This document shows positions 1 through 64,000 of a stretch of 64,000 nt of DNA, piece by piece. The notes beneath the pieces are model-generated. The model saw only the letters and a program-made list of their open reading frames with translations, made no database searches and was not told the DNA's origin. The stretch is from a virus. Both the position numbers and the translations under genes were made by a program. The stretch is from positions 1 through 64,000 of the IMG/VR virus record IMGVR_UViG_3300031957_002677; one strand, given 5' to 3'. Within the stretch, counting starts at the first letter, position 1; every line of letters starts with the position of its first letter.

Positions 1-818
1 AAATCTACACGTGCATATGTATATCCTGTTCCACCATTTGAAATAGTAATAGAATCAACCTTCGATTGATTATCTACTACGATTGTTGCTTCTCCTCCAG
101 TTCCATCTCCAACAATATCGCAAATATATACTTGGTTTGGTGATCCAACATCAACTCCTCTAGATGTTACATTTGCAACTTTTAACTGACCACTGTTTGT
201 TGCATTTAGTCTTACTGATTGATACTCGTCTGCAGTGGACCAATTAGTTGGAACTGTAATATAATTTAAAGTATCGAATTTAATGATATCATTTGGATTA
301 ATAGTAAAAAGATATTTCCAAATATACCCATCACCACTAGTTCCAGCACTTCTTGGTTCTAAGTCAATAAAAGTTGGTTCATCCAAAGATGGTCTACCAT
401 TTGGATTTTCTGGATCAGTACCATTTTGTAAGCAAGAATAAACTTTAAAATCCTTATTGATGATAAAAAAGTTTGCAGAATATAAACTAGTTGCTAGTGA
501 TGGTTGAGAAACTTTATCCCTATTAATGTCGTGCCTATACATATCATAGGTAATACCTGATGTCCAAGTATTTTTCTTTAGAGCAAATCTGACATTGGTA
601 GAATCAATCTTCTTCAAACCAATAACAGTATCCCAGTTATGATTTTCCTGATCAAAATTATCTTTTGGTGCAGGAGGATCTTCATCCCAGGTAGTTAAAT
701 ATTCGTTTGGATTTGTCAATCCAACAAATGTATAATATGAATTATCAGCAGAAGTAATCTCACTAATGAAATTCTTAGCATTCAATATTCTAAGTTGATC
801 TGTTACGATTGCAGACAT
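1..818 (-). CDS. gp8: Baseplate wedge subunit gp8-like (5' part; runs off the window start)
   Basis: Not in the ORF track because it is truncated. ATG at 818 reads MSAIVTDQLRILNAKNF...; later SDGYIWKYLF motif; lies downstream of gp6/gp7; late-promoter motif ATAAATA at 836-842. Confidence 0.8.
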   Translation of the reverse strand, partial: MSAIVTDQLRILNAKNFISEITSADNSYYTFVGLTNPNEYLTTWDEDPPAPKDNFDQENHNWDTVIGLKKIDSTNVRFALKKNTWTSGITYDMYRHDINRDKVSQPSLATSLYSANFFIINKDFKVYSCLQNGTDPENPNGRPSLDEPTFIDLEPRSAGTSGDGYIWKYLFTINPNDIIKFDTLNYITVPTNWSTADEYQSVRLNATNSGQLKVANVTSRGVDVGSPNQVYICDIVGDGTGGEATIVVDNQSKVDSITISNGGTGYTYARVD

Positions 819-841
819 GATCGATTATTTTTAGTTATTTA

Positions 842-1705
842 TTAGGTTAATGGTAGGGTTGTTGAACCAACACCAGGTACAGTAATGATTAATTGATTTC
901 CAGTTGAGTCAACATTAATTTGTGCAGTAGTAGTTCCTGCATTAGTACTAATTCCTAGATTAGATTGAATATATCCAGAAGTAAGTGTTACATTACCATT
1001 GTCAAGTGAAATATCACCAATTCCAGTAATATCAAAATTATTAAGATCCAAATCAGCACCCAATTGGGGTGATCCATCTCCCAATAGATGAGTTGAAATA
1101 CCTGTTAAACTTGAATATGGATAACTGGTTGCATTGGACAAATCAAATGCTGGAGTTGCATCAGTATCACCAAGACTTAAGGATATTCCACCAATGCTAA
1201 TACTGGAGTTCGTTAATGCACCATTTGGTATATTAGTAAGTGATGCACCAGAACCTTCAAATGTGGTAGCAGTAACAATACCAGTTACATTGACTCCAGT
1301 TGCAGTTACAGTGACCGCAGAACCTACAGAAAGACCAGCATCAGTAAAAGTGCTTGCTGCACCAATTGTAGTAGAACTATAAAACGTAGAAACTCCCGTT
1401 ACAGTGATTCCTGCTCCAAGAACAGAAATTCCATCTCTTGCAGTAATCAATCCGACAGAATCAATATTAGTTACATCTTCATATGTAAGAGTTCCAGCAA
1501 TTCCTACATCACCATTGAAATATGCACCAGTAGCAGTGATAAATCCAACGGTTAAATTTGGATTTCCAGTTAGAAGATCTGTGCCATTTCCAAGAGCATC
1601 ATAAATTTCTTGAAAATTAGTGTTTACCTTAACGGCACCAACAAGGAGAGAATCTCCAGTACCGTCATTTGGTGTAGTTCCAGTTGATATACCTTGTAGA
1701 GCCAT
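842..1705 (-). CDS. Fibre/baseplate connector protein with gp9/gp10-like N-terminus
   Basis: N-terminal GTTPNDGTGDSL...KVNTNFQEIY motif resembles the T4 gp9/gp10 N-terminus; G/T/S-rich fibre segments; TATAAATA upstream. Confidence 0.7.
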   Translation of the reverse strand: MALQGISTGTTPNDGTGDSLLVGAVKVNTNFQEIYDALGNGTDLLTGNPNLTVGFITATGAYFNGDVGIAGTLTYEDVTNIDSVGLITARDGISVLGAGITVTGVSTFYSSTTIGAASTFTDAGLSVGSAVTVTATGVNVTGIVTATTFEGSGASLTNIPNGALTNSSISIGGISLSLGDTDATPAFDLSNATSYPYSSLTGISTHLLGDGSPQLGADLDLNNFDITGIGDISLDNGNVTLTSGYIQSNLGISTNAGTTTAQINVDSTGNQLIITVPGVGSTTLPLT

Positions 1706-1727
1706 TATAATAGACTATCTTTATGAC

Positions 1728-2279
1728 TTATTTATAAGCAGACCATTTAATCTTGTTTTTGCAACGAATTTCCATGTTTATAGAAACTCTCCATTCTTTG
1801 GTTGGAACGAAATTTGGATCATGATGCAAATCTCCAGGGAAAATAATTAAATCATCGTTTTTTGGTTGATAACATTCCCATTTTCCAGAATCTTGATCAT
1901 CCGTAAACATAATTGGTCCACATTCATGACCATTATGTTTTGGGACGTTCAAGTAATATACAGAATTGATGGTGCAATCATGAATATGTGGATTAAATGC
2001 CCAATATTCATTATTTGTGCAAAATGCCCAGCATTTGTCACTATTATCTGATTCATAATTTAAGTTACCAAACAACTCTTCCGATTTTTCAGCAAACTTT
2101 GCATACAAAATAGAAAATAACCCAGTTTGATCTATATCTATTGAGTTATTTGATTTATATGCACTTGAATCTCTAATTAAATGCTGTCTTCTACTTGAAA
2201 GAACATCATCAATCATGAGTTTTCTATCACTTTCACCGATTTTTGCAAAATCGTGTAGTATAATCAATGGCAATGTCAT
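1728..2279 (-). CDS. Putative 2OG-Fe(II) oxygenase
   Basis: HIH...NSVYYL...IIFPGDLHH...RVSIN double-stranded beta-helix motifs. Confidence 0.7.
   Translation of the reverse strand: MTLPLIILHDFAKIGESDRKLMIDDVLSSRRQHLIRDSSAYKSNNSIDIDQTGLFSILYAKFAEKSEELFGNLNYESDNSDKCWAFCTNNEYWAFNPHIHDCTINSVYYLNVPKHNGHECGPIMFTDDQDSGKWECYQPKNDDLIIFPGDLHHDPNFVPTKEWRVSINMEIRCKNKIKWSAYK
1729..1736 (-). promoter_or_regulatory. T4-type late promoter TATAAATA (variants NTAAATA at 836, 17066, 17761, 38253, 40114, 47703, 48085, 52170, 61789)
   Basis: The motif sits about 10-50 bp upstream of structural gene starts, often overlapping the previous stop codon. Confidence 0.7.
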
Positions 2280-2289
2280 TTCATTAATA

Positions 2290-5200
2290 TTAGTATTGAG
2301 TATATAGTTTAGTTCTTAGAGGGAATGTTCTACGAACGAATGGTGAAGTTGAAATTCCAGCAACACCGTTTATATGATAAGAACTAAAATCTAGAGGTTC
2401 ATTTCTACTCTTAGTTGGATGCCAATTAATTCTTCCCCAAGAGAAGTTTCCAAAGTATCCATTATCTTCACCAGTACTATCAAAAGTCAATAGAGTTGAA
2501 TCGAAAGTTTCTTGATCGTTATCAAAAGTACCAAGATTTTCTGCAAGATCAATAGGACCATCGACTAAAGTGGTAATTTTAACTATATCAGTTACCCCAA
2601 TTCCTGGAATAGACTCTGTGGTTCTATCAATATCATAAACTTGGAAGATGTTATTGAATTTATCTGTAGAAATACTGAGTGTACTACCATCATTATAGAA
2701 TGCTGTGATACCATTACCAACATTAGTTCTGGAAGCAGTAAAGTAATAACTTGTCACTAGACCAGTAATACCTTCAGTTGTAATTCCACCTGGATTAATA
2801 CCGATGTTCCTGATAAATGAATCTCTTGGAATATGAAGACTTAATTCTAATGCAGTTGAACCAACCCCAACGGTTGTATTTGCAACAGAAACAATATTTC
2901 CATAATCACCATCATATTCAACTAACCTAATAGGTTCACTGTATACTCTTGGTGGTTCAATATTCACATATGGTGCAGCAGTTCCAGTATAACCAAAACC
3001 ATTATTTGTTACTGTGATGGCACTGATAAATCCATTACTAATAGTACACTCTGCAGTTGCTTGCGTTCCACCAGGTGATGGAGGTCCAATTGCAATTAGT
3101 GGTGTGAATGTATATCCAACACCAGGGTTAGAAACTGTTACACTAGTAATAGATCCTAGACCAGAAACAATTACTGTTCCAAATCCAGTCTGTGTTTCAT
3201 CTTGAGAAATAATTTGAATTTGACCGAGTTTCTTACCTGCCAGATTTTCTTTATTATTATCAAAGAAAGTGGAGGTTGCTTCAACCCAAGCAACATTAGT
3301 ATCAACACCAACTGATTGAATTAGATTTGTTGTTGGGAAAATATATGGTTCATATAGTCTTCTATTTTTTCCTACATATTCACCATTAATAAACAAATCC
3401 TCAGTCTGTTTACATGCCATTATTGGACGTTCAATTGTTTCATCATTCAATCTTCCAATACCACTGTATGGGTTTGTGAGGAGAATATCAGAAGATAGAA
3501 TATCTTCTACCGTTCTCTTTTCCTCTGTTCTTGCTGGAGGATCATCCATAATACGAACTTTATCACCGATTTCAATTGGTTCTACAATATCAACCTCTTC
3601 AACATCAATATCTCTAGTTCCCCTATAGAAAATAATTCTAGAAGTATATTCTTCGGGAATTGGTTCAGCAAAGATGATCAAACTTCCACCCTTAAAGGTG
3701 TATGCTTGATTAGGAATCTGAAGAACATCATTAATAAAGATTAATAGTGTTGCAGAAACATCGATGTTACTTCCAGTTCTTGCTCTAATTGATAATCTAT
3801 CACCTTGGAAAGAGATGGGGAATACTCTTCTAATTCCATCAAATTGATTATCTAGACTATCCAACTGTTGAAGTTGTCCAAGTGACCAAGAATTAAATTC
3901 ATCACTATGAGTTTCAATAACAGTAATTTGGAATTCATCAAATGTCTTAGATGTATCCGTAGGAATGCCAGTAGTTCCTCCGATTGCAACAGTTAATATT
4001 TCACCTTGACCATAGGCATATCCATTATTGTTGAACTTAAATTGACCAACACTAGTATCTCTACTAACGAACATATCAATAGATGCAGTTCTTCCAATAC
4101 CTTCGTTTGGAGAATCACTAGAATATAATAAAGGAATATTAGTATAACTTAATGGTGAATCGAATCTAATTAGTGGTGGATTTGTACTTGTATACGCAGT
4201 ACCTGCATTAGTAATTGCAACTCCAGTGATATGACCATTGAGAGCAGTTGCATAACCAATAATTGAAACATCAGATGAGGTCTGTGCAATTACATTGATG
4301 TGAGTTTGAATGCCAGGTCTATATCCAGATCCACTATTGGCAATACTAACAGCAGTAATAGATCCAAATCCAGAAATTGTTGCAGTAGCACCTGCAGCAA
4401 CTAGAGGTTGATATCCAAGACCAGTTGTAGATCCAATATTTACGATTACACCACCAACAGGTAAATTGGGGACGTTAATATCTTGACCATCTGCCGCAGT
4501 AAAGTCATCTGCAGAAGTAGATCCATCAAATAGAACTTTAGTTTTTCCACCAACTTCAATAAACTCATAGTTTCCTGAAATTGAAGATACACCAGATCTT
4601 GTTGGTTGCTGGAAAATATCCTTAACAAGAACAATTGCATTATCTGTAGAGAGACCAACAACATCTTGGTCATTAACGGTCATATCAAATGAAGTTCTAA
4701 TACCAGTAAACTTGGTAGAAATATCATCAAAAATATAATTCTTAGTATAGGTCTCCTCAACTTCATCAATAATGCCAGATCTCATAAATGTCCTTCCATG
4801 GAAGTATGAGTTGGTTGTAATGCCAGTGTAGTCTCTCTCAGAAGGATCGACGAATGGAACTCCAAATTGGTTTACATCTACTGTTACTGGGACTTTACCA
4901 TATGGTGGAGATGTGAAGTTAATTGTAGATCCAGTGATCTTATAATCACCTTTTAGTTTAGTTACTATTGAACCTGCAGTATGAATACCAAGTTCGGTTC
5001 CTAACCAAGGTCTTCTAACTCTAATTTTATCTTGAGTTCCAACTCCTACTGTTTCTATCAACATTACTTCATCATCAATCTCAATGATATCATTTGCAAA
5101 TATAGAAGTAATTCCTGCAGTATTAATAAGAGTATCTGATAATGCAATGTCATCAGATACAGATGTTGTAATTGCCAATGAAACTATTGGAGACTGCATC

Positions 5201-8200
5201 ATATTATCAATTGTAAAGATACCCTTAGCATCTTTGTTGGTTCCAGTAATCTTATGTTGCGTACCAATACCAATACTGGTTAATGTTAATGTTTCTGGAT
5301 TAAATTTCAGAGAATTTTCTGCAGTATCGGCAAATTTAATTTTACTATCATTGACTTTTACAACATACAAATCAGTTGGTAGTTTATCTGTACTTCCAAC
5401 ACCAGCAATAGTAGTTGTAGAAATACCAACTCTGACATCATCTTCATTTGGAATTGTATATTTGACAAGTTCACCAGTAACGAAGAAATGGTTAGGTAGA
5501 ATTAAAACATTTTCATCAGTAGAAACAGTTGTTCCTAATGAGGTTGAATCAAATGTTCTTTCAAAGATTAAATCACCTTGATGTTTTAATTCAAAACTTC
5601 TCTTAATGTCATTTTCTGTTCCAGTATAAGTTCCATACAATGTAGAGAATCTACCATTGTCATAATTATAGAAATTGTTTGAAATACCAAGATCAACCAA
5701 CTGAAGTTGATGTATAAACAAACGAACTTCAATTTCTCTCGTAAATCCAGGATCTGCTGGATATGGTACAAATTCTAGTCTTGCTTTTCCAGATGTTACA
5801 TAACTGGTAAATGTACCTAGACCAACATCTTCAAATAATTCACTATTACTCACTCTACCAAATTCTGTAATGTATGCATCAGTTTCATTATGAGTAAAGA
5901 CTAGTTCAGACATTTGAACAATATTATTTGTTACATCTTCAATACTTGCATATACATTAAATCCTTTGTAAGACTTATCAAATTCTATAAGTTGAATAGA
6001 AGTATTGATTCCAGCAAATGGTGAAATTGATGTTGTACTTCCAAATCCAACGATAGTTTGTGTAGTATTGAAGGTACTAGAACCAATTGAAGTTCTTGAA
6101 GTGTCTGAAATTGCTACAACTGTAGATGATACATCATAGTTTGTTGATAATCCACTATTAGGTGTCAACTTAACTTCAATTTCGTTTCCATTGTATTCAA
6201 ATTGATATGTTCCAATACCAAGTGAAACATCTTGATTGGCAAAATTATCTGTAGCTAGTGTTGAAAACTCAATATTGTGAATATCAGTTCCATCATGAAC
6301 AATATTAAATTCGTCATATTGATAATATTGTAAATCGGAACTTTCTAAGGTTACTAGGATCTTAGCAGATGTATAAGAAGAATCAATACCTACAATCTTT
6401 GTAGAAGTTGATGTTCCTTGAGGTAGTGCTGCAGTTTGAATTCCAGCAAAACCAATTGAATCACTGTTTCCAATGTAATGAGTTGAAACTCCACTAATAC
6501 TATCTGAAATTGCATACTGATATCCACTGATGTTGTAATCGGTAAATTTAGACTCAATTGGATAGAATAGAAGTAATCCATTATCTTCAAATACACCAAC
6601 ATCAAAGTATCCATGGACAATATTGGTTTCGACTCTACCATATTGTGATAAGAATCCGTAAGTGTTATTGTGAATAACGTTCACAATAATCATTTGTCTT
6701 TCACCTGGGAACTTCTTATTGGAAGTAAACATTACATACTTCTTAGATCTAAACTTTCTCAAACTGAAAGTATCTACTGTTACGAAAGCAGTTGGTCTTG
6801 GATTACTATTAAACTGATCACTTACATCATCAACAATTAGAACTCTATTTCCAATCGACTCAAAGTAATCAACTAGAATTAGTGAATTAAATCTAATTTC
6901 ATCAGACAATTTGTTAAGAACATTATTTTCTGTTACTAAGTCAATATCACTAACGCAATTTAAGTCATAGTATGAGTCGAAATCAGAAATTCCTAAGAAA
7001 CCACTATTATTCTGATCTTTAGGTAATCCAGTGCTATTGATGCCGAGTTGATCATCATCGTCAGAAATTACTTGAAGTTCACTAAACTTCTTAAATCCTG
7101 CAGGATGTGCTAGAGATTCTACTGGTTCTTTCCAACTACTAATTCCTACTTCTGATTTTAGTGAATATGAAAAGTACTGATAATAGTCACTATCATGAAG
7201 TCTTTGTGTATCCTCATTTAAGAAACCTTTTCTATCATATGGTTTGTATCTATCGGCATTTGAAGAATCAAGTTTATATGTAAGTGAGGTAATACCAACA
7301 ACTTCAGTTAAAGTTCCACTAGACTGAGAGGTTTTTCCTCTCATAATATCACCAACACCATATCTTTCGGGGAAACTTGTAAAGACTTTTAAAAGTTCAT
7401 TTTTAACATCCCAAGAAACTACCAAATCTTCAGCAGTTCCATTAGTAACAATTTCATTTTCAAAATATTTGTTGGCAATCCTGTTTATTTTAAATATTGG
7501 GAATAGACTTTCTGGAATAACCCTACCAGATGTGATTAAATCATTAAATACACCTGGTCCAGCAGTTGTTTGAACAAAATCACCCATATTAAATGTGAAT
7601 GATGGTAGTTGACCACCAATATTTGGATCAGCAGTTTTTACAGTAAACAACTTTTTATAATCATAATCTGATGAATTATAACCCTCATCAGTAGATGGAA
7701 CTTTAGTTACCACACCCTCAACCATAAATTGAGATCCAACAGGGAAAGGCCATGCTGTAATCGTACTAAATCCAACAACATCCAATACAACTTCAACATC
7801 TTTAGTTCCACTATCGTAAGACATAGTTAAAACTTTATAACCATTACTATTGTTGATTGGAAGTAGTCTTGGTTCTACATCATATAAATTTTTAGTATTT
7901 TTAATTACCTTAACTTTAAAACCATCTTCATCTACATAACGTAAATCTACATCAGTAACAATTTTATTTGTATAACCATCAATAAGAACTAGATCTGGTA
8001 AAATTGTGTATCTGGTTCCTTTTTCAATAACATCGATATTTCCGATTGATGTTAGTGGGTCAATCTTATAGACTGTAGGTGTGTATGCTCTAGGTCTTAA
8101 AGTAGTATCTGAAGGGAATTCAAATCCAATATCATCAATTTCAATATTTTTGGAAATACCAATAGTGTTTGTTCTTGGGAATATAATTGAATCGACACCA

Positions 8201-11200
8201 GACTCAGACTCTACTTTTTCAATTAAAGGCAGTTTTACCAAATTAGAACCTTTAGAAATAAATGATACTTCATTAATTGGTCCAGAAGCAGTAGTTGAGA
8301 TTGTTGAATATGTTATAGTGGCAAGTCCAGTGACATAACTGCTTGAATCTGGTTCATCAAATAGTCGATATGAGAATGTTGTATCTGTTGGTTTTTTTAC
8401 ATTAAAACTTCCAGAAATGCGACTATCTATAAAGTTAATGGCATTTTTATTATCTAAATCTAAAGAACTCAATGAAAATGAAACTGGAACCTGTGGATTT
8501 TTAATAGGTTCTAGATTATAATAAAGTTTCTCAGGAAACTCATTATCATACTTTAGTTTAACAGTAGCATTAATATCAATACCTAGTTTACCAGTCTCTA
8601 TAACACTTAAATCACCATCTTTTCCTGAGGATAAGAATTGATGCTTAAGTTCTCTATCCCTGAAGAATTTGAGTTTGAAAGCAGAGTATCTAATATTATT
8701 TCTTACATATGAAAGACTAAAATCGGATACATCAAAAGTTAAAGTTTTATTTTTAACTAACTCAATTGGTGGATTAACCAATATCAATCTTCCAGTGGAT
8801 TGATTTGCAATGTCTACAATTCCACCGTTATTTGGTAGTAGTAATTTGATCTTATTCTTACTTACAATACTAACTTTATAAACACCATTACTTACTAATC
8901 CACCAGGAGGAACATCCGATTCAAAAATGACTGTTTGTTCATTTTGCAATCCATGGTTGTTGATTGTAATTGTATTAAATTTTGGATTAATATCTGCATG
9001 AACAATGTCAAATTTACCTACAGCAAACTTTTTATTTTCTTGATTATAAAAAACTGGTAATGATTTTTCAATATTTGGAAGACAATTTACAACAATTTCG
9101 TCATCAAAAAGTAAATTGTGGTTTTCACTAGTAGTTACAGTTGCTTCATAAGTTGTTACATCAACTCTTTGTACATTATCATATCTTGTAAAGAAACTGT
9201 GGTTATCACCAGCACCATGTCCAGTAAACGTAAGCAGTTCAGTAACACTTCCAAGACCAACTGGTCCAGTTGAACCAACACCTACTGGTCTAGAAGAAAC
9301 CCCAACATATCCATTCTTAAATGGATATGCATAATATGGTCTGTCTTTAATTAGATTGAAGTTGTCACCGAAAGATTCTACTGTTATTGGACCAGAATCA
9401 TAATCATAATAAATTTTGTCATTGATTGACAGAGTATTGTTGGGTAAATAAATTTTACCACCTTCAACAAATATCTGAGTGCTTCCAGCACCAGGATTGG
9501 GTATTGATAATGTAGAACCAGCACCTAAACCAACTGTTTCTCTGGGATCAAAATAATATTGAGTATTGTACAAAGATCCAGGAATAATATTGGTATCGTT
9601 AACAATAAAGTTTCTTGAATCTTCTGATAATGCAGTTCCTACTGGATAACTTGTTCCAATAGTCCCATTTACTTGTCTCTGAACTCTAAGTCTAGAGTTA
9701 TTAATATCAACATTCAGTACCTTAACTTTTTCTTCAAAACTTTGATATTTAATATCATATACATCATTTGGCCTAATTGGAATAATATTTTGAGTAGATT
9801 CAAGTCCAAATACGTCAAAATAAGTAACCAGTCCAGTTGTAGATGGTGATTCTATAATGATACCAGTTCCAAACCCAGATAATTTTAAGTCCCTATTTAC
9901 TACTATTAATTCTGCTCCAGTATCAGTCCCATCACTTAAATTAGAAATTCTTCCTGGACCAGTATAATTATTGTGTGGACTACTGCAAATTGCAACAAGA
10001 CCATTAGTTTTTGCGTTTAAGACAATTTCAGCATTTACAATTGAGGAGGTTGCTACAGAAACTTGAGTTACATCAGTACCACCAACACTTACAACTTTTG
10101 CAATCGGTCTCTTGGTGTTTAGACCACTTTCACTGAAAATAATTCTATCATCAACTTTATAATCTTTACCACCAGAAAATAGTAGTAACTCATCTACAGT
10201 TCCAGAAGATGCTGATTTTACTCTTGATTTAATATCAATAACAGATGTTGGATTGAAAATATAATTGTATCTACCAAATTCGGAAGATATATTATGTGGT
10301 GTAATATTCCTTAGAAGACCATACTTAGAGTAAGTTTCGCCATATTCTCCATTATTATCATTAAAGAAACTAGATTGTGTTATTGAAGAATTGAAATTAA
10401 ACTCGATTGGTTTGGATTTGTATCTTCCACCAATCACATATGGATACTCGGGAAGTTTAAAGTTTTTGAATGAAGAATCATTATTACCAATTGTGGTAAA
10501 GTATGCATAAACACCATTAGGATATTCAGGTGTTACGCAGAATCTTCCATTAAAAGTGTCTAGATCCCCATTACTGAACCATTCATAATCATTACAGAAA
10601 AATCCTAAAGGATATATTGTTACTGATGGTCTATTTGCAAGAGTTCTCTTTTTATATCCACTCTGCATTCTTTTAACACCACCAGTTCCATTTGGATTTG
10701 TATATCCATATGGACCATAAATTGGATTTCCATCATATGCCCATCCCAAAATTGGTGAATGTAATGTAGAATCCTTTTCTCTATTCAAATTATCCAGAAT
10801 TAAATCAGGATTAAAAGTTGTTCTACCGTTTATAACTCGTTTATTATAAACATTTTGTCTTAATTTTCTTGGAGCATAATAATGACCATATTGTAAGAAT
10901 CCATACCTATCAGCAGATTTAGTGGAAATTGTAGAATCCTGATATAGGAATCCATCGTCATCATATATTTGATTACTATTCAGAGATCTTTCTACTTCGT
11001 TAACATTCCATACAACAATTTTTGCTTTAAAACTAGCTCCTCTACCTGCAGAAACAACTTCAATTTCCACACTTTCATTATAATCTGCTCCACCATTTTT
11101 TACGATAACATCTTCAAGTCTTCCATCGTCACTAATAATTGGAATTAGATCAGCACCAAATCCATCACCATCAGTGAAAATTTGAATAGTTGGTGTGGAA

Positions 11201-14200
11201 ACATATTTTTGTCCAGAATTTTGAATAATAATCGATTTGATTTCACCATCAATAATAAATGGTCTTACAGACGCCAATTTTCCTGGTTCCGCAGTTATAT
11301 TTGGTTGTCTTTCGTAATTAAAGATATTTGTGCATCCATATCCAACACCATGACCTTCTAAGAATACATCTTTAATTTCTCCCCTAACAATAGGAAGAAC
11401 TTGTGGTTGAATGGATGCAAGGTCATTACCTGATGGTGTGATATCTATTTCAATATTTGGATATCTAAAGTATTGCCTACCAACACCAGGTGCTGATAAA
11501 TCGGCGTAAGTTCCTTGGTTATAATAATAATCTTTTGATAGAGTTCCAATACCAATAGATGATAGTTTAAAGTTATTATCATCTACTTTGGAAACATAAT
11601 AAGTTGTACCACTCGATAAACCAGAAATGGGTGTCGTAGTTGATTCGTATATAACTAATTCACCACTATTAAACCCATGATTTGGTATATTGATATTATT
11701 TGTATAAAAATCAATAGGTGTAGAAACTAAAGATGGGTCGTATGATACTTTTCTATATGTAAAGTCATCTGTTGAATAGATTACATTTAAAGATCCAATT
11801 CTTTTCTTTTTCTTTACAGAATCAAATTTGTGAAAACCTTCACCAAAACCAGTCAGGTCAATAGATTTGACGTTGTTTTTAGCATCGGATTCTGAATTAT
11901 GTAATGTGAATGCTGTGTTATCAACAATACCCACATAATAAATCGATTTATTTTTTAGACCACCAATTTCTTGATTGTTAAGTTCGCAGTTATAAATTAC
12001 CTTTTCACCAGGTACAAATAAATGATCTTCAAGTGTAATAATTGTATCAGTTGAAATACCTACACTAAATCCACTTGACGAATCAATGGTAACACCATGT
12101 GTATATGATTCCATCACTGGAGATACATCACATGCAGTTCCGTTTCCACCAGATACTTTTACTGTTGGATCGTTAACATAATTATATCCACCACTAAGAA
12201 TTTTTAGTTCTTTTACAGAACCTTGTACTATAAAGTTACCTGTAGCACCAATACCTCCAATATTAAGTCCGTCTGCATTCTCACCATCAAAAATTTCTAA
12301 ACTTGGTGGATTAATAATATCATAATCTTCACCACCAGAGAGAATCTCAATTTTTTCTATACCACCATAAAAAATGTTATTTTTTGATTTATAGTTTAAT
12401 AGTTCAACTCCATTCTTAAAAATGCCAATTTTTCCAGGAACAGTTTCTACAGATTCGGATTCATTGATTGGTGGTAAAATTCTTTTTACCAATCTCTTTG
12501 ATTTTAAGATAAATGGATCTCTAATATTGAGAACTTTTTCAATATCGAAGAAATCTGAATAGTAGAAAGTAGTGTCAGTAACATTTCCTACTATTGATAA
12601 GTACTCTTGCGTATAAACTCGGTTTAAACTAGTTGATAGTTTAATAATTTTACTATTAACGACGGTGACATAATACCTACCATTAGGTAAGTCTATAATG
12701 TTACCTTCACCATCAAATGTTTTTAATTTATTATCATCATCATCTTCAGAATAAATGATTGAATCACCAGTATAGAATGAATGGTTCCTCTCAGATATTG
12801 TTGATGTTGCATCTTGACCAACTTTTATTTCTTTATTGTTAGTTAAATCATTTGCAATATTTACTGTAAAAGTTATTCTCCTATCATTTGTAGACAACTC
12901 AATATTACCATAATTTGGTAATGAAGATGAAGCAATGAACATGTCATCTTCAAATGAATCTGGTCTATAGACATTTTGAACATCAGTTACATAATCATTT
13001 GCTTCTGGAAAGAATCTAAATTTTGATTTATTTAACTTTCTTTCGATAGTGAAAGTTTTTGGTGCTGTTAAGTCAACAAGAGAATCTGATGTAATGATGT
13101 ATTCATCAATATTATTTCTAGAAGAGATAGAAATATTATATGAATTATTACTATTATCAATTAAGAAAAATTTATCAAGAATAACTAAATCAAAATTGAA
13201 TTCTAATTTAATACGATATGTTTTATTAATACTACTTAGTAATTCTATGGATGAAATATTATAAGAAGGTGTTGAATTATAAATCCAATCATTATATTTT
13301 GCAGAATCTTCTCTTAATCCTAAAGTATTAAATTTAATAGGATCTCCTTCACTAAAATATGAACTTTCATCAGGTTCAATACCACTCAATACTTGAGTAA
13401 CTCTAAAATAAAGAGTATTATCATCTGATAACTCAACATATGCATATCTTCTAGAAGATAATAAAGTTCCTCTTTTAATATCAAAATCAGAATCATATAC
13501 ACCATAAAATTCGTTTACAGTGATATCATCATAGAATAATGTTTTTACTACAAATTCATTATTAACAACATTATATACATCAACAGACCCAGACTCTTCA
13601 AATGATATTGTAGAGTCTACATTTATGAATTCTGGCCATTCACCATTGTCTTCGAGATAGTCTTCTACAACCTTAGTTGTTGATGTAGTTACAAATTTTC
13701 CAAAAACAGTACCATCAACACTAATATCCTTATCATAATCACTATCAAGACTTACAATGTAATATCTAACTCCATTTCTTTCAATTCTTTCAATATTAGT
13801 AATAGTTCCATATGCAGTAATATTATCTGGTTCATCAATAGCATCAAATTCTGGTTGCTTTAGAGTTCTATGTAAAAGAACATCACTATAATCTACCGTT
13901 TGATCTGTAGAATATAAGACTAAATCTCTAGTTTTTCTATTGGATGAAGCACTGGGTTCAAAAACATATCCTGATGGTGATATAACATCAACTGGTTTAT
14001 TATATAATGCTTTGAATAATATTTTAAATGATTGACTAGTTCCTTTAGACCTATAGAAATCACCAACTTGTTTATAAAATAGTCTCTCATTTACATCAGA
14101 ATTTAAGATTCTATCTTCAAATCCTGGAGCAATAAGAGTTTTTAATTTACTAAAAAACTCATTGAATAGTAATGAACTTAAATTCTCAACTAATTCACCA

Positions 14201-14679
14201 TCATAATGTTCAATTTTATTCGTAGACTCAAATATAATTTCGTCACCAAGTTCGGTTACACCACCAAATCCGCGTATAACACCTCTAAATTGAGTATTTG
14301 TTTTTGATGTATATGTTACAATTTCACCACCTTCATATTCTTCACCATTAAACTCCGCACCAATTCTTAACAATCCATATGCATATGGAAATCCTTCTGT
14401 ACTATCTACAGTAATTGTAGTATCTTCATAATCTAATACATCAATTCCTAGATTATTTGGATCATTAATTCTCAATCTTGTTGCTTTGGGGGACAGTAAA
14501 ATACTATCTAAATCGACATATTTGTCGATATTAGACATTAAGTCATATGCTGCTCCTGGAATTTCATTAGACTCTTGATATTGCCTTAGAAAATCCTTAA
14601 ATATCGGAAATTCATCATTTATAAAATCTGGAATCTGACTTTCCAGAACCTGAGATAGACGAATTCTTCTTATATCCAT
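2290..14679 (-). CDS. gp7: Baseplate wedge initiator gp7-like giant structural protein (4129 aa) with an internal YHYH-like domain
   Basis: Directly follows gp6; N-terminal ESQIPDFI...FYRSKGT..SFKILFKALY; DSDYYQYFSYSLKS...HPAGFK segment; HSPILGWAYDGNPIYGPYG...DLDTFNGRFCVTPEYPNGVYAYF domain at about 10430-10770. Confidence 0.8.
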   Translation of the reverse strand: MDIRRIRLSQVLESQIPDFINDEFPIFKDFLRQYQESNEIPGAAYDLMSNIDKYVDLDSILLSPKATRLRINDPNNLGIDVLDYEDTTITVDSTEGFPYAYGLLRIGAEFNGEEYEGGEIVTYTSKTNTQFRGVIRGFGGVTELGDEIIFESTNKIEHYDGELVENLSSLLFNEFFSKLKTLIAPGFEDRILNSDVNERLFYKQVGDFYRSKGTSQSFKILFKALYNKPVDVISPSGYVFEPSASSNRKTRDLVLYSTDQTVDYSDVLLHRTLKQPEFDAIDEPDNITAYGTITNIERIERNGVRYYIVSLDSDYDKDISVDGTVFGKFVTTSTTKVVEDYLEDNGEWPEFINVDSTISFEESGSVDVYNVVNNEFVVKTLFYDDITVNEFYGVYDSDFDIKRGTLLSSRRYAYVELSDDNTLYFRVTQVLSGIEPDESSYFSEGDPIKFNTLGLREDSAKYNDWIYNSTPSYNISSIELLSSINKTYRIKLEFNFDLVILDKFFLIDNSNNSYNISISSRNNIDEYIITSDSLVDLTAPKTFTIERKLNKSKFRFFPEANDYVTDVQNVYRPDSFEDDMFIASSSLPNYGNIELSTNDRRITFTVNIANDLTNNKEIKVGQDATSTISERNHSFYTGDSIIYSEDDDDNKLKTFDGEGNIIDLPNGRYYVTVVNSKIIKLSTSLNRVYTQEYLSIVGNVTDTTFYYSDFFDIEKVLNIRDPFILKSKRLVKRILPPINESESVETVPGKIGIFKNGVELLNYKSKNNIFYGGIEKIEILSGGEDYDIINPPSLEIFDGENADGLNIGGIGATGNFIVQGSVKELKILSGGYNYVNDPTVKVSGGNGTACDVSPVMESYTHGVTIDSSSGFSVGISTDTIITLEDHLFVPGEKVIYNCELNNQEIGGLKNKSIYYVGIVDNTAFTLHNSESDAKNNVKSIDLTGFGEGFHKFDSVKKKKRIGSLNVIYSTDDFTYRKVSYDPSLVSTPIDFYTNNINIPNHGFNSGELVIYESTTTPISGLSSGTTYYVSKVDDNNFKLSSIGIGTLSKDYYYNQGTYADLSAPGVGRQYFRYPNIEIDITPSGNDLASIQPQVLPIVRGEIKDVFLEGHGVGYGCTNIFNYERQPNITAEPGKLASVRPFIIDGEIKSIIIQNSGQKYVSTPTIQIFTDGDGFGADLIPIISDDGRLEDVIVKNGGADYNESVEIEVVSAGRGASFKAKIVVWNVNEVERSLNSNQIYDDDGFLYQDSTISTKSADRYGFLQYGHYYAPRKLRQNVYNKRVINGRTTFNPDLILDNLNREKDSTLHSPILGWAYDGNPIYGPYGYTNPNGTGGVKRMQSGYKKRTLANRPSVTIYPLGFFCNDYEWFSNGDLDTFNGRFCVTPEYPNGVYAYFTTIGNNDSSFKNFKLPEYPYVIGGRYKSKPIEFNFNSSITQSSFFNDNNGEYGETYSKYGLLRNITPHNISSEFGRYNYIFNPTSVIDIKSRVKSASSGTVDELLLFSGGKDYKVDDRIIFSESGLNTKRPIAKVVSVGGTDVTQVSVATSSIVNAEIVLNAKTNGLVAICSSPHNNYTGPGRISNLSDGTDTGAELIVVNRDLKLSGFGTGIIIESPSTTGLVTYFDVFGLESTQNIIPIRPNDVYDIKYQSFEEKVKVLNVDINNSRLRVQRQVNGTIGTSYPVGTALSEDSRNFIVNDTNIIPGSLYNTQYYFDPRETVGLGAGSTLSIPNPGAGSTQIFVEGGKIYLPNNTLSINDKIYYDYDSGPITVESFGDNFNLIKDRPYYAYPFKNGYVGVSSRPVGVGSTGPVGLGSVTELLTFTGHGAGDNHSFFTRYDNVQRVDVTTYEATVTTSENHNLLFDDEIVVNCLPNIEKSLPVFYNQENKKFAVGKFDIVHADINPKFNTITINNHGLQNEQTVIFESDVPPGGLVSNGVYKVSIVSKNKIKLLLPNNGGIVDIANQSTGRLILVNPPIELVKNKTLTFDVSDFSLSYVRNNIRYSAFKLKFFRDRELKHQFLSSGKDGDLSVIETGKLGIDINATVKLKYDNEFPEKLYYNLEPIKNPQVPVSFSLSSLDLDNKNAINFIDSRISGSFNVKKPTDTTFSYRLFDEPDSSSYVTGLATITYSTISTTASGPINEVSFISKGSNLVKLPLIEKVESESGVDSIIFPRTNTIGISKNIEIDDIGFEFPSDTTLRPRAYTPTVYKIDPLTSIGNIDVIEKGTRYTILPDLVLIDGYTNKIVTDVDLRYVDEDGFKVKVIKNTKNLYDVEPRLLPINNSNGYKVLTMSYDSGTKDVEVVLDVVGFSTITAWPFPVGSQFMVEGVVTKVPSTDEGYNSSDYDYKKLFTVKTADPNIGGQLPSFTFNMGDFVQTTAGPGVFNDLITSGRVIPESLFPIFKINRIANKYFENEIVTNGTAEDLVVSWDVKNELLKVFTSFPERYGVGDIMRGKTSQSSGTLTEVVGITSLTYKLDSSNADRYKPYDRKGFLNEDTQRLHDSDYYQYFSYSLKSEVGISSWKEPVESLAHPAGFKKFSELQVISDDDDQLGINSTGLPKDQNNSGFLGISDFDSYYDLNCVSDIDLVTENNVLNKLSDEIRFNSLILVDYFESIGNRVLIVDDVSDQFNSNPRPTAFVTVDTFSLRKFRSKKYVMFTSNKKFPGERQMIIVNVIHNNTYGFLSQYGRVETNIVHGYFDVGVFEDNGLLLFYPIESKFTDYNISGYQYAISDSISGVSTHYIGNSDSIGFAGIQTAALPQGTSTSTKIVGIDSSYTSAKILVTLESSDLQYYQYDEFNIVHDGTDIHNIEFSTLATDNFANQDVSLGIGTYQFEYNGNEIEVKLTPNSGLSTNYDVSSTVVAISDTSRTSIGSSTFNTTQTIVGFGSTTSISPFAGINTSIQLIEFDKSYKGFNVYASIEDVTNNIVQMSELVFTHNETDAYITEFGRVSNSELFEDVGLGTFTSYVTSGKARLEFVPYPADPGFTREIEVRLFIHQLQLVDLGISNNFYNYDNGRFSTLYGTYTGTENDIKRSFELKHQGDLIFERTFDSTSLGTTVSTDENVLILPNHFFVTGELVKYTIPNEDDVRVGISTTTIAGVGSTDKLPTDLYVVKVNDSKIKFADTAENSLKFNPETLTLTSIGIGTQHKITGTNKDAKGIFTIDNMMQSPIVSLAITTSVSDDIALSDTLINTAGITSIFANDIIEIDDEVMLIETVGVGTQDKIRVRRPWLGTELGIHTAGSIVTKLKGDYKITGSTINFTSPPYGKVPVTVDVNQFGVPFVDPSERDYTGITTNSYFHGRTFMRSGIIDEVEETYTKNYIFDDISTKFTGIRTSFDMTVNDQDVVGLSTDNAIVLVKDIFQQPTRSGVSSISGNYEFIEVGGKTKVLFDGSTSADDFTAADGQDINVPNLPVGGVIVNIGSTTGLGYQPLVAAGATATISGFGSITAVSIANSGSGYRPGIQTHINVIAQTSSDVSIIGYATALNGHITGVAITNAGTAYTSTNPPLIRFDSPLSYTNIPLLYSSDSPNEGIGRTASIDMFVSRDTSVGQFKFNNNGYAYGQGEILTVAIGGTTGIPTDTSKTFDEFQITVIETHSDEFNSWSLGQLQQLDSLDNQFDGIRRVFPISFQGDRLSIRARTGSNIDVSATLLIFINDVLQIPNQAYTFKGGSLIIFAEPIPEEYTSRIIFYRGTRDIDVEEVDIVEPIEIGDKVRIMDDPPARTEEKRTVEDILSSDILLTNPYSGIGRLNDETIERPIMACKQTEDLFINGEYVGKNRRLYEPYIFPTTNLIQSVGVDTNVAWVEATSTFFDNNKENLAGKKLGQIQIISQDETQTGFGTVIVSGLGSITSVTVSNPGVGYTFTPLIAIGPPSPGGTQATAECTISNGFISAITVTNNGFGYTGTAAPYVNIEPPRVYSEPIRLVEYDGDYGNIVSVANTTVGVGSTALELSLHIPRDSFIRNIGINPGGITTEGITGLVTSYYFTASRTNVGNGITAFYNDGSTLSISTDKFNNIFQVYDIDRTTESIPGIGVTDIVKITTLVDGPIDLAENLGTFDNDQETFDSTLLTFDSTGEDNGYFGNFSWGRINWHPTKSRNEPLDFSSYHINGVAGISTSPFVRRTFPLRTKLYTQY

Positions 14680-14690
14680 TTTATGTTTAA

Positions 14691-16634
14691 TTAGAATCTT
14701 GGTCGGATGACGTTGTTATCGTAATTTGATGGTGTAGTAATAAATCTACTTCCAGTGGGATCAGCACCAGATAAAATATTATCTTCGATAACATTTATGT
14801 TAGATTCGCCAGTATCAAATTGTAGGAAGAGATCTTGAAGTCCAATGATATCATTTGATCTTGGAACTGCAGATATCTGTACTGCTTGATTGTTTTCAAT
14901 TTCAGTAGATGTTATATTTATCGCACTAATATTAATTTCACCTTTATCATAATCTACGGTTCCAATTTTTCTTCTTACAATCTCTGCAGAAGATCTTACT
15001 TGATCTTGAGTTCCATATTCTGTATTAATTGATTCTGGAATAGTAATTAGAACCAACTCACCCATTCCACCAGGTCCTGGAATATCGGAAAGATAAACAG
15101 TTTTACTAATACCACTTACCTTAAAACCACTTGACTTAATATTATATCCCTCTGATCTTAAGATTTTAAATGAATTTCCAAAACAAACCTCATATTCTGC
15201 CAATCTATTTACAATTGATCTCATATCCCTACGAATCCTTACTTCTGTAATATTTGAAGTAATTGCTTTATTGGAACTATCAATTAAGGTAGTAAATTTA
15301 GTATATCTAAATCTAGAACCGTACATATTCATTTCTTCACTATTAGCAAATGATGTTAATGAATTAATTATATTTTGAGATACTGAATTTGAATCCCTTG
15401 CTAATGATGGATTATAATATGCAGAAACGTCTGCTTCAACATATAAGAATTTTGTATCTAAAATTTCAGGAACAATACCTGCAACAGAATATTGTCTAAG
15501 TTCCTTCTTGATACTATCTTTCAAAGTGTTTGATAGAAATAGTCCAGTTTTTGGTTTAATCGTAATGTAAACTTTTCCAAATCTGGGTGGATTAAGTTCT
15601 TCTCCACCAAAAGCATTGATAGAATCAGTCTCAGGATAAACACTCCTTACAATAGTTTCATAATCTCTTGCAGTTACTGCTCTTCCTTGAGATGAATAGA
15701 ACCTAGTCGCATAATTTTTAATAGATTGTGCAGACTCAATACTGGAACCACCTTTAGCAGATTGTATTAAAACCGCATCAGAAATATTTCTAGAAATTAA
15801 GCTACCATTATTATCATAGAAGTTTCCATTTATCTTGAATGTGGATGCCCCATTACCTGATTCACCATTGGATATGATATATGAAACATTAATAAAATTA
15901 TTATTTACCAATTCATTACCAAATACACCATCTCCGAAAATTAATTCGTATTTTTCATCTTCAATTTCTTGTATAAAAAATACTTTTGATGTTCCATCAA
16001 TTTCAGTTATTGATGTTGCCATCTTATAGACAATACTTTCATTTGAAGTAAAGTTGTCTCTTACACTGACTCTGATTGTACTATAATCAATACCGATATT
16101 TGATAAAATAAATCTTTGATTTGGTATTGAAGAATCTACTGTAAAATCTTCGTTAAGAAGATTTCCTTCATAGATTGTTACATCATCAAAAGTTGCCCTA
16201 TTCTGAAAAATTGCTGATGTAATATCATCTGGTATACAAAAGGTACGTCCCTCAGTAGTACGATTATTGGAATTAATCGCAACGTTCCCTTTTTTTAATG
16301 TGATTGAACGAGGTTTTGTTGGGAAATCACTAGAATCAATGAAAAAACTAATTCTTGCCTGTGCAGAAGTTCTTGGTCTTGGTAAATAACCAACATTTCG
16401 TGCCAAAGAGACTACATTTTCTCTTAAAGTTGCACTATCAATGAAGACCTCATTACTGAGCATATTTGCATTATATGCTGCAATATATGTGTTATAGGCA
16501 AGTAAATCAATAATAACAGATAGTGTTGATCCTTCAAAATCATAATCAGTAAACGTACTTTTAGAACGTAAATATGATTTGAGTGTATCCTTAATCTGCT
16601 CAAAGTCTAGATTTGTAAAATTTGTAATTGCCAT
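14691..16634 (-). CDS. gp6: Baseplate wedge subunit gp6
   Basis: LDFEQIK..LKSYLR...DYDFEGS.LS..IDLLAYNT...SATLRENVVSLAR..GY.P; RAVTARDYE; FGKVYI motifs. Confidence 0.92.
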   Translation of the reverse strand: MAITNFTNLDFEQIKDTLKSYLRSKSTFTDYDFEGSTLSVIIDLLAYNTYIAAYNANMLSNEVFIDSATLRENVVSLARNVGYLPRPRTSAQARISFFIDSSDFPTKPRSITLKKGNVAINSNNRTTEGRTFCIPDDITSAIFQNRATFDDVTIYEGNLLNEDFTVDSSIPNQRFILSNIGIDYSTIRVSVRDNFTSNESIVYKMATSITEIDGTSKVFFIQEIEDEKYELIFGDGVFGNELVNNNFINVSYIISNGESGNGASTFKINGNFYDNNGSLISRNISDAVLIQSAKGGSSIESAQSIKNYATRFYSSQGRAVTARDYETIVRSVYPETDSINAFGGEELNPPRFGKVYITIKPKTGLFLSNTLKDSIKKELRQYSVAGIVPEILDTKFLYVEADVSAYYNPSLARDSNSVSQNIINSLTSFANSEEMNMYGSRFRYTKFTTLIDSSNKAITSNITEVRIRRDMRSIVNRLAEYEVCFGNSFKILRSEGYNIKSSGFKVSGISKTVYLSDIPGPGGMGELVLITIPESINTEYGTQDQVRSSAEIVRRKIGTVDYDKGEINISAINITSTEIENNQAVQISAVPRSNDIIGLQDLFLQFDTGESNINVIEDNILSGADPTGSRFITTPSNYDNNVIRPRF

Positions 16635-17036
16635 TTATCTTGTTGGTTGTAGTACGAAATTAAGTTCTTGTGGAGAAATATCAAGACCAATAATTGTATA
16701 CCTAATAGTTACTTCATATTCATTACCATCATAATTTGGTATACATTTAATATCGTTAAGTTCAACTCTTGGTTCATTCAACCTGATTGTGGTCGAAATT
16801 TCGTCTTTAATTTGATCAGCAAGAATTGGTGACATGTTATCAAAAAGTAACCTAGAGACTCTAGACCCAATTTCTGGTTGAAAGAATCTTTCACCAGTAA
16901 ATGTCATTACTAAATTGCGAATAGATCTTGCAATAGCAACTTCATTCTTTAACGAAATTAGATCGTTTGTCAGAGGATTTTTACTAAATGTTGAACTTAG
17001 ATCTCTAAATCCTCTACTTACCCTTTCTAACGGCAT
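16635..17036 (-). CDS. gp25: Baseplate wedge subunit gp25
   Basis: AIARSIRNLVMT..GERFFQPEIGS...EPRVEL motif; start moved to MPLERVS (17036), downstream of CTAAATA at 17066-17072. Confidence 0.9.
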   Translation of the reverse strand: MPLERVSRGFRDLSSTFSKNPLTNDLISLKNEVAIARSIRNLVMTFTGERFFQPEIGSRVSRLLFDNMSPILADQIKDEISTTIRLNEPRVELNDIKCIPNYDGNEYEVTIRYTIIGLDISPQELNFVLQPTR

Positions 17037-17064
17037 CAGTACACGCAAACTAGGTATTATCAAC

Positions 17065-17739
17065 CTATTTAGCATCTATATCAGGTAAATTTTCTCTTTC
17101 TTTTGCTGTCTTCCAAAAATATTCATCCTCACGACCCATCCCAAGACGGTCAAAACCGTTTTCAACCTGATAAAATTGTGTTGAAACCTTAAAATCGGGC
17201 ATTTTGGGTTCAACAGGAGTCAAACTATTGTCAAAAATACGCATTCTATTGTTTGGATACAGTGCATACTGCCCATTTTTAAGTTCGATAAGGTTATGTG
17301 ACTTGTGTTCAGCAGGATTTTCACTCGTTGCATAGTCAATAACGTCAGGATCTTGGTGATAGTTGTCTAAAGTGCAAACATAAGTCCCTTTTTGAGTGCC
17401 AAAGTCTCTTGTATACAGTTCATAGTCCATAGAAGCAATAAATTGCTTCTGAACTGCTACTACTCCATAGTCCATACAGTTCCAAAATTGAAGATTTGGA
17501 AGATTCATGTCAGGATCTGGAGTTTTTGGTTCCGATAAAAAGGCACTGATCGGCAATTTATCGTACATTGCCGCATATTCTGGTAAATATGTCTCAAAAT
17601 AAAAAGAACGTCCAGGAATCGACTTTGCCGATACCCAAACGCCCTTAACAAATTCACCATGACCAAATTGATGATCTGTGAGATATTCTTTTCTAACCCA
17701 CACTTCCGTTGATGGAAGATTACATATAAGTGCTGCCAT
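17065..17739 (-). CDS. Conserved cyanomyovirus hypothetical protein
   Basis: 224-aa ORF packed into the baseplate operon; TTAAATA upstream at 17761-17767. Confidence 0.75.
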   Translation of the reverse strand: MAALICNLPSTEVWVRKEYLTDHQFGHGEFVKGVWVSAKSIPGRSFYFETYLPEYAAMYDKLPISAFLSEPKTPDPDMNLPNLQFWNCMDYGVVAVQKQFIASMDYELYTRDFGTQKGTYVCTLDNYHQDPDVIDYATSENPAEHKSHNLIELKNGQYALYPNNRMRIFDNSLTPVEPKMPDFKVSTQFYQVENGFDRLGMGREDEYFWKTAKERENLPDIDAK

Positions 17740-17763
17740 TAAAAACAGTTAAGACTGCTCTAT

Positions 17764-17916
17764 TTAACCTCGTCCTTGACCACGATAACGTTTTTGCTTA
17801 CTATTACGAGAAGATGCTGAAAGTTTGGTGTTCACCGAAGAACCCTGACGAGTTTTCTTTGGTTTACCTGAGATAAAATTCGCACCTGAAAGACCAACTT
17901 TTGAACGTACTGCCAT
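17764..17916 (-). CDS. Small basic hypothetical protein (50 aa)
   Basis: Read by hand: MAVRSKVGLSGANFISGKPKKTRQG...KRYRGQGRG; GGAG RBS upstream. Confidence 0.7.
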   Translation of the reverse strand: MAVRSKVGLSGANFISGKPKKTRQGSSVNTKLSASSRNSKQKRYRGQGRG

Positions 17917-17942
17917 TTGACTCCGTTGATTAGACCTCTATA

Positions 17943-19133
17943 TTATACAGTATTTTCTTGAGTATGTAAAGGGTCTAATGGGTAATCAAAGACATCTTCT
18001 AGGACCTTCTGGATGGGTCTCTGAAGCATTCCGCAATGAACATCCTTGAAGTCATGATATCCAAAACATCCGATCTTAAGCATTTCATCTTCTTCATTTA
18101 AATTCTTTGCTGCATAATATGTCTCAAGTAAAGAATCCATACGATTTGAGAAACATTGTGAATTAAAATAAACAGAAGCACGTGCTTGAGTTAATTTCCA
18201 GAAAGGAGTATCATAGATTGATCCATAAGAGTAATACCAAGATAATGATTTACTATATGATGTCAAATTCCTAAGATAATAGTTATTTGTTTCCTGATAA
18301 GATTGAATATCACGATTACCTTTAAGAAATTCTGCAATTGATGATGCAAAGTCATGATAATACATTAATGATAATGCTTCTAATGGTTCAAGAAAGAATA
18401 AACGATTACCATTATATGCTTCAAATCGATTTTGTAAGAGTTTCTTAGAGAATCTAGGAGTCCATGAAATTTTCTTTCCTTCTATCTCAGGATCCGAGAA
18501 GTTGCGGTTGTAGAGGTATCCGTGCTTCGTAATACCTCGATCGGGAAACGGAAGTCCAAATTCCCATCCATCCCGAGTAGCGCGGTGAAGAGTATAAGTT
18601 ACGTCGTCAATGGTATCAGAAGTATATAAGATTGCCGCATTAACAGTCTCAAAGATCGGTTTATAATATTCGGATGCATCATCCCACCCTGCACAGTTGA
18701 CTACAAAGTCATACTCTTTATCATTAATGATAACTTGTTCATCCTCAAAGTCATATCCATCGACTCTCTCAGGATGATAAACAATTCCATGTTCCTTCTC
18801 TAAGTGATTGTGAATGAATGGATTTAATATCCCACTCTCAAAATGAAAAGCAACCTCACCACCATGGAAGTGATGTCGGAATGATCCGCCAGTACCCCAG
18901 TCAATATACTTAATACCATTCTTATATGAAATGATACCTGCATCGGCAAGATCTCCGATACTAATGTCCAGTGTTTCTAAAATAAGTGACTGGATATGTG
19001 GTGTTGTTGATTCTCCAACACTTAAAGGTTTTATATCTGGATCATAAAAAAACTCTACGTCATGATCATCTTGCATCAGACGTAGAGCAGTAATAATCGC
19101 AGAAGTACCTTTGCCTATAATTGCAATTTTCAT
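17943..19133 (-). CDS. Flavin-dependent (tryptophan) halogenase-like protein
   Basis: IAIIGKGTSA FAD loop, VGESTTP, YKNGIKYIDW (conserved Lys), FVVNCAG, GWEFGLPF (WxWxIP variant), GN..FFLEPLEA. Confidence 0.8.
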   Translation of the reverse strand: MKIAIIGKGTSAIITALRLMQDDHDVEFFYDPDIKPLSVGESTTPHIQSLILETLDISIGDLADAGIISYKNGIKYIDWGTGGSFRHHFHGGEVAFHFESGILNPFIHNHLEKEHGIVYHPERVDGYDFEDEQVIINDKEYDFVVNCAGWDDASEYYKPIFETVNAAILYTSDTIDDVTYTLHRATRDGWEFGLPFPDRGITKHGYLYNRNFSDPEIEGKKISWTPRFSKKLLQNRFEAYNGNRLFFLEPLEALSLMYYHDFASSIAEFLKGNRDIQSYQETNNYYLRNLTSYSKSLSWYYSYGSIYDTPFWKLTQARASVYFNSQCFSNRMDSLLETYYAAKNLNEEDEMLKIGCFGYHDFKDVHCGMLQRPIQKVLEDVFDYPLDPLHTQENTV

Positions 19134-19285
19134 TCTACACGTTGTATAATTTCTAATTGATCTAAATCAATATCATTCTTTTCTTCATATCTTTCTATTG
19201 CTAACTCATGAAGAATATCTGCTGCTTCCTCATGAGTGACATTAGAATACATCTTATTACCTTGATAAAAGATGTCGATGTTCAT
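19130..19285 (-). CDS. Small hypothetical protein (51 aa)
   Basis: Read by hand: MNIDIFYQGNKMYSNVTHEEAADILHELA...; overlaps both neighbours at start/stop codons. Confidence 0.65.
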   Translation of the reverse strand: MNIDIFYQGNKMYSNVTHEEAADILHELAIERYEEKNDIDLDQLEIIQRVE

Positions 19286-20058
19286 CAGATTACTCGGGTC
19301 TTTTCATGACCAACACGAATGCGAGGATCACACCAGATCTCGTATCCTGCTTCCTTTGCATCGAGACAGAATGATACGTCCTCTCCACACATGTCTTGTA
19401 CTGCACCAGACTCAAAGACTTGCATCTTAGGAGCAAACCATGGATACTCAAGACCCTCAAAGACTCCGTGCTTAATCAGTACCCATCCAAAACCAGTGTA
19501 GTCAACAGTAAATGGTTTCTTACGATTAGGTAGTGTCTCAATGGTTTCATGATTCATCACTCCACCATTAGAACGGAAATCATCTTCTTCTAACCAATGT
19601 GCAACAGAAGAGGTCTTTCCATCTTCAGTCAGATACCAACCAGCAACAACTTCTTTCTCAGTACCATCAGCAGCAATAGCACCATCACAGAGTTGCCAGA
19701 ACTTATCAGTGTTGAATACAATATCACTATCAATCCATAGTTGATAATCATACTCTAGTTTACCGTCCCAGGGTTTCTGAGAGGGACCTCGGAGTACATT
19801 TGCACCAAGTACCTTACAACGTGCAAAGTTAACCATTGATGAGTAATCTTGACTGATCTGAATACTCATTCCATTCTGTACTAGATCAAAGCACAGTTGT
19901 ACAAAGTTCTTGAGAAACGTAAATGAGCAACCACGTCCAGGTAAACAGAAGACAATCTTCTTACCCTTCATCCGTTCTTTGATTGCATCAATGTCAAACT
20001 CAGCAGTAGCACTCTTTTTCTTTGGTGCATTTGCCTTAACAGTAAATCCTTTTGCCAT
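19285..20058 (-). CDS. GT-A fold (family 2-like) glycosyltransferase
   Basis: LWIDSDIVF (DxD), TGFGWVLIK, GEDVSFC, RVGHEK motifs. Confidence 0.75.
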   Translation of the reverse strand: MAKGFTVKANAPKKKSATAEFDIDAIKERMKGKKIVFCLPGRGCSFTFLKNFVQLCFDLVQNGMSIQISQDYSSMVNFARCKVLGANVLRGPSQKPWDGKLEYDYQLWIDSDIVFNTDKFWQLCDGAIAADGTEKEVVAGWYLTEDGKTSSVAHWLEEDDFRSNGGVMNHETIETLPNRKKPFTVDYTGFGWVLIKHGVFEGLEYPWFAPKMQVFESGAVQDMCGEDVSFCLDAKEAGYEIWCDPRIRVGHEKTRVI

Positions 20059-20081
20059 AGTTTTAGTTAACCTTCAGATCA

Positions 20082-20110
20082 ATTCTATCAGTTTATGTGT
20101 TGTTTGTCAA
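20082..20110 (-). promoter_or_regulatory. sigma70-type promoter for the glycosyltransferase/halogenase genes
   Basis: TTGACA-17 bp-TAGAAT. Confidence 0.7.
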
Positions 20111-20298
20111 TATGATGCTTCGAGCATTTGTTGACGATTTAGTGTCACGACCTCGTATGATAAGTCGTCTACAGTATAGTTAGTCTCTAAAAGACCAACC
20201 ATAGCATTTACAGTATTCCACGTCGTTCTAAAATCATCTTCCCGAATATTTGGAAAGAGACATTTATGCCCTGCGTAGATATGATATAGTGTTTCCAT
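20107..20298 (-). CDS. Hypothetical protein
   Basis: 63-aa ORF, co-oriented with neighbours. Confidence 0.6.
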   Translation of the reverse strand: METLYHIYAGHKCLFPNIREDDFRTTWNTVNAMVGLLETNYTVDDLSYEVVTLNRQQMLEASY

Positions 20299-20497
20299 AT
20301 CGGACCAATTTTTTTCTGCGAAATTTTTTGACGGATTCTGAAACCCATCGACGAATTATATATGCGACCTTACAGGGACGGTTTATACTCTCGGAATTTT
20401 TTTTCTAATCGTTATATCGAACTCTCATTGTCACCTCTGTAGGTTGCGGGTCTCTATGCTTTTTTATATACAACCCCCATAATAACAACAACTGCTG

Positions 20498-20526
20498 TTG
20501 ACGAACGAATAAGACTGTGCTATACT
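20498..20526 (+). promoter_or_regulatory. Plus-strand sigma70 promoter, antisense to all genes
   Basis: TTGACG-17 bp-TATACT with extended -10 TGn. Confidence 0.6.
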
Positions 20527-20528
20527 TA

Positions 20529-20552
20529 GGAAGGCAGAATGAACTGCCCTCC
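20529..20552. terminator. Hairpin, possible terminator of the early transcript
   Basis: GGAAGGCAG-aatgaa-CTGCCCTCC stem-loop just downstream of the last small early ORF; no long U-tract. Confidence 0.4.
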
Positions 20553-20578
20553 GTGTTACTTAGTGTAAGTCTTAAGTA

Positions 20579-20671
20579 TCAATACAGTGCTTCAATTGCC
20601 TCAAGAATAAGAAGAATATCATTACCATTCTGTGCGGTTTCGAGTGCAGAGAAGAGATCAGACTTAGACAT
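20579..20671 (-). CDS. Small hypothetical protein (30 aa)
   Basis: Read by hand: MSKSDLFSALETAQNGNDILLILEAIEALY. Confidence 0.55.
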   Translation of the reverse strand: MSKSDLFSALETAQNGNDILLILEAIEALY

Positions 20672-20734
20672 GGAAAGTGTTAGATAGTGTGTGTGATTGG
20701 TGGGTTTAAAGTCATCACCAGGACTGTTGTAATC

Positions 20735-21082
20735 TTATGCGAAGATGTAACCGTTGGAGAAATCTTCGGTGCTGAATACTTTCTCAGCACCCATCTGTCC
20801 TGTGAACTTTCTTACAAACCACTGATAGTTCTTCTGGAATACACCCTCACCAGCAATGCAGAAAGCATCACATAAGGCATTCAATCTGCTCTTAGTTGTA
20901 ACAGACTGCCAACCACCGTCGAAGATAGTCATCGAATCTTCGTCGATTTCTGCAATCTTGTTACCGTGAAGACGTACAATAGAGACACCAGATTCTGCGT
21001 CAAAATGTACCGAAGTGTTCGCAGACTGCCAGTTCTGATTGTTCTGAACTGCTGCGATCATTTGGGTTTCGATCTTACGCAT
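20735..21082 (-). CDS. Early hypothetical protein
   Basis: 115 aa; lies behind promoter element 21118-21172; GWQSVTTKSRLNAL motif seen in phage early proteins. Confidence 0.8.
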   Translation of the reverse strand: MRKIETQMIAAVQNNQNWQSANTSVHFDAESGVSIVRLHGNKIAEIDEDSMTIFDGGWQSVTTKSRLNALCDAFCIAGEGVFQKNYQWFVRKFTGQMGAEKVFSTEDFSNGYIFA

Positions 21083-21117
21083 TAGAGTCGGTTGAGGTGT
21101 GTTCCTTTGACTCTCTT

Positions 21118-21172
21118 ATAATACACGGAAACAGACCCCGATCAACCGACCCTGTGACACTTCGGCAACTGG
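21118..21172 (-). promoter_or_regulatory. Repeated early-promoter element copy 1
   Basis: Imperfect palindrome CCAGTT-N4-AAGTGTCAC, then TTGATC-16-TATTAT and conserved leader AGAGTCAAAGGAACAC. Confidence 0.7.
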
Positions 21173-21200
21173 TTTTAATTCTCTATACTTTCCTCACAGA

Positions 21201-21368
21201 TTACCAAAGTGAATCATACTTATTGGAGAGGTCCTCAATATAACTTTCTACCTTCTCTCCTCCTTGCAATTCAAATAACTTTTCCCAGTCAATCTGATGA
21301 GGATTAAAGTCATCCATTGCTTCAATCTCAAGAGTGATGCGATACTTTGTCTTCTGTGCGTAAGGCAT
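21201..21368 (-). CDS. Small acidic hypothetical protein (55 aa)
   Basis: Read by hand: MPYAQKTKYRITLEIEAMDDFNPHQIDWEKLF...; a perfect promoter lies upstream. Confidence 0.7.
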   Translation of the reverse strand: MPYAQKTKYRITLEIEAMDDFNPHQIDWEKLFELQGGEKVESYIEDLSNKYDSLW

Positions 21369-21396
21369 TGTTCTTCGTTGAAATGAGGACTCTGTT

Positions 21397-21425
21397 ATTA
21401 TAGTTCATTCTGAGACTGATGTCAA
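21397..21425 (-). promoter_or_regulatory. Consensus sigma70 promoter
   Basis: TTGACA-17 bp-TATAAT. Confidence 0.8.
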
Positions 21426-21497
21426 GAATGTTATAATGCAATTTCAGAATGTTAAAGAATATTTATATCAGGGTTTTCATATTTTTTTATCTGGGTG

Positions 21498-21526
21498 TTG
21501 ACATTTTCTGCAAATCCTGATAGACT
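21498..21526 (+). promoter_or_regulatory. Plus-strand sigma70 promoter firing into non-coding DNA
   Basis: TTGACA-17 bp-TAGACT with TGn extension. Confidence 0.65.
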
Positions 21527-21529
21527 GCA

Positions 21530-21750
21530 AGTTAAGATGACTATAAGAGAAGGCATTTAATAGGCATATAAGACTATAAGATCAGGCATTTAGAAGGATT
21601 AAAAGGGAATAAGATCATACATTTACATCATTGTTTTCCACAGATAATATCACAATAACAGGGATTATACACAGTTTAAGTATACTTTTCCACAGGGTTG
21701 TTGAAAACCTATAAACATCTCATATACATTTAAAATAACATTTATAATTG
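21530..21750. other. Candidate replication origin: direct repeats plus DnaA-box cluster
   Basis: Two GACTATAAGAnnAGGCATTTA repeats; TTTTCCACA at 21634 and 21686, TTATACACA at 21665, inverted TTTTCAACA at 21699-21707; AT-rich flank; no ORF. Confidence 0.5.
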
Positions 21751-21856
21751 AATTTAATCAAATAATGGTATAATTTCAGTGTTTTTACACCCTAATTCCT
21801 TTACATAACGTTCCCAGAGCATTGCATCTCTTACATCAAAGAATGTTGCTTCTTGC

Positions 21857-22093
21857 TTACTCCAATACCCTGATTTCTTCTCTTTCTTGTATACTACACT
21901 GAAACGATTGATCATTGTCATAATGTCGAATAACTCCTGCAATAATAAAGCAATTGGTAATCAGATAAGAGATAAAGATAACTGTTCTAAGTAATGCAAT
22001 ATAATTATCATATTCATTTGTTTTATCATCAGAGAATGATCCTAATGAATACTTCCATATTGTCCAGAGTTTGTGTATATTAAGCATATACAA
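21857..22093 (-). CDS. Small membrane protein
   Basis: WKYSLGSFSD motif followed by one hydrophobic helix. Confidence 0.65.
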   Translation of the reverse strand: MYMLNIHKLWTIWKYSLGSFSDDKTNEYDNYIALLRTVIFISYLITNCFIIAGVIRHYDNDQSFQCSIQEREEIRVLE

Positions 22094-22604
22094 TATTCAG
22101 TGTCATTCTTAAGTTTTCATCTGTTGAATTAGTTCCCATATGTTCATAAGTATTAGGAAAGAGAATTGCTCTATTTGCTTTACTTTGAACTCTCTTGATT
22201 CTACCTTGTTCATCTCTTATCTGTGTATATCCATTATTATCATTTAACATCAGAATACAAATTTTTAATGATGGGGCAGGGAATGATTGTCCTTCCTTTG
22301 TATCATTATCAATGACATCAATATGATATGGTTTTTCTTTCAATGTGCATCCTTTTAATGTACCATTGACCTTTACTCTTACAATTGAATATAGATCATC
22401 GATTGTATGAATAACGGGCAGGATATCATCAAAGAATTCAGATTGTGGTTGGTATTCATTATAAAAGACATGTACTAATTGAGGAATATCATCATCTTCA
22501 TAAACAGAATAATCTTCATACTCCCATGGAATTTGTTTAGGAATATAACTCATCATTTCTGATAAGTGTTCCTTTGGTATAAAATTATCAATAACTTGTA
22601 TCAT
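22080..22604 (-). CDS. Putative 2OG-Fe(II) oxygenase
   Basis: VIDNF...YHID...ILMLNDNNGYT...SKANRAILFP...H.GT...RMTLNI. Confidence 0.75.
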   Translation of the reverse strand: MIQVIDNFIPKEHLSEMMSYIPKQIPWEYEDYSVYEDDDIPQLVHVFYNEYQPQSEFFDDILPVIHTIDDLYSIVRVKVNGTLKGCTLKEKPYHIDVIDNDTKEGQSFPAPSLKICILMLNDNNGYTQIRDEQGRIKRVQSKANRAILFPNTYEHMGTNSTDENLRMTLNIVYA

Positions 22605-22874
22605 CTATATCTCCCTTACATATACATCCATTTCTTCTAATGTTTTACCATACTTATTCCTTCTTGTATGAACATACTCCAAATCTTTCCAGAATGGAGG
22701 ATGGCACAATAATAAGGTATGAATATACTTATGCTTCTCATTCTTCGTATACTCACAATTAGGTTTTGGTTTAATACCTGTTTCAATTGTAATGTATAAA
22801 TCATCAACAAAATAAACCCATCCACATTGATCTTTCCATATTACATAATCATCAATTTGTGGTTTATATGTCAT
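22605..22874 (-). CDS. Hypothetical protein
   Basis: 89 aa, abuts both neighbours. Confidence 0.7.
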   Translation of the reverse strand: MTYKPQIDDYVIWKDQCGWVYFVDDLYITIETGIKPKPNCEYTKNEKHKYIHTLLLCHPPFWKDLEYVHTRRNKYGKTLEEMDVYVREI

Positions 22875-23200
22875 GAGTAGAGAGCACTTTCTAATGGATT
22901 GAGATTAAGTTGCATCGATGTGTAAGGACTCGTACTATTAACTGAGACCTCTTTACCTATCTTATTTGAGTTGATGGGGGCATGGTAAGTGTTCTGATTG
23001 CCTCTCTTCTTTGTTGATCTTGTTTTGACAAATCCCCAGATGGTCCGAACAAGTTGATCATCATCACGAAAAACATACCGACGATGATGTAATAACCAAA
23101 TCGAAACAGTGCTAGCATTGTGTTGTTCAACTAAGTAAGAATAACCTTCTGGTGGTGAATGTGGAAAGTCAGATGGGAGTTCTAAGGTCATCAAAGTCAC
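22871..23200 (-). CDS. Hypothetical protein
   Basis: 109 aa, tightly packed in the operon. Confidence 0.7.
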   Translation of the reverse strand: MTLMTLELPSDFPHSPPEGYSYLVEQHNASTVSIWLLHHRRYVFRDDDQLVRTIWGFVKTRSTKKRGNQNTYHAPINSNKIGKEVSVNSTSPYTSMQLNLNPLESALYS

Positions 23201-23396
23201 TATCAGTTGGTGATAAATTACCGATCATAAAATCATGAATTTCACTTGTCTTTTCATAATTGTCAAGTGCATCATCTTTTAAGACCTTTGATTCAGATAA
23301 TAACATCTCAAAGATTTGTACTGGTTCGATGTTATGATCTAAACAATCTTTGAACCAATGTTTGATTTGAATACGAAGTGATTCGGTTGGTGTCAT
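23169..23396 (-). CDS. Hypothetical protein
   Basis: 75 aa, tightly packed. Confidence 0.6.
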   Translation of the reverse strand: MTPTESLRIQIKHWFKDCLDHNIEPVQIFEMLLSESKVLKDDALDNYEKTSEIHDFMIGNLSPTDSDFDDLRTPI

Positions 23397-23518
23397 TACA
23401 GAAACTCCGCAATGTAGTAATCAACAGTGATCTCTAATCGTTCAGCATCTTGTTCAGAATACTCGATCAATTTCTCAAGTTCAGCAACTTCGAGTTCATA
23501 CAACTTTTCAGTCTTCAT
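23396..23518 (-). CDS. Small hypothetical protein (40 aa)
   Basis: Read by hand, ends ...AERLEITVDYYIAEFL; overlapping start/stop codons with neighbours. Confidence 0.6.
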   Translation of the reverse strand: MKTEKLYELEVAELEKLIEYSEQDAERLEITVDYYIAEFL

Positions 23519-23655
23519 AATACAGCAGTGACAGAAATTACAGTGGCATTAGGATTACGTGCAAGAGCAACTTGTCTTGCTTCTGAATAGTTACGGGCAA
23601 TGACTTCTTCCTTAAAGACAGTACCCGCAACAAATAACTTAACCTCGCACCTCAT
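23515..23655 (-). CDS. Small hypothetical protein (46 aa)
   Basis: Read by hand: MRCEVKLFVAGTVFKEEVIARNYSEARQVALARNPNATVISVTAVL. Confidence 0.7.
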   Translation of the reverse strand: MRCEVKLFVAGTVFKEEVIARNYSEARQVALARNPNATVISVTAVL

Positions 23656-23771
23656 AACTTGAAAGCAATTTGTTAAACAGTGCAGGTGTTCTCACTGAGA
23701 ATTGATCCTCACAATCTTTTTGCTCCTCAATAGTCATCAACTGAAGTGCAGTCATCAGAACATTTAACTCA

Positions 23772-23960
23772 TCAGATGTGAGTTTGACTTTTGTGAATGA
23801 AACGGTCGAACTTTTCAATTTGATAACCCTCTTTGAGTGCTTGGTTAATAATACTCGAATACGAGTGTGATGTCAATGGGATGTATCTGTGGACCAGAAA
23901 ATCCTCACAATCTTCTGAAAGTGCTTCTAATTCGTGATGATTAAGTGTATCAAGATCCAT
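23772..23960 (-). CDS. Hypothetical protein
   Basis: 62 aa, co-oriented. Confidence 0.55.
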   Translation of the reverse strand: MDLDTLNHHELEALSEDCEDFLVHRYIPLTSHSYSSIINQALKEGYQIEKFDRFIHKSQTHI

Positions 23961-24153
23961 ATAAGAATGTTTTGATGTTCACACTAATTATACCACTTAT
24001 TAAATCAGTAATCATAATCAGCAGACAAATATTCATTCATGTTAAACTCTTTCTCATCCGCAATCTCTGGGATGTCATAGATTTCAGCAGGAAGATCCAT
24101 GATTTCACGAATCTTTGCATCTTCATAATATGCTTCAGTGTAGTTCATTTGAA

Positions 24154-24336
24154 TTAACCTCCGAACATTTCATCGAACAATTGTTGCCCAGACTTGAACT
24201 CATCCATGCGTTCTTGTGATTCTTTACGCATAAGTTCAACCTTATCTGAACACTCGTTGACCTTATCTGTCAGTCTCAGTAGTTCATCACCTGAGAGAGT
24301 TGAACACATTGAACCGTTTGGACCTTTGAATAACAT
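24154..24336 (-). CDS. Hypothetical protein
   Basis: 60 aa, co-oriented. Confidence 0.6.
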   Translation of the reverse strand: MLFKGPNGSMCSTLSGDELLRLTDKVNECSDKVELMRKESQERMDEFKSGQQLFDEMFGG

Positions 24337-24377
24337 TGGTTTGCGAATAGAAAGATTGGAAAGTTGTTCTTTAATAT

Positions 24378-24581
24378 TCAGTTTGATGCCTCAGAATATA
24401 CATCATAGAATAAATCAAATGCAAGTTCATCACCTGCAAAAGAGTTGATTTCTGCCTGATCACATACCCAATCAAATGCCATATCAAGGTCAGCACCTGT
24501 TTCAATCACAAAGGATTGTAAACCACGGATCGCATCGACGAATTTGGAGTTGTTGAGAAGCATTGGATTTGTTTTGTTCAT
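24378..24581 (-). CDS. Early hypothetical protein
   Basis: ATG lies 6 nt after the -10 box of promoter element 2. Confidence 0.7.
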   Translation of the reverse strand: MNKTNPMLLNNSKFVDAIRGLQSFVIETGADLDMAFDWVCDQAEINSFAGDELAFDLFYDVYSEASN

Positions 24582-24587
24582 ACAGAC

Positions 24588-24646
24588 AGTATGGCAGATT
24601 TTGGGGGCAATTGCAAGGCAGAATGGACACCTTGCTCACTGGCACA
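24588..24646 (-). promoter_or_regulatory. Repeated early-promoter element copy 2
   Basis: TGTGCCAGT...AGGTGTCCAT-6-TTGCAA-17-CATACT. Confidence 0.7.
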
Positions 24647-24647
24647 A

Positions 24648-24842
24648 TCAATAATGATGCTTACTGCCTCTATAGTTAAAGTCATCCATTGGGTCAGATG
24701 GGTTCTCTAATGAATAATTAACAGCATTGTCCCAATCACCACGAGCAATGTCATTTAGGACATTAAGAATATCTACCTGCGTTTCTGTGTTCTCATCCAG
24801 AATCTGAATGTATGCGTTGAATGTTTCTTGAGTGACTGTCAT
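24648..24842 (-). CDS. Hypothetical protein
   Basis: 64 aa. Confidence 0.6.
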   Translation of the reverse strand: MTVTQETFNAYIQILDENTETQVDILNVLNDIARGDWDNAVNYSLENPSDPMDDFNYRGSKHHY

Positions 24843-24885
24843 TGTGTGTGAATTAGTGAGTGAATGAGTAAGAGTTAATTAGTGA

Positions 24886-25173
24886 TCAGAGTTCTGCCAT
24901 CATTTCATTCATTTCATCATAGTTGATTGCAGGGTCATTCCATGCAACATTGTCTCCAGTCTTTTGGAGAAACTTACCAATTGTTCCATCCATCATGCAA
25001 CGGACAAACTTATCATAAGGTGTCTCATTTGAATCGCAATATGTTACACATGCCTTAGCAGTGTTATAAAGGAACTCCTGATTACTGATCCAAAGTGATG
25101 CATTCCAGGTTTCATAGTTTGACCAACCGTTGTAAGTTTCGTTTGAGGTCATGGTGGTTTGTTTGATTTCCAT
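24886..25173 (-). CDS. Early hypothetical protein (YNGWSNYETWN motif)
   Basis: Start moved to MEIKQTT (25173) because the longer ORF runs through the promoter. Confidence 0.75.
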   Translation of the reverse strand: MEIKQTTMTSNETYNGWSNYETWNASLWISNQEFLYNTAKACVTYCDSNETPYDKFVRCMMDGTIGKFLQKTGDNVAWNDPAINYDEMNEMMAEL

Positions 25174-25179
25174 ACTGTT

Positions 25180-25239
25180 AGTATGGCACAGGATCAGGGT
25201 CTTTGGGGGCAAGAGTGGACACTTTGACCAACTGGCACA
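25180..25239 (-). promoter_or_regulatory. Repeated early-promoter element copy 3
   Basis: TGTGCCAGTTGGTCAAAGTGTCCAC...GTGCCATACT. Confidence 0.7.
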
Positions 25240-25240
25240 G

Positions 25241-25441
25241 TCATCCGTGATTTTCCATAAATTCGTCTAATGTGTAACCTTCATCAGTTGATGTTTCTTC
25301 AATCAATTCCTCCAATGAATAACATTCAAGTTTCAAACGATACTCTTCGGGAGTATCATCTTCTGGGTCATAATCATCATGACAAAGATAATCCCATTCG
25401 TGAACAAGTGCATCAATCAATTGTTCTTTAGTGTAGTTCAT
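25241..25441 (-). CDS. Acidic hypothetical protein
   Basis: 66 aa. Confidence 0.65.
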   Translation of the reverse strand: MNYTKEQLIDALVHEWDYLCHDDYDPEDDTPEEYRLKLECYSLEELIEETSTDEGYTLDEFMENHG

Positions 25442-25707
25442 AACTTACCACTTACAAATGCGTCACCAACAATATAACTGTGATCATCTAATGTACCATC
25501 TTGTTCACACTTAAGATGCCATCGTGTCATGTTCACAACATTATCCTTTCCAAGACCAGTTAACATTTTACGACCTTGTTTTGTCGTTGTTGAGTGTAAT
25601 CCAAACCGAGTCTCCCAGACATAGAAACAATCATCGATCAATTCTGCATCATCTGGAATACCCATCTCTCGCAGTTTTGCTACGTCTAACATTTCTTCGT
25701 GTGTCAT
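25438..25707 (-). CDS. Hypothetical protein
   Basis: Likely start MTHEEML after a GGAGG RBS. Confidence 0.65.
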   Translation of the reverse strand: MTHEEMLDVAKLREMGIPDDAELIDDCFYVWETRFGLHSTTTKQGRKMLTGLGKDNVVNMTRWHLKCEQDGTLDDHSYIVGDAFVSGKL

Positions 25708-25991
25708 TTTACCTCCAATAATTCTTGTTGCATTACCATATATTGCTCCTCTGTTGCTTCTTCTACTGCATCTTGAATTGCTGTATAAATGTAATCGCAA
25801 TCACCAACTTGATAGAAAATGTTTTCGGCAAGTTCACGATTGTCTAATGCAACATATTCTGGATTACCATCATCATCAGTCAAATAGCAATCTTCAGCAG
25901 TGTAAATCCATGCCGAACAGGGTGCATCTTCTCCCTGAACTTCGATCAGTTTGTTGACACGTTCTTGAAGTTGCTTGAGAGTGTAATTCAT
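25704..25991 (-). CDS. Acidic hypothetical protein
   Basis: 95 aa. Confidence 0.7.
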   Translation of the reverse strand: MNYTLKQLQERVNKLIEVQGEDAPCSAWIYTAEDCYLTDDDGNPEYVALDNRELAENIFYQVGDCDYIYTAIQDAVEEATEEQYMVMQQELLEVK

Positions 25992-26033
25992 GATTTAGTC
26001 CTAATTTGGATGAGATTTGGAGTTAGTTAGGAG

Positions 26034-26201
26034 TTAAAAGACGTTTGTCCATCTTTCGTGCTGTATTCTGGTGATTCTACCATCATCAAGTAGATTATCA
26101 CAGACACGACAGAAAACATCGAACTTTTCTAATCTTGTCATGTTAGAGTCAATGCCAGTTGCAGTTTTTCCAACGACTTTGAGAACTTGATGTTTGAGCA
26201 T
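26034..26201 (-). CDS. Hypothetical protein
   Basis: Likely start MLKHQVL. Confidence 0.6.
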   Translation of the reverse strand: MLKHQVLKVVGKTATGIDSNMTRLEKFDVFCRVCDNLLDDGRITRIQHERWTNVF

Positions 26202-26205
26202 GATG

Positions 26206-26385
26206 TTAGTTAGTGACGTAGGTTTGTGCGATTGCATCAGACTTGAATCGTCTGCATAACTTAAACAACAGTTTTAAGTCATCCTTAATCACATATCGGA
26301 ACGAGGATGATTCAATCACAAAGTTACCATCTTCCAACCATACTTGTGGGAGTTTCTTTTTGTAGATCGGGAAGTCAGTTGGCAT
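26206..26385 (-). CDS. Hypothetical protein
   Basis: Likely start MPTDFPI. Confidence 0.6.
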   Translation of the reverse strand: MPTDFPIYKKKLPQVWLEDGNFVIESSSFRYVIKDDLKLLFKLCRRFKSDAIAQTYVTN

Positions 26386-26389
26386 GATG

Positions 26390-26557
26390 TTAGTTGATGG
26401 GGAAGTTGGTGCAGACTGCATCACATAGAATGCGAGTTAAATCATCACGTTCTCCCTGATATTGTTCAAGATGATCGTTGAAAAATCCATCAACAATAGC
26501 ATCAATGTCTTCCATCAATTGTTCTCTTTGTGATAACATTTCGAGTTGATCGTTCAT
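26390..26557 (-). CDS. Small hypothetical protein (55 aa)
   Basis: Read by hand: MNDQLEMLSQREQLMEDIDAIVD...ILCDAVCTNFPIN. Confidence 0.65.
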   Translation of the reverse strand: MNDQLEMLSQREQLMEDIDAIVDGFFNDHLEQYQGERDDLTRILCDAVCTNFPIN

Positions 26558-26594
26558 TTGAAGAGTGTGGAATAGGATTTGATAAGTGACATAA

Positions 26595-26849
26595 TCACCA
26601 ACGAGTTTGAATCAGTGCAGAGTTGAAAAGTTGTGGTTCTGTATGAAGATCAGTCACTTCATAGTTGTAACCATAAACACGATTGTCAACCTCTTTTTCA
26701 AACGATTCTTTGTTGATGTAGGACTTAGATTGCATGTCATTAGCAAATGTAACCGTCTTATACATTAGACGCTCACTGATACTTCCATCAGCATATTTGA
26801 CGGGGTAGAAGTCAACAACCATGTTTCCGTGCTGTGCTGTGAGTTGCAT
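26595..26849 (-). CDS. Early hypothetical protein
   Basis: 84 aa behind promoter element 4. Confidence 0.75.
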   Translation of the reverse strand: MQLTAQHGNMVVDFYPVKYADGSISERLMYKTVTFANDMQSKSYINKESFEKEVDNRVYGYNYEVTDLHTEPQLFNSALIQTRW

Positions 26850-26878
26850 CGGGTTGAATCCGTTTCTTTGACTCTTTA

Positions 26879-26937
26879 ATAATACACGAGATCGGGGTCA
26901 AATCAAGCAATGGTGGACACTTTGACCAACTGTCACA
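26879..26937 (-). promoter_or_regulatory. Repeated early-promoter element copy 4
   Basis: TGTGACAGTTGGTCAAAGTGTCCAC-6-TTGATT-16-TATTAT. Confidence 0.75.
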
Positions 26938-27490
26938 AGGGCAGCACTGCTCTTGATTGTTGTTGTTTTGGAACTTGAAGTTCTTCCATTATAATTTGCT
27001 TGGGTAAAAAGTTCCAACAATAGTAACTACTACTGAATGTAATCTTGTCGTTTGGTCTACCATCAGGAGAGTGAAACTTCATCCTCTTATCAAACATCAA
27101 CAGTTGTAGATCCTTATCCTTAAACAACTGTTTCGGTGCAGAATCATTCAACCAAGTGTTAGTCATAATCAACGCAAATGGTTTATTAAATGATAATGCA
27201 CGTTCAAAAAACTTACGTTTGTTTGTGAATGGTGGATTGGATACAATCACATCCCAATGCACTTCAGGTTCCCAAGTTAGGAAGTCTTGACCAGTATCAA
27301 GATGTGACATTACAATTTGATTAGTCTGACCAATTTGCTGAACAAACTGACTCTCAACTTTATCGAATGGACACCAAACAATAGCATCCTCTGGGATGTA
27401 CTTCAGGATGGGAGTAACACCATATTCAGGTGTATATGCTTCATCACCACCACCGTGACCATATGCCAGTTTTTTACTATCAATACTCAT
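26933..27490 (-). CDS. Putative DNA amino (N6-adenine) methyltransferase
   Basis: DEAYTP, VWCPFD, DFL and IVSNPPF (motif IV). Confidence 0.75.
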   Translation of the reverse strand: MSIDSKKLAYGHGGGDEAYTPEYGVTPILKYIPEDAIVWCPFDKVESQFVQQIGQTNQIVMSHLDTGQDFLTWEPEVHWDVIVSNPPFTNKRKFFERALSFNKPFALIMTNTWLNDSAPKQLFKDKDLQLLMFDKRMKFHSPDGRPNDKITFSSSYYCWNFLPKQIIMEELQVPKQQQSRAVLPL

Positions 27491-27491
27491 A

Positions 27492-28001
27492 TCAACCTAA
27501 AATACATGTGCCAACAGCATAAATCTCTTTCTTACTAATTGTAGCAGAAAGACGGGGATCTTTGTGGTTTCCATTGATTTTTCTAGTCCAATCTTTCTTC
27601 AACTTAGGAAGAAGAATTGAAAGAACGTCATCACCACTTAATCTCCACACTTCTACCACTTTACCGTCCTCATATCGTGCAATGAAGTGATTATCATACT
27701 TACCAATTTTATTGTTGATAAGATAATCTTCCTGATCTTCCCAAGTGTCTTGAACACTAATACCATTATATGTGCCATTGATGTTTTTGGCAATAGTAGA
27801 TTTATATTCTAAAGGTTTGCCATCTTTATCAAAAGCATCCGCACCACTGTAATCATCTGCTACAGTATGACCCAGCAATCCTGCTAAGTGAATCTCACGG
27901 GATCGAGCATATGAGAAAGGATCACCCCAACCTTGTTCTCCACAAAGTGAATACATCTCTTCAAACAGTTGTTGAAACTTTTGTTCGGGTGTCATAATCA
28001 A
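27492..28001 (-). CDS. PD-(D/E)xK endonuclease, PvuII-like
   Basis: GADAFD...LEYKS catalytic motif; size and motif order resemble R.PvuII; adjacent to the methyltransferase. Confidence 0.6.
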   Translation of the reverse strand: MIMTPEQKFQQLFEEMYSLCGEQGWGDPFSYARSREIHLAGLLGHTVADDYSGADAFDKDGKPLEYKSTIAKNINGTYNGISVQDTWEDQEDYLINNKIGKYDNHFIARYEDGKVVEVWRLSGDDVLSILLPKLKKDWTRKINGNHKDPRLSATISKKEIYAVGTCILG

Positions 28002-28180
28002 TAAGAATAGGTTGAGAGGTTACGAGCAGGAACGTGATAACTATTGTCAGGTTTGTTTGCATCGAAAACCCATACTAGTTCATCATCGGATGCTTTGTAA
28101 ACATCCATGGCAAACATAGGAACAAGTTTGACCATCAGAGCACCCCAGTGGTATTCGGTTTCAAAGTCGAGAGTCAGCAT
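27998..28180 (-). CDS. Early hypothetical protein
   Basis: Likely start MLTLDFE behind promoter element 5. Confidence 0.6.
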   Translation of the reverse strand: MLTLDFETEYHWGALMVKLVPMFAMDVYKASDDELVWVFDANKPDNSYHVPARNLSTYSY

Positions 28181-28203
28181 AGGTCTGTTGCTTTGACTCT
28201 TTA

Positions 28204-28262
28204 ATAATACACGATTTTGGGGTGCTGTGGTGGTTTGGTGGACACTTTGACCAACTGGCACA
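28204..28262 (-). promoter_or_regulatory. Repeated early-promoter element copy 5
   Basis: TGTGCCAGTTGGTCAAAGTGTCCAC...CGTGTATTATTAAAGAGTCAAAG; weak -35. Confidence 0.7.
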
Positions 28263-28276
28263 CCCAGACTTTAATT

Positions 28277-28507
28277 CTATTCTCTTTCGAGTGTAAGATC
28301 GGGTGCGAAGAATATCTCTACACCACCATCTTGAGGGTCTTGACCATCAACAATCCACTCTTCATAGCAAGCAATTGCATCAAAGTTGCGGTTATCTGCT
28401 GCACAAGTTGTCATTGCTTTGAAGTAAGTCTCTCCCATAGCATCAATCAATTCATCATTATCATTGCTCTGGTTGAATGTGAAAAGGTCCAAAGTGGTGT
28501 TAAACAT
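28277..28507 (-). CDS. Hypothetical protein
   Basis: 76 aa. Confidence 0.65.
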   Translation of the reverse strand: MFNTTLDLFTFNQSNDNDELIDAMGETYFKAMTTCAADNRNFDAIACYEEWIVDGQDPQDGGVEIFFAPDLTLERE

Positions 28508-28509
28508 GT

Positions 28510-28836
28510 TTAGTTAGTGAATTGGTTGAAGAGAATAGATTCTAAAGAATATGCTTCGTTTTCTCTCTCTTCGTCATCAAATTGTCCACTCTCATTTTGA
28601 ACAACGTGAACTAATTCGTGCAGCAATGTGGTGATATAGTCCTTTTCATTCAGATCATTGTGAATCTGAACAAATTGCTCATCACCATTAACCTCAGTAA
28701 ATCCAAAGGCATTATCATCACTTAGGTCAGTGTGATAAACCTCAACGTCACTGTCAATCTCGTATTTGGTTGTAAAGAATTCAAACACACTTTGAGTGAG
28801 GTGAGTGTGTTGAGACTTGCCAGAGGTGAATAACAT
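28510..28836 (-). CDS. Small HExxH zinc-metallopeptidase-like protein
   Basis: TLLHELVHVVQ...ENEAY zincin motif. Confidence 0.65.
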   Translation of the reverse strand: MLFTSGKSQHTHLTQSVFEFFTTKYEIDSDVEVYHTDLSDDNAFGFTEVNGDEQFVQIHNDLNEKDYITTLLHELVHVVQNESGQFDDEERENEAYSLESILFNQFTN

Positions 28837-29078
28837 CAGTAGGAAACTGCGAAAGTGTTGTTAAGTTTGTCTTGAGTTACTGTCTCCTTGCCAGACAACA
28901 TGCTGAATTGATCATACAAAATCCAGGCATCTGCGTCTTCTGAAATAACAGCAAAACCGAAACATCCTGCCATTGGCATCATGTATTTGCCATGATTTTC
29001 TGCCTGTTTGAGTGATGAAAATCCACGGGCAGTGATTGTCCAATCCTTACCAAAGTAAGCACAGATGAAGTCTTGCAT
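28836..29078 (-). CDS. Early hypothetical protein
   Basis: 80 aa behind promoter element 6. Confidence 0.7.
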   Translation of the reverse strand: MQDFICAYFGKDWTITARGFSSLKQAENHGKYMMPMAGCFGFAVISEDADAWILYDQFSMLSGKETVTQDKLNNTFAVSY

Positions 29079-29102
29079 GGGTTGAATTCCTTTGACTCCT
29101 AT

Positions 29103-29161
29103 AGAATACAGGAAAACGAGTCCAGATCAACCGATAGTGGACACTTCGACCAACTGTCCAC
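29103..29161 (-). promoter_or_regulatory. Repeated early-promoter element copy 6 (best palindrome)
   Basis: GTGGACAGTT-ggtcg-AAGTGTCCAC-6-TTGATC-16-TATTCT. Confidence 0.75.
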
Positions 29162-29266
29162 CAGTCAGAGCAAGGGATCTCAAGGTGATATAAACTGATT
29201 TTTCCATATTTTAATCTGAAATGGGCATCAGGTCATCCCCAACAACAAAACTATGGAAAAATCAAT

Positions 29267-29602
29267 TTACTTATCCCACCAGTGTCGAGTTTTGTCTGCA
29301 ATCCACCCCAAACCACAAATTGCTGCGATGGGTACAATAATCCACCAGAACTCCATGATCAACCAAGTTACAAAAACTATGCAACCAAGTATAAACCATC
29401 CACCCATATCTCCTGCGGAAGATATAAAGGAAGAACTCTGACCATCTTCAAGTGAACCTACTTCTACAAGATTAGAAATAGATTCTGCACCATAAATGTA
29501 TCTAAATTGTTTTTCAGCACCAGAATAACTACTAGAATTAACTTCTAAAGTTTGATATCCACCTTCAGACCCCAACCAACATTTTGCACGATAAGTTGCC
29601 AT
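29267..29602 (-). CDS. Membrane protein
   Basis: C-terminal Trp-rich hydrophobic hairpin. Confidence 0.7.
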   Translation of the reverse strand: MATYRAKCWLGSEGGYQTLEVNSSSYSGAEKQFRYIYGAESISNLVEVGSLEDGQSSSFISSAGDMGGWFILGCIVFVTWLIMEFWWIIVPIAAICGLGWIADKTRHWWDK

Positions 29603-29605
29603 CAG

Positions 29606-29992
29606 TCAATCCTCCCAATGTTCATAAGACCATTTGTTATTAGTGACAGAGTAGTAAACATCTTTGATGCCACATTCTCTGAGGTATGCTTCGCAAATTG
29701 GGCAAGGTCTTGCCATCCTAAGTTCAGTTTGATTACGACCTCCCAAACGTGCAACAATAATTTTATCCCCATCTTCTTTAGATTTAACTAAAGCAGATAA
29801 TTCTGCGTGAAGATAGATTTTTTGTGGTCGTCCTACTTTTCGTGCCCAATGTGCTTGAAGTGGATGAGTTTTCTTCTCATTGTTAGTTGCACAGACAAGA
29901 ACACGATTCTTTTTAAGTAGAATAGCACCAACCTTTTTCTTTGAAGGTGATGATTCTGCGACCTCAGTTGCAAGTTTGAAAAGATTTTCCAT
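29606..29992 (-). CDS. Zn-dependent cytidine/dCMP deaminase-family protein
   Basis: KVGAIL, HAE and RPCPIC motifs. Confidence 0.8.
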   Translation of the reverse strand: MENLFKLATEVAESSPSKKKVGAILLKKNRVLVCATNNEKKTHPLQAHWARKVGRPQKIYLHAELSALVKSKEDGDKIIVARLGGRNQTELRMARPCPICEAYLRECGIKDVYYSVTNNKWSYEHWED

Positions 29993-30276
29993 CAGCAGTC
30001 TTCCGACGAGGTTTCTTCTTCAGAGTTCCAAAAATCTTCCCAATCTGCATCATCTGCATCTCTGACTGCATTGAATTTTTCAAGCAGTCGTGAACACTTT
30101 TGCTCATATCTTGCAAAGTATTCATGACTACCACGGACCTCTGCAATAATATCATCAAATAGTTCTTCCATTGATGTTTCTTCATCTGAAATGTAGTCAA
30201 AGATGACATCATTCAGACGTTCACGACGTTGCTCAGAGTAAGACATATTAAGAAATCTGTTTTTATCGTAGTCCAT
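29992..30276 (-). CDS. Acidic hypothetical protein
   Basis: Likely start MDYDKNR. Confidence 0.65.
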   Translation of the reverse strand: MDYDKNRFLNMSYSEQRRERLNDVIFDYISDEETSMEELFDDIIAEVRGSHEYFARYEQKCSRLLEKFNAVRDADDADWEDFWNSEEETSSEDC

Positions 30277-30334
30277 AAGTGATTGAATAGTAGGATAACA
30301 CATTGTAATTTAGTAGGTAAATGCTTCAGAAAAA

Positions 30335-30520
30335 TTACTCAAAGCATGGAATCTTTGATTTTGCCTCTGCTTCATACTTTTCAGCATAAACACCAGCAAT
30401 CCATTCAGTTTCGAGTTGTGTTGGTTGCTCACCGTATCCAATTTGTGGACCTAAATCGGATTTACGACCGACCCAGATACGTTGCCGAGTTTGAAGATTT
30501 GATGCTTGTGAGAGGATCAT
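30335..30520 (-). CDS. Early hypothetical protein
   Basis: Likely start MILSQAS behind promoter element 7. Confidence 0.65.
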   Translation of the reverse strand: MILSQASNLQTRQRIWVGRKSDLGPQIGYGEQPTQLETEWIAGVYAEKYEAEAKSKIPCFE

Positions 30521-30543
30521 GGTTGTGTTCCTTTGACTCTTTA

Positions 30544-30600
30544 ATAATACACGACTGAGAGGCATCTACAAGGGTCTGTGTGCCACTTGTTTCATCGTCC
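30544..30600 (-). promoter_or_regulatory. Repeated early-promoter element copy 7 (degenerate)
   Basis: AAGTGGCACA half site; CGTGTATTATTAAAGAGTCAAAGGAACAC. Confidence 0.6.
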
Positions 30601-31491
30601 AGGTGTCTCCCAACGTTTCGGCATATTAAAGTTGAACATCGAGAAAATTTCACGATCTACAAGTTTAACAACCTGACCAGATTCATCAGCAATAGTGAAA
30701 CCTTCCTGCTTGATTTGCAGAGACCCAATGAAAGACTTGGGACAATTTGTGATCTTGATACTATCCATCAGATCCTCTTTCATCTCAATCACAGTGAGAT
30801 AAAGACTTGCAAGTTTAGGACAATCAAACACCAACGTAAGCAATTCATGCGTCAGTTCTTTTTGTTCTCGAATGAAAGCATTGATGATTTTCTTACAGCA
30901 ATCTGATGTACGTTTGTCCAGGAACTTAACATCACTAACATCAATTTGTGGTGTTTTTGGTCCTGGCATCCAATCGACGCAAGGTTGAACCCACTTAACC
31001 TTTTGATTGTCAACAAAATGCTCTTTAAGTGGAGATGCTACAGCATTGCGAAGATCATCTTCTGCAAAGTATTCAGTATGAGGTGCAACAATAAACTTTT
31101 GTGTTACATACTCGGGAAATTCATAAGAGATTGTATTCTGAGTGAAAATACGTTCAGCACCCCAACCAAGAAAGTCACCTTGAAAGATTCGATCAGTGCG
31201 AGGGAGAAATTGATAAGCAAGATGAAGAATCTCTGCCATCTCACCATCATAGAAGAAATCAATTTCTTCAGATGAGTGTGCAATACGAATCTTTTTCTTG
31301 TTGAAAACTGCTTTGTTACCAACGAAAAATGTGCCAGTGGCAGGATCTTTACCCCAAACAATAGCAATACCATCCATCTTCACACTTGCATGTGTGAAAT
31401 TGTAAAGTAGATCAATGGCAGAAAGATCACCAGTCAGGATGCAATCTTCTGGATGTTCTTGGTGCTTGTTTTGCATTGTTGTGTTTTTCAT
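30592..31491 (-). CDS. Conserved cyanophage protein (DUF6267-like; ligase/nucleotidyltransferase-type motifs)
   Basis: KHQEHPED, SVKMDG, IFQGDF, EGF, KLVDR..FS..NF; start moved to 31491. Confidence 0.65.
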   Translation of the reverse strand: MKNTTMQNKHQEHPEDCILTGDLSAIDLLYNFTHASVKMDGIAIVWGKDPATGTFFVGNKAVFNKKKIRIAHSSEEIDFFYDGEMAEILHLAYQFLPRTDRIFQGDFLGWGAERIFTQNTISYEFPEYVTQKFIVAPHTEYFAEDDLRNAVASPLKEHFVDNQKVKWVQPCVDWMPGPKTPQIDVSDVKFLDKRTSDCCKKIINAFIREQKELTHELLTLVFDCPKLASLYLTVIEMKEDLMDSIKITNCPKSFIGSLQIKQEGFTIADESGQVVKLVDREIFSMFNFNMPKRWETPGR

Positions 31492-31497
31492 ACTGTT

Positions 31498-31557
31498 AGT
31501 ATGGCACGGAACGACAGGGAAATCAAGTGATAGTGGACACTTCAACCAACTGGCACA
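31498..31557 (-). promoter_or_regulatory. Repeated early-promoter element copy 8
   Basis: TGTGCCAGTTGGTTGAAGTGTCCAC-6-TTGATT-17-CATACT. Confidence 0.75.
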
Positions 31558-31650
31558 CTCAAAAACCACTCAGCAGAGAATAAGTTAATCGAGTTCCCCA
31601 ATTCATAATGATGAAGAATGAACCCACGAATATAAGTTTTTCTTTAGAAG

Positions 31651-31929
31651 TCATCGGGAAAGTCTAACATTTGAACCAACACAATGTAGTTGTTCACCAG
31701 TCCACACGTTGTGGGTACGATAATTGATTGAAGTTTCACTTTCAATGGTCCATCCATCATTAAGGTACTTTCGCAACCCATTAACATCTGTGTCAAACTC
31801 ACAAAATAACCAACCAAAGGTATCTGCGGTTTTCACTGATAGATACATATATTCTTTTTCTCTTGCCTCAGAAGAACAACCAGAGAGAAGAAAAATTGCA
31901 GTAGCAGAAAGAAGAAATAGTTTTTTCAT
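31651..31929 (-). CDS. Putative lipoprotein
   Basis: MKKLFLLSATAIFLLSGC lipobox; paralogue of the next gene. Confidence 0.7.
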   Translation of the reverse strand: MKKLFLLSATAIFLLSGCSSEAREKEYMYLSVKTADTFGWLFCEFDTDVNGLRKYLNDGWTIESETSINYRTHNVWTGEQLHCVGSNVRLSR

Positions 31930-31988
31930 TGTTTAGAAGTCATCGATGATAATGTATGGTATTTGTTCATTAAAATACTGAATTTCCA

Positions 31989-32273
31989 TCACTCATGCTT
32001 TACAAGAACAACAGAAGCACCAATACAATTAATAACTTGTGTTCCTTGATTACCAAAACCTCTTGTTTGGAATTGCATTGGAGTTTCACTTACAAATTCC
32101 CATCCATTTGCAAGATACTTTTTGATATCTTTAATGGAAGAGTCCCATCCACAATAAGCATAACCAAACGTACTTCTGGTCATAACTTTAAATTGCTTGT
32201 AACGTGGTTTTGCTTCAACAGATGCAGGAAGGAGAATTAGTGCGGCAGCAGCAAGAGGAAGTAGTTTTTTCAT
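31989..32273 (-). CDS. Putative exported protein
   Basis: MKKLLPLAAAALILLPASVEA signal peptide; paralogue of the previous gene. Confidence 0.7.
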   Translation of the reverse strand: MKKLLPLAAAALILLPASVEAKPRYKQFKVMTRSTFGYAYCGWDSSIKDIKKYLANGWEFVSETPMQFQTRGFGNQGTQVINCIGASVVLVKHE

Positions 32274-32276
32274 TGT

Positions 32277-32828
32277 TCAGAAGTTTAGATAGTTTTCGAT
32301 TGCTTTGTTGATAGCATCAGATAAGAATGATGGTGGTTGAATAACATCAAACTCACCTAGATCGCACTCATAATAGTCACCCAATTTAAGTTCAATCATG
32401 GCACCGTCAGCACCTTCCTGATAGAGAGATCGTGCTGTTTCATCTTCAACAATCACCACACGACGTGCGGTAAGATCCATCACCATCATGTAGTCAAATG
32501 TTTTTATTTGCTTGAAATCTTCTACAGTTTTAGTCTCACTCAGGAAAGATTTGACTTTAAACTTTTTTGTGGCATTGACATCTTTACGTTTATAGAATAA
32601 ATTCTTACCCATCTTCAGTTCTACTTTCTTATCACCAAAGAGAAAATCATATCCAGTTTGATCAACACGGACCAGATCTGAGAACTTTGCGATTGCTTTC
32701 TCAACAGCAGTTGCACGGGCAAAGTTATCAGCATTTGAGGTGAATCCTTTGTCACTGTAGAGAGAATCTACAACACCAAAGATCTTACCCCAGTCAGTTT
32801 TTGTTTCGAGAGAGTCAATCAGGTGCAT
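32277..32828 (-). CDS. Putative PD-(D/E)xK nuclease
   Basis: E...GYDFLFGDKKVELK motif; likely start MHLIDS. Confidence 0.5.
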   Translation of the reverse strand: MHLIDSLETKTDWGKIFGVVDSLYSDKGFTSNADNFARATAVEKAIAKFSDLVRVDQTGYDFLFGDKKVELKMGKNLFYKRKDVNATKKFKVKSFLSETKTVEDFKQIKTFDYMMVMDLTARRVVIVEDETARSLYQEGADGAMIELKLGDYYECDLGEFDVIQPPSFLSDAINKAIENYLNF

Positions 32829-33036
32829 CGTTTTGTTGAGAAAAAGTTTTTTCTGTGATAGAGTGCATATCACTCAGAATCTGTAACTCTTTAAGATGCC
32901 ATGAAGAAAGATTTGAGATAGCATGATTCATACAGTGCTGAAGAACCTCTGCTCCATCATCATACTCACACAATTCGCAGATTGTGTCCGCAAACCACGT
33001 TTCGTAATCTTTCTTAACCTTATCTGGAGTTTTCAT
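32815..33036 (-). CDS. Hypothetical protein
   Basis: 73 aa. Confidence 0.6.
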   Translation of the reverse strand: MKTPDKVKKDYETWFADTICELCEYDDGAEVLQHCMNHAISNLSSWHLKELQILSDMHSITEKTFSQQNDAPD

Positions 33037-33229
33037 CGTTCCTAGTAAGTTGCTCCACTATTTCAATGTTAGCATATGTTTCATAATATGCCAAATCCCA
33101 CAATTCATTAAGAATTGCATCATATTCTTTGTAAGATGATCCGTTTACGATACTATTCACCTGTTGTTTGCGAACAGCATCATAAACAAGTTTCCACTGA
33201 TGATGATTCAAATTCATAATATCTATCAA
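33020..33229 (-). CDS. Hypothetical protein
   Basis: 69 aa. Confidence 0.6.
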   Translation of the reverse strand: MIDIMNLNHHQWKLVYDAVRKQQVNSIVNGSSYKEYDAILNELWDLAYYETYANIEIVEQLTRNDENSR

Positions 33230-33618
33230 CCCTGATAGTATGCGTTACGATACAAATAACCACCAGTCCATTCACAATTCTCCAATAAAAATTCACGTTC
33301 TTGAATGATCAAGAGATTGAAACGAACACCTTTTGCAGGTGATTTGTATGATGCTGCCTTGTATACTTCACCAGTCTTCTTGTCAATAAAGGCATGAACT
33401 GAATCGTTTTTGCCATTTTTAGTCATGAAGATCTTGTGATACTTACGACCCATAGAATCAAGATAGAAACCAATGTTACTACCAGTTTGTGGAGCAGTTT
33501 GAGTCAGTGCATCACATAAAATGAGGCAAAACTTAGTGACATTCAACTGAATAGTGTTTCGTGCATCTTGTGTGGCAACGAAATCAGAAAATTCTTTGTT
33601 CACTGGTGTGGTGGTCAA
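33226..33618 (-). CDS. Conserved phage early protein
   Basis: GRKYHKI...SVHAFIDKKTGEVYKAAS..SPAKGVR motif; behind promoter element 9. Confidence 0.75.
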   Translation of the reverse strand: MTTTPVNKEFSDFVATQDARNTIQLNVTKFCLILCDALTQTAPQTGSNIGFYLDSMGRKYHKIFMTKNGKNDSVHAFIDKKTGEVYKAASYKSPAKGVRFNLLIIQEREFLLENCEWTGGYLYRNAYYQG

Positions 33619-33640
33619 CTGCTTTCTTCAGAACAAATAT

Positions 33641-33699
33641 AATATAGAGCATTTCTAAGGCAAAGTCAAGACCTAGTGTACAGTTCACTTACTGGCACA
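33641..33699 (-). promoter_or_regulatory. Repeated early-promoter element copy 9
   Basis: TGTGCCAGT...AACTGTACAC-6-TTGACT-17-TATATT. Confidence 0.7.
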
Positions 33700-34281
33700 G
33701 TGTACAAACTTTGTGATGGCATATCTATCATTCTCAAGAACATCTGTAACACTATGCTCAATCCAACCAGGAAAAATTACGGTTTTATTATTCTTCGTTT
33801 CAATTTCATGATCATATCTTGGGAAATATAAATTTCCTCCAGCATCTTCTTTATGACAAAGTGTTGTGGTTATTAACACATGCACCCAAGTATCTGAGTG
33901 TGGTTCATATCCATCCCCAGGAAAATATCTTCTAATTTTAGTATAATCTTCACTAGATCTCTGGTATGTAATCCAATAATCATCTTTTGCGATTAAATCA
34001 TCATAAAACTTATCATTATTGAAAAACATATTCTCACAAATCGTTAAGATGTCAGAAATATTACGATAATCATTATGATACACTGAATCTAATGATAAAC
34101 CTTTTGCTGTTGTTAGATATTTTCCTTCATCATCTTTTGCTGCCATATATCCTGCAGGATCCTTGAATTTATTCAAAAGAAAATCAAGTTCTCTCCAAAT
34201 CATGTCATATTGATCTTCATCAAATGTTTCTTCTATGATAACATGAGAGAAAGGTTCAGTGTTAATCTGGTAGTTCATCAT
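33685..34281 (-). CDS. 2OG-Fe(II) oxygenase (prolyl-hydroxylase-like)
   Basis: YEPHSD...GGNLYF...IFPGWIEHSV...RYAIT; likely start MMNYQ. Confidence 0.8.
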   Translation of the reverse strand: MMNYQINTEPFSHVIIEETFDEDQYDMIWRELDFLLNKFKDPAGYMAAKDDEGKYLTTAKGLSLDSVYHNDYRNISDILTICENMFFNNDKFYDDLIAKDDYWITYQRSSEDYTKIRRYFPGDGYEPHSDTWVHVLITTTLCHKEDAGGNLYFPRYDHEIETKNNKTVIFPGWIEHSVTDVLENDRYAITKFVHCASK

Positions 34282-34471
34282 TTTTTTCCAAGAGTTCTTG
34301 CATCGTATCCATAAAATCATCTGCTGAAGATAGAGTATCTAAGGCATGAATCATTTCACCCAATGCTTTAATAAAAAAAGGTTTCTCATTTCTTGCAGCA
34401 AATGCTAATGCTTCACGAAGATGTGTTTGAGCAGAGTCTATTTCTACCCTTACTTGATCAGATAGTGCCAT
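34262..34471 (-). CDS. Conserved small helical hypothetical protein
   Basis: MALSDQV...LREALAFAARNEKP. Confidence 0.7.
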   Translation of the reverse strand: MALSDQVRVEIDSAQTHLREALAFAARNEKPFFIKALGEMIHALDTLSSADDFMDTMQELLEKNDELPD

Positions 34472-35127
34472 TAGTTTTTTCTTCCTGTGTAAATTTTTAG
34501 GTCTTCTTCATATTCAAAATAATCTTCAAGTTCACTATCATCGCAAAAATAGTTTCCCCAACCAGTTGCAATATATTTACTCTTTGAATATACAGGATTT
34601 CCACGATGAGTATGAGTGTAAAATGCGGGCCAAATTAACATCGTCCCTGCTTTTGGTTGTACTCTAAGACCTTGCCAAAGAAACTCACTTTCACCCTCAC
34701 CTTCAGGAATGTCATTCAAATATAACATCCAAGCAACACATCTATCAACAGCACCCAAATCAGTAATCTCACAGTGCCAGTCATGAAATCCACCTCTAGG
34801 TGGAGTTTTTTGAAGTTTTACCTCATCAAAGTTTATAGAAACATAATTAGAAACCCAAAAGATTTTTTGATACTTTTCCCAGCAATACTCTACTGTTTTA
34901 ATAATAAGATCAAATGCTGGACTATGATCCAGATACCACTGATAATCATGCCTAGTTAGATGACCCATTACAGTGCCATCTATTCCCTTCCCAGTTCTAA
35001 GATTGTTGCTTGGATCATCTGGATCCTTATAATTGGAATCAAATAGTGATACTAAAGAATCACAAACATCAATATCCATTACATTTTCATAAAGACCAAT
35101 AAAATCATTATGTTTCATACGACCCAA
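34471..35127 (-). CDS. 2OG-Fe(II) oxygenase (prolyl-hydroxylase-like)
   Basis: FHDWHCE...WMLYLND...GESEF...IWPAFYTHTHRGNP...KYIATGW. Confidence 0.85.
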   Translation of the reverse strand: MGRMKHNDFIGLYENVMDIDVCDSLVSLFDSNYKDPDDPSNNLRTGKGIDGTVMGHLTRHDYQWYLDHSPAFDLIIKTVEYCWEKYQKIFWVSNYVSINFDEVKLQKTPPRGGFHDWHCEITDLGAVDRCVAWMLYLNDIPEGEGESEFLWQGLRVQPKAGTMLIWPAFYTHTHRGNPVYSKSKYIATGWGNYFCDDSELEDYFEYEEDLKIYTGRKN

Positions 35128-36512
35128 GTAATGATAGAAAATCTTGTTCCAGATTTAACTGGCATAATTTCATGTGGGTACATAAAATTAGATGGGAACA
35201 TGATCACATCACCAGCATCCAGTTTATATACCAGTTCACGATTGAATAGTGCAACTTCTCCACCTTCATAAGCATTATTCATTGACACAATCACTGTCAA
35301 TGCTCTAGGTTGTTCTTTGAATGAATCTGTATGTTCAATATAAAAGTCACCCTCTTCATATTTGAGCAGTTCATAACCACTATCCTCCTGGATTTCTAGT
35401 TCAAACTCTGGATGTGCTTCTTGATAAAGTCCGATTAAGTTTTGAACAACCTCAAACATTTGATCATCTAATTGCTTCCTAACCTCAGAATTTTCTTCAG
35501 CAATGATTGATTGTTCAGAGATACAAATTTGTTCACATCTTCTTGCTTCTGGATCGTGACCACTTCCAGTTAATGTTGCTTCCCAATAGTTTGTATTTGC
35601 ATACTCATCTAGGATTTTATCGCATAGTTCAGGATCAACAACTTCTTCACCATACCATACAAAGTCGGCAAGAGATTTAGATGATAATTTGCCAGATGGT
35701 TTTGATTTCTCTTCTACTTTAGGTTCGTTAATCAACTCTGGAGTATCCTTCTTTGTCAAGAACTTTTCATATTTGCTATTAACAATGACTACATCATCAA
35801 AGTCAATATAATCAGTATCATTTACAGGATCTTGCACAATTTCAACTGTTGAAGAGTCTTCATTTTGTTGCTGTTGCTGTCTATACTTCCGAGGAAGAAT
35901 TGTCATGTCACTTACATTAGAAAAGTTTCTCATTTGTTCATACTCCTGTAATAGTTCTTCAGTGTTAATATCTCTAAATTTATTTTTATCAAAGTATGCA
36001 GGACTACACATACCACGACTTCTTACATAATGCAAGAAAAATTGAGTGTACTCTTCACCCTCAAATTCATCTCTCCAATGTGGAGCAATACACCCCAAGT
36101 ATAGCATAGCATCACCAGGATTCAAGTTAACTGATCTATTCTTTCCTTCTGGTGTTTCAATCCAAATTGCCCAAGGTTTATCACTACCAAGGTGCAATGT
36201 CATTGAAATTTCACATCCAGGACGATCAGTATGTCTATGGAGAATACTTCCGTTTCGATATATTCTAGAATAAACGTAAGTGGGAAGAACGGTTTCACCA
36301 ATTAGTTTAGAAACTTCTGGAGTTTTATTTGCCAGAAGTTCTAATGCTGGAAGATAATCATATACTGCTGATGATTTTGGTGCCTGTTCATCACCATTGA
36401 AATCAAAGATTTCATCAGTAACAAAAAACTCTTTCTCTAATTGTGCTGCATGTTGTGGATCAATAAAATTTGGAACAACAATATAGTTGTTCTTCAATAA
36501 TTCAATATTCAT
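35115..36512 (-). CDS. Tandem double-domain 2OG-Fe(II) oxygenase
   Basis: Domain 1: HTDR..CEISMTL...PGDAMLY...HWR...QFFLHY. Domain 2: HTD...YEGGE...FPSNFMYPHEI..V.SGTRFSI. Confidence 0.85.
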   Translation of the reverse strand: MNIELLKNNYIVVPNFIDPQHAAQLEKEFFVTDEIFDFNGDEQAPKSSAVYDYLPALELLANKTPEVSKLIGETVLPTYVYSRIYRNGSILHRHTDRPGCEISMTLHLGSDKPWAIWIETPEGKNRSVNLNPGDAMLYLGCIAPHWRDEFEGEEYTQFFLHYVRSRGMCSPAYFDKNKFRDINTEELLQEYEQMRNFSNVSDMTILPRKYRQQQQQNEDSSTVEIVQDPVNDTDYIDFDDVVIVNSKYEKFLTKKDTPELINEPKVEEKSKPSGKLSSKSLADFVWYGEEVVDPELCDKILDEYANTNYWEATLTGSGHDPEARRCEQICISEQSIIAEENSEVRKQLDDQMFEVVQNLIGLYQEAHPEFELEIQEDSGYELLKYEEGDFYIEHTDSFKEQPRALTVIVSMNNAYEGGEVALFNRELVYKLDAGDVIMFPSNFMYPHEIMPVKSGTRFSIITWVV

Positions 36513-36521
36513 TTCATTCTA

Positions 36522-37856
36522 TCAACTATTCTTATCTAGTACGTCTTTAAGAGCAGCAAACCACTTGACTGCTTTTTCTGCTGGGAATGAATTATCATCT
36601 CTCTCATTATCAGTTAGTGTAGTATAAAGTTGCTCTGGATCAATACCATCCATAAGTGTTAGGATTTCATCAATAGATTTGTCTTCACCACTTTCAATTT
36701 CCTGACGTTCAATGTTAGTCCTAATAAGTTTTTCTTGCTCAGCAGCATAACCACTACTATAAGATGATTCAAGTTTTTGTTTCTGAACTTTTTTATACTC
36801 AACTTCTGCTTTTTCAAATTCACGTTCTACAGCATCATCAAGTTCGTCATATGCTTCTTCTTGAGACATTTTATTGAGAAGATCTTCATGTGCCCTCATA
36901 ATAATATCTAGTTCTTGTTCCTTCTGAATCTCAAATTGAGTTCTTTCTCTCTCCAGTTCTCTCTGAATCCTCTCCCTATTCAAGTTAATTTGATCTTGAA
37001 CTTCTCTATTCTCTAATTCAATAATCTCTAGAACTTGTTTCTGCGATTCAATTTCTATCTTAGAAATATCGAGTTGTTCTTCCTCAAGCAACCTTACTTT
37101 TGCTATCATTTCTTCTCTCATTGCTCTTTCTTTATCTTCGAGAGCAAGATTTTTCTCAGAGTCATCAATTTCACGTTCTATCTTGTCACGTTCCATTTGA
37201 AGCAGTTCTTGATACTGCTTTCGTTCTTCCACAAAGTGTTCCTTTTCTTTCTCAAAATCATGATAAAGTTCATCATATTTTTTAGAAAGTTCTAGAGACT
37301 TTTTCTCGAAGAACTCATCTGCTTTTTGTGCTTCTAACCCTGCTTTTTCGGACTCACGTGCTGCTTTTTCACGTTCAAGTTGAATATTAGCATTTTGTTT
37401 TTCATATTCTAATGCTTGCTCTTTCTTAGACTTTTCATCGTAAAGATTCTCTCTCTCATCACGAAGTTCTTTGTTCTGCCTCTGAAGATCTTCAATAATA
37501 ACAAGTTGTGCTTCTTTCTCCAGTTTATCTAGATTTAATTCCTCGATCTGAGCAGCAAGATTTTCCTCTTCTTTTAGTGCAGATTCAAGTTCTTTTTTCT
37601 CATATACATCCAAAAATGTATTGAAATAATCTAAGTATGGTTGAATAATAGTATTAAATTCATCTTCACCAAAAACTTTATTGGGTGCAGGATCTTCACC
37701 AGGAGTATCTTCATACTCTAGTTCACCTCTACCATCTCTCCATTGAATAGCATGAATAGTCTCGTCATCAAAATCCCAAGGTGCATCATCCTCAAGATCT
37801 ACAGTACGACCATCTACGATAATTTTTTTATCTTCTGGAATAATAGAAATTCTCAT
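36522..37856 (-). CDS. Small globular N-domain plus long Glu-rich coiled coil; possible fibre chaperone
   Basis: IIPEDKKIIVDG...IHAIQW..GRGELEY N-domain, then about 300 aa of E/K/Q-rich helical sequence with net negative charge. Confidence 0.7.
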   Translation of the reverse strand: MRISIIPEDKKIIVDGRTVDLEDDAPWDFDDETIHAIQWRDGRGELEYEDTPGEDPAPNKVFGEDEFNTIIQPYLDYFNTFLDVYEKKELESALKEEENLAAQIEELNLDKLEKEAQLVIIEDLQRQNKELRDERENLYDEKSKKEQALEYEKQNANIQLEREKAARESEKAGLEAQKADEFFEKKSLELSKKYDELYHDFEKEKEHFVEERKQYQELLQMERDKIEREIDDSEKNLALEDKERAMREEMIAKVRLLEEEQLDISKIEIESQKQVLEIIELENREVQDQINLNRERIQRELERERTQFEIQKEQELDIIMRAHEDLLNKMSQEEAYDELDDAVEREFEKAEVEYKKVQKQKLESSYSSGYAAEQEKLIRTNIERQEIESGEDKSIDEILTLMDGIDPEQLYTTLTDNERDDNSFPAEKAVKWFAALKDVLDKNS

Positions 37857-38233
37857 TGTTGATCCTCTTCAGATTTTGGTAGTAAGTTACTTTCTTCAGT
37901 ATTATCTAGTTGTTCGATGTATTCGGAAACATTGACACCCTGATCTTCACACATATCAAGATACATATTACCAACAGCATCTAGCATATTCTGATTGGTT
38001 TCATGTGCTTTCACCATTTCATTTCTAAATGACTCAACAGCAGAACTGGTAGATCTTTGTTGCTGACTGTTTTCAATCATAAGCATTGGCATCCATTGAA
38101 TTGCACACGACCAATGATCTACTTGCTGACCAGTATTAGGATCTTGCCCAGCAATATGTGTGTACCATGCACACTTATGTTCGACACAATCCTTTTTAAT
38201 AAGAGGACACCACTTGCCAGATGCTTTAGTCAT
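37853..38233 (-). CDS. Cys-rich fibre-associated hypothetical protein
   Basis: CPLIKKDCVEHKCAW...CAI.W.P.L.IEN...AVESFRNEMVK; ATAAATA upstream at 38253-38259. Confidence 0.75.
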   Translation of the reverse strand: MTKASGKWCPLIKKDCVEHKCAWYTHIAGQDPNTGQQVDHWSCAIQWMPMLMIENSQQQRSTSSAVESFRNEMVKAHETNQNMLDAVGNMYLDMCEDQGVNVSEYIEQLDNTEESNLLPKSEEDQQ

Positions 38234-38269
38234 AAGATGAAATTCAGTGTATTATTTATTATAGCACGA

Positions 38270-39532
38270 TCAATCCAAAGTGCAAAGGATCACATCGATA
38301 TATTGAACTCTCAATGGTGATAATGAAGCAACAAAACTAACAGGACTTCCACTAAATGGATGACTATGTGGTTGACCACCACCAGTTGATGATGTTGCTG
38401 GACCTTGAGTATTGCTATTTCTAATAGTACCACCAGGAGTCAAAATTCTCTGTGTTACCCTCACACTTGTAGTTTGTGGATATCTTTGAGGTGTACGATA
38501 TGCTCTTGGTTGCCTATAAGCTGCAGGATTTCTTTGAGGAACTGTAACTCTGAATGGAATATTCACTCGGAAAGAATTTCTCTGTCTGAATGAATATCTC
38601 ACTCTGAATGATCTAGGTTGCCTCTGTCTAAATGATCTCCTCTGCCTAACATTTCTAGGTTGTCTAGTATTACGAGGTTGACGGAAAGATCTTCTCTGCC
38701 TAGAAGATACAGGTCTCCTAAACTGCCTTCTCTGTCTCCACCAACTTACTCTAGGTTGTCTTCTATCTGCTCTTCTTGGGATTCTATCATTTCTCCTTCT
38801 CCTACCCCATCTTCTTCTAGGTGTTCTGTCATTATTTCTGACACTTGCTCTCCAAGATTGACCAATAGGGTTTCTCCATCTTCCACCATCAACACGGAAA
38901 CTGAACGGTCTTCGTGATCTTAAAGGAACACGAAAAGCAATAGGAACTCTGAAACTGATTGGTCTTCTAGAACGTGTAGGGTATCTAACTCTTTGGTTTC
39001 TTGGTTGTCTCTGTCTGAGTGGAACTCTTTGTCTTCGTGGTTGTCTATAGTTACGAGGTTGCCTTACATTAGTTGGTTGTCTAAAGTTGACAATAACACG
39101 GTTATTGATCTGGACTCTTCTTGCCGCTCTAATATTATATCCACGTGGTTGCCTATTACTGGTTCTAAATGGTGAAGAACCAGCAGATGATCTATATGAG
39201 TTTGGATTACTTCCCGTATTATGTGTATGTGCTGGTAATTGTTGAGTGGTAAGTGTAGTACCACCCGAAGAACCTGCAATGGTCGAACTACAATTTGCAT
39301 CTGCACCTGCATCAGCAAATACTGCACTAAAATCAAGTGCTCCAGATGATAATCCACCAGTACCATCTACAACTCTAAGTGATTGATCATTTGCCTGTGT
39401 TTCTTTGGACCATCCAGTTGGTGCTGATGCTTGATAAAACACCATTGTAGAGGATTGTGGAATGATCCCATAAAATGTTGATAATTGAGTACCATTGCCA
39501 AATTCGATCCCATCTGCTCTTAAAATAGACAT
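38270..39532 (-). CDS. Collar-type short tail fibre paralogue with Arg-rich repeat insert
   Basis: IPQ...VFYQASAPTGW...LRVV collar-like region; TLTTQQLPAHTH and GGGQPHSH HxH motifs; LRVQYIDVILC C-terminus; ~250-aa Arg-rich insert between the HxH motifs. Confidence 0.75.
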   Translation of the reverse strand: MSILRADGIEFGNGTQLSTFYGIIPQSSTMVFYQASAPTGWSKETQANDQSLRVVDGTGGLSSGALDFSAVFADAGADANCSSTIAGSSGGTTLTTQQLPAHTHNTGSNPNSYRSSAGSSPFRTSNRQPRGYNIRAARRVQINNRVIVNFRQPTNVRQPRNYRQPRRQRVPLRQRQPRNQRVRYPTRSRRPISFRVPIAFRVPLRSRRPFSFRVDGGRWRNPIGQSWRASVRNNDRTPRRRWGRRRRNDRIPRRADRRQPRVSWWRQRRQFRRPVSSRQRRSFRQPRNTRQPRNVRQRRSFRQRQPRSFRVRYSFRQRNSFRVNIPFRVTVPQRNPAAYRQPRAYRTPQRYPQTTSVRVTQRILTPGGTIRNSNTQGPATSSTGGGQPHSHPFSGSPVSFVASLSPLRVQYIDVILCTLD

Positions 39533-39542
39533 ATATTATACC

Positions 39543-40079
39543 TCAACTAAAACGACAGATAATGACATCAATATACTTAACTCTTAGATCAATATTTCCA
39601 GTATATGGTGATGCTCCACCATTAAATGGGTGAGTATGTGCTGCACCTCCACCAGTTGGTGATGTTGCTGGAGCACTGGTATTTACAGCACGACCACCAA
39701 TACCAGGAGATCCAGGACTTACATTAACCTGAGAACCAGCATTATGAGTATGCCCAGGAATTTGTTGAGTTGTCAATGTTGTAGGTCCTAATGAACCAGC
39801 AGCAGTTACAGTTCCACTAATTGGACGAGTTGATGTGGGAAATATTGTGGAGAATGGTTGTCCACCAGGACCAGCAGTTCCACCAGAACCAAATCCACCA
39901 CCAGTTCCAGATACAACTCTAAGTGCCTTATTATTATGAGAAGTTACTTGTGCCCATCCACTAGGTGCCGATGCCTGATAAAATACTGCAACACTATTTT
40001 GAGGGATAATTCCATATTTAGAGTTCAGAACGGTATTATCAGATCCAAATTGTATACCACTCGTTTGTAAAATAGACAT
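39543..40079 (-). CDS. Collar-type short tail fibre protein
   Basis: Same architecture without the insert (TLTTQQIPGHTH...GGGAAHTH...LRVKYIDVIIC); late promoter ATAAATA at 40114-40120. Confidence 0.8.
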   Translation of the reverse strand: MSILQTSGIQFGSDNTVLNSKYGIIPQNSVAVFYQASAPSGWAQVTSHNNKALRVVSGTGGGFGSGGTAGPGGQPFSTIFPTSTRPISGTVTAAGSLGPTTLTTQQIPGHTHNAGSQVNVSPGSPGIGGRAVNTSAPATSPTGGGAAHTHPFNGGASPYTGNIDLRVKYIDVIICRFS

Positions 40080-40116
40080 ATTATACCAATTACTAACAAC
40101 AGATAACGTGTATTAT

Positions 40117-40797
40117 TTATCCAATATTAAATGCGATGGATATTCTTTCTTCTTGACTAAAGTGTGGTGTAACATAATGTGCGACTGTAGATGGCATTAA
40201 ATAGAAAACATCTTCCTTAGGTTCAATTACCCACTCACAATTCCCAGGAATATCAGCAAAACAAGCATTGTGATTTGATGGATCAGTTCTTAGTAAAGTG
40301 AGTTTACCTTCCTGTTCATTTAGGTTCTTAGGAATTTTTGGATAATAAAGTCCAATAACAGTACATCCAGGATGAGTATGATAAACATTATATCCCATTC
40401 CCTTGTTAATGTTAATCCACCATCCAATTTGATTATCATCTACCCTATAAGTTGCACCAAAGTCTTCCAGCATTTCATTTGTTAGATCGATGGCATTTCT
40501 TGCTAAATTTTGAACAGCAGGAGTTGTTGTTCTTTTGATTGTGGGTAATTCATAAACCTGACTTTGCCATCCTTCACCAAAATTAGATTTTTTCACTCCA
40601 TTAGGAAACTTTCTCATTAGATCATAACATTCATGGATAAGAGATTCGTTATCAATATCTAAAGTGAAAGTATATAGTGGTGTGATGAAGAGGTCATCAC
40701 GACTTTTGTCAGAAACAGTAATCTCTGAGAAATTATCATCGTTTGGACTAATCTCAGCTCTAAATCTGTGCATATCAATCTTGCTCCTCAGTTTCAT
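40117..40797 (-). CDS. Putative 2OG-Fe(II) oxygenase (TIGR02466-like)
   Basis: SNFGEGWQS, WININ..MGYNVYHTHP...GLYY...MPSTVAHYV.P....ERISIAFN. Confidence 0.8.
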   Translation of the reverse strand: MKLRSKIDMHRFRAEISPNDDNFSEITVSDKSRDDLFITPLYTFTLDIDNESLIHECYDLMRKFPNGVKKSNFGEGWQSQVYELPTIKRTTTPAVQNLARNAIDLTNEMLEDFGATYRVDDNQIGWWININKGMGYNVYHTHPGCTVIGLYYPKIPKNLNEQEGKLTLLRTDPSNHNACFADIPGNCEWVIEPKEDVFYLMPSTVAHYVTPHFSQEERISIAFNIG

Positions 40798-41512
40798 TCA
40801 TCATAAAAAATACTTGATTAATTCTATATTCAGCATCACTATAGTGATCACCAAAATAATGTTCACCAGTTAAGTTCATACTATGATAATAATATGATCC
40901 TTCAAACATTGCAAATCTATTAAATTTTGAACGAAAACTAACTACAATTTCCCATAAGTTTTTTGGTGTCCATGGTATTGCATGTTCATCTCTAACACCA
41001 TTATTTTCATCCAGAGGTAAGAGGTCTGGATTATCAGTAATTAATGGTTTATATAAGTTAGTCCCTATCTCATCATTCGTGGATAAGTAACAGATACCAT
41101 TATATCCTCCATCATGATGAGGCCACCAGTAATGACTTTCATATGGATTATCATCAATTCGTGAGAATCTTGTAAAATTAGTTACTATTTCATCCACATC
41201 TGCCGATTCTTGATTACAAATACCTGAGATCTTATTGTATAGTGAAGACATACCAGGATGCTTCATCATATGTCTACGATCCTCAAAGTTCTTGGTGTTG
41301 AGTGTACCTCTACCAAGTTCCCAATCTTCTCCCATTTTCCACAATGGTGGTTCAATAGACAGAAGATATTCATAGACATCATATGGTCTTTTATAAAAAT
41401 TATCCATCCAATAAAAATTGGAAACCTTATCACCATCATAAAACTCAATGATATTCATATTAGAAAAATCATTGGTATCAAACAATGAATGATCATTTGC
41501 AAAATTTTTCAT
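40775..41512 (-). CDS. 2OG-Fe(II) oxygenase-like (DUF6445-like)
   Basis: DNFYKRP..V, PHHD...GICYL...GTNLY, KFNR...F.G..YHS, RINQVFF. Confidence 0.7.
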   Translation of the reverse strand: MKNFANDHSLFDTNDFSNMNIIEFYDGDKVSNFYWMDNFYKRPYDVYEYLLSIEPPLWKMGEDWELGRGTLNTKNFEDRRHMMKHPGMSSLYNKISGICNQESADVDEIVTNFTRFSRIDDNPYESHYWWPHHDGGYNGICYLSTNDEIGTNLYKPLITDNPDLLPLDENNGVRDEHAIPWTPKNLWEIVVSFRSKFNRFAMFEGSYYYHSMNLTGEHYFGDHYSDAEYRINQVFFMMNETEEQD

Positions 41513-42072
41513 AAAAATATCTCCTGTATTTTTTCATCATCTAAACAAAATCCAAAAACCCATAATATTCTAGGAGTATCACCTTTAGTCGGAGTTACTT
41601 CATGATGAATCTCAGATACTTGATATATCAAAAGGTCTGTAGAATTTATGTCTTTATATTCTACACCACCAATGATAGTATGTCCACCCACATCTGCCTG
41701 TTGTGTGATAGCATTGAAGTGAACTGTTTTAGTATTTGGATAATATGTAGGGTCAATATGATTATCTATTCTACCACCTTCATATCCAATTCCATTTACG
41801 ATTCCATGACTATATGATGGTGGACTTTTATACCATTCTAGATGAAAATAATTGATTATTCTTTGCCTGACAATATGTGCAGCATTAGGATATTGTATAT
41901 CTGGAGCAACTGATTCATTTGGAAACCGAGTTGTAAATCTCGTTCCAGGATTATCAGGATCCATGTTAGCATCCTCAAAGAATTCTTGATTACAATTATC
42001 AAGAGTCCATTGATTAAGTGCCTTTACATCATCTTTGAATATAAAATTGCGAAGAATAAATGATTTAGACAT
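41509..42072 (-). CDS. Putative 2OG-Fe(II) oxygenase
   Basis: HIDP...FN..TQ....GG...HHEVTP..G..PRILWVFGF; likely start MSKSFIL. Confidence 0.75.
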   Translation of the reverse strand: MSKSFILRNFIFKDDVKALNQWTLDNCNQEFFEDANMDPDNPGTRFTTRFPNESVAPDIQYPNAAHIVRQRIINYFHLEWYKSPPSYSHGIVNGIGYEGGRIDNHIDPTYYPNTKTVHFNAITQQADVGGHTIIGGVEYKDINSTDLLIYQVSEIHHEVTPTKGDTPRILWVFGFCLDDEKIQEIFL

Positions 42073-42733
42073 CTTGGGTGCAATACTCACCACCACCCTT
42101 TTCTTCATCTGCAAAAGCAAAACTCTCGTATTCTGTATTCAAATTAAATGAAAGAATAATTCTGTCCTCATCACTTTCATTTGGAGCAGTGTAATGAAGA
42201 ACATATGATGGGAAGAAAAGAATAGATCCTTCTCTAATTCCTGGTGGAAGAGTATTACAAATCTCAGTATCTGCTAGATTGGGATTTAGAAATATGGTTG
42301 GTGTGTGTTTATTAGGATCAAATTTAATGAAACAAACAGCACTAAATCCCTGCGATCCATGATTATGAACCTGATGAAACTTACTATGAGTTGCTCTCTC
42401 AAACCAAGACGTACATACTTCTACAGCACACTCAAAGGTATCCGAAAAAGATTCTAATTCTGATTGAAGAATCTGCGTAATCTCTCTATCATAAGTTTCT
42501 CCAGTATCATGATTATGATGATAGTCAGTTTCCACATCTAGAGAAGATTCTGAACCTGTAGCAATCTTAAATTTATCTCTTTCATCCCTTCTCCGTTCAA
42601 ACATATCAAGGAGAATTGCTTTCTTTTCCTCCCAGTCTTCTACTTTAAGATGTAGAAGTGGAACAGAAAACATAGGAATCAAGTATTCACTATGCCCTTC
42701 AGGAACTTCACAGTATAAATGAAAATTTGACAT
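42065..42733 (-). CDS. Putative 2OG-Fe(II) oxygenase (TIGR02466-like)
   Basis: HQVHNHG...FSAVCF...EGSILFFPSYVLHYT.PN....RIILSFN. Confidence 0.8.
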   Translation of the reverse strand: MSNFHLYCEVPEGHSEYLIPMFSVPLLHLKVEDWEEKKAILLDMFERRRDERDKFKIATGSESSLDVETDYHHNHDTGETYDREITQILQSELESFSDTFECAVEVCTSWFERATHSKFHQVHNHGSQGFSAVCFIKFDPNKHTPTIFLNPNLADTEICNTLPPGIREGSILFFPSYVLHYTAPNESDEDRIILSFNLNTEYESFAFADEEKGGGEYCTQDV

Positions 42734-42738
42734 ACTAA

Positions 42739-42963
42739 TTACTTTTTCGTTTTCTTTTTATATCTTTTTTGTAATTTTAACACATCTTTCATTGCTGTGT
42801 CAAATTTACGGTAAAGTTTACCTGTTGGTTTTCCTTCAGCAATAATTGTGTATTTAACACCATTTCCTGCCATCGGAATCACAACAAAGTTTCCATCATC
42901 AGAGCAGAATTGTTTGTAATGAGTAGATTCTAACACTGATGAGTTAGTATATGTATACTTCAT
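42739..42963 (-). CDS. Basic hypothetical protein
   Basis: 74 aa. Confidence 0.65.
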   Translation of the reverse strand: MKYTYTNSSVLESTHYKQFCSDDGNFVVIPMAGNGVKYTIIAEGKPTGKLYRKFDTAMKDVLKLQKRYKKKTKK

Positions 42964-42966
42964 AAA

Positions 42967-44226
42967 TTACTTCTTAATTACAGAAACAGCAGCATCACCT
43001 TGCTCAAACACAATGTCAACAACATTCTGAATCTTTTGTGCAGTCTGAATACCAACTTTGTTGTAAGCAGGAATACAAACCAAACCATAAGATTTAGTGT
43101 ATTGATCAAGTTTACCTGGAACAATAGTTCCATTGCGAAGACCAGCAGCATCATCTTTATGCAATCGAATCACACGACCGATAGTCTGACTGATGCCAAT
43201 ATAATTCATTGACCTCATAAAGATCACAGAATTGAGACCAGAGACGTTAATACCTTCTGAGAGGATGCTGTGATGAAGCACAACAAACTTCTTCTCATCA
43301 TCCCTACCCCAAGCACTCAAAGTCTCAAAGAACTTCTCACGATTGACCTTACGACCATCAATCACTGCACCAGTCTTGGCAGTGATATACATGTAAGAAT
43401 AACCACGTACTTCCAGTTGAAAAGTAAAATCAGACTGACCAATCAGGTTGATGATATTCTTAGTAGATTTTGAGCAGATCAGTGCTTTATCAGCACCAGT
43501 CTCATCAATAGTCTTGATTAGATGTGCAGAATCACGGACAGGAACATCAGGATAAAGATCTGCATTATCTAGTTGATTGACAACAACCTTAGGAGGAATG
43601 ATGAAACCGTTGTTGACCAGTTCGGGTGCAGGAACCTGACAAATAACCTGACCGTAAACTTCAGGATCATTCATGCCAGGTTTCATTACCGTAATAGAAT
43701 GCTTCGGAGTTGCAGTAAAGAAATAGCAACGATCAGCATCATGACTGAAAAACTCAGTAGGAGGAAAGAAGTTACGGGTAACGGAATTGTGTGCCTCATC
43801 AAAATATATTGTATTGACTTCAATATCTGCTTCCATCACACGATGAAGAGAATGATAAGTAGTGAAGATGATCATGTTCTCACCCATGCTACGAGCAGTG
43901 CCAGCATATAGATGAATCTGATCTGGTTTAGTAGAACTAAAGTAATGAGTCTCACCACTATGAACGTGCATTACATGCAAATATGGATCACTGTTATTAG
44001 GATCAATAAGTTCCATAAACTCACTACAGAGTTGCTCAGCAAGAAGAATGCGAGGAGCAACAACAACAGTAGTGGTGCCACTGTTGATTGCATCGTGTGT
44101 TGTAATAGTATCTTGAATCATGGTGATAGTCTTACCACCACCAGTCGGAACGATTACTTGTCCAAGATCGTGCTTCAACATAGCATCGCAAGCACGTTGC
44201 TGATGAGGACGAAGAGAAATGGTCAA
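42967..44226 (-). CDS. SF2 DEAH-box helicase
   Basis: LRPHQ, PTGGGKT, DEAH, TATP, ILSEGIN, QTIGRVIR motifs. Confidence 0.9.
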   Translation of the reverse strand: MTISLRPHQQRACDAMLKHDLGQVIVPTGGGKTITMIQDTITTHDAINSGTTTVVVAPRILLAEQLCSEFMELIDPNNSDPYLHVMHVHSGETHYFSSTKPDQIHLYAGTARSMGENMIIFTTYHSLHRVMEADIEVNTIYFDEAHNSVTRNFFPPTEFFSHDADRCYFFTATPKHSITVMKPGMNDPEVYGQVICQVPAPELVNNGFIIPPKVVVNQLDNADLYPDVPVRDSAHLIKTIDETGADKALICSKSTKNIINLIGQSDFTFQLEVRGYSYMYITAKTGAVIDGRKVNREKFFETLSAWGRDDEKKFVVLHHSILSEGINVSGLNSVIFMRSMNYIGISQTIGRVIRLHKDDAAGLRNGTIVPGKLDQYTKSYGLVCIPAYNKVGIQTAQKIQNVVDIVFEQGDAAVSVIKK

Positions 44227-44249
44227 GTGCTTTCCGTATCAATGAATAT

Positions 44250-44304
44250 ACTATAAAGCACCCAGACCCTAAAGTCAAGGTGCTTGTGACAGTTCGCAAA
44301 CTGG
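44250..44304 (-). promoter_or_regulatory. Repeated early-promoter element copy 10
   Basis: CCAGTT-tgcg-AACTGTCACA-6-TTGACT-17-TATAGT. Confidence 0.7.
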
Positions 44305-44309
44305 TTCTA

Positions 44310-44474
44310 TCAGATCATTTTCATCGTCTCTTGTTGTTTGAAATATAATTTTACATATGATTTAAGCATCGTTCGTAGACCCTCAATATCTTCAATCTTA
44401 TCAATATCTCTTGAAAGTCTTTCATACTCAAAAGATTTTGATGGTGTTTGTAATGAAATCTCAGATGGGTCCAT
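44310..44474 (-). CDS. 54-aa two-helix protein, possibly NblA-like
   Basis: Read by hand: MDPSEISLQTPSKSFEYERLSRDIDKIEDIEGLRTMLKSYVKLYFKQQETMKMI; AAGGAG RBS; own promoter. Confidence 0.5.
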   Translation of the reverse strand: MDPSEISLQTPSKSFEYERLSRDIDKIEDIEGLRTMLKSYVKLYFKQQETMKMI

Positions 44475-44558
44475 AAAGATACTCCTTTAGCAATTTTCTA
44501 GCATTATATAGACGTGTCAAGGTCTTAAAGCTATTTCCTTTCTAACCCCAACAGAGAG

Positions 44559-44587
44559 ATTGTAGCAACTTTTAGGTATCTTGTCAA
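44559..44587 (-). promoter_or_regulatory. sigma70 promoter upstream of the NblA-like ORF
   Basis: TTGACA-17 bp-TACAAT with TGn. Confidence 0.7.
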
Positions 44588-47500
44588 TACAACCCAGCAT
44601 CAATCTCAACATTTACAACATTTAGAACTTCTTTTACCTCTACTCCTGTGTCAATAGTATTTGCTTCAAAGATTGTAGTGATTCCAAGAGTGTTGCTTAT
44701 GTTGATATAGAGATTTTGTAACTCTATCTCAGATGGAAGTCCTTGAGGTAGGAGATAACGATCTCTTCCAACTTCACCAGTGCCAGGATCAATATTTACA
44801 TCGGTGCGGATTGCAACTCTTCCAGCAGATTGATCATAGAAAATACCAGCATACTTATGAGTTGAAAGTCCAACATCATAACGTGCCATCAAAATACCAG
44901 CATCACCAGTATTTCCTACTGCTACATTAGGTGGAATAAGTGTTCCTTGATTAAGTGGATCTTCAATGAGACCAAGTGTGAGAAGGTTATCTCTAATGTT
45001 AACATCTTCAACATTCAGTCTTGCTTCATTACCATTGAAGAATGCACTATTAGCAGTAACATCACTTGAAATTGCAACATTACCAGTGCCATCATCCATT
45101 GCAATACAGATTGTTCCACCACCAGCACGCATAGTGCCTGTGCCTACTTGTAAATCACCTGTGACAGTTGTCAATATATCACTATCCATTGTGATATTAT
45201 CTTGACCATTACTTGCACGAATGATGTTACCACCGACTTGAATTGGTCCAGCAAATATGGTATTATTATTTGCTACCATAGTGATATTAGTATCACCAGT
45301 ACCTGCTAGAATATTATTTCCTTCAACTCTGATGTCACCAGTGAAACTTGTTAGTTCCTGAGCATCAAACATCAAGATATTAACTGTACTATCAGATGCT
45401 AGAATTTGATTTCCACGAACTTCTAGATCACCATAAAGAATAGTTTTAGAATCACCTTCTATTGTAATGTTAGTAACACCAATACCATCTTGAATATCTC
45501 TTCCACCAACAACTAAATCACCAGTAATTTCAGTATATGTTGCACCAAGACCAATTTGAATTGCAGTAAATTCGTCAGATGATTGAATAACATTCTTACC
45601 AAGTCTCAAGAAACCAGTAAGTTCTGTGACATTATTCCTAATGGTAGCAATACCAATATCATCTGCACCAATAACAACATCTTCTCCAGATTTGAATAAG
45701 TCTGCTCTTTGTGATGTATCAGCAATATCAATAACATTAGAGTCGCACTTAATATGAGTACCACCAATCTGAACGAAACCTGCAAATGCTGTTGAAGTAG
45801 CACTATCAAGTGTGATATTTACTTGCCTATCACTTGCTTTAATTTCATTTTGTGATAGAATCAGTCTTGTAAGTTCTGTATTTTCACTTCTAATTGATGT
45901 AATAGATCCTGCCTGTTCACCTTGACCCATGTCAATGAATTGTGCTCCACCTGCAAAATTCAGTTCAGTAACACCATAATTTAATAGGTCAAATCTTAAT
46001 TCTGGATTTTCTACTGATGCATTGATTGCAGTGCCAAGAACACTTAAGTTATTGTGTACGAATAGACTTGTACTAAATGCATCCAGATAGAAACCTGGAT
46101 TAACAAACATTTGTGCTCCAGCATCAGTCTGAGAAGTTCCAGCATTTGCCATTGCTGGATAGAAGAACTCAGGATTTGTGCTATTATTTACATCTTGCTT
46201 ATAAACGTCTACATTATTTGCTTGGAAAGCAGTAGAAACGAATGCATTATTGAAATTATCACTAATAACGTTTAAGAATCCATTGATTGTTGCAACACCA
46301 ACATGATTAAAGAAACCAGCACTATCAACATTAGCAAACCTCGACTTACCTGGACCAACATCTAGGTATATTTCATTTTCATCCGTATTACCAACTCCAG
46401 CAACATTTAGATATGCAATCGTTGCACCCAAACCAACGTCTAGGTTCACCAAATTTGCTTGACTGTCAGTTCCCTCAGGACCAACATCTAAGAAGTTACT
46501 AAAAATAGTATTCCAACGACCACCGTCACTACCAATACCACCAGTTGGAATGTTATTAGTATTTGGTAATAAATTTGAGAATACTGCACCATCAGTATTA
46601 ACCTCAGTTTTTCCCAATGGAGCAAATGATGATTGTTTAGAAGATGGTGTCATACCAATCGAAAGGATTGGCATCTCCAAATTCATATTTCCGTAAAATC
46701 TACTGAGTACATCATCACCGAGATGATCTTCAGATCCACTAGTTCCACCTAATCCATAACCAACTTCAATATATTCGGAAACACTAAATCCATAACCAAC
46801 TTGTCCAAATTGACGAACCTCCATACCACCAGTGGTGAAAATGGCGGCAGAAGCTGCTTCTGTATCAATACCTGCTTGTGCCCAGTCACCTTCACGTTGA
46901 TCATTAAATACTCTCAACCTTGCTTTTTCTGAATTACCTGGTTCACGGACGATATTAATGTCCTCCATACAAGTGATGGTGTCATAAAATAGGGATTCGG
47001 GAACAACAACGAACTCAGTTCCTAAACCAGTCTCACCACCATTTATAGGATCAGTGATAAGTGGATCACCACCATTAAAGTGAACTCTACCAGAAACATA
47101 TAGTGCTACTTCTTTGGGATCTGCTGCACCAACATTATCAATTACAACTAAACCGTGTGCTGTAAAATCATCATCCGCAGAACCATTGATAGTACCACCA
47201 GGACCAGTGACTGCGATACCAATATCAGCATTACTATTTGCCGCATTACCACCTTGTGCTCCAGCAACAGGAACATTTGGTTGTCCAATATAAACCGTTC
47301 CCATTCCTGAGTCACGGGCAAGCGTAGTAACTCCAGTAACTACAAGATCCCTAGTTGTTGTGAGTCCACCTACGTTTAACTTGGGGAATGTTGCTCCGAA
47401 ACCAGTTACAGAACCACTAGATCCATTATCAACATTTAAGTTTCCTTCAATATAAACATCGTCTAGTAAATATGTCTCATTAAAGTTAATCAGTGAATCA

Positions 47501-47670
47501 TCAGCAGTAGAACCTCTTGCTGTTCTCTCTGTTAGATAGTCACCGACTGTGCTACCGATACCAACACCACCCAACATGACTAAAGATGTTGATAATCCTA
47601 TGTTTTGATTGGCATCTCTAATTTCAACAAAAGATGCAAATTGAGATAATTCTCTACTATTTCTAGTCAT
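44584..47670 (-). CDS. Tail fibre-like structural protein
   Basis: G(D)L.V.G..I.....NIT beta repeats of about 29 aa; CTAAATA upstream at 47703-47709. Confidence 0.7.
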   Translation of the reverse strand: MTRNSRELSQFASFVEIRDANQNIGLSTSLVMLGGVGIGSTVGDYLTERTARGSTADDSLINFNETYLLDDVYIEGNLNVDNGSSGSVTGFGATFPKLNVGGLTTTRDLVVTGVTTLARDSGMGTVYIGQPNVPVAGAQGGNAANSNADIGIAVTGPGGTINGSADDDFTAHGLVVIDNVGAADPKEVALYVSGRVHFNGGDPLITDPINGGETGLGTEFVVVPESLFYDTITCMEDINIVREPGNSEKARLRVFNDQREGDWAQAGIDTEAASAAIFTTGGMEVRQFGQVGYGFSVSEYIEVGYGLGGTSGSEDHLGDDVLSRFYGNMNLEMPILSIGMTPSSKQSSFAPLGKTEVNTDGAVFSNLLPNTNNIPTGGIGSDGGRWNTIFSNFLDVGPEGTDSQANLVNLDVGLGATIAYLNVAGVGNTDENEIYLDVGPGKSRFANVDSAGFFNHVGVATINGFLNVISDNFNNAFVSTAFQANNVDVYKQDVNNSTNPEFFYPAMANAGTSQTDAGAQMFVNPGFYLDAFSTSLFVHNNLSVLGTAINASVENPELRFDLLNYGVTELNFAGGAQFIDMGQGEQAGSITSIRSENTELTRLILSQNEIKASDRQVNITLDSATSTAFAGFVQIGGTHIKCDSNVIDIADTSQRADLFKSGEDVVIGADDIGIATIRNNVTELTGFLRLGKNVIQSSDEFTAIQIGLGATYTEITGDLVVGGRDIQDGIGVTNITIEGDSKTILYGDLEVRGNQILASDSTVNILMFDAQELTSFTGDIRVEGNNILAGTGDTNITMVANNNTIFAGPIQVGGNIIRASNGQDNITMDSDILTTVTGDLQVGTGTMRAGGGTICIAMDDGTGNVAISSDVTANSAFFNGNEARLNVEDVNIRDNLLTLGLIEDPLNQGTLIPPNVAVGNTGDAGILMARYDVGLSTHKYAGIFYDQSAGRVAIRTDVNIDPGTGEVGRDRYLLPQGLPSEIELQNLYINISNTLGITTIFEANTIDTGVEVKEVLNVVNVEIDAGLY

Positions 47671-47727
47671 CTATTTCTTTAGCTAGGTGGATCTCTTAAG
47701 AGTATTTAGTTTCTCACAATCTCCTAT

Positions 47728-48072
47728 TTATCCCATAGTAATTGTTGTGGATAATGCACCAACAGTAATGACTAAATTATTACCAATAACATTTAATGAA
47801 ACTGCTGTACCAATTCCATTTGTACTAATACCACCAGTTACTAGAATCTCACCAGTCACATCAAGTGCTTTCTGTGGTTGAGTGCTACCAATACCTACAG
47901 AATATCCAGTTCCTACAATTACGTCAGACTGAACTTTACCACCAATAGTAACATCTGTGCTAATAGCAACAGTATTTGCATCTAGATTGAGATTTGTGGG
48001 ACTAGTTAATTTGGGTACTCCAGAAGAACCAATCAGTTCTATTTTCTTTACACCAAAATTTTTATCTGCCAT
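47728..48072 (-). CDS. Small fibre-like structural protein
   Basis: VGIGSTQPQKALDV.G fibre motif; ATAAATA at 48085-48091. Confidence 0.65.
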   Translation of the reverse strand: MADKNFGVKKIELIGSSGVPKLTSPTNLNLDANTVAISTDVTIGGKVQSDVIVGTGYSVGIGSTQPQKALDVTGEILVTGGISTNGIGTAVSLNVIGNNLVITVGALSTTITMG

Positions 48073-48087
48073 GGTTTTTTTAGTTAT

Positions 48088-50022
48088 TTATTCGTATGAT
48101 ATAGTTATTCCTTCAAGAGTTATATTTTCCATAGAAACTTTATCATCATTAGCATATGGGTTATAAGTAACTCTTGGATCTGCACCTCTTAAATTATAAC
48201 TTCCAGTCCAATAATTTGTTTGAGTGTCGTCATTAATTGCAGAATAAAAACCATCACCAGAACCAGAAGTTGTAGTTACTGGTAAAATAGTAGTGCCATG
48301 ATCTTTTAACCAATTATGAACTGCTCTAGAATCTGCAGTTGGATTTGCTTCTAAAAATAATGCAATCAAACCACATGCAACGGGAGATGCAGCAGAAGTT
48401 CCATTGAAAGATGCATCATAAAAATTAGAATCATCATATCTTTCATAATCATTATATCCACCATCAGAAAAAACTCCACCAGCAGCAAGAGTTTCATCTG
48501 CTGGAGCCCAAACATCAATACCAGGACCATTGTTTGAATATGATGCCTGATATTCTGCACCAGGAGTAGTCAAAGTATCTTCTAATGCACCAACACATAC
48601 AACAGGATGAAAGTCTTTTGACTCATCAAATCCAATTCCCTGAGGATTCATCCAATCACGATGATTGCAAGGAACTGTAGTTGATGGAAATTCATCTCTA
48701 GGGTCCGTTGTACTAAAGTAATCATCTTCCAAATAATTTAATCTATCTGGATCAGTTGCACCAATACCTAGTCTTTGATTATTATTTCCTGCTGCTGCAA
48801 CATAAATGACACCTTCTAACATCAATTCATTTGCAGCAGCATCAGTTGAATTGGAACGTGAAGAAGATGACCAAGATTTATATGCACCATTGACTTGATT
48901 ACTCAATCCACTTTTCATTGCAGTAACTTGATCTGTTACTGATGCATCTCCAATAAATGAACCTGTTGAACCTCTAAAATTATAAATTACGGTATCACTA
49001 GATGAGAATGCTGCTTGATATCCCCAACTACCATTAATAATCGTTGGATTCTTTCTACCAGTTGATGAATTAACTGGTTTTAGACGTTGCCAAAGTTTCA
49101 TCGCATCATAATTAGTTTCAATACCCATTGAAACATTGTCACCAATACCAGGCATGTTCCAAATATTTGCTTCAAAAGCATTACCAAAGTTTTTACCTGC
49201 TACTAATGATGCACATGCAGTTCCGTGTCCACTTGTTAAACTATTAGTACCATCTAAAGATCCACCCATAGATCTTGCTTCAGTATAATTTGCAGATACT
49301 GTAATAGTTCCTTCTGATTGAAACTGTGCAGATCTATTTAAACTGTTTGTCCACCAATCTCTAGATGCTGATTCTTGTCCTGTTACTCTACCATCTGCTC
49401 TTGTAGTTGTATATCCATTAGAGATAAAGTAATCTGGATCAATATAATATGGACCATCAAGAATAATATCTCTTACTCTAGATTGACTATTTCCATCCAT
49501 AAACTCTGGATGATATTGTAAAACTCCAGAGTCATGAATAATTACATCCACATTCCTACCAGTTAGAGTGAAAGAAACGTCACCTTCTTGAACTGCAACA
49601 GTACCACTATTATCTGAAAAAAATGTGCCAGTTTGCCTGACTGTTGGCCTTGCTACACCATAATTAGATCTATCTAGTTCTACATCAGTTGGATTAGTTG
49701 CAGGTATGCTTGCAGAAAGTACATCACGATAGAACTTTACATTCTTCTTAAATCTTTTTGTGGCAAATTGAGGTTCTGGATATGAATCTGGATTATCAAT
49801 AGGTGATAATTCTATCCATTTAATATGAGGATGAGCAGCAATCTCTGCTGCTTCCTCTTCTGTCAGTTCATAAGTTCCACGAGTAGAACTATGTTCTTTA
49901 AAATCTGTACATGCTACTTGTCTATCAGGAATACCATCTTGATTAGAGTCTACAATTAATGCATCATGAATCTCAGTCCAATATTCTGGACTTGTAACGG
50001 ATAATTCGTATCTTTGCATCAA
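48088..50022 (-). CDS. Subtilisin-like (S8) serine peptidase
   Basis: IIHDSG (Asp), HGTACAS (His), AAAGN (oxyanion Asn), GTSAASP (Ser). Confidence 0.9.
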   Translation of the reverse strand: MMQRYELSVTSPEYWTEIHDALIVDSNQDGIPDRQVACTDFKEHSSTRGTYELTEEEAAEIAAHPHIKWIELSPIDNPDSYPEPQFATKRFKKNVKFYRDVLSASIPATNPTDVELDRSNYGVARPTVRQTGTFFSDNSGTVAVQEGDVSFTLTGRNVDVIIHDSGVLQYHPEFMDGNSQSRVRDIILDGPYYIDPDYFISNGYTTTRADGRVTGQESASRDWWTNSLNRSAQFQSEGTITVSANYTEARSMGGSLDGTNSLTSGHGTACASLVAGKNFGNAFEANIWNMPGIGDNVSMGIETNYDAMKLWQRLKPVNSSTGRKNPTIINGSWGYQAAFSSSDTVIYNFRGSTGSFIGDASVTDQVTAMKSGLSNQVNGAYKSWSSSSRSNSTDAAANELMLEGVIYVAAAGNNNQRLGIGATDPDRLNYLEDDYFSTTDPRDEFPSTTVPCNHRDWMNPQGIGFDESKDFHPVVCVGALEDTLTTPGAEYQASYSNNGPGIDVWAPADETLAAGGVFSDGGYNDYERYDDSNFYDASFNGTSAASPVACGLIALFLEANPTADSRAVHNWLKDHGTTILPVTTTSGSGDGFYSAINDDTQTNYWTGSYNLRGADPRVTYNPYANDDKVSMENITLEGITISYE

Positions 50023-52121
50023 AGCATGGTCTCCCTTACTACTCTATATGTAACAATTCCACTCACCCCAGTTTCTGGTGTCCATTGTAATTCACAAGTT
50101 CCAGCATTTACAGTTGCACCAACAGAAACTAGAAGATCATTATTATACATGATCGCATATTCTTGAGCATATGCTGTAGTTCCATCATTCATCACAAGAA
50201 CTTTTTGAGATTGAATTCCAGATGAATGTTGGAAATATAATGTATATTCTGCAGTCTTAAAGTCATCAGTTGCAATTACCCAACCAGCGTCACCTGTTGT
50301 AGTAACACCTGCTGTTGCGGTGAATGATCCATAGTCAGTGTAAACACCATAGACTTCTTCAACTTGTAGAGGTGTTCTTGGATTTATAGTTCCAACACCA
50401 ACCGAACTTACCGTAATATTAGGAGAACCACTCAGTCCCGTTGAATTGCCAGTTACATCACCAGTTAACGGACCATTAAATGATGTCGCATAAAGTGTTC
50501 CAGTTACAGTAGCACCTGTACTAATAGTTTCAAACTTCTTAGAGTTATTATAGAAAAGACTTACACCAGCACCCACTCTAAAGGATGCCATCTCTGCAGT
50601 AGTTCCATATTGTCCAATAGTAACGGATGGATTTGCGTCAATGTTAAGACCACCACCACCTTGATCTTGGATATAACTATTTGTACCATCAAAGTAAATT
50701 CTTAGGTCATTACCTGCACCAAAGATTGCCTGATCATTATTTCCAAGTTGAATATTATTCTGGAATGTTACTTCATCAGTAAATGTAGAAATTCCAGTTG
50801 ATTGTAATCCACGTGTACTCGTAACACCAGCATTAGAGAGTTGACCAGTAGAAGGATTATATTGTAGTTTTCCACTCAGATCATATCTATTAAATGTATG
50901 ACCACCTTGGGTTGGATCAAGGAATAGTGCAAGATCATAATCATCACTATTAGATACACCTGCAGTAAAGACTTTGTGCTGACCAACTAAGTCACCATCA
51001 AATCCAGATGCAGTAACAATACCAGCATATTGTGCTCCACCATCAGAAGTAATCGTAAGAGATGTACCAATTCTAATTTCATCATTAATACCATCAATTG
51101 TAATACTGGATGAACCAACTGTTAAAATTCCAGTAATTCTTGCGTCTCCATTGACCCAAAGTTGAGTTCCAGCAGCACCTACAGGACCAATTTCTGTTTG
51201 GAATCTTGGATTTGTTGTCCCCAAACCAACTGCAGCAGTATCAGTAAAGATACCGACAGCAGCATCACCATTGAGTAATCCAAATACTCCTGATGGACCA
51301 CCAGAACCTTCACCTAGTCCAACACCATAATCTACAATATTGAGAGTAGAAATACCAGTGATATTGGAACCATCACCATGAAATTCTGTTGCAGTAATGA
51401 CACCTACACCTGCAATACCTCTATTGTTTAGATCTAAGTATCCACCAAGTTGTGGTGATGGATCAGAAAGAACATCTGTTAGACCACCAGAGTCAATGTA
51501 TGCAGTGACCAGACCTGATGTTCCATCTAGAGTAACACCTAGACCAACAAAGTCGAGGATTTGAATTCTGCCAGCAGTTCCACTATCAATACCTGCCTTT
51601 CTAACAGAAACACCAAGAATACCAGTGTTTCCTGCACCGACAGATGCAACACCGTGACCAATAAGTTCTACCTCTTCACCACCAAATGCTGCAGCAAACA
51701 GTGTGATAGATCCACCACCAGGATTAATTGCATAATCACCAGCAGTAAGTTTTACACCATCAAGGAATACACTGGTTAGATCCGTTTCTGTAAGTATGAA
51801 TGAACCAAAAGTTCCAGTGGCAGGAAGTCTAGTTTGTCCTGCAGTAAGTGTAAATATTTCTGTTTGTCTAGAGACTGGAAATGATTCCCATCTCCACTTA
51901 TCTCCAGTAGATTGTAAATATTGACCAGTTACACCACTAGTGCCACCAGTTGATACGGGTGAAAATAATGCACCATCAATAGCAGCATCACCGATGACAT
52001 CCAATTCATGTTCAGGTGTTCCTGAGTTAATACCAACACGATTAGTTTCATCATTTGCATATAACAAGGTATTCGCAACTTCAATACCATTGCGAACGAC
52101 AAAATTCTTGTTAATACCCAT
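50019..52121 (-). CDS. Tail fibre protein
   Basis: KNFVVRNGIEV N-terminus, VGINSGTP / VGIGT.NP repeats, D.SPQLGG.LDLN motif; ATAAATA at 52170-52176. Confidence 0.8.
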   Translation of the reverse strand: MGINKNFVVRNGIEVANTLLYANDETNRVGINSGTPEHELDVIGDAAIDGALFSPVSTGGTSGVTGQYLQSTGDKWRWESFPVSRQTEIFTLTAGQTRLPATGTFGSFILTETDLTSVFLDGVKLTAGDYAINPGGGSITLFAAAFGGEEVELIGHGVASVGAGNTGILGVSVRKAGIDSGTAGRIQILDFVGLGVTLDGTSGLVTAYIDSGGLTDVLSDPSPQLGGYLDLNNRGIAGVGVITATEFHGDGSNITGISTLNIVDYGVGLGEGSGGPSGVFGLLNGDAAVGIFTDTAAVGLGTTNPRFQTEIGPVGAAGTQLWVNGDARITGILTVGSSSITIDGINDEIRIGTSLTITSDGGAQYAGIVTASGFDGDLVGQHKVFTAGVSNSDDYDLALFLDPTQGGHTFNRYDLSGKLQYNPSTGQLSNAGVTSTRGLQSTGISTFTDEVTFQNNIQLGNNDQAIFGAGNDLRIYFDGTNSYIQDQGGGGLNIDANPSVTIGQYGTTAEMASFRVGAGVSLFYNNSKKFETISTGATVTGTLYATSFNGPLTGDVTGNSTGLSGSPNITVSSVGVGTINPRTPLQVEEVYGVYTDYGSFTATAGVTTTGDAGWVIATDDFKTAEYTLYFQHSSGIQSQKVLVMNDGTTAYAQEYAIMYNNDLLVSVGATVNAGTCELQWTPETGVSGIVTYRVVRETML

Positions 52122-52172
52122 CGATTCTCCTGGGGTTCACTCTCCCCCCAATTTATTTTTTACTAATCCTAT

Positions 52173-55100
52173 TTATGTATATCTTGGATACGCATTTCCA
52201 CAGTTGTCTCTTGGATTTCCACCACTTCTTGATCCACCAAGATTACTTTTGATAGTATTGTACATACTGTCTAGAGTGGGATATCCTGCAGGATTATCTT
52301 TAAATCGATTATACCAAACTTTGACTTCATCACCAGTTGCTGGCCTCGCTTGATCATCCCAATATGCTCTATTAATTCTTCTCATAACATCAACTTTATT
52401 TGCTCTTGCAAATTCAATATAATATTTAATAACTACAAGTCCATCTGCACCTCTGCCACCACCATTACCACATCCACCACCAGATCCACCTCCACCATAG
52501 GTGTTTCCAGACGCACCTTCTTCTGTTCCTTTTTCTTGTCTATTACTTCCTCCACATCCACCACCAGCATCAGTGCCTTGTCCTGGTCCACCTTGATCGC
52601 ATGGTTTTGAACCAGGATCTGCCTGTCCAGAAGAACATTGCCCACCATTCATCCTAGCGGCACCACCACCATGCCCACCTTCATCACCTCTTCTACCACC
52701 ACCAGAACGTCCAGATGAACCACTACCTTGGCCACCTCCACCACCTCCTCCATTATTTTCACCACCACCACCACCACCACCACAACTTGCTCTGCTGCGT
52801 TGTCGAGCTCCTCTAATTTCGATGAAAGAAGATTCTCCAGGATCTCCAGAACCAGCATTACCACCCTTACCATTACCACCTCTACCGGCCCAGAATGTAA
52901 CTACATCTCCACCCTCTGCTTGATTCCATTCGACATTAAAGGATCCAGCTCCTCCTCCTCCACCACCACCTTCATTTTGATCTTTTCCACCACCACCTCC
53001 ACCAGCAACTCCTTTTGCTTCTATTCTTGCAGTTCCTTGAGGTAGAGTAAATGTTGAATTCTTTTGATTTGAAAATCTATCTACAGTTCCTGAAGTACTC
53101 TGTTCTCTAGCTCCTCCAGTTGTTCCACTACAATTACTAAGACCCATGAAACCCATGATATTAACACCATAATTGTTGAGGAATCTCCTAGTTTTTAATG
53201 TACATCCAGCAAGACCATATGTACCATTTTCTACTGTACAACTTTTTGTTCTTACTGAGAAGGTTTTACTAACTCCACCAATGTTCATTGTGGCAGTTTT
53301 TGTAGAGCTGAAAGAACTAGATGCATTCATCTTAATTCTTAGATCGTTACAAGAAGTTCCATTCGATACAATTTTTGTGGTTCTTCCATTAAGGAATGTA
53401 GCACCACCACCACTAACTTTAGCAGTTACACTTACACCAGGAGATAGACCATGAACAAAGTTTACGGGAGAAGAAGTAAATCTTGGTTGAGATTCTCTTC
53501 TTTCACCAAGATTTCGGTTAGTTTCACTTGATGGATTCATATTATAATTATCAACAGTTGTATCATCAATTACTGTTACTGTGTCACTTGCGGTATCACT
53601 CTCACCACTTCCATTATCCTTAACCGTAATAGACCAAGTATAATTTCCATCTTGACTCATAGTTGTGGTTTTTGAACCACTTAGAGCACTAATATTATTA
53701 AAATCTTGACCACTACTAGAAGTTACTAAATCAGCATCAGTAGCAGACCATGTGATGGTTACAGGATTGCCAGTAATTACATTTGCAGGTGTTACATTTA
53801 AAGTAACTGTTGGTTTAAATCTAAAAATAATAGTTTTGGTAACTGTTTGAGGACTTACTCCAGCACCAGTTGCTTTTGCAGTATAAACTTCACCATCAGA
53901 CGCAGGAGTTACTGAGTCACTACCACTTTGTTTATTGGAAGTATTAAATCCACTTCCACTAGTAGCTTCTACTTTAATTGCATTAGTTGATGACCAATAT
54001 AAAGTTGCATTACCACCTCTCTGAATATTAAATGATGTGGGACAACCACTTGTGGGAGGATTTCTATTAACACAGAAGAATAATGTCGGTGCTGGTGGAG
54101 TTCCAGTAATAACATTAATTTGATCTGTTGCGCTTCCAGTACAATTAGAAACAGTTAATTTAAATGTACTTTGCCCACTTGCTAGATCTGATACTGCCCT
54201 ACTTCCACTCTTTGTTTGATCACCAAGAGTCGTAACTGGAATACTACTCAAATTACTAAATCCACCAGGACCAGTGGCAGTTACTGAACTGTTAGTAACA
54301 TGTGTATATGAATATCTAATTGTAGTGCTTCCTCCATCTGGGAAGACAAACGGTGGATTAAGATTATCTGCAGTTAGATTTAATGTTGGTAGTGGAGGTG
54401 CTTTTGGTGATATTGTCCAATTAGCACTTTTAACAGAACCAGGTGTTGTGAATGCTGCAGATAAACTTACTGTTGTAGTTCTAGTGCTACAATAGTATGG
54501 AGTTGTCATGTAGACTTGAACGACATCTCCAGCAACAAGATTACTTAATGTTGTGCCTTGCTGAGTAGTTCCTTTCTTCTTAAGGAATGAGTTGGCATTA
54601 GATGTAGTTGCAGAAATATTACAATCAAATTCAAAACTTCCATTAACTGTAAATTCTGTACTTGCCTGTTGACCAGGATTTAGTGTAGATGATGCTTCTG
54701 GTATATTTGGGAGACTAAAACTTGTGACTCCACAATCTCTTGCTTTTGATGTTACATTCCAAGTGTCTGATGTGGATCCATTAACTCCAGTAATAACATT
54801 AAATGTATTTGTTCCAGCAATAGTAAATGTAGCACTTCTCGTTCCTTGAGATGCTGTTGCTGACAATAGTCTTAATTGAATTTGATCACCAAGTTGAACT
54901 CCAAATGAATTCTTAGTCCAACTTCTTACTACTGATCCATTTCTAGTAACTTGATATTGTGAAGACTCATTTCCACCAATACTAGCAGTGCCTTCATCAC
55001 CAAACGCAGTCATACCTGCTAAGGTAATTGTATTACTATAAATTAATTCATTTCTGAGTACGTTATTTTGATCAGTAAAAGTAAATTGATTTGGGATTGT

Positions 55101-56177
55101 ATCAATCGGTCTTGGTCGAGTTGTTACAGAATAAGTGTCTGACCGATTTGCAACGGTTAGTGTTGCATCAGTTTTTGCAAGATAATTGCCAGATGCTGTT
55201 TGCTTTAAGGTAATTACATCACCATTATTGCAACTGGATGGTGATGTATCTGTATAGTCTTGTACTGTAGAACCACCTCTGGTGATTTTATACTGACCAT
55301 TACCACTAAAAGTGAGAGGTAGTGGGTTATTCCCATTTAAGTTCTCATCAGCACCACTGATAGTGATTGAATTGCTTTCATGAATTGTATTAATATCTAC
55401 ATCAACAATGTCATTAAACGTAAAATCGTTGATTGTAGTATCTGCTGCCCTACTTTGGATTATCCAATTAGCCTGGAAAATGCCAATTTGAACAACTGTT
55501 TCTACTTGGGTGGAATAAAAATTTGATGTAGTATTTCTTAACTGTAGTGTCTGTCCATCAAAAATCTTTGCCGTTTGAGTCCAGACTCCATTTCCATTTA
55601 CTTGGAGTTGTCCTGTACCAACGATAAAAATATCTACACCAATCGTATTGTCGATGTCATCAACTGTTACGACATCACTATTGGTAAGAGTGTTAATCTC
55701 AAGATTATTAAGATCGACGAAATCGAATGGGATGGGATCGTCATCTAACAGTCTTGTTTTAGCAAACCAACCTTCTGGACCTCTTTTACCAATAGTAACG
55801 TTTACGGGATATGTTCTATTAAATGCATCTCTACCAAGTACAGCAGGTGCTTCAGTTACTACTTGAATTTCAATTTTATCTTTATTTCGGATGATGACGG
55901 GGTTATTATCTACATCATCACCAGGTAGGAATGGTCCTACTGGTCCATAAGAATCAGTTTCTTCAATATATGGAGTAACTCTAACTGAAGCTCCAGCACC
56001 AGTTGCTGTTACTAGTGCCTTATAGTTGATACCCGTAATAGTTTCTGGAGAACACGTTGCCGCTGTTCCAGGAAATACCTCAGTAACTTCTACAAAACTA
56101 AAGGAATCTGGATATTCATCAAGATTACCTCTCCATGATATATTAGATCCAGGACCCTGAGCACCAATTAAAGGCAT
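52173..56177 (-). CDS. Large structural/fibre protein with Ig-like repeats and Gly-rich C-terminal domain
   Basis: Repeated P..F.F.D modules, T/S-rich beta domains, AGGGGGG-type tail domain. Confidence 0.7.
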   Translation of the reverse strand: MPLIGAQGPGSNISWRGNLDEYPDSFSFVEVTEVFPGTAATCSPETITGINYKALVTATGAGASVRVTPYIEETDSYGPVGPFLPGDDVDNNPVIIRNKDKIEIQVVTEAPAVLGRDAFNRTYPVNVTIGKRGPEGWFAKTRLLDDDPIPFDFVDLNNLEINTLTNSDVVTVDDIDNTIGVDIFIVGTGQLQVNGNGVWTQTAKIFDGQTLQLRNTTSNFYSTQVETVVQIGIFQANWIIQSRAADTTINDFTFNDIVDVDINTIHESNSITISGADENLNGNNPLPLTFSGNGQYKITRGGSTVQDYTDTSPSSCNNGDVITLKQTASGNYLAKTDATLTVANRSDTYSVTTRPRPIDTIPNQFTFTDQNNVLRNELIYSNTITLAGMTAFGDEGTASIGGNESSQYQVTRNGSVVRSWTKNSFGVQLGDQIQLRLLSATASQGTRSATFTIAGTNTFNVITGVNGSTSDTWNVTSKARDCGVTSFSLPNIPEASSTLNPGQQASTEFTVNGSFEFDCNISATTSNANSFLKKKGTTQQGTTLSNLVAGDVVQVYMTTPYYCSTRTTTVSLSAAFTTPGSVKSANWTISPKAPPLPTLNLTADNLNPPFVFPDGGSTTIRYSYTHVTNSSVTATGPGGFSNLSSIPVTTLGDQTKSGSRAVSDLASGQSTFKLTVSNCTGSATDQINVITGTPPAPTLFFCVNRNPPTSGCPTSFNIQRGGNATLYWSSTNAIKVEATSGSGFNTSNKQSGSDSVTPASDGEVYTAKATGAGVSPQTVTKTIIFRFKPTVTLNVTPANVITGNPVTITWSATDADLVTSSSGQDFNNISALSGSKTTTMSQDGNYTWSITVKDNGSGESDTASDTVTVIDDTTVDNYNMNPSSETNRNLGERRESQPRFTSSPVNFVHGLSPGVSVTAKVSGGGATFLNGRTTKIVSNGTSCNDLRIKMNASSSFSSTKTATMNIGGVSKTFSVRTKSCTVENGTYGLAGCTLKTRRFLNNYGVNIMGFMGLSNCSGTTGGAREQSTSGTVDRFSNQKNSTFTLPQGTARIEAKGVAGGGGGGKDQNEGGGGGGGAGSFNVEWNQAEGGDVVTFWAGRGGNGKGGNAGSGDPGESSFIEIRGARQRSRASCGGGGGGGENNGGGGGGGQGSGSSGRSGGGRRGDEGGHGGGAARMNGGQCSSGQADPGSKPCDQGGPGQGTDAGGGCGGSNRQEKGTEEGASGNTYGGGGSGGGCGNGGGRGADGLVVIKYYIEFARANKVDVMRRINRAYWDDQARPATGDEVKVWYNRFKDNPAGYPTLDSMYNTIKSNLGGSRSGGNPRDNCGNAYPRYT

Positions 56178-56197
56178 TTACCAAAACCTCCGAAATA

Positions 56198-59100
56198 TTA
56201 CTGATATTGAGATTGTGAGTACAGAACATCAAAGTCAGTTACTGGATCACCAGTATTTGATTTCCTGACCAACACATAAGTATATAGATCTATACTGTTC
56301 GCATTTCCAGTATTTATAGCTAATGAACCATAGTATCTTGGAGACATTCTAATGTCATCAATATAAACTTCATCATTATAATATGGTGTCGGACCCTGTT
56401 TTGTAGTGATCGCAACTGTGATAGACTCACTAACTTCTAAGAATTCAGTCAGTGCAAGTCCCGCACGTGCTCTCATATTCACTGCCCAGTTATCACCAGC
56501 ATCTTGTGTGAAGTAGTAGATAGAAGATTTATCTAGATCAGCATGAACAATTGTAGTGCCGATACCAATGACTGTAGAGTTGTCTAGAGTAGTGTTTTCA
56601 ATGATTTCAAACACCTTCATGGTGCCTCTAATCTCTGCGTTTCCTTCAACATACATGGAAACGTCTGCTTTGGAACTATTTGTAGAACCAAAACCTACAT
56701 TACGAGTAGTGTGAATACCTGTTGCATCGATTGCCCAGATATCAGACACGTCATAGAGACCAGATCCATCACCAGTAAATGTACCAATGAAGTATCCACC
56801 AATCTCAAACACATCTGTTTTATTGGAAATAGCACCCCAAGGATACCAATCATTATCAGTAGTATAAACCCAACCAGCATTTTGACCTTTGAATGGGTTG
56901 CCGTTAAAGATAATATCACCTGGGTTTCCTGCACCCTCTCCGACAAGTTCAACAGAAGATGCTGGTTGAGTAACACCTACAGTATACTTCCTAGAAACCG
57001 TCTCTTCACCTTGTAGGAATAGACTTGGAGATTCTAATCCTTTATTTGATGTAACAGTAAGTTTATTATTAACAAGAAGTGGACCATCAAACTGTGAAAT
57101 AGTAGTTTTACTATCACCACCATCAACTCTTACAGCATCAGAGACATTAACTTCGGATGCTTTGATGACATTGAATCCAAGTTTAGTATCTGGAATCTGC
57201 TTAGATTCACCTCTAAATCTAGGACGTGGTGTGGAGAATACTTCTTCATCACCTGCAGTAGTAATGACTCTCTTATTGGAGATATAGAAGTCACCATCAC
57301 TATTCATACCAGTGTAAACAACAAATCCACCTTCTTCTTGGAATGATTGGGAAAGAACTTCTTCCGAAGCACTCAGTTGACGATCATGACGATCTGGGAA
57401 CGCAGTAGAATAGTTACCAGGACCATAACCAAGATATTCAAATGTATGACCAGAAGCACGAATAATAGAATGCCTTCTTAGTTCTACTGGTTTTGCATCA
57501 ATCCTTCTGAATGCGGATCCACTGATATGTGATTCTGCTTGTGTTCCTAAGAGACCTCTGTAAACCTGAACTGGATTTCCAGTCACAGTTTGCTTGACTC
57601 TCATGATTTCACTATCAATAAGAATAAAGTCACCAATTTTCAAATCAAGATCATCAAGATCGGTAATATTCATCGTACTATCAAGTTTTGTCATTGCTAA
57701 TGCAAGACTTCCATAAAGATTACCATATGGAATTGAAAGTCTGCTGCTGAAACTTTCATCACCTATAGTAATTTCTCCACCTTTAGCACCCAACGTAGTG
57801 GGATATACTGCTGGTGATCCACCAAGAGTAACAGTTGCTAATGTTGAAATTCCGACATTGACAACAAGTTCAGTTAGTGAATCAACTCTCTGAATTAAGA
57901 ATTCTCCATTGAATGCTTCACTATCTCCAGTTGCACCACCAATCAAAACACGATCATTAACTTGCAATCCGTGTGGATTAATTCCTGTTGTAAATGTAGC
58001 AATACCAGTTGCTGGTGTGAAATCAGAATTGGTGATATTAAATGCTGGTCCGTTTAGATATGCAAATGCGTCTGATGCATTTAATTCACCAATTCCACTG
58101 ATTGTAGAACCAATACCAACTGAAGTAGCAGATATTACGTCAAAACTATTAGTTTCTCCAACACTAAGATCATTGATTTGGTATGTGGTATTATAATCCT
58201 GATAAAGGTCACTAACTCTTTCAATACTAATAGAGTCACCAATGTTATTGTAGACTTTAGTTACTCTTACAGAACCTGCAGTATGACCTGTTGTTGTCGC
58301 AATACCAACAACAGACATAGTGTTTCCTACACCATATGCAGAACCACCATCAATAATTTGAATACTGGCAAGTGTACCAGCAGATGATACCTGAACTCTT
58401 GCAGTTGCTTTATCACCAGTAACTGATCCACCATATCCAATCAATTCTGCATTATAAAGGTTTTCAGTTACACCAATACCAGATCCATAATTGGATCCTG
58501 GATCAACAATCTCAACCTCTATAATTCTATTAAGTCCGTGATCAGATTTTGTAAAGATCGTATGTCTATAACCATTAACCTCATCTTGAGATAAGATATC
58601 AGTAATTCCAATACCAATACCATTATTTTCTAATTTGGAAATTACTGTTTCTTTAGTAATACTCTTTTCTGGATCATTGATAACAACCTTACCAATCGGA
58701 TCCGCAACAGCAAAACATCTTGCAGGATCTGGATCAGATTTTGGATTATCTCTATCATACTCTGGATATAAGTTATCAAGAGGTTGTGATAGTTTTACAC
58801 CAGTAAATGGTGAAACATTTGGTGTATTTGATGAGTTAATGATAGTTAAGTGATATACACCATCCTGCTCATTCTGTACATATCTTTGAATCTCATCTGA
58901 TTTGTATACAACAAAAGTTCCATTGTGCTTTTTCTTCTTAAGTTTTGGAAGATTTTGATTACGAATAGATGTATCACTCGTAAAATCACCTGGATTTGTT
59001 AAAATATCAATTTTAAATTCTTTTCTAGATACAATATTATCTACAATAAATGTACCATTAAATCCTAGATTTGCTTTTCCTGTGGTGTTAAATCCACTAA

Positions 59101-61759
59101 TTGTATTGATGATTTCTACTTGAGAACCAGCAGTCAAATTATGCGGTATTTCTGTTCTAATTGTTGCTTTACTATCAACAGAACTCCATTCAGCATCTGC
59201 AATAAACTTAAAGTTTCTGAACTCAGTTGAATTTGACAGTGTTTCACTATCAAAACTTAGGTATTTTGCGACTTCAGTATCGGAAGCACCATCAATATTA
59301 TTTGATTCTTGGATAATAAATCCATCAACAGGAGGTCTACCTAGTGTTGGAGAATCCTTTGGTAGAACATAACGCATTTTATAAATGCTTGCTTCAATAT
59401 TCCTATCAGATGGTTTTCTGAGTACAAATGTTCTTGGAGTCGTTTCACCTAGTTGTGCAACACCTCTATCATAAAGTTGCTTATAAATGCTTGCATCAGT
59501 GCTACCAGTAGATACATTAATATACCATTGACTTTGTGTTCCATCCCATTGAACTGGATGTCCAAGATCTCCAGCAGATTTATCAGATACTCTACTTACA
59601 ATATTAAGAATACCACCAGTATTGTTGAGAGTGATTGGGATATCATTGTTTGCGTCGTTTAGAGTTGCGGCAAGTTTTAATTGATTTGCTCCAAGTGCTG
59701 GATTGGGAGCAATTGCCGTAGTAATTGCATAATATACTCTTTCTTCCTCAACACCATCAGGTAGTCCACCATTTTCACTAATAACTCTAACAGTTTCACC
59801 ATTTAGGAAAGTGTGATTTCCTTGTAGAGTGAGTGTATTAGATAGAATGACGTTTACACCAGCAGTTTGTTTTACTTTGTGAATTTTTTCAGATATCTTT
59901 TCATTTACAGTGCCTTCAGTGTTAGGCATTACAACTTTAGAATGGTAGGTTGTAATTTCATTGCCTTCAGCAAGAAGAACCTTCAATGCTTCATCTTTAT
60001 TTGAACCAACACGATATCCATCAATGACTGTTGCTGGTGGAATATCGAAGTTATTCTCTTCATATAGGAATAGTTTGCTGGTTGTTGCAATACCTACAGC
60101 AGTAGTAACACCAACATCAATACCTAAGAATTCAATACCTGCCTCAACAGACTCAATTTCTTTTGGTGAAACTACGTGTGAAATATAACCAATATCGTCT
60201 CTTGCGAATGCATCTGGACGGAATCCTCTAGAAACAAGAGCTTTAGCACCAAAGTTAGAGTTGGAGTTAGTGATAGACGCATCACCACCAGACTCTAATA
60301 AGAAGTGGTTATTGAAACCAATTGCGAAGACCGAAACGATCTGTAGTAGTGAATTGTTACTACACTTAATATGGAAGTTTTCGTATGATGGTTTAAATCT
60401 TGCTTCGGAGTCTGTATGAATATTTTCATTACCTGCAGCAAGAGTTCCTTCATATAATCCAGTAGTTGAATTATACTTAACAAACGCATTATCATCCTTC
60501 TGAAGTCCAATTCCCGTGAATTGAGCTAGAACCATAGACTTAAATCCAGTTGCCTTTGATCCATCTGCATGGAGACCACACATACCAAAAACAGATCTCA
60601 ATGATATGTTAAAGATATATGGTGATGCGGATGTGACAGTATCAACAGAAATATTCAGTGTTGAACCAGAAGTTGATGCTGGTAGAGGATTATTTGGTGG
60701 AACAGATACTTGATATTTAATCTCTGTTGGTGATAGAACTTCAAATACGGCAAATTGTCCATCATAACCCTCATCAGCAATACCTTCAATACGAATTGGA
60801 GTATTTACATCTAGTCCAGGAACTTCAGTCTCTAAGGTGACTGTAATTTCTGTTGTAGCAATAGTACCATCACCAGACTTGATACTAGTAATACCTACTT
60901 CAGCACCAGTAGAACCAACAATACGGTATTCGTCAACCTTTGGTTCAATATCTAGAGTATCGGAAGGATAGTCTGGTGAAACTTCTCTTCCAGATGGTTT
61001 ACCATATGCAAAACCAACCTTTTGATAATACATCTCAAGGTCAGTATTTGTATCATTATAGACTAAGAAGTCATCATTAATAGATACTGGATTTACACCA
61101 TCAGCATATTCAAATACTGTGAGTTTATGGTGTGAGAAGTTGGGAACGAATGCGTTAGTTGTATAGTCTTTATATACAGTACCAGTCTGATCACCATCAA
61201 AGACGGAGAACTGCCACATGTAACATGCTCCCGTTACACGAAAAATTGCAGATCTTTCGATTTGGTCGTTTTCTGGGTTGGGAATGTACTTGGGAATAAT
61301 TTTGGTCTTTCTAAGATCAAGACCTACGAGTGATGTACCTCTAGGAATGATAACACCACCATTAATACTATTAATTTTATATAGTGCGTTATTGGGACTA
61401 TCTAGATCGAAGTTACTGTTGACATCTAGTGGTGGGAAGTCATCAGAAGTTGTACCAGATCTAAGTCTGTACGTGTTTGGTACTTGATCATGAATTGGTA
61501 TCCATCCTGGTCTATTATCTACGACGTGCTCACCAGGATAGAGTAAAATAGTTGTTTTACCAAACCTATCATTATTTTCTCCTGCTTGGTAGGAGAAACG
61601 AGCTGCCTCTAGCAGTGCTCTTTGAATTGTTTTAAATGGTCTTGCTAAAGAGTTACCCTTATTCTCAATGCTATCTGTAGAATCAAGACTTGAGGGATCT
61701 ACATAAAGAATCTCACCTTTGGTACTCTTTAGAAAATTATCCAGACGACTAAGACCCAT
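56198..61759 (-). CDS. Large tail fibre/tailspike-like protein
   Basis: Cyanomyovirus-type N-terminus MGLSRLDNFLKS...RPFKTIQRALLEAARF; beta-helix-like segment; ATAAATA at 61789-61795. Confidence 0.8.
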   Translation of the reverse strand: MGLSRLDNFLKSTKGEILYVDPSSLDSTDSIENKGNSLARPFKTIQRALLEAARFSYQAGENNDRFGKTTILLYPGEHVVDNRPGWIPIHDQVPNTYRLRSGTTSDDFPPLDVNSNFDLDSPNNALYKINSINGGVIIPRGTSLVGLDLRKTKIIPKYIPNPENDQIERSAIFRVTGACYMWQFSVFDGDQTGTVYKDYTTNAFVPNFSHHKLTVFEYADGVNPVSINDDFLVYNDTNTDLEMYYQKVGFAYGKPSGREVSPDYPSDTLDIEPKVDEYRIVGSTGAEVGITSIKSGDGTIATTEITVTLETEVPGLDVNTPIRIEGIADEGYDGQFAVFEVLSPTEIKYQVSVPPNNPLPASTSGSTLNISVDTVTSASPYIFNISLRSVFGMCGLHADGSKATGFKSMVLAQFTGIGLQKDDNAFVKYNSTTGLYEGTLAAGNENIHTDSEARFKPSYENFHIKCSNNSLLQIVSVFAIGFNNHFLLESGGDASITNSNSNFGAKALVSRGFRPDAFARDDIGYISHVVSPKEIESVEAGIEFLGIDVGVTTAVGIATTSKLFLYEENNFDIPPATVIDGYRVGSNKDEALKVLLAEGNEITTYHSKVVMPNTEGTVNEKISEKIHKVKQTAGVNVILSNTLTLQGNHTFLNGETVRVISENGGLPDGVEEERVYYAITTAIAPNPALGANQLKLAATLNDANNDIPITLNNTGGILNIVSRVSDKSAGDLGHPVQWDGTQSQWYINVSTGSTDASIYKQLYDRGVAQLGETTPRTFVLRKPSDRNIEASIYKMRYVLPKDSPTLGRPPVDGFIIQESNNIDGASDTEVAKYLSFDSETLSNSTEFRNFKFIADAEWSSVDSKATIRTEIPHNLTAGSQVEIINTISGFNTTGKANLGFNGTFIVDNIVSRKEFKIDILTNPGDFTSDTSIRNQNLPKLKKKKHNGTFVVYKSDEIQRYVQNEQDGVYHLTIINSSNTPNVSPFTGVKLSQPLDNLYPEYDRDNPKSDPDPARCFAVADPIGKVVINDPEKSITKETVISKLENNGIGIGITDILSQDEVNGYRHTIFTKSDHGLNRIIEVEIVDPGSNYGSGIGVTENLYNAELIGYGGSVTGDKATARVQVSSAGTLASIQIIDGGSAYGVGNTMSVVGIATTTGHTAGSVRVTKVYNNIGDSISIERVSDLYQDYNTTYQINDLSVGETNSFDVISATSVGIGSTISGIGELNASDAFAYLNGPAFNITNSDFTPATGIATFTTGINPHGLQVNDRVLIGGATGDSEAFNGEFLIQRVDSLTELVVNVGISTLATVTLGGSPAVYPTTLGAKGGEITIGDESFSSRLSIPYGNLYGSLALAMTKLDSTMNITDLDDLDLKIGDFILIDSEIMRVKQTVTGNPVQVYRGLLGTQAESHISGSAFRRIDAKPVELRRHSIIRASGHTFEYLGYGPGNYSTAFPDRHDRQLSASEEVLSQSFQEEGGFVVYTGMNSDGDFYISNKRVITTAGDEEVFSTPRPRFRGESKQIPDTKLGFNVIKASEVNVSDAVRVDGGDSKTTISQFDGPLLVNNKLTVTSNKGLESPSLFLQGEETVSRKYTVGVTQPASSVELVGEGAGNPGDIIFNGNPFKGQNAGWVYTTDNDWYPWGAISNKTDVFEIGGYFIGTFTGDGSGLYDVSDIWAIDATGIHTTRNVGFGSTNSSKADVSMYVEGNAEIRGTMKVFEIIENTTLDNSTVIGIGTTIVHADLDKSSIYYFTQDAGDNWAVNMRARAGLALTEFLEVSESITVAITTKQGPTPYYNDEVYIDDIRMSPRYYGSLAINTGNANSIDLYTYVLVRKSNTGDPVTDFDVLYSQSQYQ

Positions 61760-61820
61760 TGTATTAACGCGTTAAATTCCTATAGGTCTATTTATCAATA
61801 TAATTATAGTAATAATTTGA

Positions 61821-61913
61821 TGGAAGTGGTGGGACTCGAACCCACAACCGCGCACTAATCTGGTGCATACAGAAGGTATAAGCTTCTCGCTCTGCCAATT
61901 GAGCTACACTTCC
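61821..61913 (-). tRNA. tRNA with UAU anticodon (nominally Ile) and long variable arm
   Basis: Acceptor GGAAGTG/CACTTCC-A, D arm GCTC/GAGC, anticodon stem AGAAG-CTTATAC-CTTCT, ~25-nt variable arm, T arm GTGGG-TTCGAGT-CCCAC; CCA not encoded. Confidence 0.85.
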
Positions 61914-61918
61914 GAAAT

Positions 61919-62491
61919 TTATTTAAATGGTGGTCCTCCCATCCAACCAACTAATGAAAACCTTTTTCCCGATTTAATTGGTCTTACTCTATGTTGCAAT
62001 ATTGATGGAAACACTATAACTTCACCACAATCAAGTTTAATTGTTTCTTTCATTGTTGATGATGGCCAATATAGTTCAAATTCACCACCTTCATAATCAT
62101 CCTTTGATGATAAGCACATAACAATACTAAGTTTTCTAGTAAGTTTTTCAGATAAAGATTCGTTATCCACATCAATATGCCATCCATAATAATCACCTTC
62201 AGAATCATATACAGTAAATTGAATATGTTTTCTAAATCCATCTATATCAAAATTAAAATATAATGAATTTGCACTATTGGCAAAATGTGCCAACATTCCC
62301 GCAATCCAAGTATCATTATTAATCCAAAATACTTTTGATTTTCTATATTTGTAATTTACCGAATTGACTCCTCCATTTTTTCCCACTTCGGCAATATTTA
62401 ATTCATCTTCATTATAATACTTCTTTATAATTTCATCACAAATAATCTTAGGTATCTCTGAAGGAATTCTATAGTAGTTCAGTAGTGTCAT
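61919..62491 (-). CDS. 2OG-Fe(II) oxygenase (PKHD/prolyl-hydroxylase type)
   Basis: YGWHID...RKLS....LS..DDYEGGEF...VFPS..QHRVRP.KSGKRFSLVGW..GP. Confidence 0.9.
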   Translation of the reverse strand: MTLLNYYRIPSEIPKIICDEIIKKYYNEDELNIAEVGKNGGVNSVNYKYRKSKVFWINNDTWIAGMLAHFANSANSLYFNFDIDGFRKHIQFTVYDSEGDYYGWHIDVDNESLSEKLTRKLSIVMCLSSKDDYEGGEFELYWPSSTMKETIKLDCGEVIVFPSILQHRVRPIKSGKRFSLVGWMGGPPFK

Positions 62492-62642
62492 CTAATTGCC
62501 AAGTGGGTGGATGAAAAACGCAGTATTCGTTAAATGTTATTTTCATTTCCTTTTCTGTCAATCCACAATTCTTTGCAGCTTTTGGTAAATTCCATTTTGC
62601 GGAAAATAGCATTTCCATTGACTCTCGTGTTTTTGGTCGCAT
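62469..62642 (-). CDS. Conserved small cyanophage protein
   Basis: MRPKTRESMEMLFSAKWNLPKAA..CGL; likely start 62642. Confidence 0.7.
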   Translation of the reverse strand: MRPKTRESMEMLFSAKWNLPKAAKNCGLTEKEMKITFNEYCVFHPPTWQLDDTTELL

Positions 62643-62646
62643 AATT

Positions 62647-63105
62647 TTAAAATCCGTTTTCCTTTTGGAGTTCATAATATGTCAATGAACCCCACTCAAG
62701 TTTGCTACCTTTCCATCCTTGATCCATACTACGATAGGTATACCCATCAAATTCTACGAAACTTTTAAGTGATGTTTCACGAATGATTGGATCTGGATGA
62801 ATTAGTTCACCTTTATAGAATGTGTCTATGAGTGTGAACCTCATATCGAATGCAGGACTATGAGTCCAATCAGTCCCCCAGTTTTCAACAACGATAGAGT
62901 TATCTTTTACTAAGACCTTATGGCATCTAGCACGATAAGGACTTGATTCACCCTCATGATCATACCATTGCTTGATGGTCATTCTACCTTCATCACGAAG
63001 GTTTGTCCACACAATATGAACATGAGAATGATCTCGGGGACTTGATTGTGCTTGCTTTAAATTATTATACTTTCCTGCTAATTTTGATACAAACTCTTCA
63101 ATCAT
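62647..63105 (-). CDS. cpeT: CpeT/CpcT-type phycobilin lyase (auxiliary metabolic gene)
   Basis: G.YNN..QA...P.....V...W, QWY......PYR, S.D.G......WGS motifs. Confidence 0.8.
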   Translation of the reverse strand: MIEEFVSKLAGKYNNLKQAQSSPRDHSHVHIVWTNLRDEGRMTIKQWYDHEGESSPYRARCHKVLVKDNSIVVENWGTDWTHSPAFDMRFTLIDTFYKGELIHPDPIIRETSLKSFVEFDGYTYRSMDQGWKGSKLEWGSLTYYELQKENGF

Positions 63106-63290
63106 GCTGCTACATTTGGTTTGGTATAGAAGATCATTTCCTCATCAACTTTATCACGAACAACTTTGAAGACGTTCATGAACTCATCATAAGTATCACA
63201 CTTGACAACTTTCTCATTGCCTTGAGTTGAGAACAACGTGAACTGCCTCTTGCTCATATTGATGAGGACTGAATTAACGTACTCTTCCAT
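63102..63290 (-). CDS. Conserved hypothetical protein
   Basis: Likely start MEEYVNS, downstream of the promoter. Confidence 0.7.
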   Translation of the reverse strand: MEEYVNSVLINMSKRQFTLFSTQGNEKVVKCDTYDEFMNVFKVVRDKVDEEMIFYTKPNVAA

Positions 63291-63313
63291 GGTGTTCCCT
63301 GGTTTACCCACGT

Positions 63314-63342
63314 ATTATAGCAGGATCAGAGACCCGTGTCAA
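63314..63342 (-). promoter_or_regulatory. Consensus sigma70 promoter for the cpeT/oxygenase/tRNA unit
   Basis: TTGACA-17 bp-TATAAT. Confidence 0.8.
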
Positions 63343-63953
63343 CCCTCTTCGTCTTGCTCGATTACCAGTGGATCGATGTCCTTACGTTCTCCATAAATGT
63401 GATAGAAGCAATCGATTGGCATACCACCCTGTGCTTGAAGATATACTTTTTCAGCATCAAGTCTCTTTACAATAACATTCTGATGAGCACCAATAGGTGT
63501 CAGTGAAACAGTCATTGTCCTAACATCTACAAGATCTTTCCAATATGCAGGAAGATTAATTTCTTTCTGATTAGTTACTCTTCCACGAACATATACTGCA
63601 TGTTCTGGTCCTTCAAGACATCCGTGCCATAACCGAACACCTTCTTTATCTGGTGATGGGTGTGGAATATTAAATGCTTTCGAGTTTGCACTGAACGATC
63701 CTGCAGAAACCAAACCAGAAAATGCTGCGGTTGTTCCTGTTAAAGGACCAGCAAGAGTTAGTGATGTAGTGACTGTAAAGTTATCAATCTTTGCAGTGGA
63801 ATAATATCTATTTGGACAAGCCTCTGTTGGATAATCCTCTTCTGCAAGTAGAAACTGTTTAGTAATGTACTGATCAAGAGCAGATGGAACTCCATATGCT
63901 GCTCTATCTGCACAATCGGGACCATCAGGTCTGCTTCCTGGTGTAAATGTCAT
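63339..63953 (-). CDS. Structural protein with C-terminal chaperone-like domain
   Basis: KAFNIPHP...L.HGCLEGPE..VY.RG...LPAYW..LV...ERKD domain typical of fibre C-termini. Confidence 0.65.
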   Translation of the reverse strand: MTFTPGSRPDGPDCADRAAYGVPSALDQYITKQFLLAEEDYPTEACPNRYYSTAKIDNFTVTTSLTLAGPLTGTTAAFSGLVSAGSFSANSKAFNIPHPSPDKEGVRLWHGCLEGPEHAVYVRGRVTNQKEINLPAYWKDLVDVRTMTVSLTPIGAHQNVIVKRLDAEKVYLQAQGGMPIDCFYHIYGERKDIDPLVIEQDEEG

Positions 63954-64000
63954 TATTTTTCCTCAATGTTGTTTAGATTTTCTTTAACCATGTCTTTAAT

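Follow-up and report, generated by a model that had tools for sequence, protein, structure and literature searches.

What do seven 2OG-Fe(II) oxygenase genes do in the company of tail-fibre genes? The question is raised by a 9-kb minus-strand block (33685-42733) in the window, a 64,000-nucleotide stretch of IMG/VR record IMGVR_UViG_3300031957_002677 from a marine cyanophage. Twelve co-oriented open reading frames (p1 to p12, Table 1) are tightly packed there, overlapping or at most 37 nt apart. Seven encode oxygenases, with eight catalytic domains whose HxD...H triads are all intact, and amid them lie four fibre-module genes: p5 and p6, which encode collar/HxH tip paralogues, p7, which encodes a Cys4 protein, and p8, which encodes an acidic coiled-coil protein. 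The ORF layout bears out the first-pass annotation on the twelve packed genes, as do Pfam matches, invariant triads and AlphaFold folds on the seven oxygenase genes and eight domains. Its description of the block as far from the other structural genes was wrong: an MS-confirmed virion/tail-fibre cluster lies ~1.9 kb upstream, from 44584 onward.

Synechococcus phage S-SCSM1 (MK867354.2; PMC9602691) has a syntenic block, ORF240-251, with the same 12 genes in identical order at 78% nucleotide identity, and the annotation there already names seven oxygenase and two fibre genes. The S-SCSM1 paper (PMC9602691) presents that phage's 24 oxygenases as a means of metabolic reprogramming, with no discussion of the block, the Arg-rich insert described below, p7, p8 or any oxygenase-fibre link. 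Given 24 oxygenase genes among ~280, seven within 12 genes has a simulated P of ~0.001; that S-SCSM1 has so many, and that islands of such genes are common, weighs against a substrate in the fibre module.

Table 1. Genes, the p6 insert and promoter-like motifs in and around the block (window coordinates).
Feature	Position	Strand	Evidence and remarks
p1, 222 aa, 2OG-Fe(II) oxygenase (PF13759)	42065..42733	-	PF13759 45.8 bits (cut-off 27); phrog_81 6e-36
p2, ~187-203 aa, oxygenase, PHD/P4H-like fold	41509..42120	-	invariant residues; AF2 model
p3, 245 aa, divergent 2OG oxygenase	40775..41512	-	phrog_1644; invariant H132, D134, H210; AF2 model
p4, 226 aa, 2OG-Fe(II) oxygenase (PF13759)	40117..40797	-	PF13759 52.6 bits
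p5, 178 aa, minimal collar/HxH fibre-tip protein	39543..40079	-	family profile matches to solved tail fibres
p6, 420 aa, p5 paralogue with big insert between two HxH motifs	38270..39532	-	shared collar/HxH ends
p6 insert, aa 105-388 (~284-285 aa)	38369..39220	-	sole open frame there
p7, 126 aa, Cys4 protein	37853..38233	-	C9, C16, C21, C43 invariant
p8, 444 aa, acidic coiled-coil protein	36522..37856	-	net charge -59
p9, 465 aa, two-domain 2OG oxygenase	35115..36512	-	C domain PF13640, P4H-like; N domain PHROG families
p10, 218 aa, PF13640 oxygenase	34471..35127	-	Pfam and PHROG matches; missing in L016, L018
p11, 69 aa, conserved small protein	34262..34471	-	phrog_1179; after p9 or p10 in many loci
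p12, ~195-211 aa, PF13640 oxygenase	33685..34320	-	missing in L016, L018, L022, L027, L028
DUF7717 gene	33226..33618	-	PF24835 at 4e-49; usual gene downstream of module by synteny
Sigma-70-like promoter	42774..42803	-	TTGACA, 18 nt, TAAAAT, with TG; ~40 nt upstream of p1; motif match
T4-late-promoter-like ATAAATA	40114..40120	-	41 nt upstream of p5 start; motif match
Second late-promoter-like ATAAATA	38253..38259	-	26 nt upstream of p7; motif match

Oxygenases and promoter-like motifs

The HMM and structure classification that the first-pass annotation had proposed places p1 and p4 in PF13759 and the C domain of p9, p10 and p12 in PF13640, and p2 and p3 were recognised by AlphaFold. The "TIGR02466-like" label once given to p1 and p4 falls short, at 31 and 52 bits, of that family's curated cut-off of 62.5 bits. 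A Pfam search with p2 gave no match; its residues H121, D123, H173 and R184 are invariant among homologues, and its model (pLDDT 91) is a double-stranded beta-helix nearest to a Dictyostelium PHD, a Pseudomonas P4H and PHD2. The true start of p2 is probably the ATG at 42072, which matches S-SCSM1 ORF241. Pfam returned nothing for p3 even at an E of 10, and the suggestion that it is "DUF6445-like" was not sustained; its model (pLDDT 79), also a double-stranded beta-helix, is nearest to OGFOD1, ALKBH2/3 and PHD2 at a TM of ~0.45. The phrog_1644 label "minor coat protein" is a misnomer for this protein, as is the "ferrochelatase" label of the PHROG families that hold the N domain of p9. With a full triad in each half of p9 (H94/D96/H145 and H394/D396/H447), seven genes yield eight domains; in other phages the halves are two adjacent separate genes. 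Several lineages do without p12. P4H/PHD-like domains make up four of the eight, and the nearest folds of p3 include OGFOD1, which favours a protein of the fibre module as substrate, since oxygenases of the P4H, PHD and OGFOD1 kinds usually act on proteins.

Promoter calls here are motif matches only. The sigma-70-like promoter sits within the 3' end of a 74-aa ORF, and TTGACAC...TAAAAT is kept in related loci (L005, L010, L014, L016, L017, L021 and L025); on these motifs, p1-p4 appear to form a separate early-type transcription unit. The ATAAATA upstream of p5 is present in all lineages, with the variant CTAAATA in L024, L026 and L027, and that upstream of p7, in the context TATAATAAATA, is kept in nearly all. 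Only four minus-strand ATAAATA motifs occur between 30 and 50 kb, of which at least three lie ahead of genes for virion, tail or fibre-module proteins, the fourth lying at 48091. No ATAAATA was found upstream of p8 or p9, and both genes abut or overlap their predecessor, as would suit enzymes made together with a substrate in the module.

The fibre-tip proteins and their partners

The description of p5 and p6 as collar/HxH fibre paralogues holds, on their shared ends and on family profile matches to the PDB tail fibres 9qgo (2e-10) and 9nxk (1e-6). The S-SCSM1 orthologue of p5, ORF244, is an annotated virion protein found by MS, which again favours a substrate within the module, and HHpred relates it to gp37/gp12/gp10; the p6 orthologue, ORF245, is 77% identical, with an HHpred match to gp12 at 99.2%. 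The p6 insert contains 79 Arg, 30 Pro and 27 Gln, with zero Lys and zero Glu, in hexapeptide-like repeats that form two arms flanking a poly-Arg centre, with a periodicity of 6 for Arg and Pro and of 2 for hydrophobic residues. It is conserved relative to S-SCSM1 with no indels, its dN/dS of 0.26-0.32 is similar to that of its flanks, and its best-conserved residues are Tyr, Arg and Pro; 81 of the 98 mismatches to locus L003 fall in it. Its family comprises only 43 clusters among 5.8 billion proteins.

The first-pass annotation took this Arg/Pro/Asn/Gln-rich repeat to be what all seven enzymes act on, in a tailoring cassette like that of a RiPP cluster, a reading that we now regard as improbable. 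Conservation highest at Arg, Pro and Tyr, together with recurring RQPR motifs, would suit it, as would the report, cited in PMC9301287, that a PBCV-1 prolyl 4-hydroxylase acts on Pro-rich repeats. Oxygenase number follows the insert only in part: all p6-bearing loci have the largest batteries (six to eight domains), but the insert-less loci L173, L180 and L188 carry four to five oxygenase genes. Moreover, the p6 family is one syntenic lineage and therefore a single evolutionary event, the oxygenase link predates and outspans the insert, lineages that lost p10 and p12 keep the insert, and p1-p4 seemingly belong to a unit of their own.

The Cys-rich protein and acidic coiled coil noted earlier are both confirmed, by the four invariant Cys of p7 and the net charge of p8. 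There are at least 544 matches to p7 in IMG/VR, and no other partner of collar/HxH fibres is as widespread; of 61 distinct loci, 57 have a fibre gene immediately upstream of it. In p8 a conserved N-terminal domain of ~50-85 aa is followed by an acidic coiled coil of ~300 aa and a short C-terminal region, and in 43 of 55 loci short homologues (80-270 aa) lie directly 3' of p7. Tail-fibre-assembly PHROGs are matched by the homologues CRP-361 gp41 and PSSM2_030; a PHROG search with the p8 of the window gave no tail-fibre-assembly match.

Linkage of fibre and oxygenase genes across phages

Our comparative survey was anchored on p7, with 55 distinct loci for the oxygenase count, and its widespread gene order is fibre, p7, p8, p9-type oxygenase. 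In 47 of the 55 loci (85%) the start of an oxygenase gene is no more than 2 kb downstream, against ~7% expected, a ~12-fold excess in which many loci may be related by descent and the counts are not independent events; the background, 0.07 oxygenase genes per 2 kb, comes from 663 kb of module-less cyanomyovirus loci. The linked genes are co-oriented with 2-4 nt gaps or overlaps, a further point for a substrate in the module. Rearranged yet linked orders include p5x3-p10-p9-p7-p8 (L171) and p5-p7-p9N-p9C-p8 (L191); fibre-p7-p8 is followed by a PF13759 enzyme in L031 and by "piuC" within the tail-fibre cluster of P-SSM2, and L185 and L167 have the module amid genes for virion structure. Downstream of insert-less fibres, p2-, p10- and p1-like genes recur, and most oxygenase-linked fibres lack the insert and are near neutral charge. 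Three glycosyltransferase genes are added in 17 loci, and there, as in S-SCSM2R, the first gene of the glycosyltransferase run overlaps p9. This comparison of sequences lends real support to a functional link of the oxygenases with the fibre module; the narrower proposal, in which the Arg/Pro repeat is the substrate and accounts for all seven enzymes, partly fails.

It is quite possible, if on balance doubtful, that the adjacency is a coincidence of genome architecture. The helicase-DUF7717 interval, at the edge of the structural cluster, would then be a variable island that gathers auxiliary oxygenase genes and takes up fibre cassettes by exchange, and the enzymes would act not on the fibre but on host or metabolic targets such as 2OG levels, host proteins (EF-Tu, ribosomal proteins), nucleic acids or small molecules. 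Published views on cyanophage oxygenases favour nitrogen/2OG modulation or DNA repair (PMC3037559; PMC9602691), and the p3 fold is equally near AlkB DNA repair enzymes and protein hydroxylases. The first-pass annotation had held that the same oxygenase set in relatives without fibre genes would tell against its fibre-substrate proposal, and in part the relatives do: S-T4 has several oxygenase genes between its helicase and DUF7717 genes, including a p9 homologue (50% identity over the N-terminal domain, at the matching position), with fibre genes absent. Another p9 homologue occurs without p5-p8 in ACG-2014f, scattered p1-, p4-, p9-, p10- and p12-like genes lie by the helicase in module-less L066, L093 and L099, and among isolate records p9-like genes far outnumber p7 (175 vs 13). 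The sigma-70-type promoter of p1-p4 fits coincidence as well, and fibre-p7(-p8) without oxygenases, in the S-B05 group, CRP-361, a Ralstonia phage and L177-L181, counts against a substrate in the module. Coincidence is, however, hard to square with the ~12-fold adjacency, with its survival through new gene orders, p9 fused or split, and varied contexts including structural clusters, or with p8 and p9 being translationally coupled or nearly so. Because the link extends to insert-less fibres, p9 homologues occur without a fibre and p1-p4 have their own promoter, the p6 insert is not what recruited the enzymes.

Candidate substrates and comparison with known systems

Our preferred reading, to which we give slightly less than an even chance, is that a fibre-module protein is an oxygenase substrate; for substrate, modification and timing alike, we infer each step. 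The core of the block would be a late-expressed accessory tail-fibre-tip module of p5, p6, p7 and p8, the last an acidic protein presumably related to tail-fibre-assembly factors, with the two-domain p9 as its habitual companion downstream. In the S-SCSM1 lineage p6 would have gained a 284-aa hairpin of Arg/Gln/Pro hexapeptide repeats at its tip, p8 a much lengthened acidic coil, and the block extra oxygenase genes to either side. During assembly, a side chain of a module protein, either the tip protein itself or a helper, would most likely be hydroxylated by enzymes of the p9 type and perhaps also by p10, p12 and p2; where, in some clades, p9 is followed by three glycosyltransferase genes, the hydroxylation may ready a site for glycosylation. 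The p1-p4 enzymes may have another target. Since fibre-tip genes and oxygenases co-travel widely in related phages, the module offers a first testable target for cyanophage oxygenases.

The oxygenases might instead assist the module while leaving fibre residues unmodified, by handling Fe(II)/Zn for the HxH sites or by modifying p7 or p8 to control assembly, but this strikes us as very unlikely. The HxH motifs of T4 gp37 and gp12 do bind Fe or Zn, the genes actually adjoining p9 in most loci are p7 and p8, and S-SCSM2R has a p10-like gene, p7, p8 and p9 without an adjacent fibre gene. Nevertheless, we know of no precedent for a 2OG oxygenase as a metal chaperone, and the intact 2OG-binding Arg and triads point to catalysis as the predicted activity.

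Among known systems, T4 gp12/gp37, 9qgo and 9nxk share with p5 and p6 the collar motif (AP-GW ... LRVV-G-G), the "L-T...IP-H-H" motif and a second HxH, and in the gp12/gp37-type topology the p6 insert, lying between HxH motifs, would form the distal tip. Unlike gp12 and gp37, p5 (178 aa) and p6 (420 aa) are short and have no shaft; to our knowledge, a 31%-Arg hexapeptide-repeat insert is found in no known fibre tip, and T4 has no linked oxygenase. Like helpers of the Tfa/gp57A type, p8 is acidic and helical, directly follows fibre and p7, and has CRP-361 and P-SSM2 homologues that match assembly PHROGs; the p8 of the window differs in having no such match and ~300 aa of extra acidic coil. In collagen and Skp1, hydroxylation is followed by glycosylation, and in the 17 related loci hydroxylase genes likewise precede glycosyltransferase genes. 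The chlorovirus PBCV-1 also encodes P4H-type 2OG oxygenases, and for its prolyl 4-hydroxylase the same virus's Pro-rich repeat proteins are proposed substrates (Eriksson et al. 1999, as cited in PMC9301287). The block differs from all three in its bacterial host, in a phage tail-fibre tip as candidate substrate and in repeats that are not collagen-like. The likeness to RiPP clusters holds in that a candidate substrate gene is flanked by several tailoring-type enzyme genes, but it is an analogy only: the block has no short leader-core precursor, recognition element, protease or exporter, and its candidate substrate is a folded virion protein.

A twelve-gene block beside the virion cluster

The twelve genes between 33685 and 42733, called p1 to p12 in transcription order, are best accounted for as an accessory module of fibre-tip and helper genes, to which a set of hydroxylases is habitually linked. 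The window is a portion of an 89.8-kb IMG/VR viral contig from a T4-like cyanomyovirus. Its nearest isolate, Synechococcus phage S-SCSM1 (MK867354.2), shares 78% nucleotide identity across 96% of the block and carries ORF240-251 in the same order as p1-p12. The tight, co-oriented packing described in the first-pass annotation was borne out, with all twelve genes on the minus strand, gaps of at most 37 nt, and several overlaps. That annotation had also set the block far from the other structural genes, which is incorrect: upstream lie nblA, a helicase gene and a 74-aa ORF, followed from 44584 onward by a virion/tail-fibre cluster; in S-SCSM1 the corresponding genes are ORF226-236, and MS detection in virions is recorded in the annotation of nearly all of them. 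A 54-aa ORF (44310-44474, minus strand) sits where S-SCSM1 has nblA, encoding the phycobilisome degradation protein, and bears a strong TTGACA-17-TACAAT promoter motif.

Genes of the block and ATAAATA motifs on the minus strand between 30 and 50 kb
Feature	Position	Strand	Length	Description
p1	42065-42733	minus	222 aa	PF13759 oxygenase
p2	41509-42120	minus	203 aa (longest ORF)	oxygenase, triad and AlphaFold model
p3	40775-41512	minus	245 aa	oxygenase, triad and AlphaFold model
p4	40117-40797	minus	226 aa	PF13759 oxygenase
p5	39543-40079	minus	178 aa	collar/HxH fibre tip
p6	38270-39532	minus	420 aa	collar/HxH fibre tip with insert
p7	37853-38233	minus	126 aa	Cys4 protein
p8	36522-37856	minus	444 aa	acidic helper
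p9	35115-36512	minus	465 aa	two-domain oxygenase, two full triads
p10	34471-35127	minus	218 aa	PF13640 oxygenase
p11	34262-34471	minus	69 aa	small protein, phrog_1179
p12	33685-34320	minus	211 aa (longest ORF)	PF13640 oxygenase
ATAAATA	near 48091	minus
ATAAATA	ahead of gene for 1028-aa virion protein	minus
ATAAATA	41 nt upstream of p5	minus
ATAAATA	26 nt upstream of p7	minus

The longest ORFs of p2 and p12 begin at TTG 42120 and ATG 34320. Because each of these long forms runs more than 50 nt into the gene upstream, and the S-SCSM1 counterparts are annotated in shorter forms, the true starts are probably internal, that of p2 near 42072. A strong sigma-70-type promoter motif lies 40 nt upstream of p1 and is kept in related loci. 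The T4-late-like ATAAATA occurs only four times on the minus strand between 30 and 50 kb, and at the p5 and p7 sites either ATAAATA or CTAAATA is kept in every lineage examined; within the block only these relaxed forms occur, with no copy of the strict T4 late motif TATAAATA. Ahead of p6, p8 and p9, each of which adjoins or overlaps the preceding gene, ATAAATA is absent. From the positions of these promoter-like motifs we predict an early-type unit p1-p4 and late units p5-p6 and p7-p12.

The order p1-p12 recurs on about 25 IMG/VR contigs and persists down to identities of 61% (p5), about 28% (p6) and 34% (p1); among the contigs with the block, p12 is absent from five lineages and p10 from two, and in some lineages the helicase lies on the opposite side. 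Since these contigs form one syntenic lineage, they amount by themselves to a single event. The small gene p11 and a gene for a DUF7717 protein (33226-33618) come after p9 or p10 in many unrelated-looking loci, and may be part of the same conserved neighbourhood. Another PF13640 oxygenase gene is found outside the block (61940-62221, minus strand).

Eight oxygenase domains

Membership of the 2OG-Fe(II) oxygenase superfamily was judged by an HxD/E...H iron triad with a basic residue for the 2OG C5 carboxylate, and by either a family threshold or a double-stranded beta-helix fold. Pfam models, triads and folds agree on seven genes and eight domains, as originally counted, and classification by HMM and structure places the domains in the superfamily; the N-terminal half of p9 (p9N), placed by PHROG family, language-model neighbours and one sub-threshold match, has the weakest support. 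The proteins p1 and p4 score above the Pfam threshold for PF13759, and p10, p12 and the C-terminal half of p9 (p9C) for PF13640; HxD...H motifs are visible in the sequences of p1, p4, p10 and p12. Across 9-10 orthologues, 10 for p2 and for p3, invariant residues are H121, D123, H173 and R184 in p2, H132, D134 and H210 in p3, the triad H94, D96 and H145 in p9N, and the triad H394, D396 and H447 with R457 in p9C. The description of p1 and p4 as TIGR02466-like stands as a resemblance and fails as membership, since p4 reaches 52.0 bits and p1 31.3 against a curated cut-off of 62.5.

For p2 and p3 there was no Pfam match (for p3, at E values up to 10), which removes the label 'DUF6445-like' from p3, and PDB sequence-profile searches returned nothing useful for either. 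The AlphaFold model of p2 (pLDDT 91) has as its nearest structures by Foldseek the Dictyostelium PHD, PHD2, and the Pseudomonas P4H, an enzyme that acts on EF-Tu. The model of p3 (pLDDT 79) is a generic double-stranded beta-helix, nearest to OGFOD1, ALKBH2/3 and PHD2. By domain or by modelled fold, then, the PF13640-type p9C, p10 and p12, together with p2 through its nearest folds, are classed as prolyl 4-hydroxylase/PHD type; p9C also matches Bacillus P4H and PHD2 weakly.

The N-terminal half of p9 falls in PHROG families named 'ferrochelatase', and its language-model neighbours are 2OG oxygenases. Pfam searches of p9 N-domains gave a single sub-threshold Asp_Arg_Hydrox match in one orthologue, and hhalign of the shallow p9 and p2 alignments gave nothing informative. 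The public names 'ferrochelatase', 'piuC' and 'DNA endonuclease' for the p9 family look like misnomers. In many phages (loci L164-L190) the two halves are separate adjacent genes, sometimes with a p2-like gene between them, and the 465-aa p9 is therefore a gene fusion. Given 24 oxygenase genes among the roughly 280 of S-SCSM1, the simulated probability of finding seven in twelve is about 0.001, a figure that ignores the islanding of such genes.

Fibre tips, Arg-rich insert and acidic helper

The paralogues p5 and p6 have in common their N-terminal 104 and C-terminal 32 residues, including a collar motif and two HxH motifs, and their family profile matches the solved structures 9qgo and 9nxk, both phage tail fibres. 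Collar, paired HxH motifs and homology to solved fibres together identify them as tail-fibre tips of the T4 gp12/gp37-like kind. The S-SCSM1 authors obtained HHpred matches to T4 gp37, gp12 and gp10 for the orthologues (PMC9602691). The p5 orthologue, ORF244, carries a virion-protein annotation based on MS; the p6 orthologue, ORF245, has no such flag, and trypsin would cut its Arg-rich part to very small peptides.

The segment between the HxH motifs is 35 residues long in p5 versus 284 in p6, whose insert lacks Lys and Glu altogether and counts 79 Arg, 30 Pro and 27 Gln. Every other reading frame of this insert contains stops, its alignment with S-SCSM1 is free of indels, and its dN/dS of 0.26-0.32 is similar to that of its flanks, so the insert is genuine coding sequence whose protein product is under selection. 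Its Arg and Pro residues follow a 6-residue period and its hydrophobic residues a 2-residue one, on a plan of two repeat arms around a poly-Arg centre. If its topology is gp37-like, by analogy the insert would be a beta-structured hairpin needle with surface Arg and a poly-Arg tip. The p6 family is rare, with 43 clusters in 5.8 billion proteins; its divergent members have inserts of 275-365 aa with net charge of +37 to +79 and the same character. A lysine-free repeat tip that is 31% Arg is an unusual adhesin design.

One related locus from another metagenome sample (L003) matches the window at every position of p2-p4 (about 1650 nt) and at all but one of p7, yet differs at 98 positions overall, 81 of them within the p6 insert (window 38400-39300), where there are no indels and the changes are mostly synonymous. 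This pattern points to a sharply bounded exchange of alleles at a hot spot of receptor-binding type, the fibre tip. Hypermutation of the insert was ruled out, as the differences are mostly synonymous (dS 0.22, dN 0.07), which allele exchange predicts.

A Pro two residues ahead of the first HxH is found in 93% of fibres with linked oxygenases versus 2/8 of those without, the latter a tiny and clustered set. The same Pro is present in the solved fibres, and we know of no linked oxygenase in the phages they come from. With cases so few and so clustered, the association is a lead only and does not count as evidence.

Tail-fibre-assembly (Tfa-type) models match two homologues of p8, CRP-361 gp41 (5e-18) and PSSM2_030 (3e-11), and what these have in common with p8 is the N-terminal domain; p8 of the window itself gives no match to such models. 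Its charge tracks that of p6 within the clade (r = 0.76, 15 related lineages), but p8 is equally acidic (-25 to -69) beside neutral fibres, so the match is not specific and was dropped as evidence of pairing.

Linkage of fibre tips and oxygenases

The Cys4 protein p7 has at least 544 matches in IMG/VR, and its distinct loci extend the comparison beyond the lineage of the window. A collar/HxH fibre gene (150-1350 aa, one to three copies) lies directly upstream of p7 in 57 of 61 distinct loci, a short p8 (80-270 aa) directly downstream in 43 of 55, and an oxygenase gene starts within 2 kb downstream in 47 of 55, against a background of 0.07 oxygenase matches per 2 kb measured over 663 kb of module-free cyanomyovirus loci. 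The linked enzyme is usually p9-like, either fused (about 385-405 aa) or as two adjacent genes, and p10-, p2- or p1-like genes often come next. The fibres of these wider loci are near-neutral and have no Arg-rich insert; the link thus belongs to the fibre-p7-p8 module generally, and it both predates the insert and extends beyond it. This counts against the narrower model first put forward, in which all seven enzymes act on the p6 insert, and we consider that model improbable. Nor are the genes organised as a RiPP cluster, as had been suggested, since none of the twelve is a leader-core precursor, recognition, protease or export gene.

The main rival reading, itself quite possible, is that the oxygenases simply collect in a variable island next to the structural genes and have their targets elsewhere. 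Phage S-T4 has a helicase, two oxygenases, a p9 homologue (50% identity, N domain), another oxygenase and DUF7717 at a locus with no p5-p8, ACG-2014f has a p9-like gene amid metabolic genes, and among isolate records 175 carry p9-like genes versus 13 with p7. Fibre-p7 modules free of oxygenases also occur, in the S-B05 group, the Roseobacter podovirus CRP-361, a Ralstonia phage and several contigs. Against mere accumulation, the link holds in varied gene orders and contexts, including structural clusters. The orders include p5x3, p10, p9, p7, p8 (L171), p5, p7, p9N, p9C, p8 (L191), and yet another in L188. As for context, the modules of L185 and L167 sit amid genes for virion structure, P-SSM2 has fibre, p7, p8 and 'piuC' within its tail-fibre cluster, and in L031 a fibre with an Mtd_N domain precedes p7, p8 and a PF13759 enzyme. 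Relatives keeping the same oxygenase set and lacking the fibre genes were to refute the first model; S-T4 is such a case in part, and the order fibre-p7-p8-oxygenase is widespread.

In 17 loci (among L128-L146, L159 and L161; for example L130:10003-12471) p9 runs at its 3' end into the first of a set of three glycosyltransferase genes, giving strings of fibre, helper, hydroxylase and glycosyltransferase, and in S-SCSM2R (L035:8281-10564) the series is p10-like gene, p7, short p8, p9 and then glycosyltransferase genes; the window has no such glycosyltransferases.

Returning to the fibre-tip module with its linked hydroxylases, the lineage of the window would have gained the poly-Arg repeat tip, lengthened the acidic helper p8 and acquired extra oxygenases. 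That a protein of the fibre module is an oxygenase substrate is plausible from this gene linkage, a little short of an even call. The fuller proposal, which we hold to be rather doubtful, is that a good part of the cyanophage 2OG-Fe(II) oxygenases, namely the p9 family and its companions, are dedicated maturation enzymes that hydroxylate the collar/HxH tip. Under it, hydroxylation in some clades would prime the tip for glycosylation by the three adjacent glycosyltransferases, and the enlarged battery of the S-SCSM1 lineage would decorate a poly-Arg hexapeptide-repeat needle that sets host recognition.

A single T4-like cyanophage can carry as many as 24 2OG-Fe(II) oxygenase genes, and we know of no substrate for any of these enzymes. 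Concrete candidates can be read from the conserved gene series, in which a fibre is followed by the Cys4 protein, the acidic helper and an oxygenase and, in some clades, by glycosyltransferases; as these candidates are encoded in the cultured phages S-SCSM1, P-SSM2 and S-SCSM2R, the question is open to direct testing. If true, hydroxylation of receptor-binding proteins would be a new layer of phage host-range control and, being O2- and 2OG-dependent, would tie that control to the photosynthetic and nitrogen state of the host. In the literature, cyanophage 2OG oxygenases have been proposed to serve in DNA repair or in the sensing of 2OG or nitrogen (PMC3037559), and our literature search found no paper linking these enzymes to tail fibres. 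A recent survey terms the viral use of prolyl 4-hydroxylases 'cryptic' (PMC9301287), and the chlorovirus prolyl 4-hydroxylase, as cited there, is the nearest precedent for the modification proposed here.

What the first reader, a model, noticed from the sequence alone, without database searches (positions are those of the whole stretch)
38417..39166. ~250-aa Arg-rich, Lys-free hexapeptide repeat inserted at the tip of a tail-fibre paralogue
Seen: between its two HxH motifs the 178-aa paralogue has 35 residues and this protein has about 284. The insert has about 78 Arg by hand count (~31%), no Lys, no Glu and four Asp. It is built of R-x-(P/R)-x-x-(F/Y/V) units (RQPRNY, RVPIAF, RQRRSF, RQPRAY) in two arms around a central Trp/Asp-containing segment. 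Known: in T4 gp12/gp37-type tips the chain between HxH motifs runs out to the distal end and back. Inference: a long polycationic hairpin needle that binds anionic surface polymer or membrane. Exclusive use of Arg in an AT-rich genome where Lys is common suggests the guanidinium group is specifically needed, or is the modified group.
Basis: partly seen in the sequence, partly recalled or inferred. Interest (0 to 1): 0.8.

Follow-up and report, generated by a model that had tools for sequence, protein, structure and literature searches.

The report
Arginine-coated hairpin needle on cyanophage fibre
A marine cyanophage tail-fibre tip protein has a conserved 284-residue insert, 28% arginine and lysine-free, that most likely folds into one very long two-armed beta-hairpin; what this highly positive rod binds is untested.

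Summary
ORF 38270-39532 (minus strand, 420 aa) has HxH motifs at residues 102 and 389. The 284 residues between them hold 79 Arg, 0 Lys, 0 Glu and 4 Asp. It is not an artefact: contigs from four studies carry it unchanged, cultured phage S-SCSM1 has a gapless 77%-identical orthologue, and over 60 metagenomic protein clusters share it. dN/dS is 0.17-0.37. The repeat consensus is h-R-q-P-R-q. Residues alternate between a hydrophobic face and an Arg/Pro face. AlphaFold2 (monomer) folds it as one long antiparallel hairpin that turns at W242-G243.

The best reading is a T4 gp37-like out-and-back needle with an arginine-coated surface and no histidine-iron core. Its function, probably gripping anionic host surface polymers, is inferred. 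In relatives Arg is replaced by Gln/Asn, almost never Lys.

The gene always lies in one block: short paralogue, Arg protein, Cys-rich protein, then an acidic helical protein. That protein is 432-493 aa only where the insert exists. Its length and charge track the insert, although acidity predates it. Two oxygenase families occur only in these loci.

This scan has already found and followed up the same element on other genomes. I found no paper describing it.

The parts
38270..39532 (-). Whole gene for the 420-aa Arg-rich fibre-tip protein
   Evidence: ORF list. 77% identical, gapless orthologue SSCSM1_245. Over 60 homologous clusters.
39221..39532 (-). Residues 1-104: N-terminal attachment region and first half of the tip domain, ending in HxH-1 (H102-T-H104)
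   Evidence: Aligns with the 178-aa paralogue and 55 other short paralogues. A profile of the short paralogues matches PDB 9qgo and 9nxk fibre tips across both HxH motifs.
38369..39220 (-). Residues 105-388: the 284-aa insert between the two HxH motifs (79 R, 0 K, 0 E, 4 D)
   Evidence: Composition. Insert length 275-365 aa across the family. dN/dS 0.17-0.37 against L008, L003 and L005.
38807..39166 (-). Residues 123-242: outgoing arm. Hexads are xxxRQP, then RPxSFR. One face is hydrophobic/Gln and the other is Arg/Pro/Asn.
   Evidence: AlphaFold2 strands 124-207 at pLDDT 70-84. Hexad rows and period-2/3 peaks. Column classes.
38804..38806 (-). G243: predicted hairpin turn, flanked by PRRRW and RRRRND
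   Evidence: The register i+j=487 centres on 243/244. Relatives have a central G or GG flanked by poly-Arg.
38438..38803 (-). Residues 244-365: returning arm (RQRRSF, RQPRNT, SFRVRY and similar units), an amphipathic strand
   Evidence: AlphaFold2 strands 278-363. Pro-Arg cross-strand pairs peak at 19 and Arg-Arg pairs are lowest at 7 at i+j=487.
38270..38368 (-). Residues 389-420 plus stop: HxH-2 (H389-S-H391) and the C-terminal strand LRVQYIDVILC
   Evidence: Invariant H389, H391, Y411, D413, I415 and C417 in 49 family members.
39543..40079 (-). 178-aa short paralogue with 35 aa between its HxH motifs
   Evidence: The S-SCSM1 orthologue is annotated as a virion protein.
37853..38233 (-). 126-aa Cys-rich protein, present after the fibre-tip paralogues in every locus examined
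   Evidence: Synteny tables.
36522..37856 (-). 444-aa acidic protein (net -59). It has a conserved N-domain of about 70 aa, then a helix-prone region of about 295 aa free of Pro/Gly (residues 74-368).
   Evidence: N-domain AlphaFold2 model at pLDDT 90.8. The long form occurs only in loci with the Arg insert.
40117..42733 (-). Four upstream oxygenase-like genes: 40117-40797, 40775-41512, 41509-42120 and 42065-42733
   Evidence: PF13759/TIGR02466 hits for the first and fourth. All four have conserved HxD/H...H...R motifs. HMMs of the second and third hit only loci with the Arg insert.
33685..36512 (-). Three downstream oxygenase genes: two-domain 35115-36512, then 34471-35127 and 33685-34320 (PF13640)
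   Evidence: Pfam. The two-domain gene follows the fibre module in nearly all cyanomyophage loci.

Best explanation
The gene encodes a small cyanomyophage fibre-tip protein of the T4 gp12/gp37/gp10 HxH type. Its distal loop has been expanded into a 284-residue amphipathic beta-hairpin of two arms of about 120-140 residues that turn at W242-G243.

By analogy with gp37, I infer that three chains assemble with the hydrophobic faces (F/Y/V/I/L/Q) inward and the Arg/Pro faces outward. That would give a rod tens of nanometres long carrying about +75 charges per chain. Unlike gp37 it has no His-metal core.

I infer that the rod makes multivalent contacts with anionic or H-bond-accepting polymers of the Synechococcus/Prochlorococcus surface during adsorption. 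Contacts based on guanidinium and amide groups could survive seawater ionic strength.

I further infer that the co-encoded acidic helical protein, whose helix is lengthened only in these loci, acts as an assembly escort that shields the polycation in the cytoplasm. The lineage-specific oxygenases may hydroxylate the repeat.

Shown here: the sequence, its conservation, purifying selection, the synteny and the co-variation. Predicted: the hairpin. Inferred only: trimer state, binding target, escort role and modification.
For: Reality and conservation:
- Independent contigs are identical.
- S-SCSM1 has a gapless orthologue.
- Over 60 clusters exist, many with an insert of exactly 284 aa.
- dN/dS is 0.17-0.37 in arms and tip.

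Fibre-tip identity:
- A profile of 56 short paralogues matches the solved fibre tips 9qgo (Pvc13, E 1.5e-11) and 9nxk (phage Pa223, E 7.5e-7) across both HxH motifs.
- The S-SCSM1 authors report HHpred matches to T4 gp12, gp37 and gp10 at about 99%.

Hairpin:
- AlphaFold2 gives strands 124-207 and 278-363, antiparallel, at pLDDT 70-84.
- Both arms alternate between hydrophobic and Arg/Pro residues.
- Hydrophobic cross-strand pairs appear only at odd registers. Pro-Arg pairs peak and Arg-Arg pairs are lowest at the AlphaFold2 register.
- Relatives have a central G/GG flanked by poly-Arg.

Lysine exclusion: 3432 R against 6 K.

Partner:
- In 19 loci, insert length against acidic-protein length gives r=0.95, and net charges give r=-0.91.
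- The 432-493-aa form is found only beside the insert. In 39 loci with short paralogues it is 133-305 aa.

Oxygenases:
- HMMs of the families of 40775-41512 and 41509-42120 hit 16 and 15 insert-bearing loci and no short-form locus.
- Published precedent predicts that tail-collar proteins co-encoded with dioxygenases are their substrates (PMC2938197).
Against: - The model is a monomer with mean pLDDT 58.6. The tip (residues 208-277) and the collar parts are below 50. No trimer could be predicted.
- A proline every six residues is unusual for a closed beta-barrel.
- The S-SCSM1 record marks the short paralogue as a virion protein but not the Arg-rich one or its two partners. Tryptic mass spectrometry would handle an Arg-rich protein poorly.
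- The acidic family is already strongly acidic (net -12 to -62) where no insert exists, so acidity did not arise to neutralise the arginines.
- The 19 loci are related and fall into about five lineages, so the correlations overstate independent support.
- The oxygenase link could reflect shared ancestry of one phage group.
- No binding, expression or modification data exist.
Confidence: 0.5

Rival explanations
1. The insert is mainly a substrate scaffold. Its repeated Pro/Arg/Asn/Gln positions are hydroxylated by the co-encoded 2OG-Fe(II) oxygenases. The modified rod, rather than bare arginine, is the functional surface, as in hydroxyproline-rich structural proteins. This can coexist with the needle reading.
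For: - Seven oxygenase genes (eight domains) bracket the module.
- Two oxygenase families are found only in loci with the insert: 16 and 15 loci against 0 short-form loci.
- Prolines are the best-conserved insert residues.
- Three neighbours, one of them two-domain, carry PF13640, the prolyl-4-hydroxylase-type domain.
- Iyer et al. predicted that tail-collar proteins co-encoded with dioxygenases are their substrates (PMC2938197).
- The upstream slot of short-form loci holds other modifying enzymes: radical SAM/SPASM and carbamoyltransferase.
Against: - There is no chemical evidence.
- S-SCSM1 carries 24 such genes scattered over its genome, and its authors read them as metabolic genes.
- The two-domain oxygenase accompanies the fibre module whether or not the insert is present.
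- Iyer et al. read the cyanophage dioxygenase arrays as secondary-metabolite enzymes.
- Co-occurrence may be phylogenetic.
Confidence: 0.25
2. The Arg-rich protein is not a virion fibre. It is an intracellular polycation, for example a nucleic-acid or polyanion binder used during infection, built on a recycled fibre-tip scaffold and kept in check by the acidic neighbour.
For: - It is not flagged as a virion protein in the S-SCSM1 record, whereas the short paralogue is.
- The block lies among oxygenase, helicase and nblA genes rather than in the main structural cluster.
- Its charge density is comparable to that of nucleic-acid-binding proteins (my own estimate).
Against: - It keeps the complete N-terminal region and both halves of the tip domain, with all invariant residues of the virion paralogue.
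- It occupies the position of the last short paralogue in a module conserved in all cyanomyophage loci examined.
- Tryptic proteomics is biased against it.
Confidence: 0.12
3. The insert is an intrinsically disordered low-complexity spacer or linker without a defined fold.
For: - Low-complexity composition.
- The central 70 residues and the collar parts are modelled with pLDDT below 50.
- No structural match in the PDB.
Against: - The insert is exactly 284 aa in many clusters that differ by 10-30% in sequence, with no indels.
- dN/dS is about 0.2-0.3.
- Strict period-2 amphipathicity and the hexad phase are kept in both arms and are complementary between arms.
- The arms are modelled at pLDDT 70-84.
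Confidence: 0.08
4. The long and short paralogues co-assemble into a heterotrimer. A fibre tip would then carry only one or two hairpins, which would need the acidic helix as a permanent structural partner.
For: - The two proteins share about 50% identity over the N-terminal region and both halves of the tip domain.
- They are always adjacent.
- Other cyanomyophages carry two or three tandem paralogues.
Against: - There is no direct evidence.
- Known relatives of this domain are homotrimers (PMC12609058; 9qgo).
- The acidic protein is not flagged as a virion protein in S-SCSM1.
Confidence: 0.05

Closest known systems
Receptor-binding tip of T4 long tail fibre gp37 (collar, needle, head; PDB 2XGF), as described in PMC12609058 section 13
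   Same: A trimeric fibre tip with HxH motifs in which the chain runs out to the distal end and doubles back, giving a needle of six strands. The S-SCSM1 orthologues of both paralogues score about 99% in HHpred against gp12, gp37 or gp10. The predicted hairpin here has the same out-and-back topology.
   Different: The gp37 needle has seven HxH motifs that bind iron along its core. Here only two HxH motifs flank the insert and none lies within its 284 residues. The arms are several times longer. The surface is about one-third arginine. No separate head domain is recognisable, only a poly-Arg turn. The PDB profile search did not retrieve 2XGF.
Synechococcus phage S-SCSM1 gp245 (QFG06509.1, 'short tail fiber protein') with gp244, gp246 and gp247
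   Same: A syntenic orthologue: 77% identical and gapless through the insert. It has the same neighbours, including all seven oxygenase genes.
   Different: It is only annotated by homology to gp12. The paper never mentions arginine or the insert. It is the only one of 50,697 phage records with the long form.
Fibre tips of Photorhabdus PVC Pvc13 (PDB 9qgo) and Pseudomonas phage Pa223 (PDB 9nxk)
   Same: These are the closest solved sequence relatives of the scaffold. Both HxH motifs and the GGGxxHxH segment align.
   Different: Their loops between the HxH motifs are about 45-55 residues and are not Arg-rich.
Tail-fibre assembly proteins (Tfa of Mu/lambda type): a conserved N-domain plus a variable C-terminal part matched to the fibre tip. 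This comparison is from my own knowledge, not checked here.
   Same: The acidic neighbour has a conserved N-domain shared by all loci and a variable C-terminal helical part whose length follows the fibre's insert.
   Different: No sequence or fold relationship was found. Pfam returned no Tfa-type family (one of 28 N-domains gave a stray hit to an unrelated herpesvirus family). Fold searches reached at most Z 4.2.
Arg/aromatic beta-hairpin antimicrobial peptides (tachyplesin, polyphemusin) and Pro/Arg-rich peptides. This is an analogy from my own knowledge.
   Same: Alternating Arg and aromatic/hydrophobic residues in an antiparallel hairpin. Such peptides bind anionic outer-membrane lipids.
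   Different: Those peptides are 17-40 residues long, disulfide-stapled and monomeric. This insert is 284 residues, has no Cys and sits in a fibre scaffold. No homology is implied.

Membership tests
T4 gp37/gp12/gp10-type HxH fibre-tip domain | Detectable sequence homology of the scaffold to solved members | tested here: met
   The profile of 56 short paralogues hits 9qgo at E 1.5e-11 and 9nxk at E 7.5e-7 across both HxH motifs. HHpred at about 99% to gp12, gp37 and gp10 is reported by the S-SCSM1 authors. 2XGF itself was not retrieved by hmmsearch.
T4 gp37/gp12/gp10-type HxH fibre-tip domain | Conserved HxH metal-binding motifs | tested here: met
   H102, H104, H389 and H391 are invariant in 49 family members. 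H110, H112, H148 and H150 are invariant in 56 short paralogues. Metal binding itself is not testable here.
gp37-type needle domain | The chain doubles back, so outgoing and returning strands pair | tested here: met
   AlphaFold2 monomer hairpin 124-207 / 278-363. Sequence register analysis. This is a prediction only.
gp37-type needle domain | Repeated HxH motifs along the needle coordinating iron in the core | tested here: not met
   There is no His in the 284-residue insert.
gp37-type needle domain | Homotrimer forming a six-stranded barrel | not testable with these tools
   Only monomer prediction was available.
Pfam PF07484 (Phage tail collar domain) | Match to the Pfam model | tested here: not met
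   hmmscan at E up to 0.1 gave no family for either paralogue. One JGI record names a homologue 'microcystin-dependent protein'.
Tail-fibre assembly chaperones (PF16778 / Tfa-like), for the acidic neighbour | Match of the conserved N-domain to the family model or fold | tested here: not met
   None of 28 N-domains hit PF16778 at E up to 0.01. The fold searches were uninformative: Foldseek E at least 0.5 and VIA Z at most 4.2, so the fold question is inconclusive.
2OG-Fe(II) oxygenases, for the four upstream genes | HxD/E...H facial triad plus a 2OG-binding basic residue | tested here: met
   40775-41512: H132, D134, H210, R230. 41509-42120: H121, D123, H173, R184. The two TIGR02466-like genes have HxH...H...R. 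Pfam PF13759 hits 40117-40797 and 42065-42733 only.
Protein substrate of co-encoded hydroxylases | Hydroxylated residues in the mature protein | not testable with these tools
   Only gene co-occurrence is available, plus a published prediction for tail-collar proteins.

The most novel reading that the evidence does not exclude
The block is a dedicated three-part system. It comprises a fibre tip extended into a giant arginine-coated beta-hairpin, an acidic helix matched to it in length and charge that sheathes it until host contact, and lineage-specific 2OG oxygenases that hydroxylate the repeat. This would be a post-translationally tailored polycationic adhesin with no counterpart among described phage fibres.
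Probability: 0.2. Interest if true: 0.85.

Novelty: new variant of a known kind. Interest (0 to 1): 0.62.

Why it matters
Receptor recognition by marine T4-like cyanophages is poorly understood, yet it shapes which Synechococcus and Prochlorococcus lineages are killed. This insert would be a new way to build a fibre tip: a gp37-like out-and-back needle with no metal core and a surface more densely charged than DNA. It is kept lysine-free across dozens of lineages.

The insert also gives a concrete candidate substrate for the long-unexplained arrays of 2OG-Fe(II) oxygenases in cyanophage genomes. The acidic partner offers a testable case of a partner that co-varies in charge and length.

S-SCSM1 is cultured and infects both genera, so every part of this is testable.

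Tried and rejected
Context came from IMG/VR loci instead.
- Pfam, PHROGs and NCBIfam gave no useful family for the Arg protein, the short paralogue, the Cys-rich protein or the acidic protein. The only hits were one weak PHROG 'tail protein' (E 3.4e-5) for the Arg protein and a sub-threshold NCBIfam hit for the acidic protein.
- Foldseek of the 420-aa model against the PDB found nothing significant, only long-hairpin pore and knob proteins at E at least 0.5.
- Fold searches with the confident N-domain model of the acidic protein found nothing: Foldseek E at least 0.5 and VIA Z at most 4.2.
- The protein atlas gave no usable lead.
- A literature search for cyanophage + tail fiber + arginine-rich found no paper.
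- No RNA holder is listed among sequencing runs, so there is no evidence on expression either way.
- The T4 late-promoter motif TATAAATA is not near these genes and is not enriched in the window.
- The tree of the tip-domain cores is unresolved at depth. I could not tell whether the insert arose once, or whether the two extra-long lineages are sisters.
- The frameshift or alternative-frame idea is rejected. The frame is open for 1263 nt, is under purifying selection and is conserved as protein.
- Assembly artefact is rejected.
- One 573-aa acidic homologue beside short paralogues (L032) turned out to be a roughly 300-aa acidic protein fused to an unrelated C-terminal part, so it is not a counter-example.
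Full report
**1. Observation**

The minus-strand ORF 38270-39532 encodes 420 aa. It has HTH at residues 102-104 and HSH at 389-391. The 284 residues between them contain 79 Arg, 30 Pro, 27 Gln, 22 Asn and 5 Trp, with 4 Asp, no Lys and no Glu. The paralogue immediately upstream in transcription order (39543-40079, 178 aa) has 35 residues between its two HTH motifs. Every count he gave is right to within one residue. Ten neighbouring proteins contain 4.4% Lys and 3.7% Arg, so the composition is extreme for this genome.

**2. It is real**

- Contigs from four sequencing runs of four studies carry 38270-40079 with no differences and no indel in this ORF. One of these runs was not flagged as a possible source.
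- The cultured phage S-SCSM1 has a syntenic orthologue, 77% identical and gapless through the insert.
- A protein search found over 60 clusters aligned over the full length, down to 32% identity. Inserts are 275-365 aa, Arg is 12-30% and Lys is almost absent.
- Many clusters that differ by 10-30% in sequence keep exactly 284 residues.
- dN/dS against three relatives is 0.17-0.32 in the arms and 0.18-0.37 in the central part, no higher than in the flanking tip domain.
- A profile of the insert alone, run against 1.84 billion representative proteins, found 30 hits. The 15 below E 1e-10 all have this same architecture (two are short fragments), and the full-length ones are 411-516 aa.
- Among 50,697 phage records, only S-SCSM1 has the long form.

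**3. Scaffold**

Pfam does not recognise either paralogue. A profile of 56 short paralogues matches two solved fibre tips across both HxH motifs. These are Photorhabdus PVC Pvc13 (9qgo, E 1.5e-11) and Pseudomonas phage Pa223 (9nxk, E 7.5e-7). The S-SCSM1 authors report HHpred matches of about 99% to T4 gp12, gp37 and gp10.

In gp37-type tips the chain doubles back at the distal end, so the needle has six strands, and HxH motifs bind iron along it (PMC12609058). The loop between the two HxH motifs is therefore the distal part. Its length varies among relatives: 35 aa here in the short paralogue, about 45-55 aa in the solved tips, and 275-365 aa in this family.

**4. Anatomy of the insert**

- Written in rows of six, the outgoing arm reads xxxRQP, then RPxSFR. 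The returning arm reads RQRRSF, RQPRNT, SFRVRY and similar units.
- The family consensus is h-R-q-P-R-q.
- Alternate residues form a hydrophobic/Gln face (F, Y, V, I, L, Q) and an Arg/Pro/Asn face, which is the signature of amphipathic beta strands.
- AlphaFold2 on 49 family members (monomer only) gives one antiparallel hairpin with strands 124-207 and 278-363 at pLDDT 70-84. The register is i+j of about 487. The tip (208-277) is of low confidence, and so are the collar parts, as expected for a chain taken out of an interwoven trimer.
- A register scan on the sequence agrees with this. Hydrophobic-hydrophobic cross-strand pairs occur only at odd i+j. At 487, and at every sixth register from it, Pro-Arg pairs peak at 19 and Arg-Arg pairs are lowest at 7.
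- Register 487 places the turn at W242-G243, inside PRRRW-G-RRRRND. Distant relatives have G or GG flanked by poly-Arg at the same central place, for example RRRQRRGGRRRRR.
- If the pairing runs the whole way, each arm is about 120-140 residues. By my estimate from strand geometry, that is a rod of roughly 30-45 nm.
- The best-conserved insert residues are prolines (P153, P159, P177, P222, P286, P342) with Q152, Q158, R135 and R310.

**5. Arginine versus lysine**

In 51 clusters there are 3432 Arg and 6 Lys in 14,719 insert residues. An AGA-to-AAA change is a single transition in an AT-rich genome, so Lys is actively excluded. However, in the lower-Arg lineages the columns that hold Arg here hold R 39%, Q 15%, N 10%, P 9% and K 0.4%. 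Across the family the Arg fraction is inversely related to Q+N (r=-0.61). The requirement therefore looks like a planar, multiply H-bonding side chain (guanidinium or amide), with charge varying by lineage. It does not look like a requirement for guanidinium alone. The alignment of repeats between distant lineages is uncertain, but the compositional trend does not depend on it.

**6. Context**

IMG/VR loci show a core module in cyanomyophages: two or three short tip paralogues, a 110-130-aa Cys-rich protein, usually an acidic protein, then a two-domain oxygenase. In every locus where the last paralogue carries the Arg-rich insert, the order is as follows:

1. Four oxygenase-like genes
2. Short paralogue
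3. Arg protein
4. Cys-rich protein
5. Long acidic protein
6. Two-domain oxygenase
7. In most loci, one or two more oxygenase genes

This covers about 25 loci in roughly five lineages, reaching down to 30% identity.

*The acidic protein.*
- It has a conserved N-domain of about 70 aa (AlphaFold2 pLDDT 90.8, no recognisable PDB relative).
- Here that domain is followed by a region of about 295 aa free of Pro/Gly and rich in E, K and R.
- Beside the insert it is 432-493 aa. In 39 loci with only short paralogues it is 133-305 aa.
- Across 19 insert-bearing loci, insert length and acidic-protein length correlate at r=0.95. Net charges correlate at r=-0.91, for example +69/-59 here, +45/-47 in L010 and +37/-38 in L011.
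- Two caveats apply. The loci are related, and the tree cannot show how many independent changes there were. The family is also already very acidic (net -12 to -62) where there is no insert.
- So the lengthening of the helix is specific to the insert, but acidity as such is older.

*The oxygenases.*
- All four upstream genes keep HxD/H...H...R motifs.
- HMMs of the families of 40775-41512 and 41509-42120 hit 16 and 15 insert-bearing loci and none of the short-form loci. The two TIGR02466-like genes also occur elsewhere.
- In short-form loci the upstream slot holds other modifying enzymes: two radical SAM/SPASM proteins, a carbamoyltransferase, and a PF13640 oxygenase.
- Iyer et al. (PMC2938197) predicted that tail-collar proteins co-encoded with dioxygenases are their substrates. 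They read the cyanophage dioxygenase arrays as secondary-metabolite enzymes.

**7. Interpretation**

I read the protein as a gp37-like fibre tip whose distal loop became a very long amphipathic beta-hairpin. By analogy it would assemble as a trimer with a hydrophobic core and an arginine-coated surface of about +75 per chain.

The most likely job is multivalent binding to anionic or H-bond-accepting surface polymers of the host. In seawater, simple charge attraction is screened, which could explain a preference for guanidinium and amide groups over lysine. This last point is my inference.

The lengthened acidic helix is best explained as an escort that masks the polycation during assembly. A permanent sheath is possible but less likely. 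In the S-SCSM1 record, of this block only the short paralogue is annotated as a virion protein, and the acidic protein, which has many tryptic sites, is not. The Arg protein's absence from that annotation is weak evidence, because trypsin would shred it. Hydroxylation by the insert-specific oxygenases is plausible but untested.

**8. Novelty**

The topology is that of a known kind, the gp37 needle. The defining chemistry of that needle, HxH-iron repeats, is absent. The arginine coat, the hexad repeat, the size and the co-varying partner are not described in any paper I could find.

This scan has already met and followed up the same element on several other genomes, with similar conclusions. 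My analysis was done on this window and on loci fetched here, and it agrees with those conclusions on most points. It does not reproduce the PF16778 assignment for the acidic protein.

Noticed in passing
window 38270-39532 compared with L081: Mosaic divergence inside the gene. Against L081 the two tip-domain parts are nearly identical (dS 0.01 and 0) and the central tip has dS 0.085, but both arms have dS 0.33-0.37. This suggests recombination that exchanged the arms.
   Followed up: no
L021:6607-9148, L036:5884-7305, L025:9222-9791: In cyanomyophage loci with only short tip paralogues, the slot just upstream holds other modifying enzymes. These are two radical SAM/SPASM proteins, a carbamoyltransferase and a PF13640 oxygenase. 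The fibre-tip module may generally travel with tailoring enzymes.
   Followed up: partly
P0130, P0131 and other weak hits: Proteins of 400-565 aa without the HxH tip domain carry similar Q/P/R/N/Y repeats (QEPNIRxARQPSTYRNPV and similar). One has a globular C-terminal domain. The repeat type may exist in other marine fibrous proteins, or the match may be compositional.
   Followed up: no
S-SCSM1 record, L103:1259-1332, L101:1501-1574, L103:1501-1573: S-SCSM1 encodes tRNA-Arg(UCU), tRNA-Pro(UGG) and tRNA-Asn(GUU) among its nine tRNAs. 58 of the 82 Arg codons of this gene are AGA. This fits the decoding demand of the insert, but such tRNAs are common in cyanophages.
   Followed up: partly
window 39533-39545 and 40080-40095: Both paralogues are preceded by the same short string, GGTATAAT, one or three bases before the ATG.
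   Followed up: no
window 61821-61913: A 93-nt tRNA-Ile gene with anticodon TAT, longer than usual.
   Followed up: no
window 40117-40797 and 42065-42733: The two TIGR02466/PF13759-like proteins conserve HxH...H...R rather than the usual HxD/E...H triad.
   Followed up: no
P0002, P0009, P0015, P0018-P0020: Some family members end with an extra conserved tail, DDAATKFG(I/L), after the usual C-terminus.
   Followed up: no
L032:4047-5768: In one short-form locus the acidic protein (about 300 aa) is fused to an unrelated C-terminal domain of about 270 aa.
   Followed up: partly
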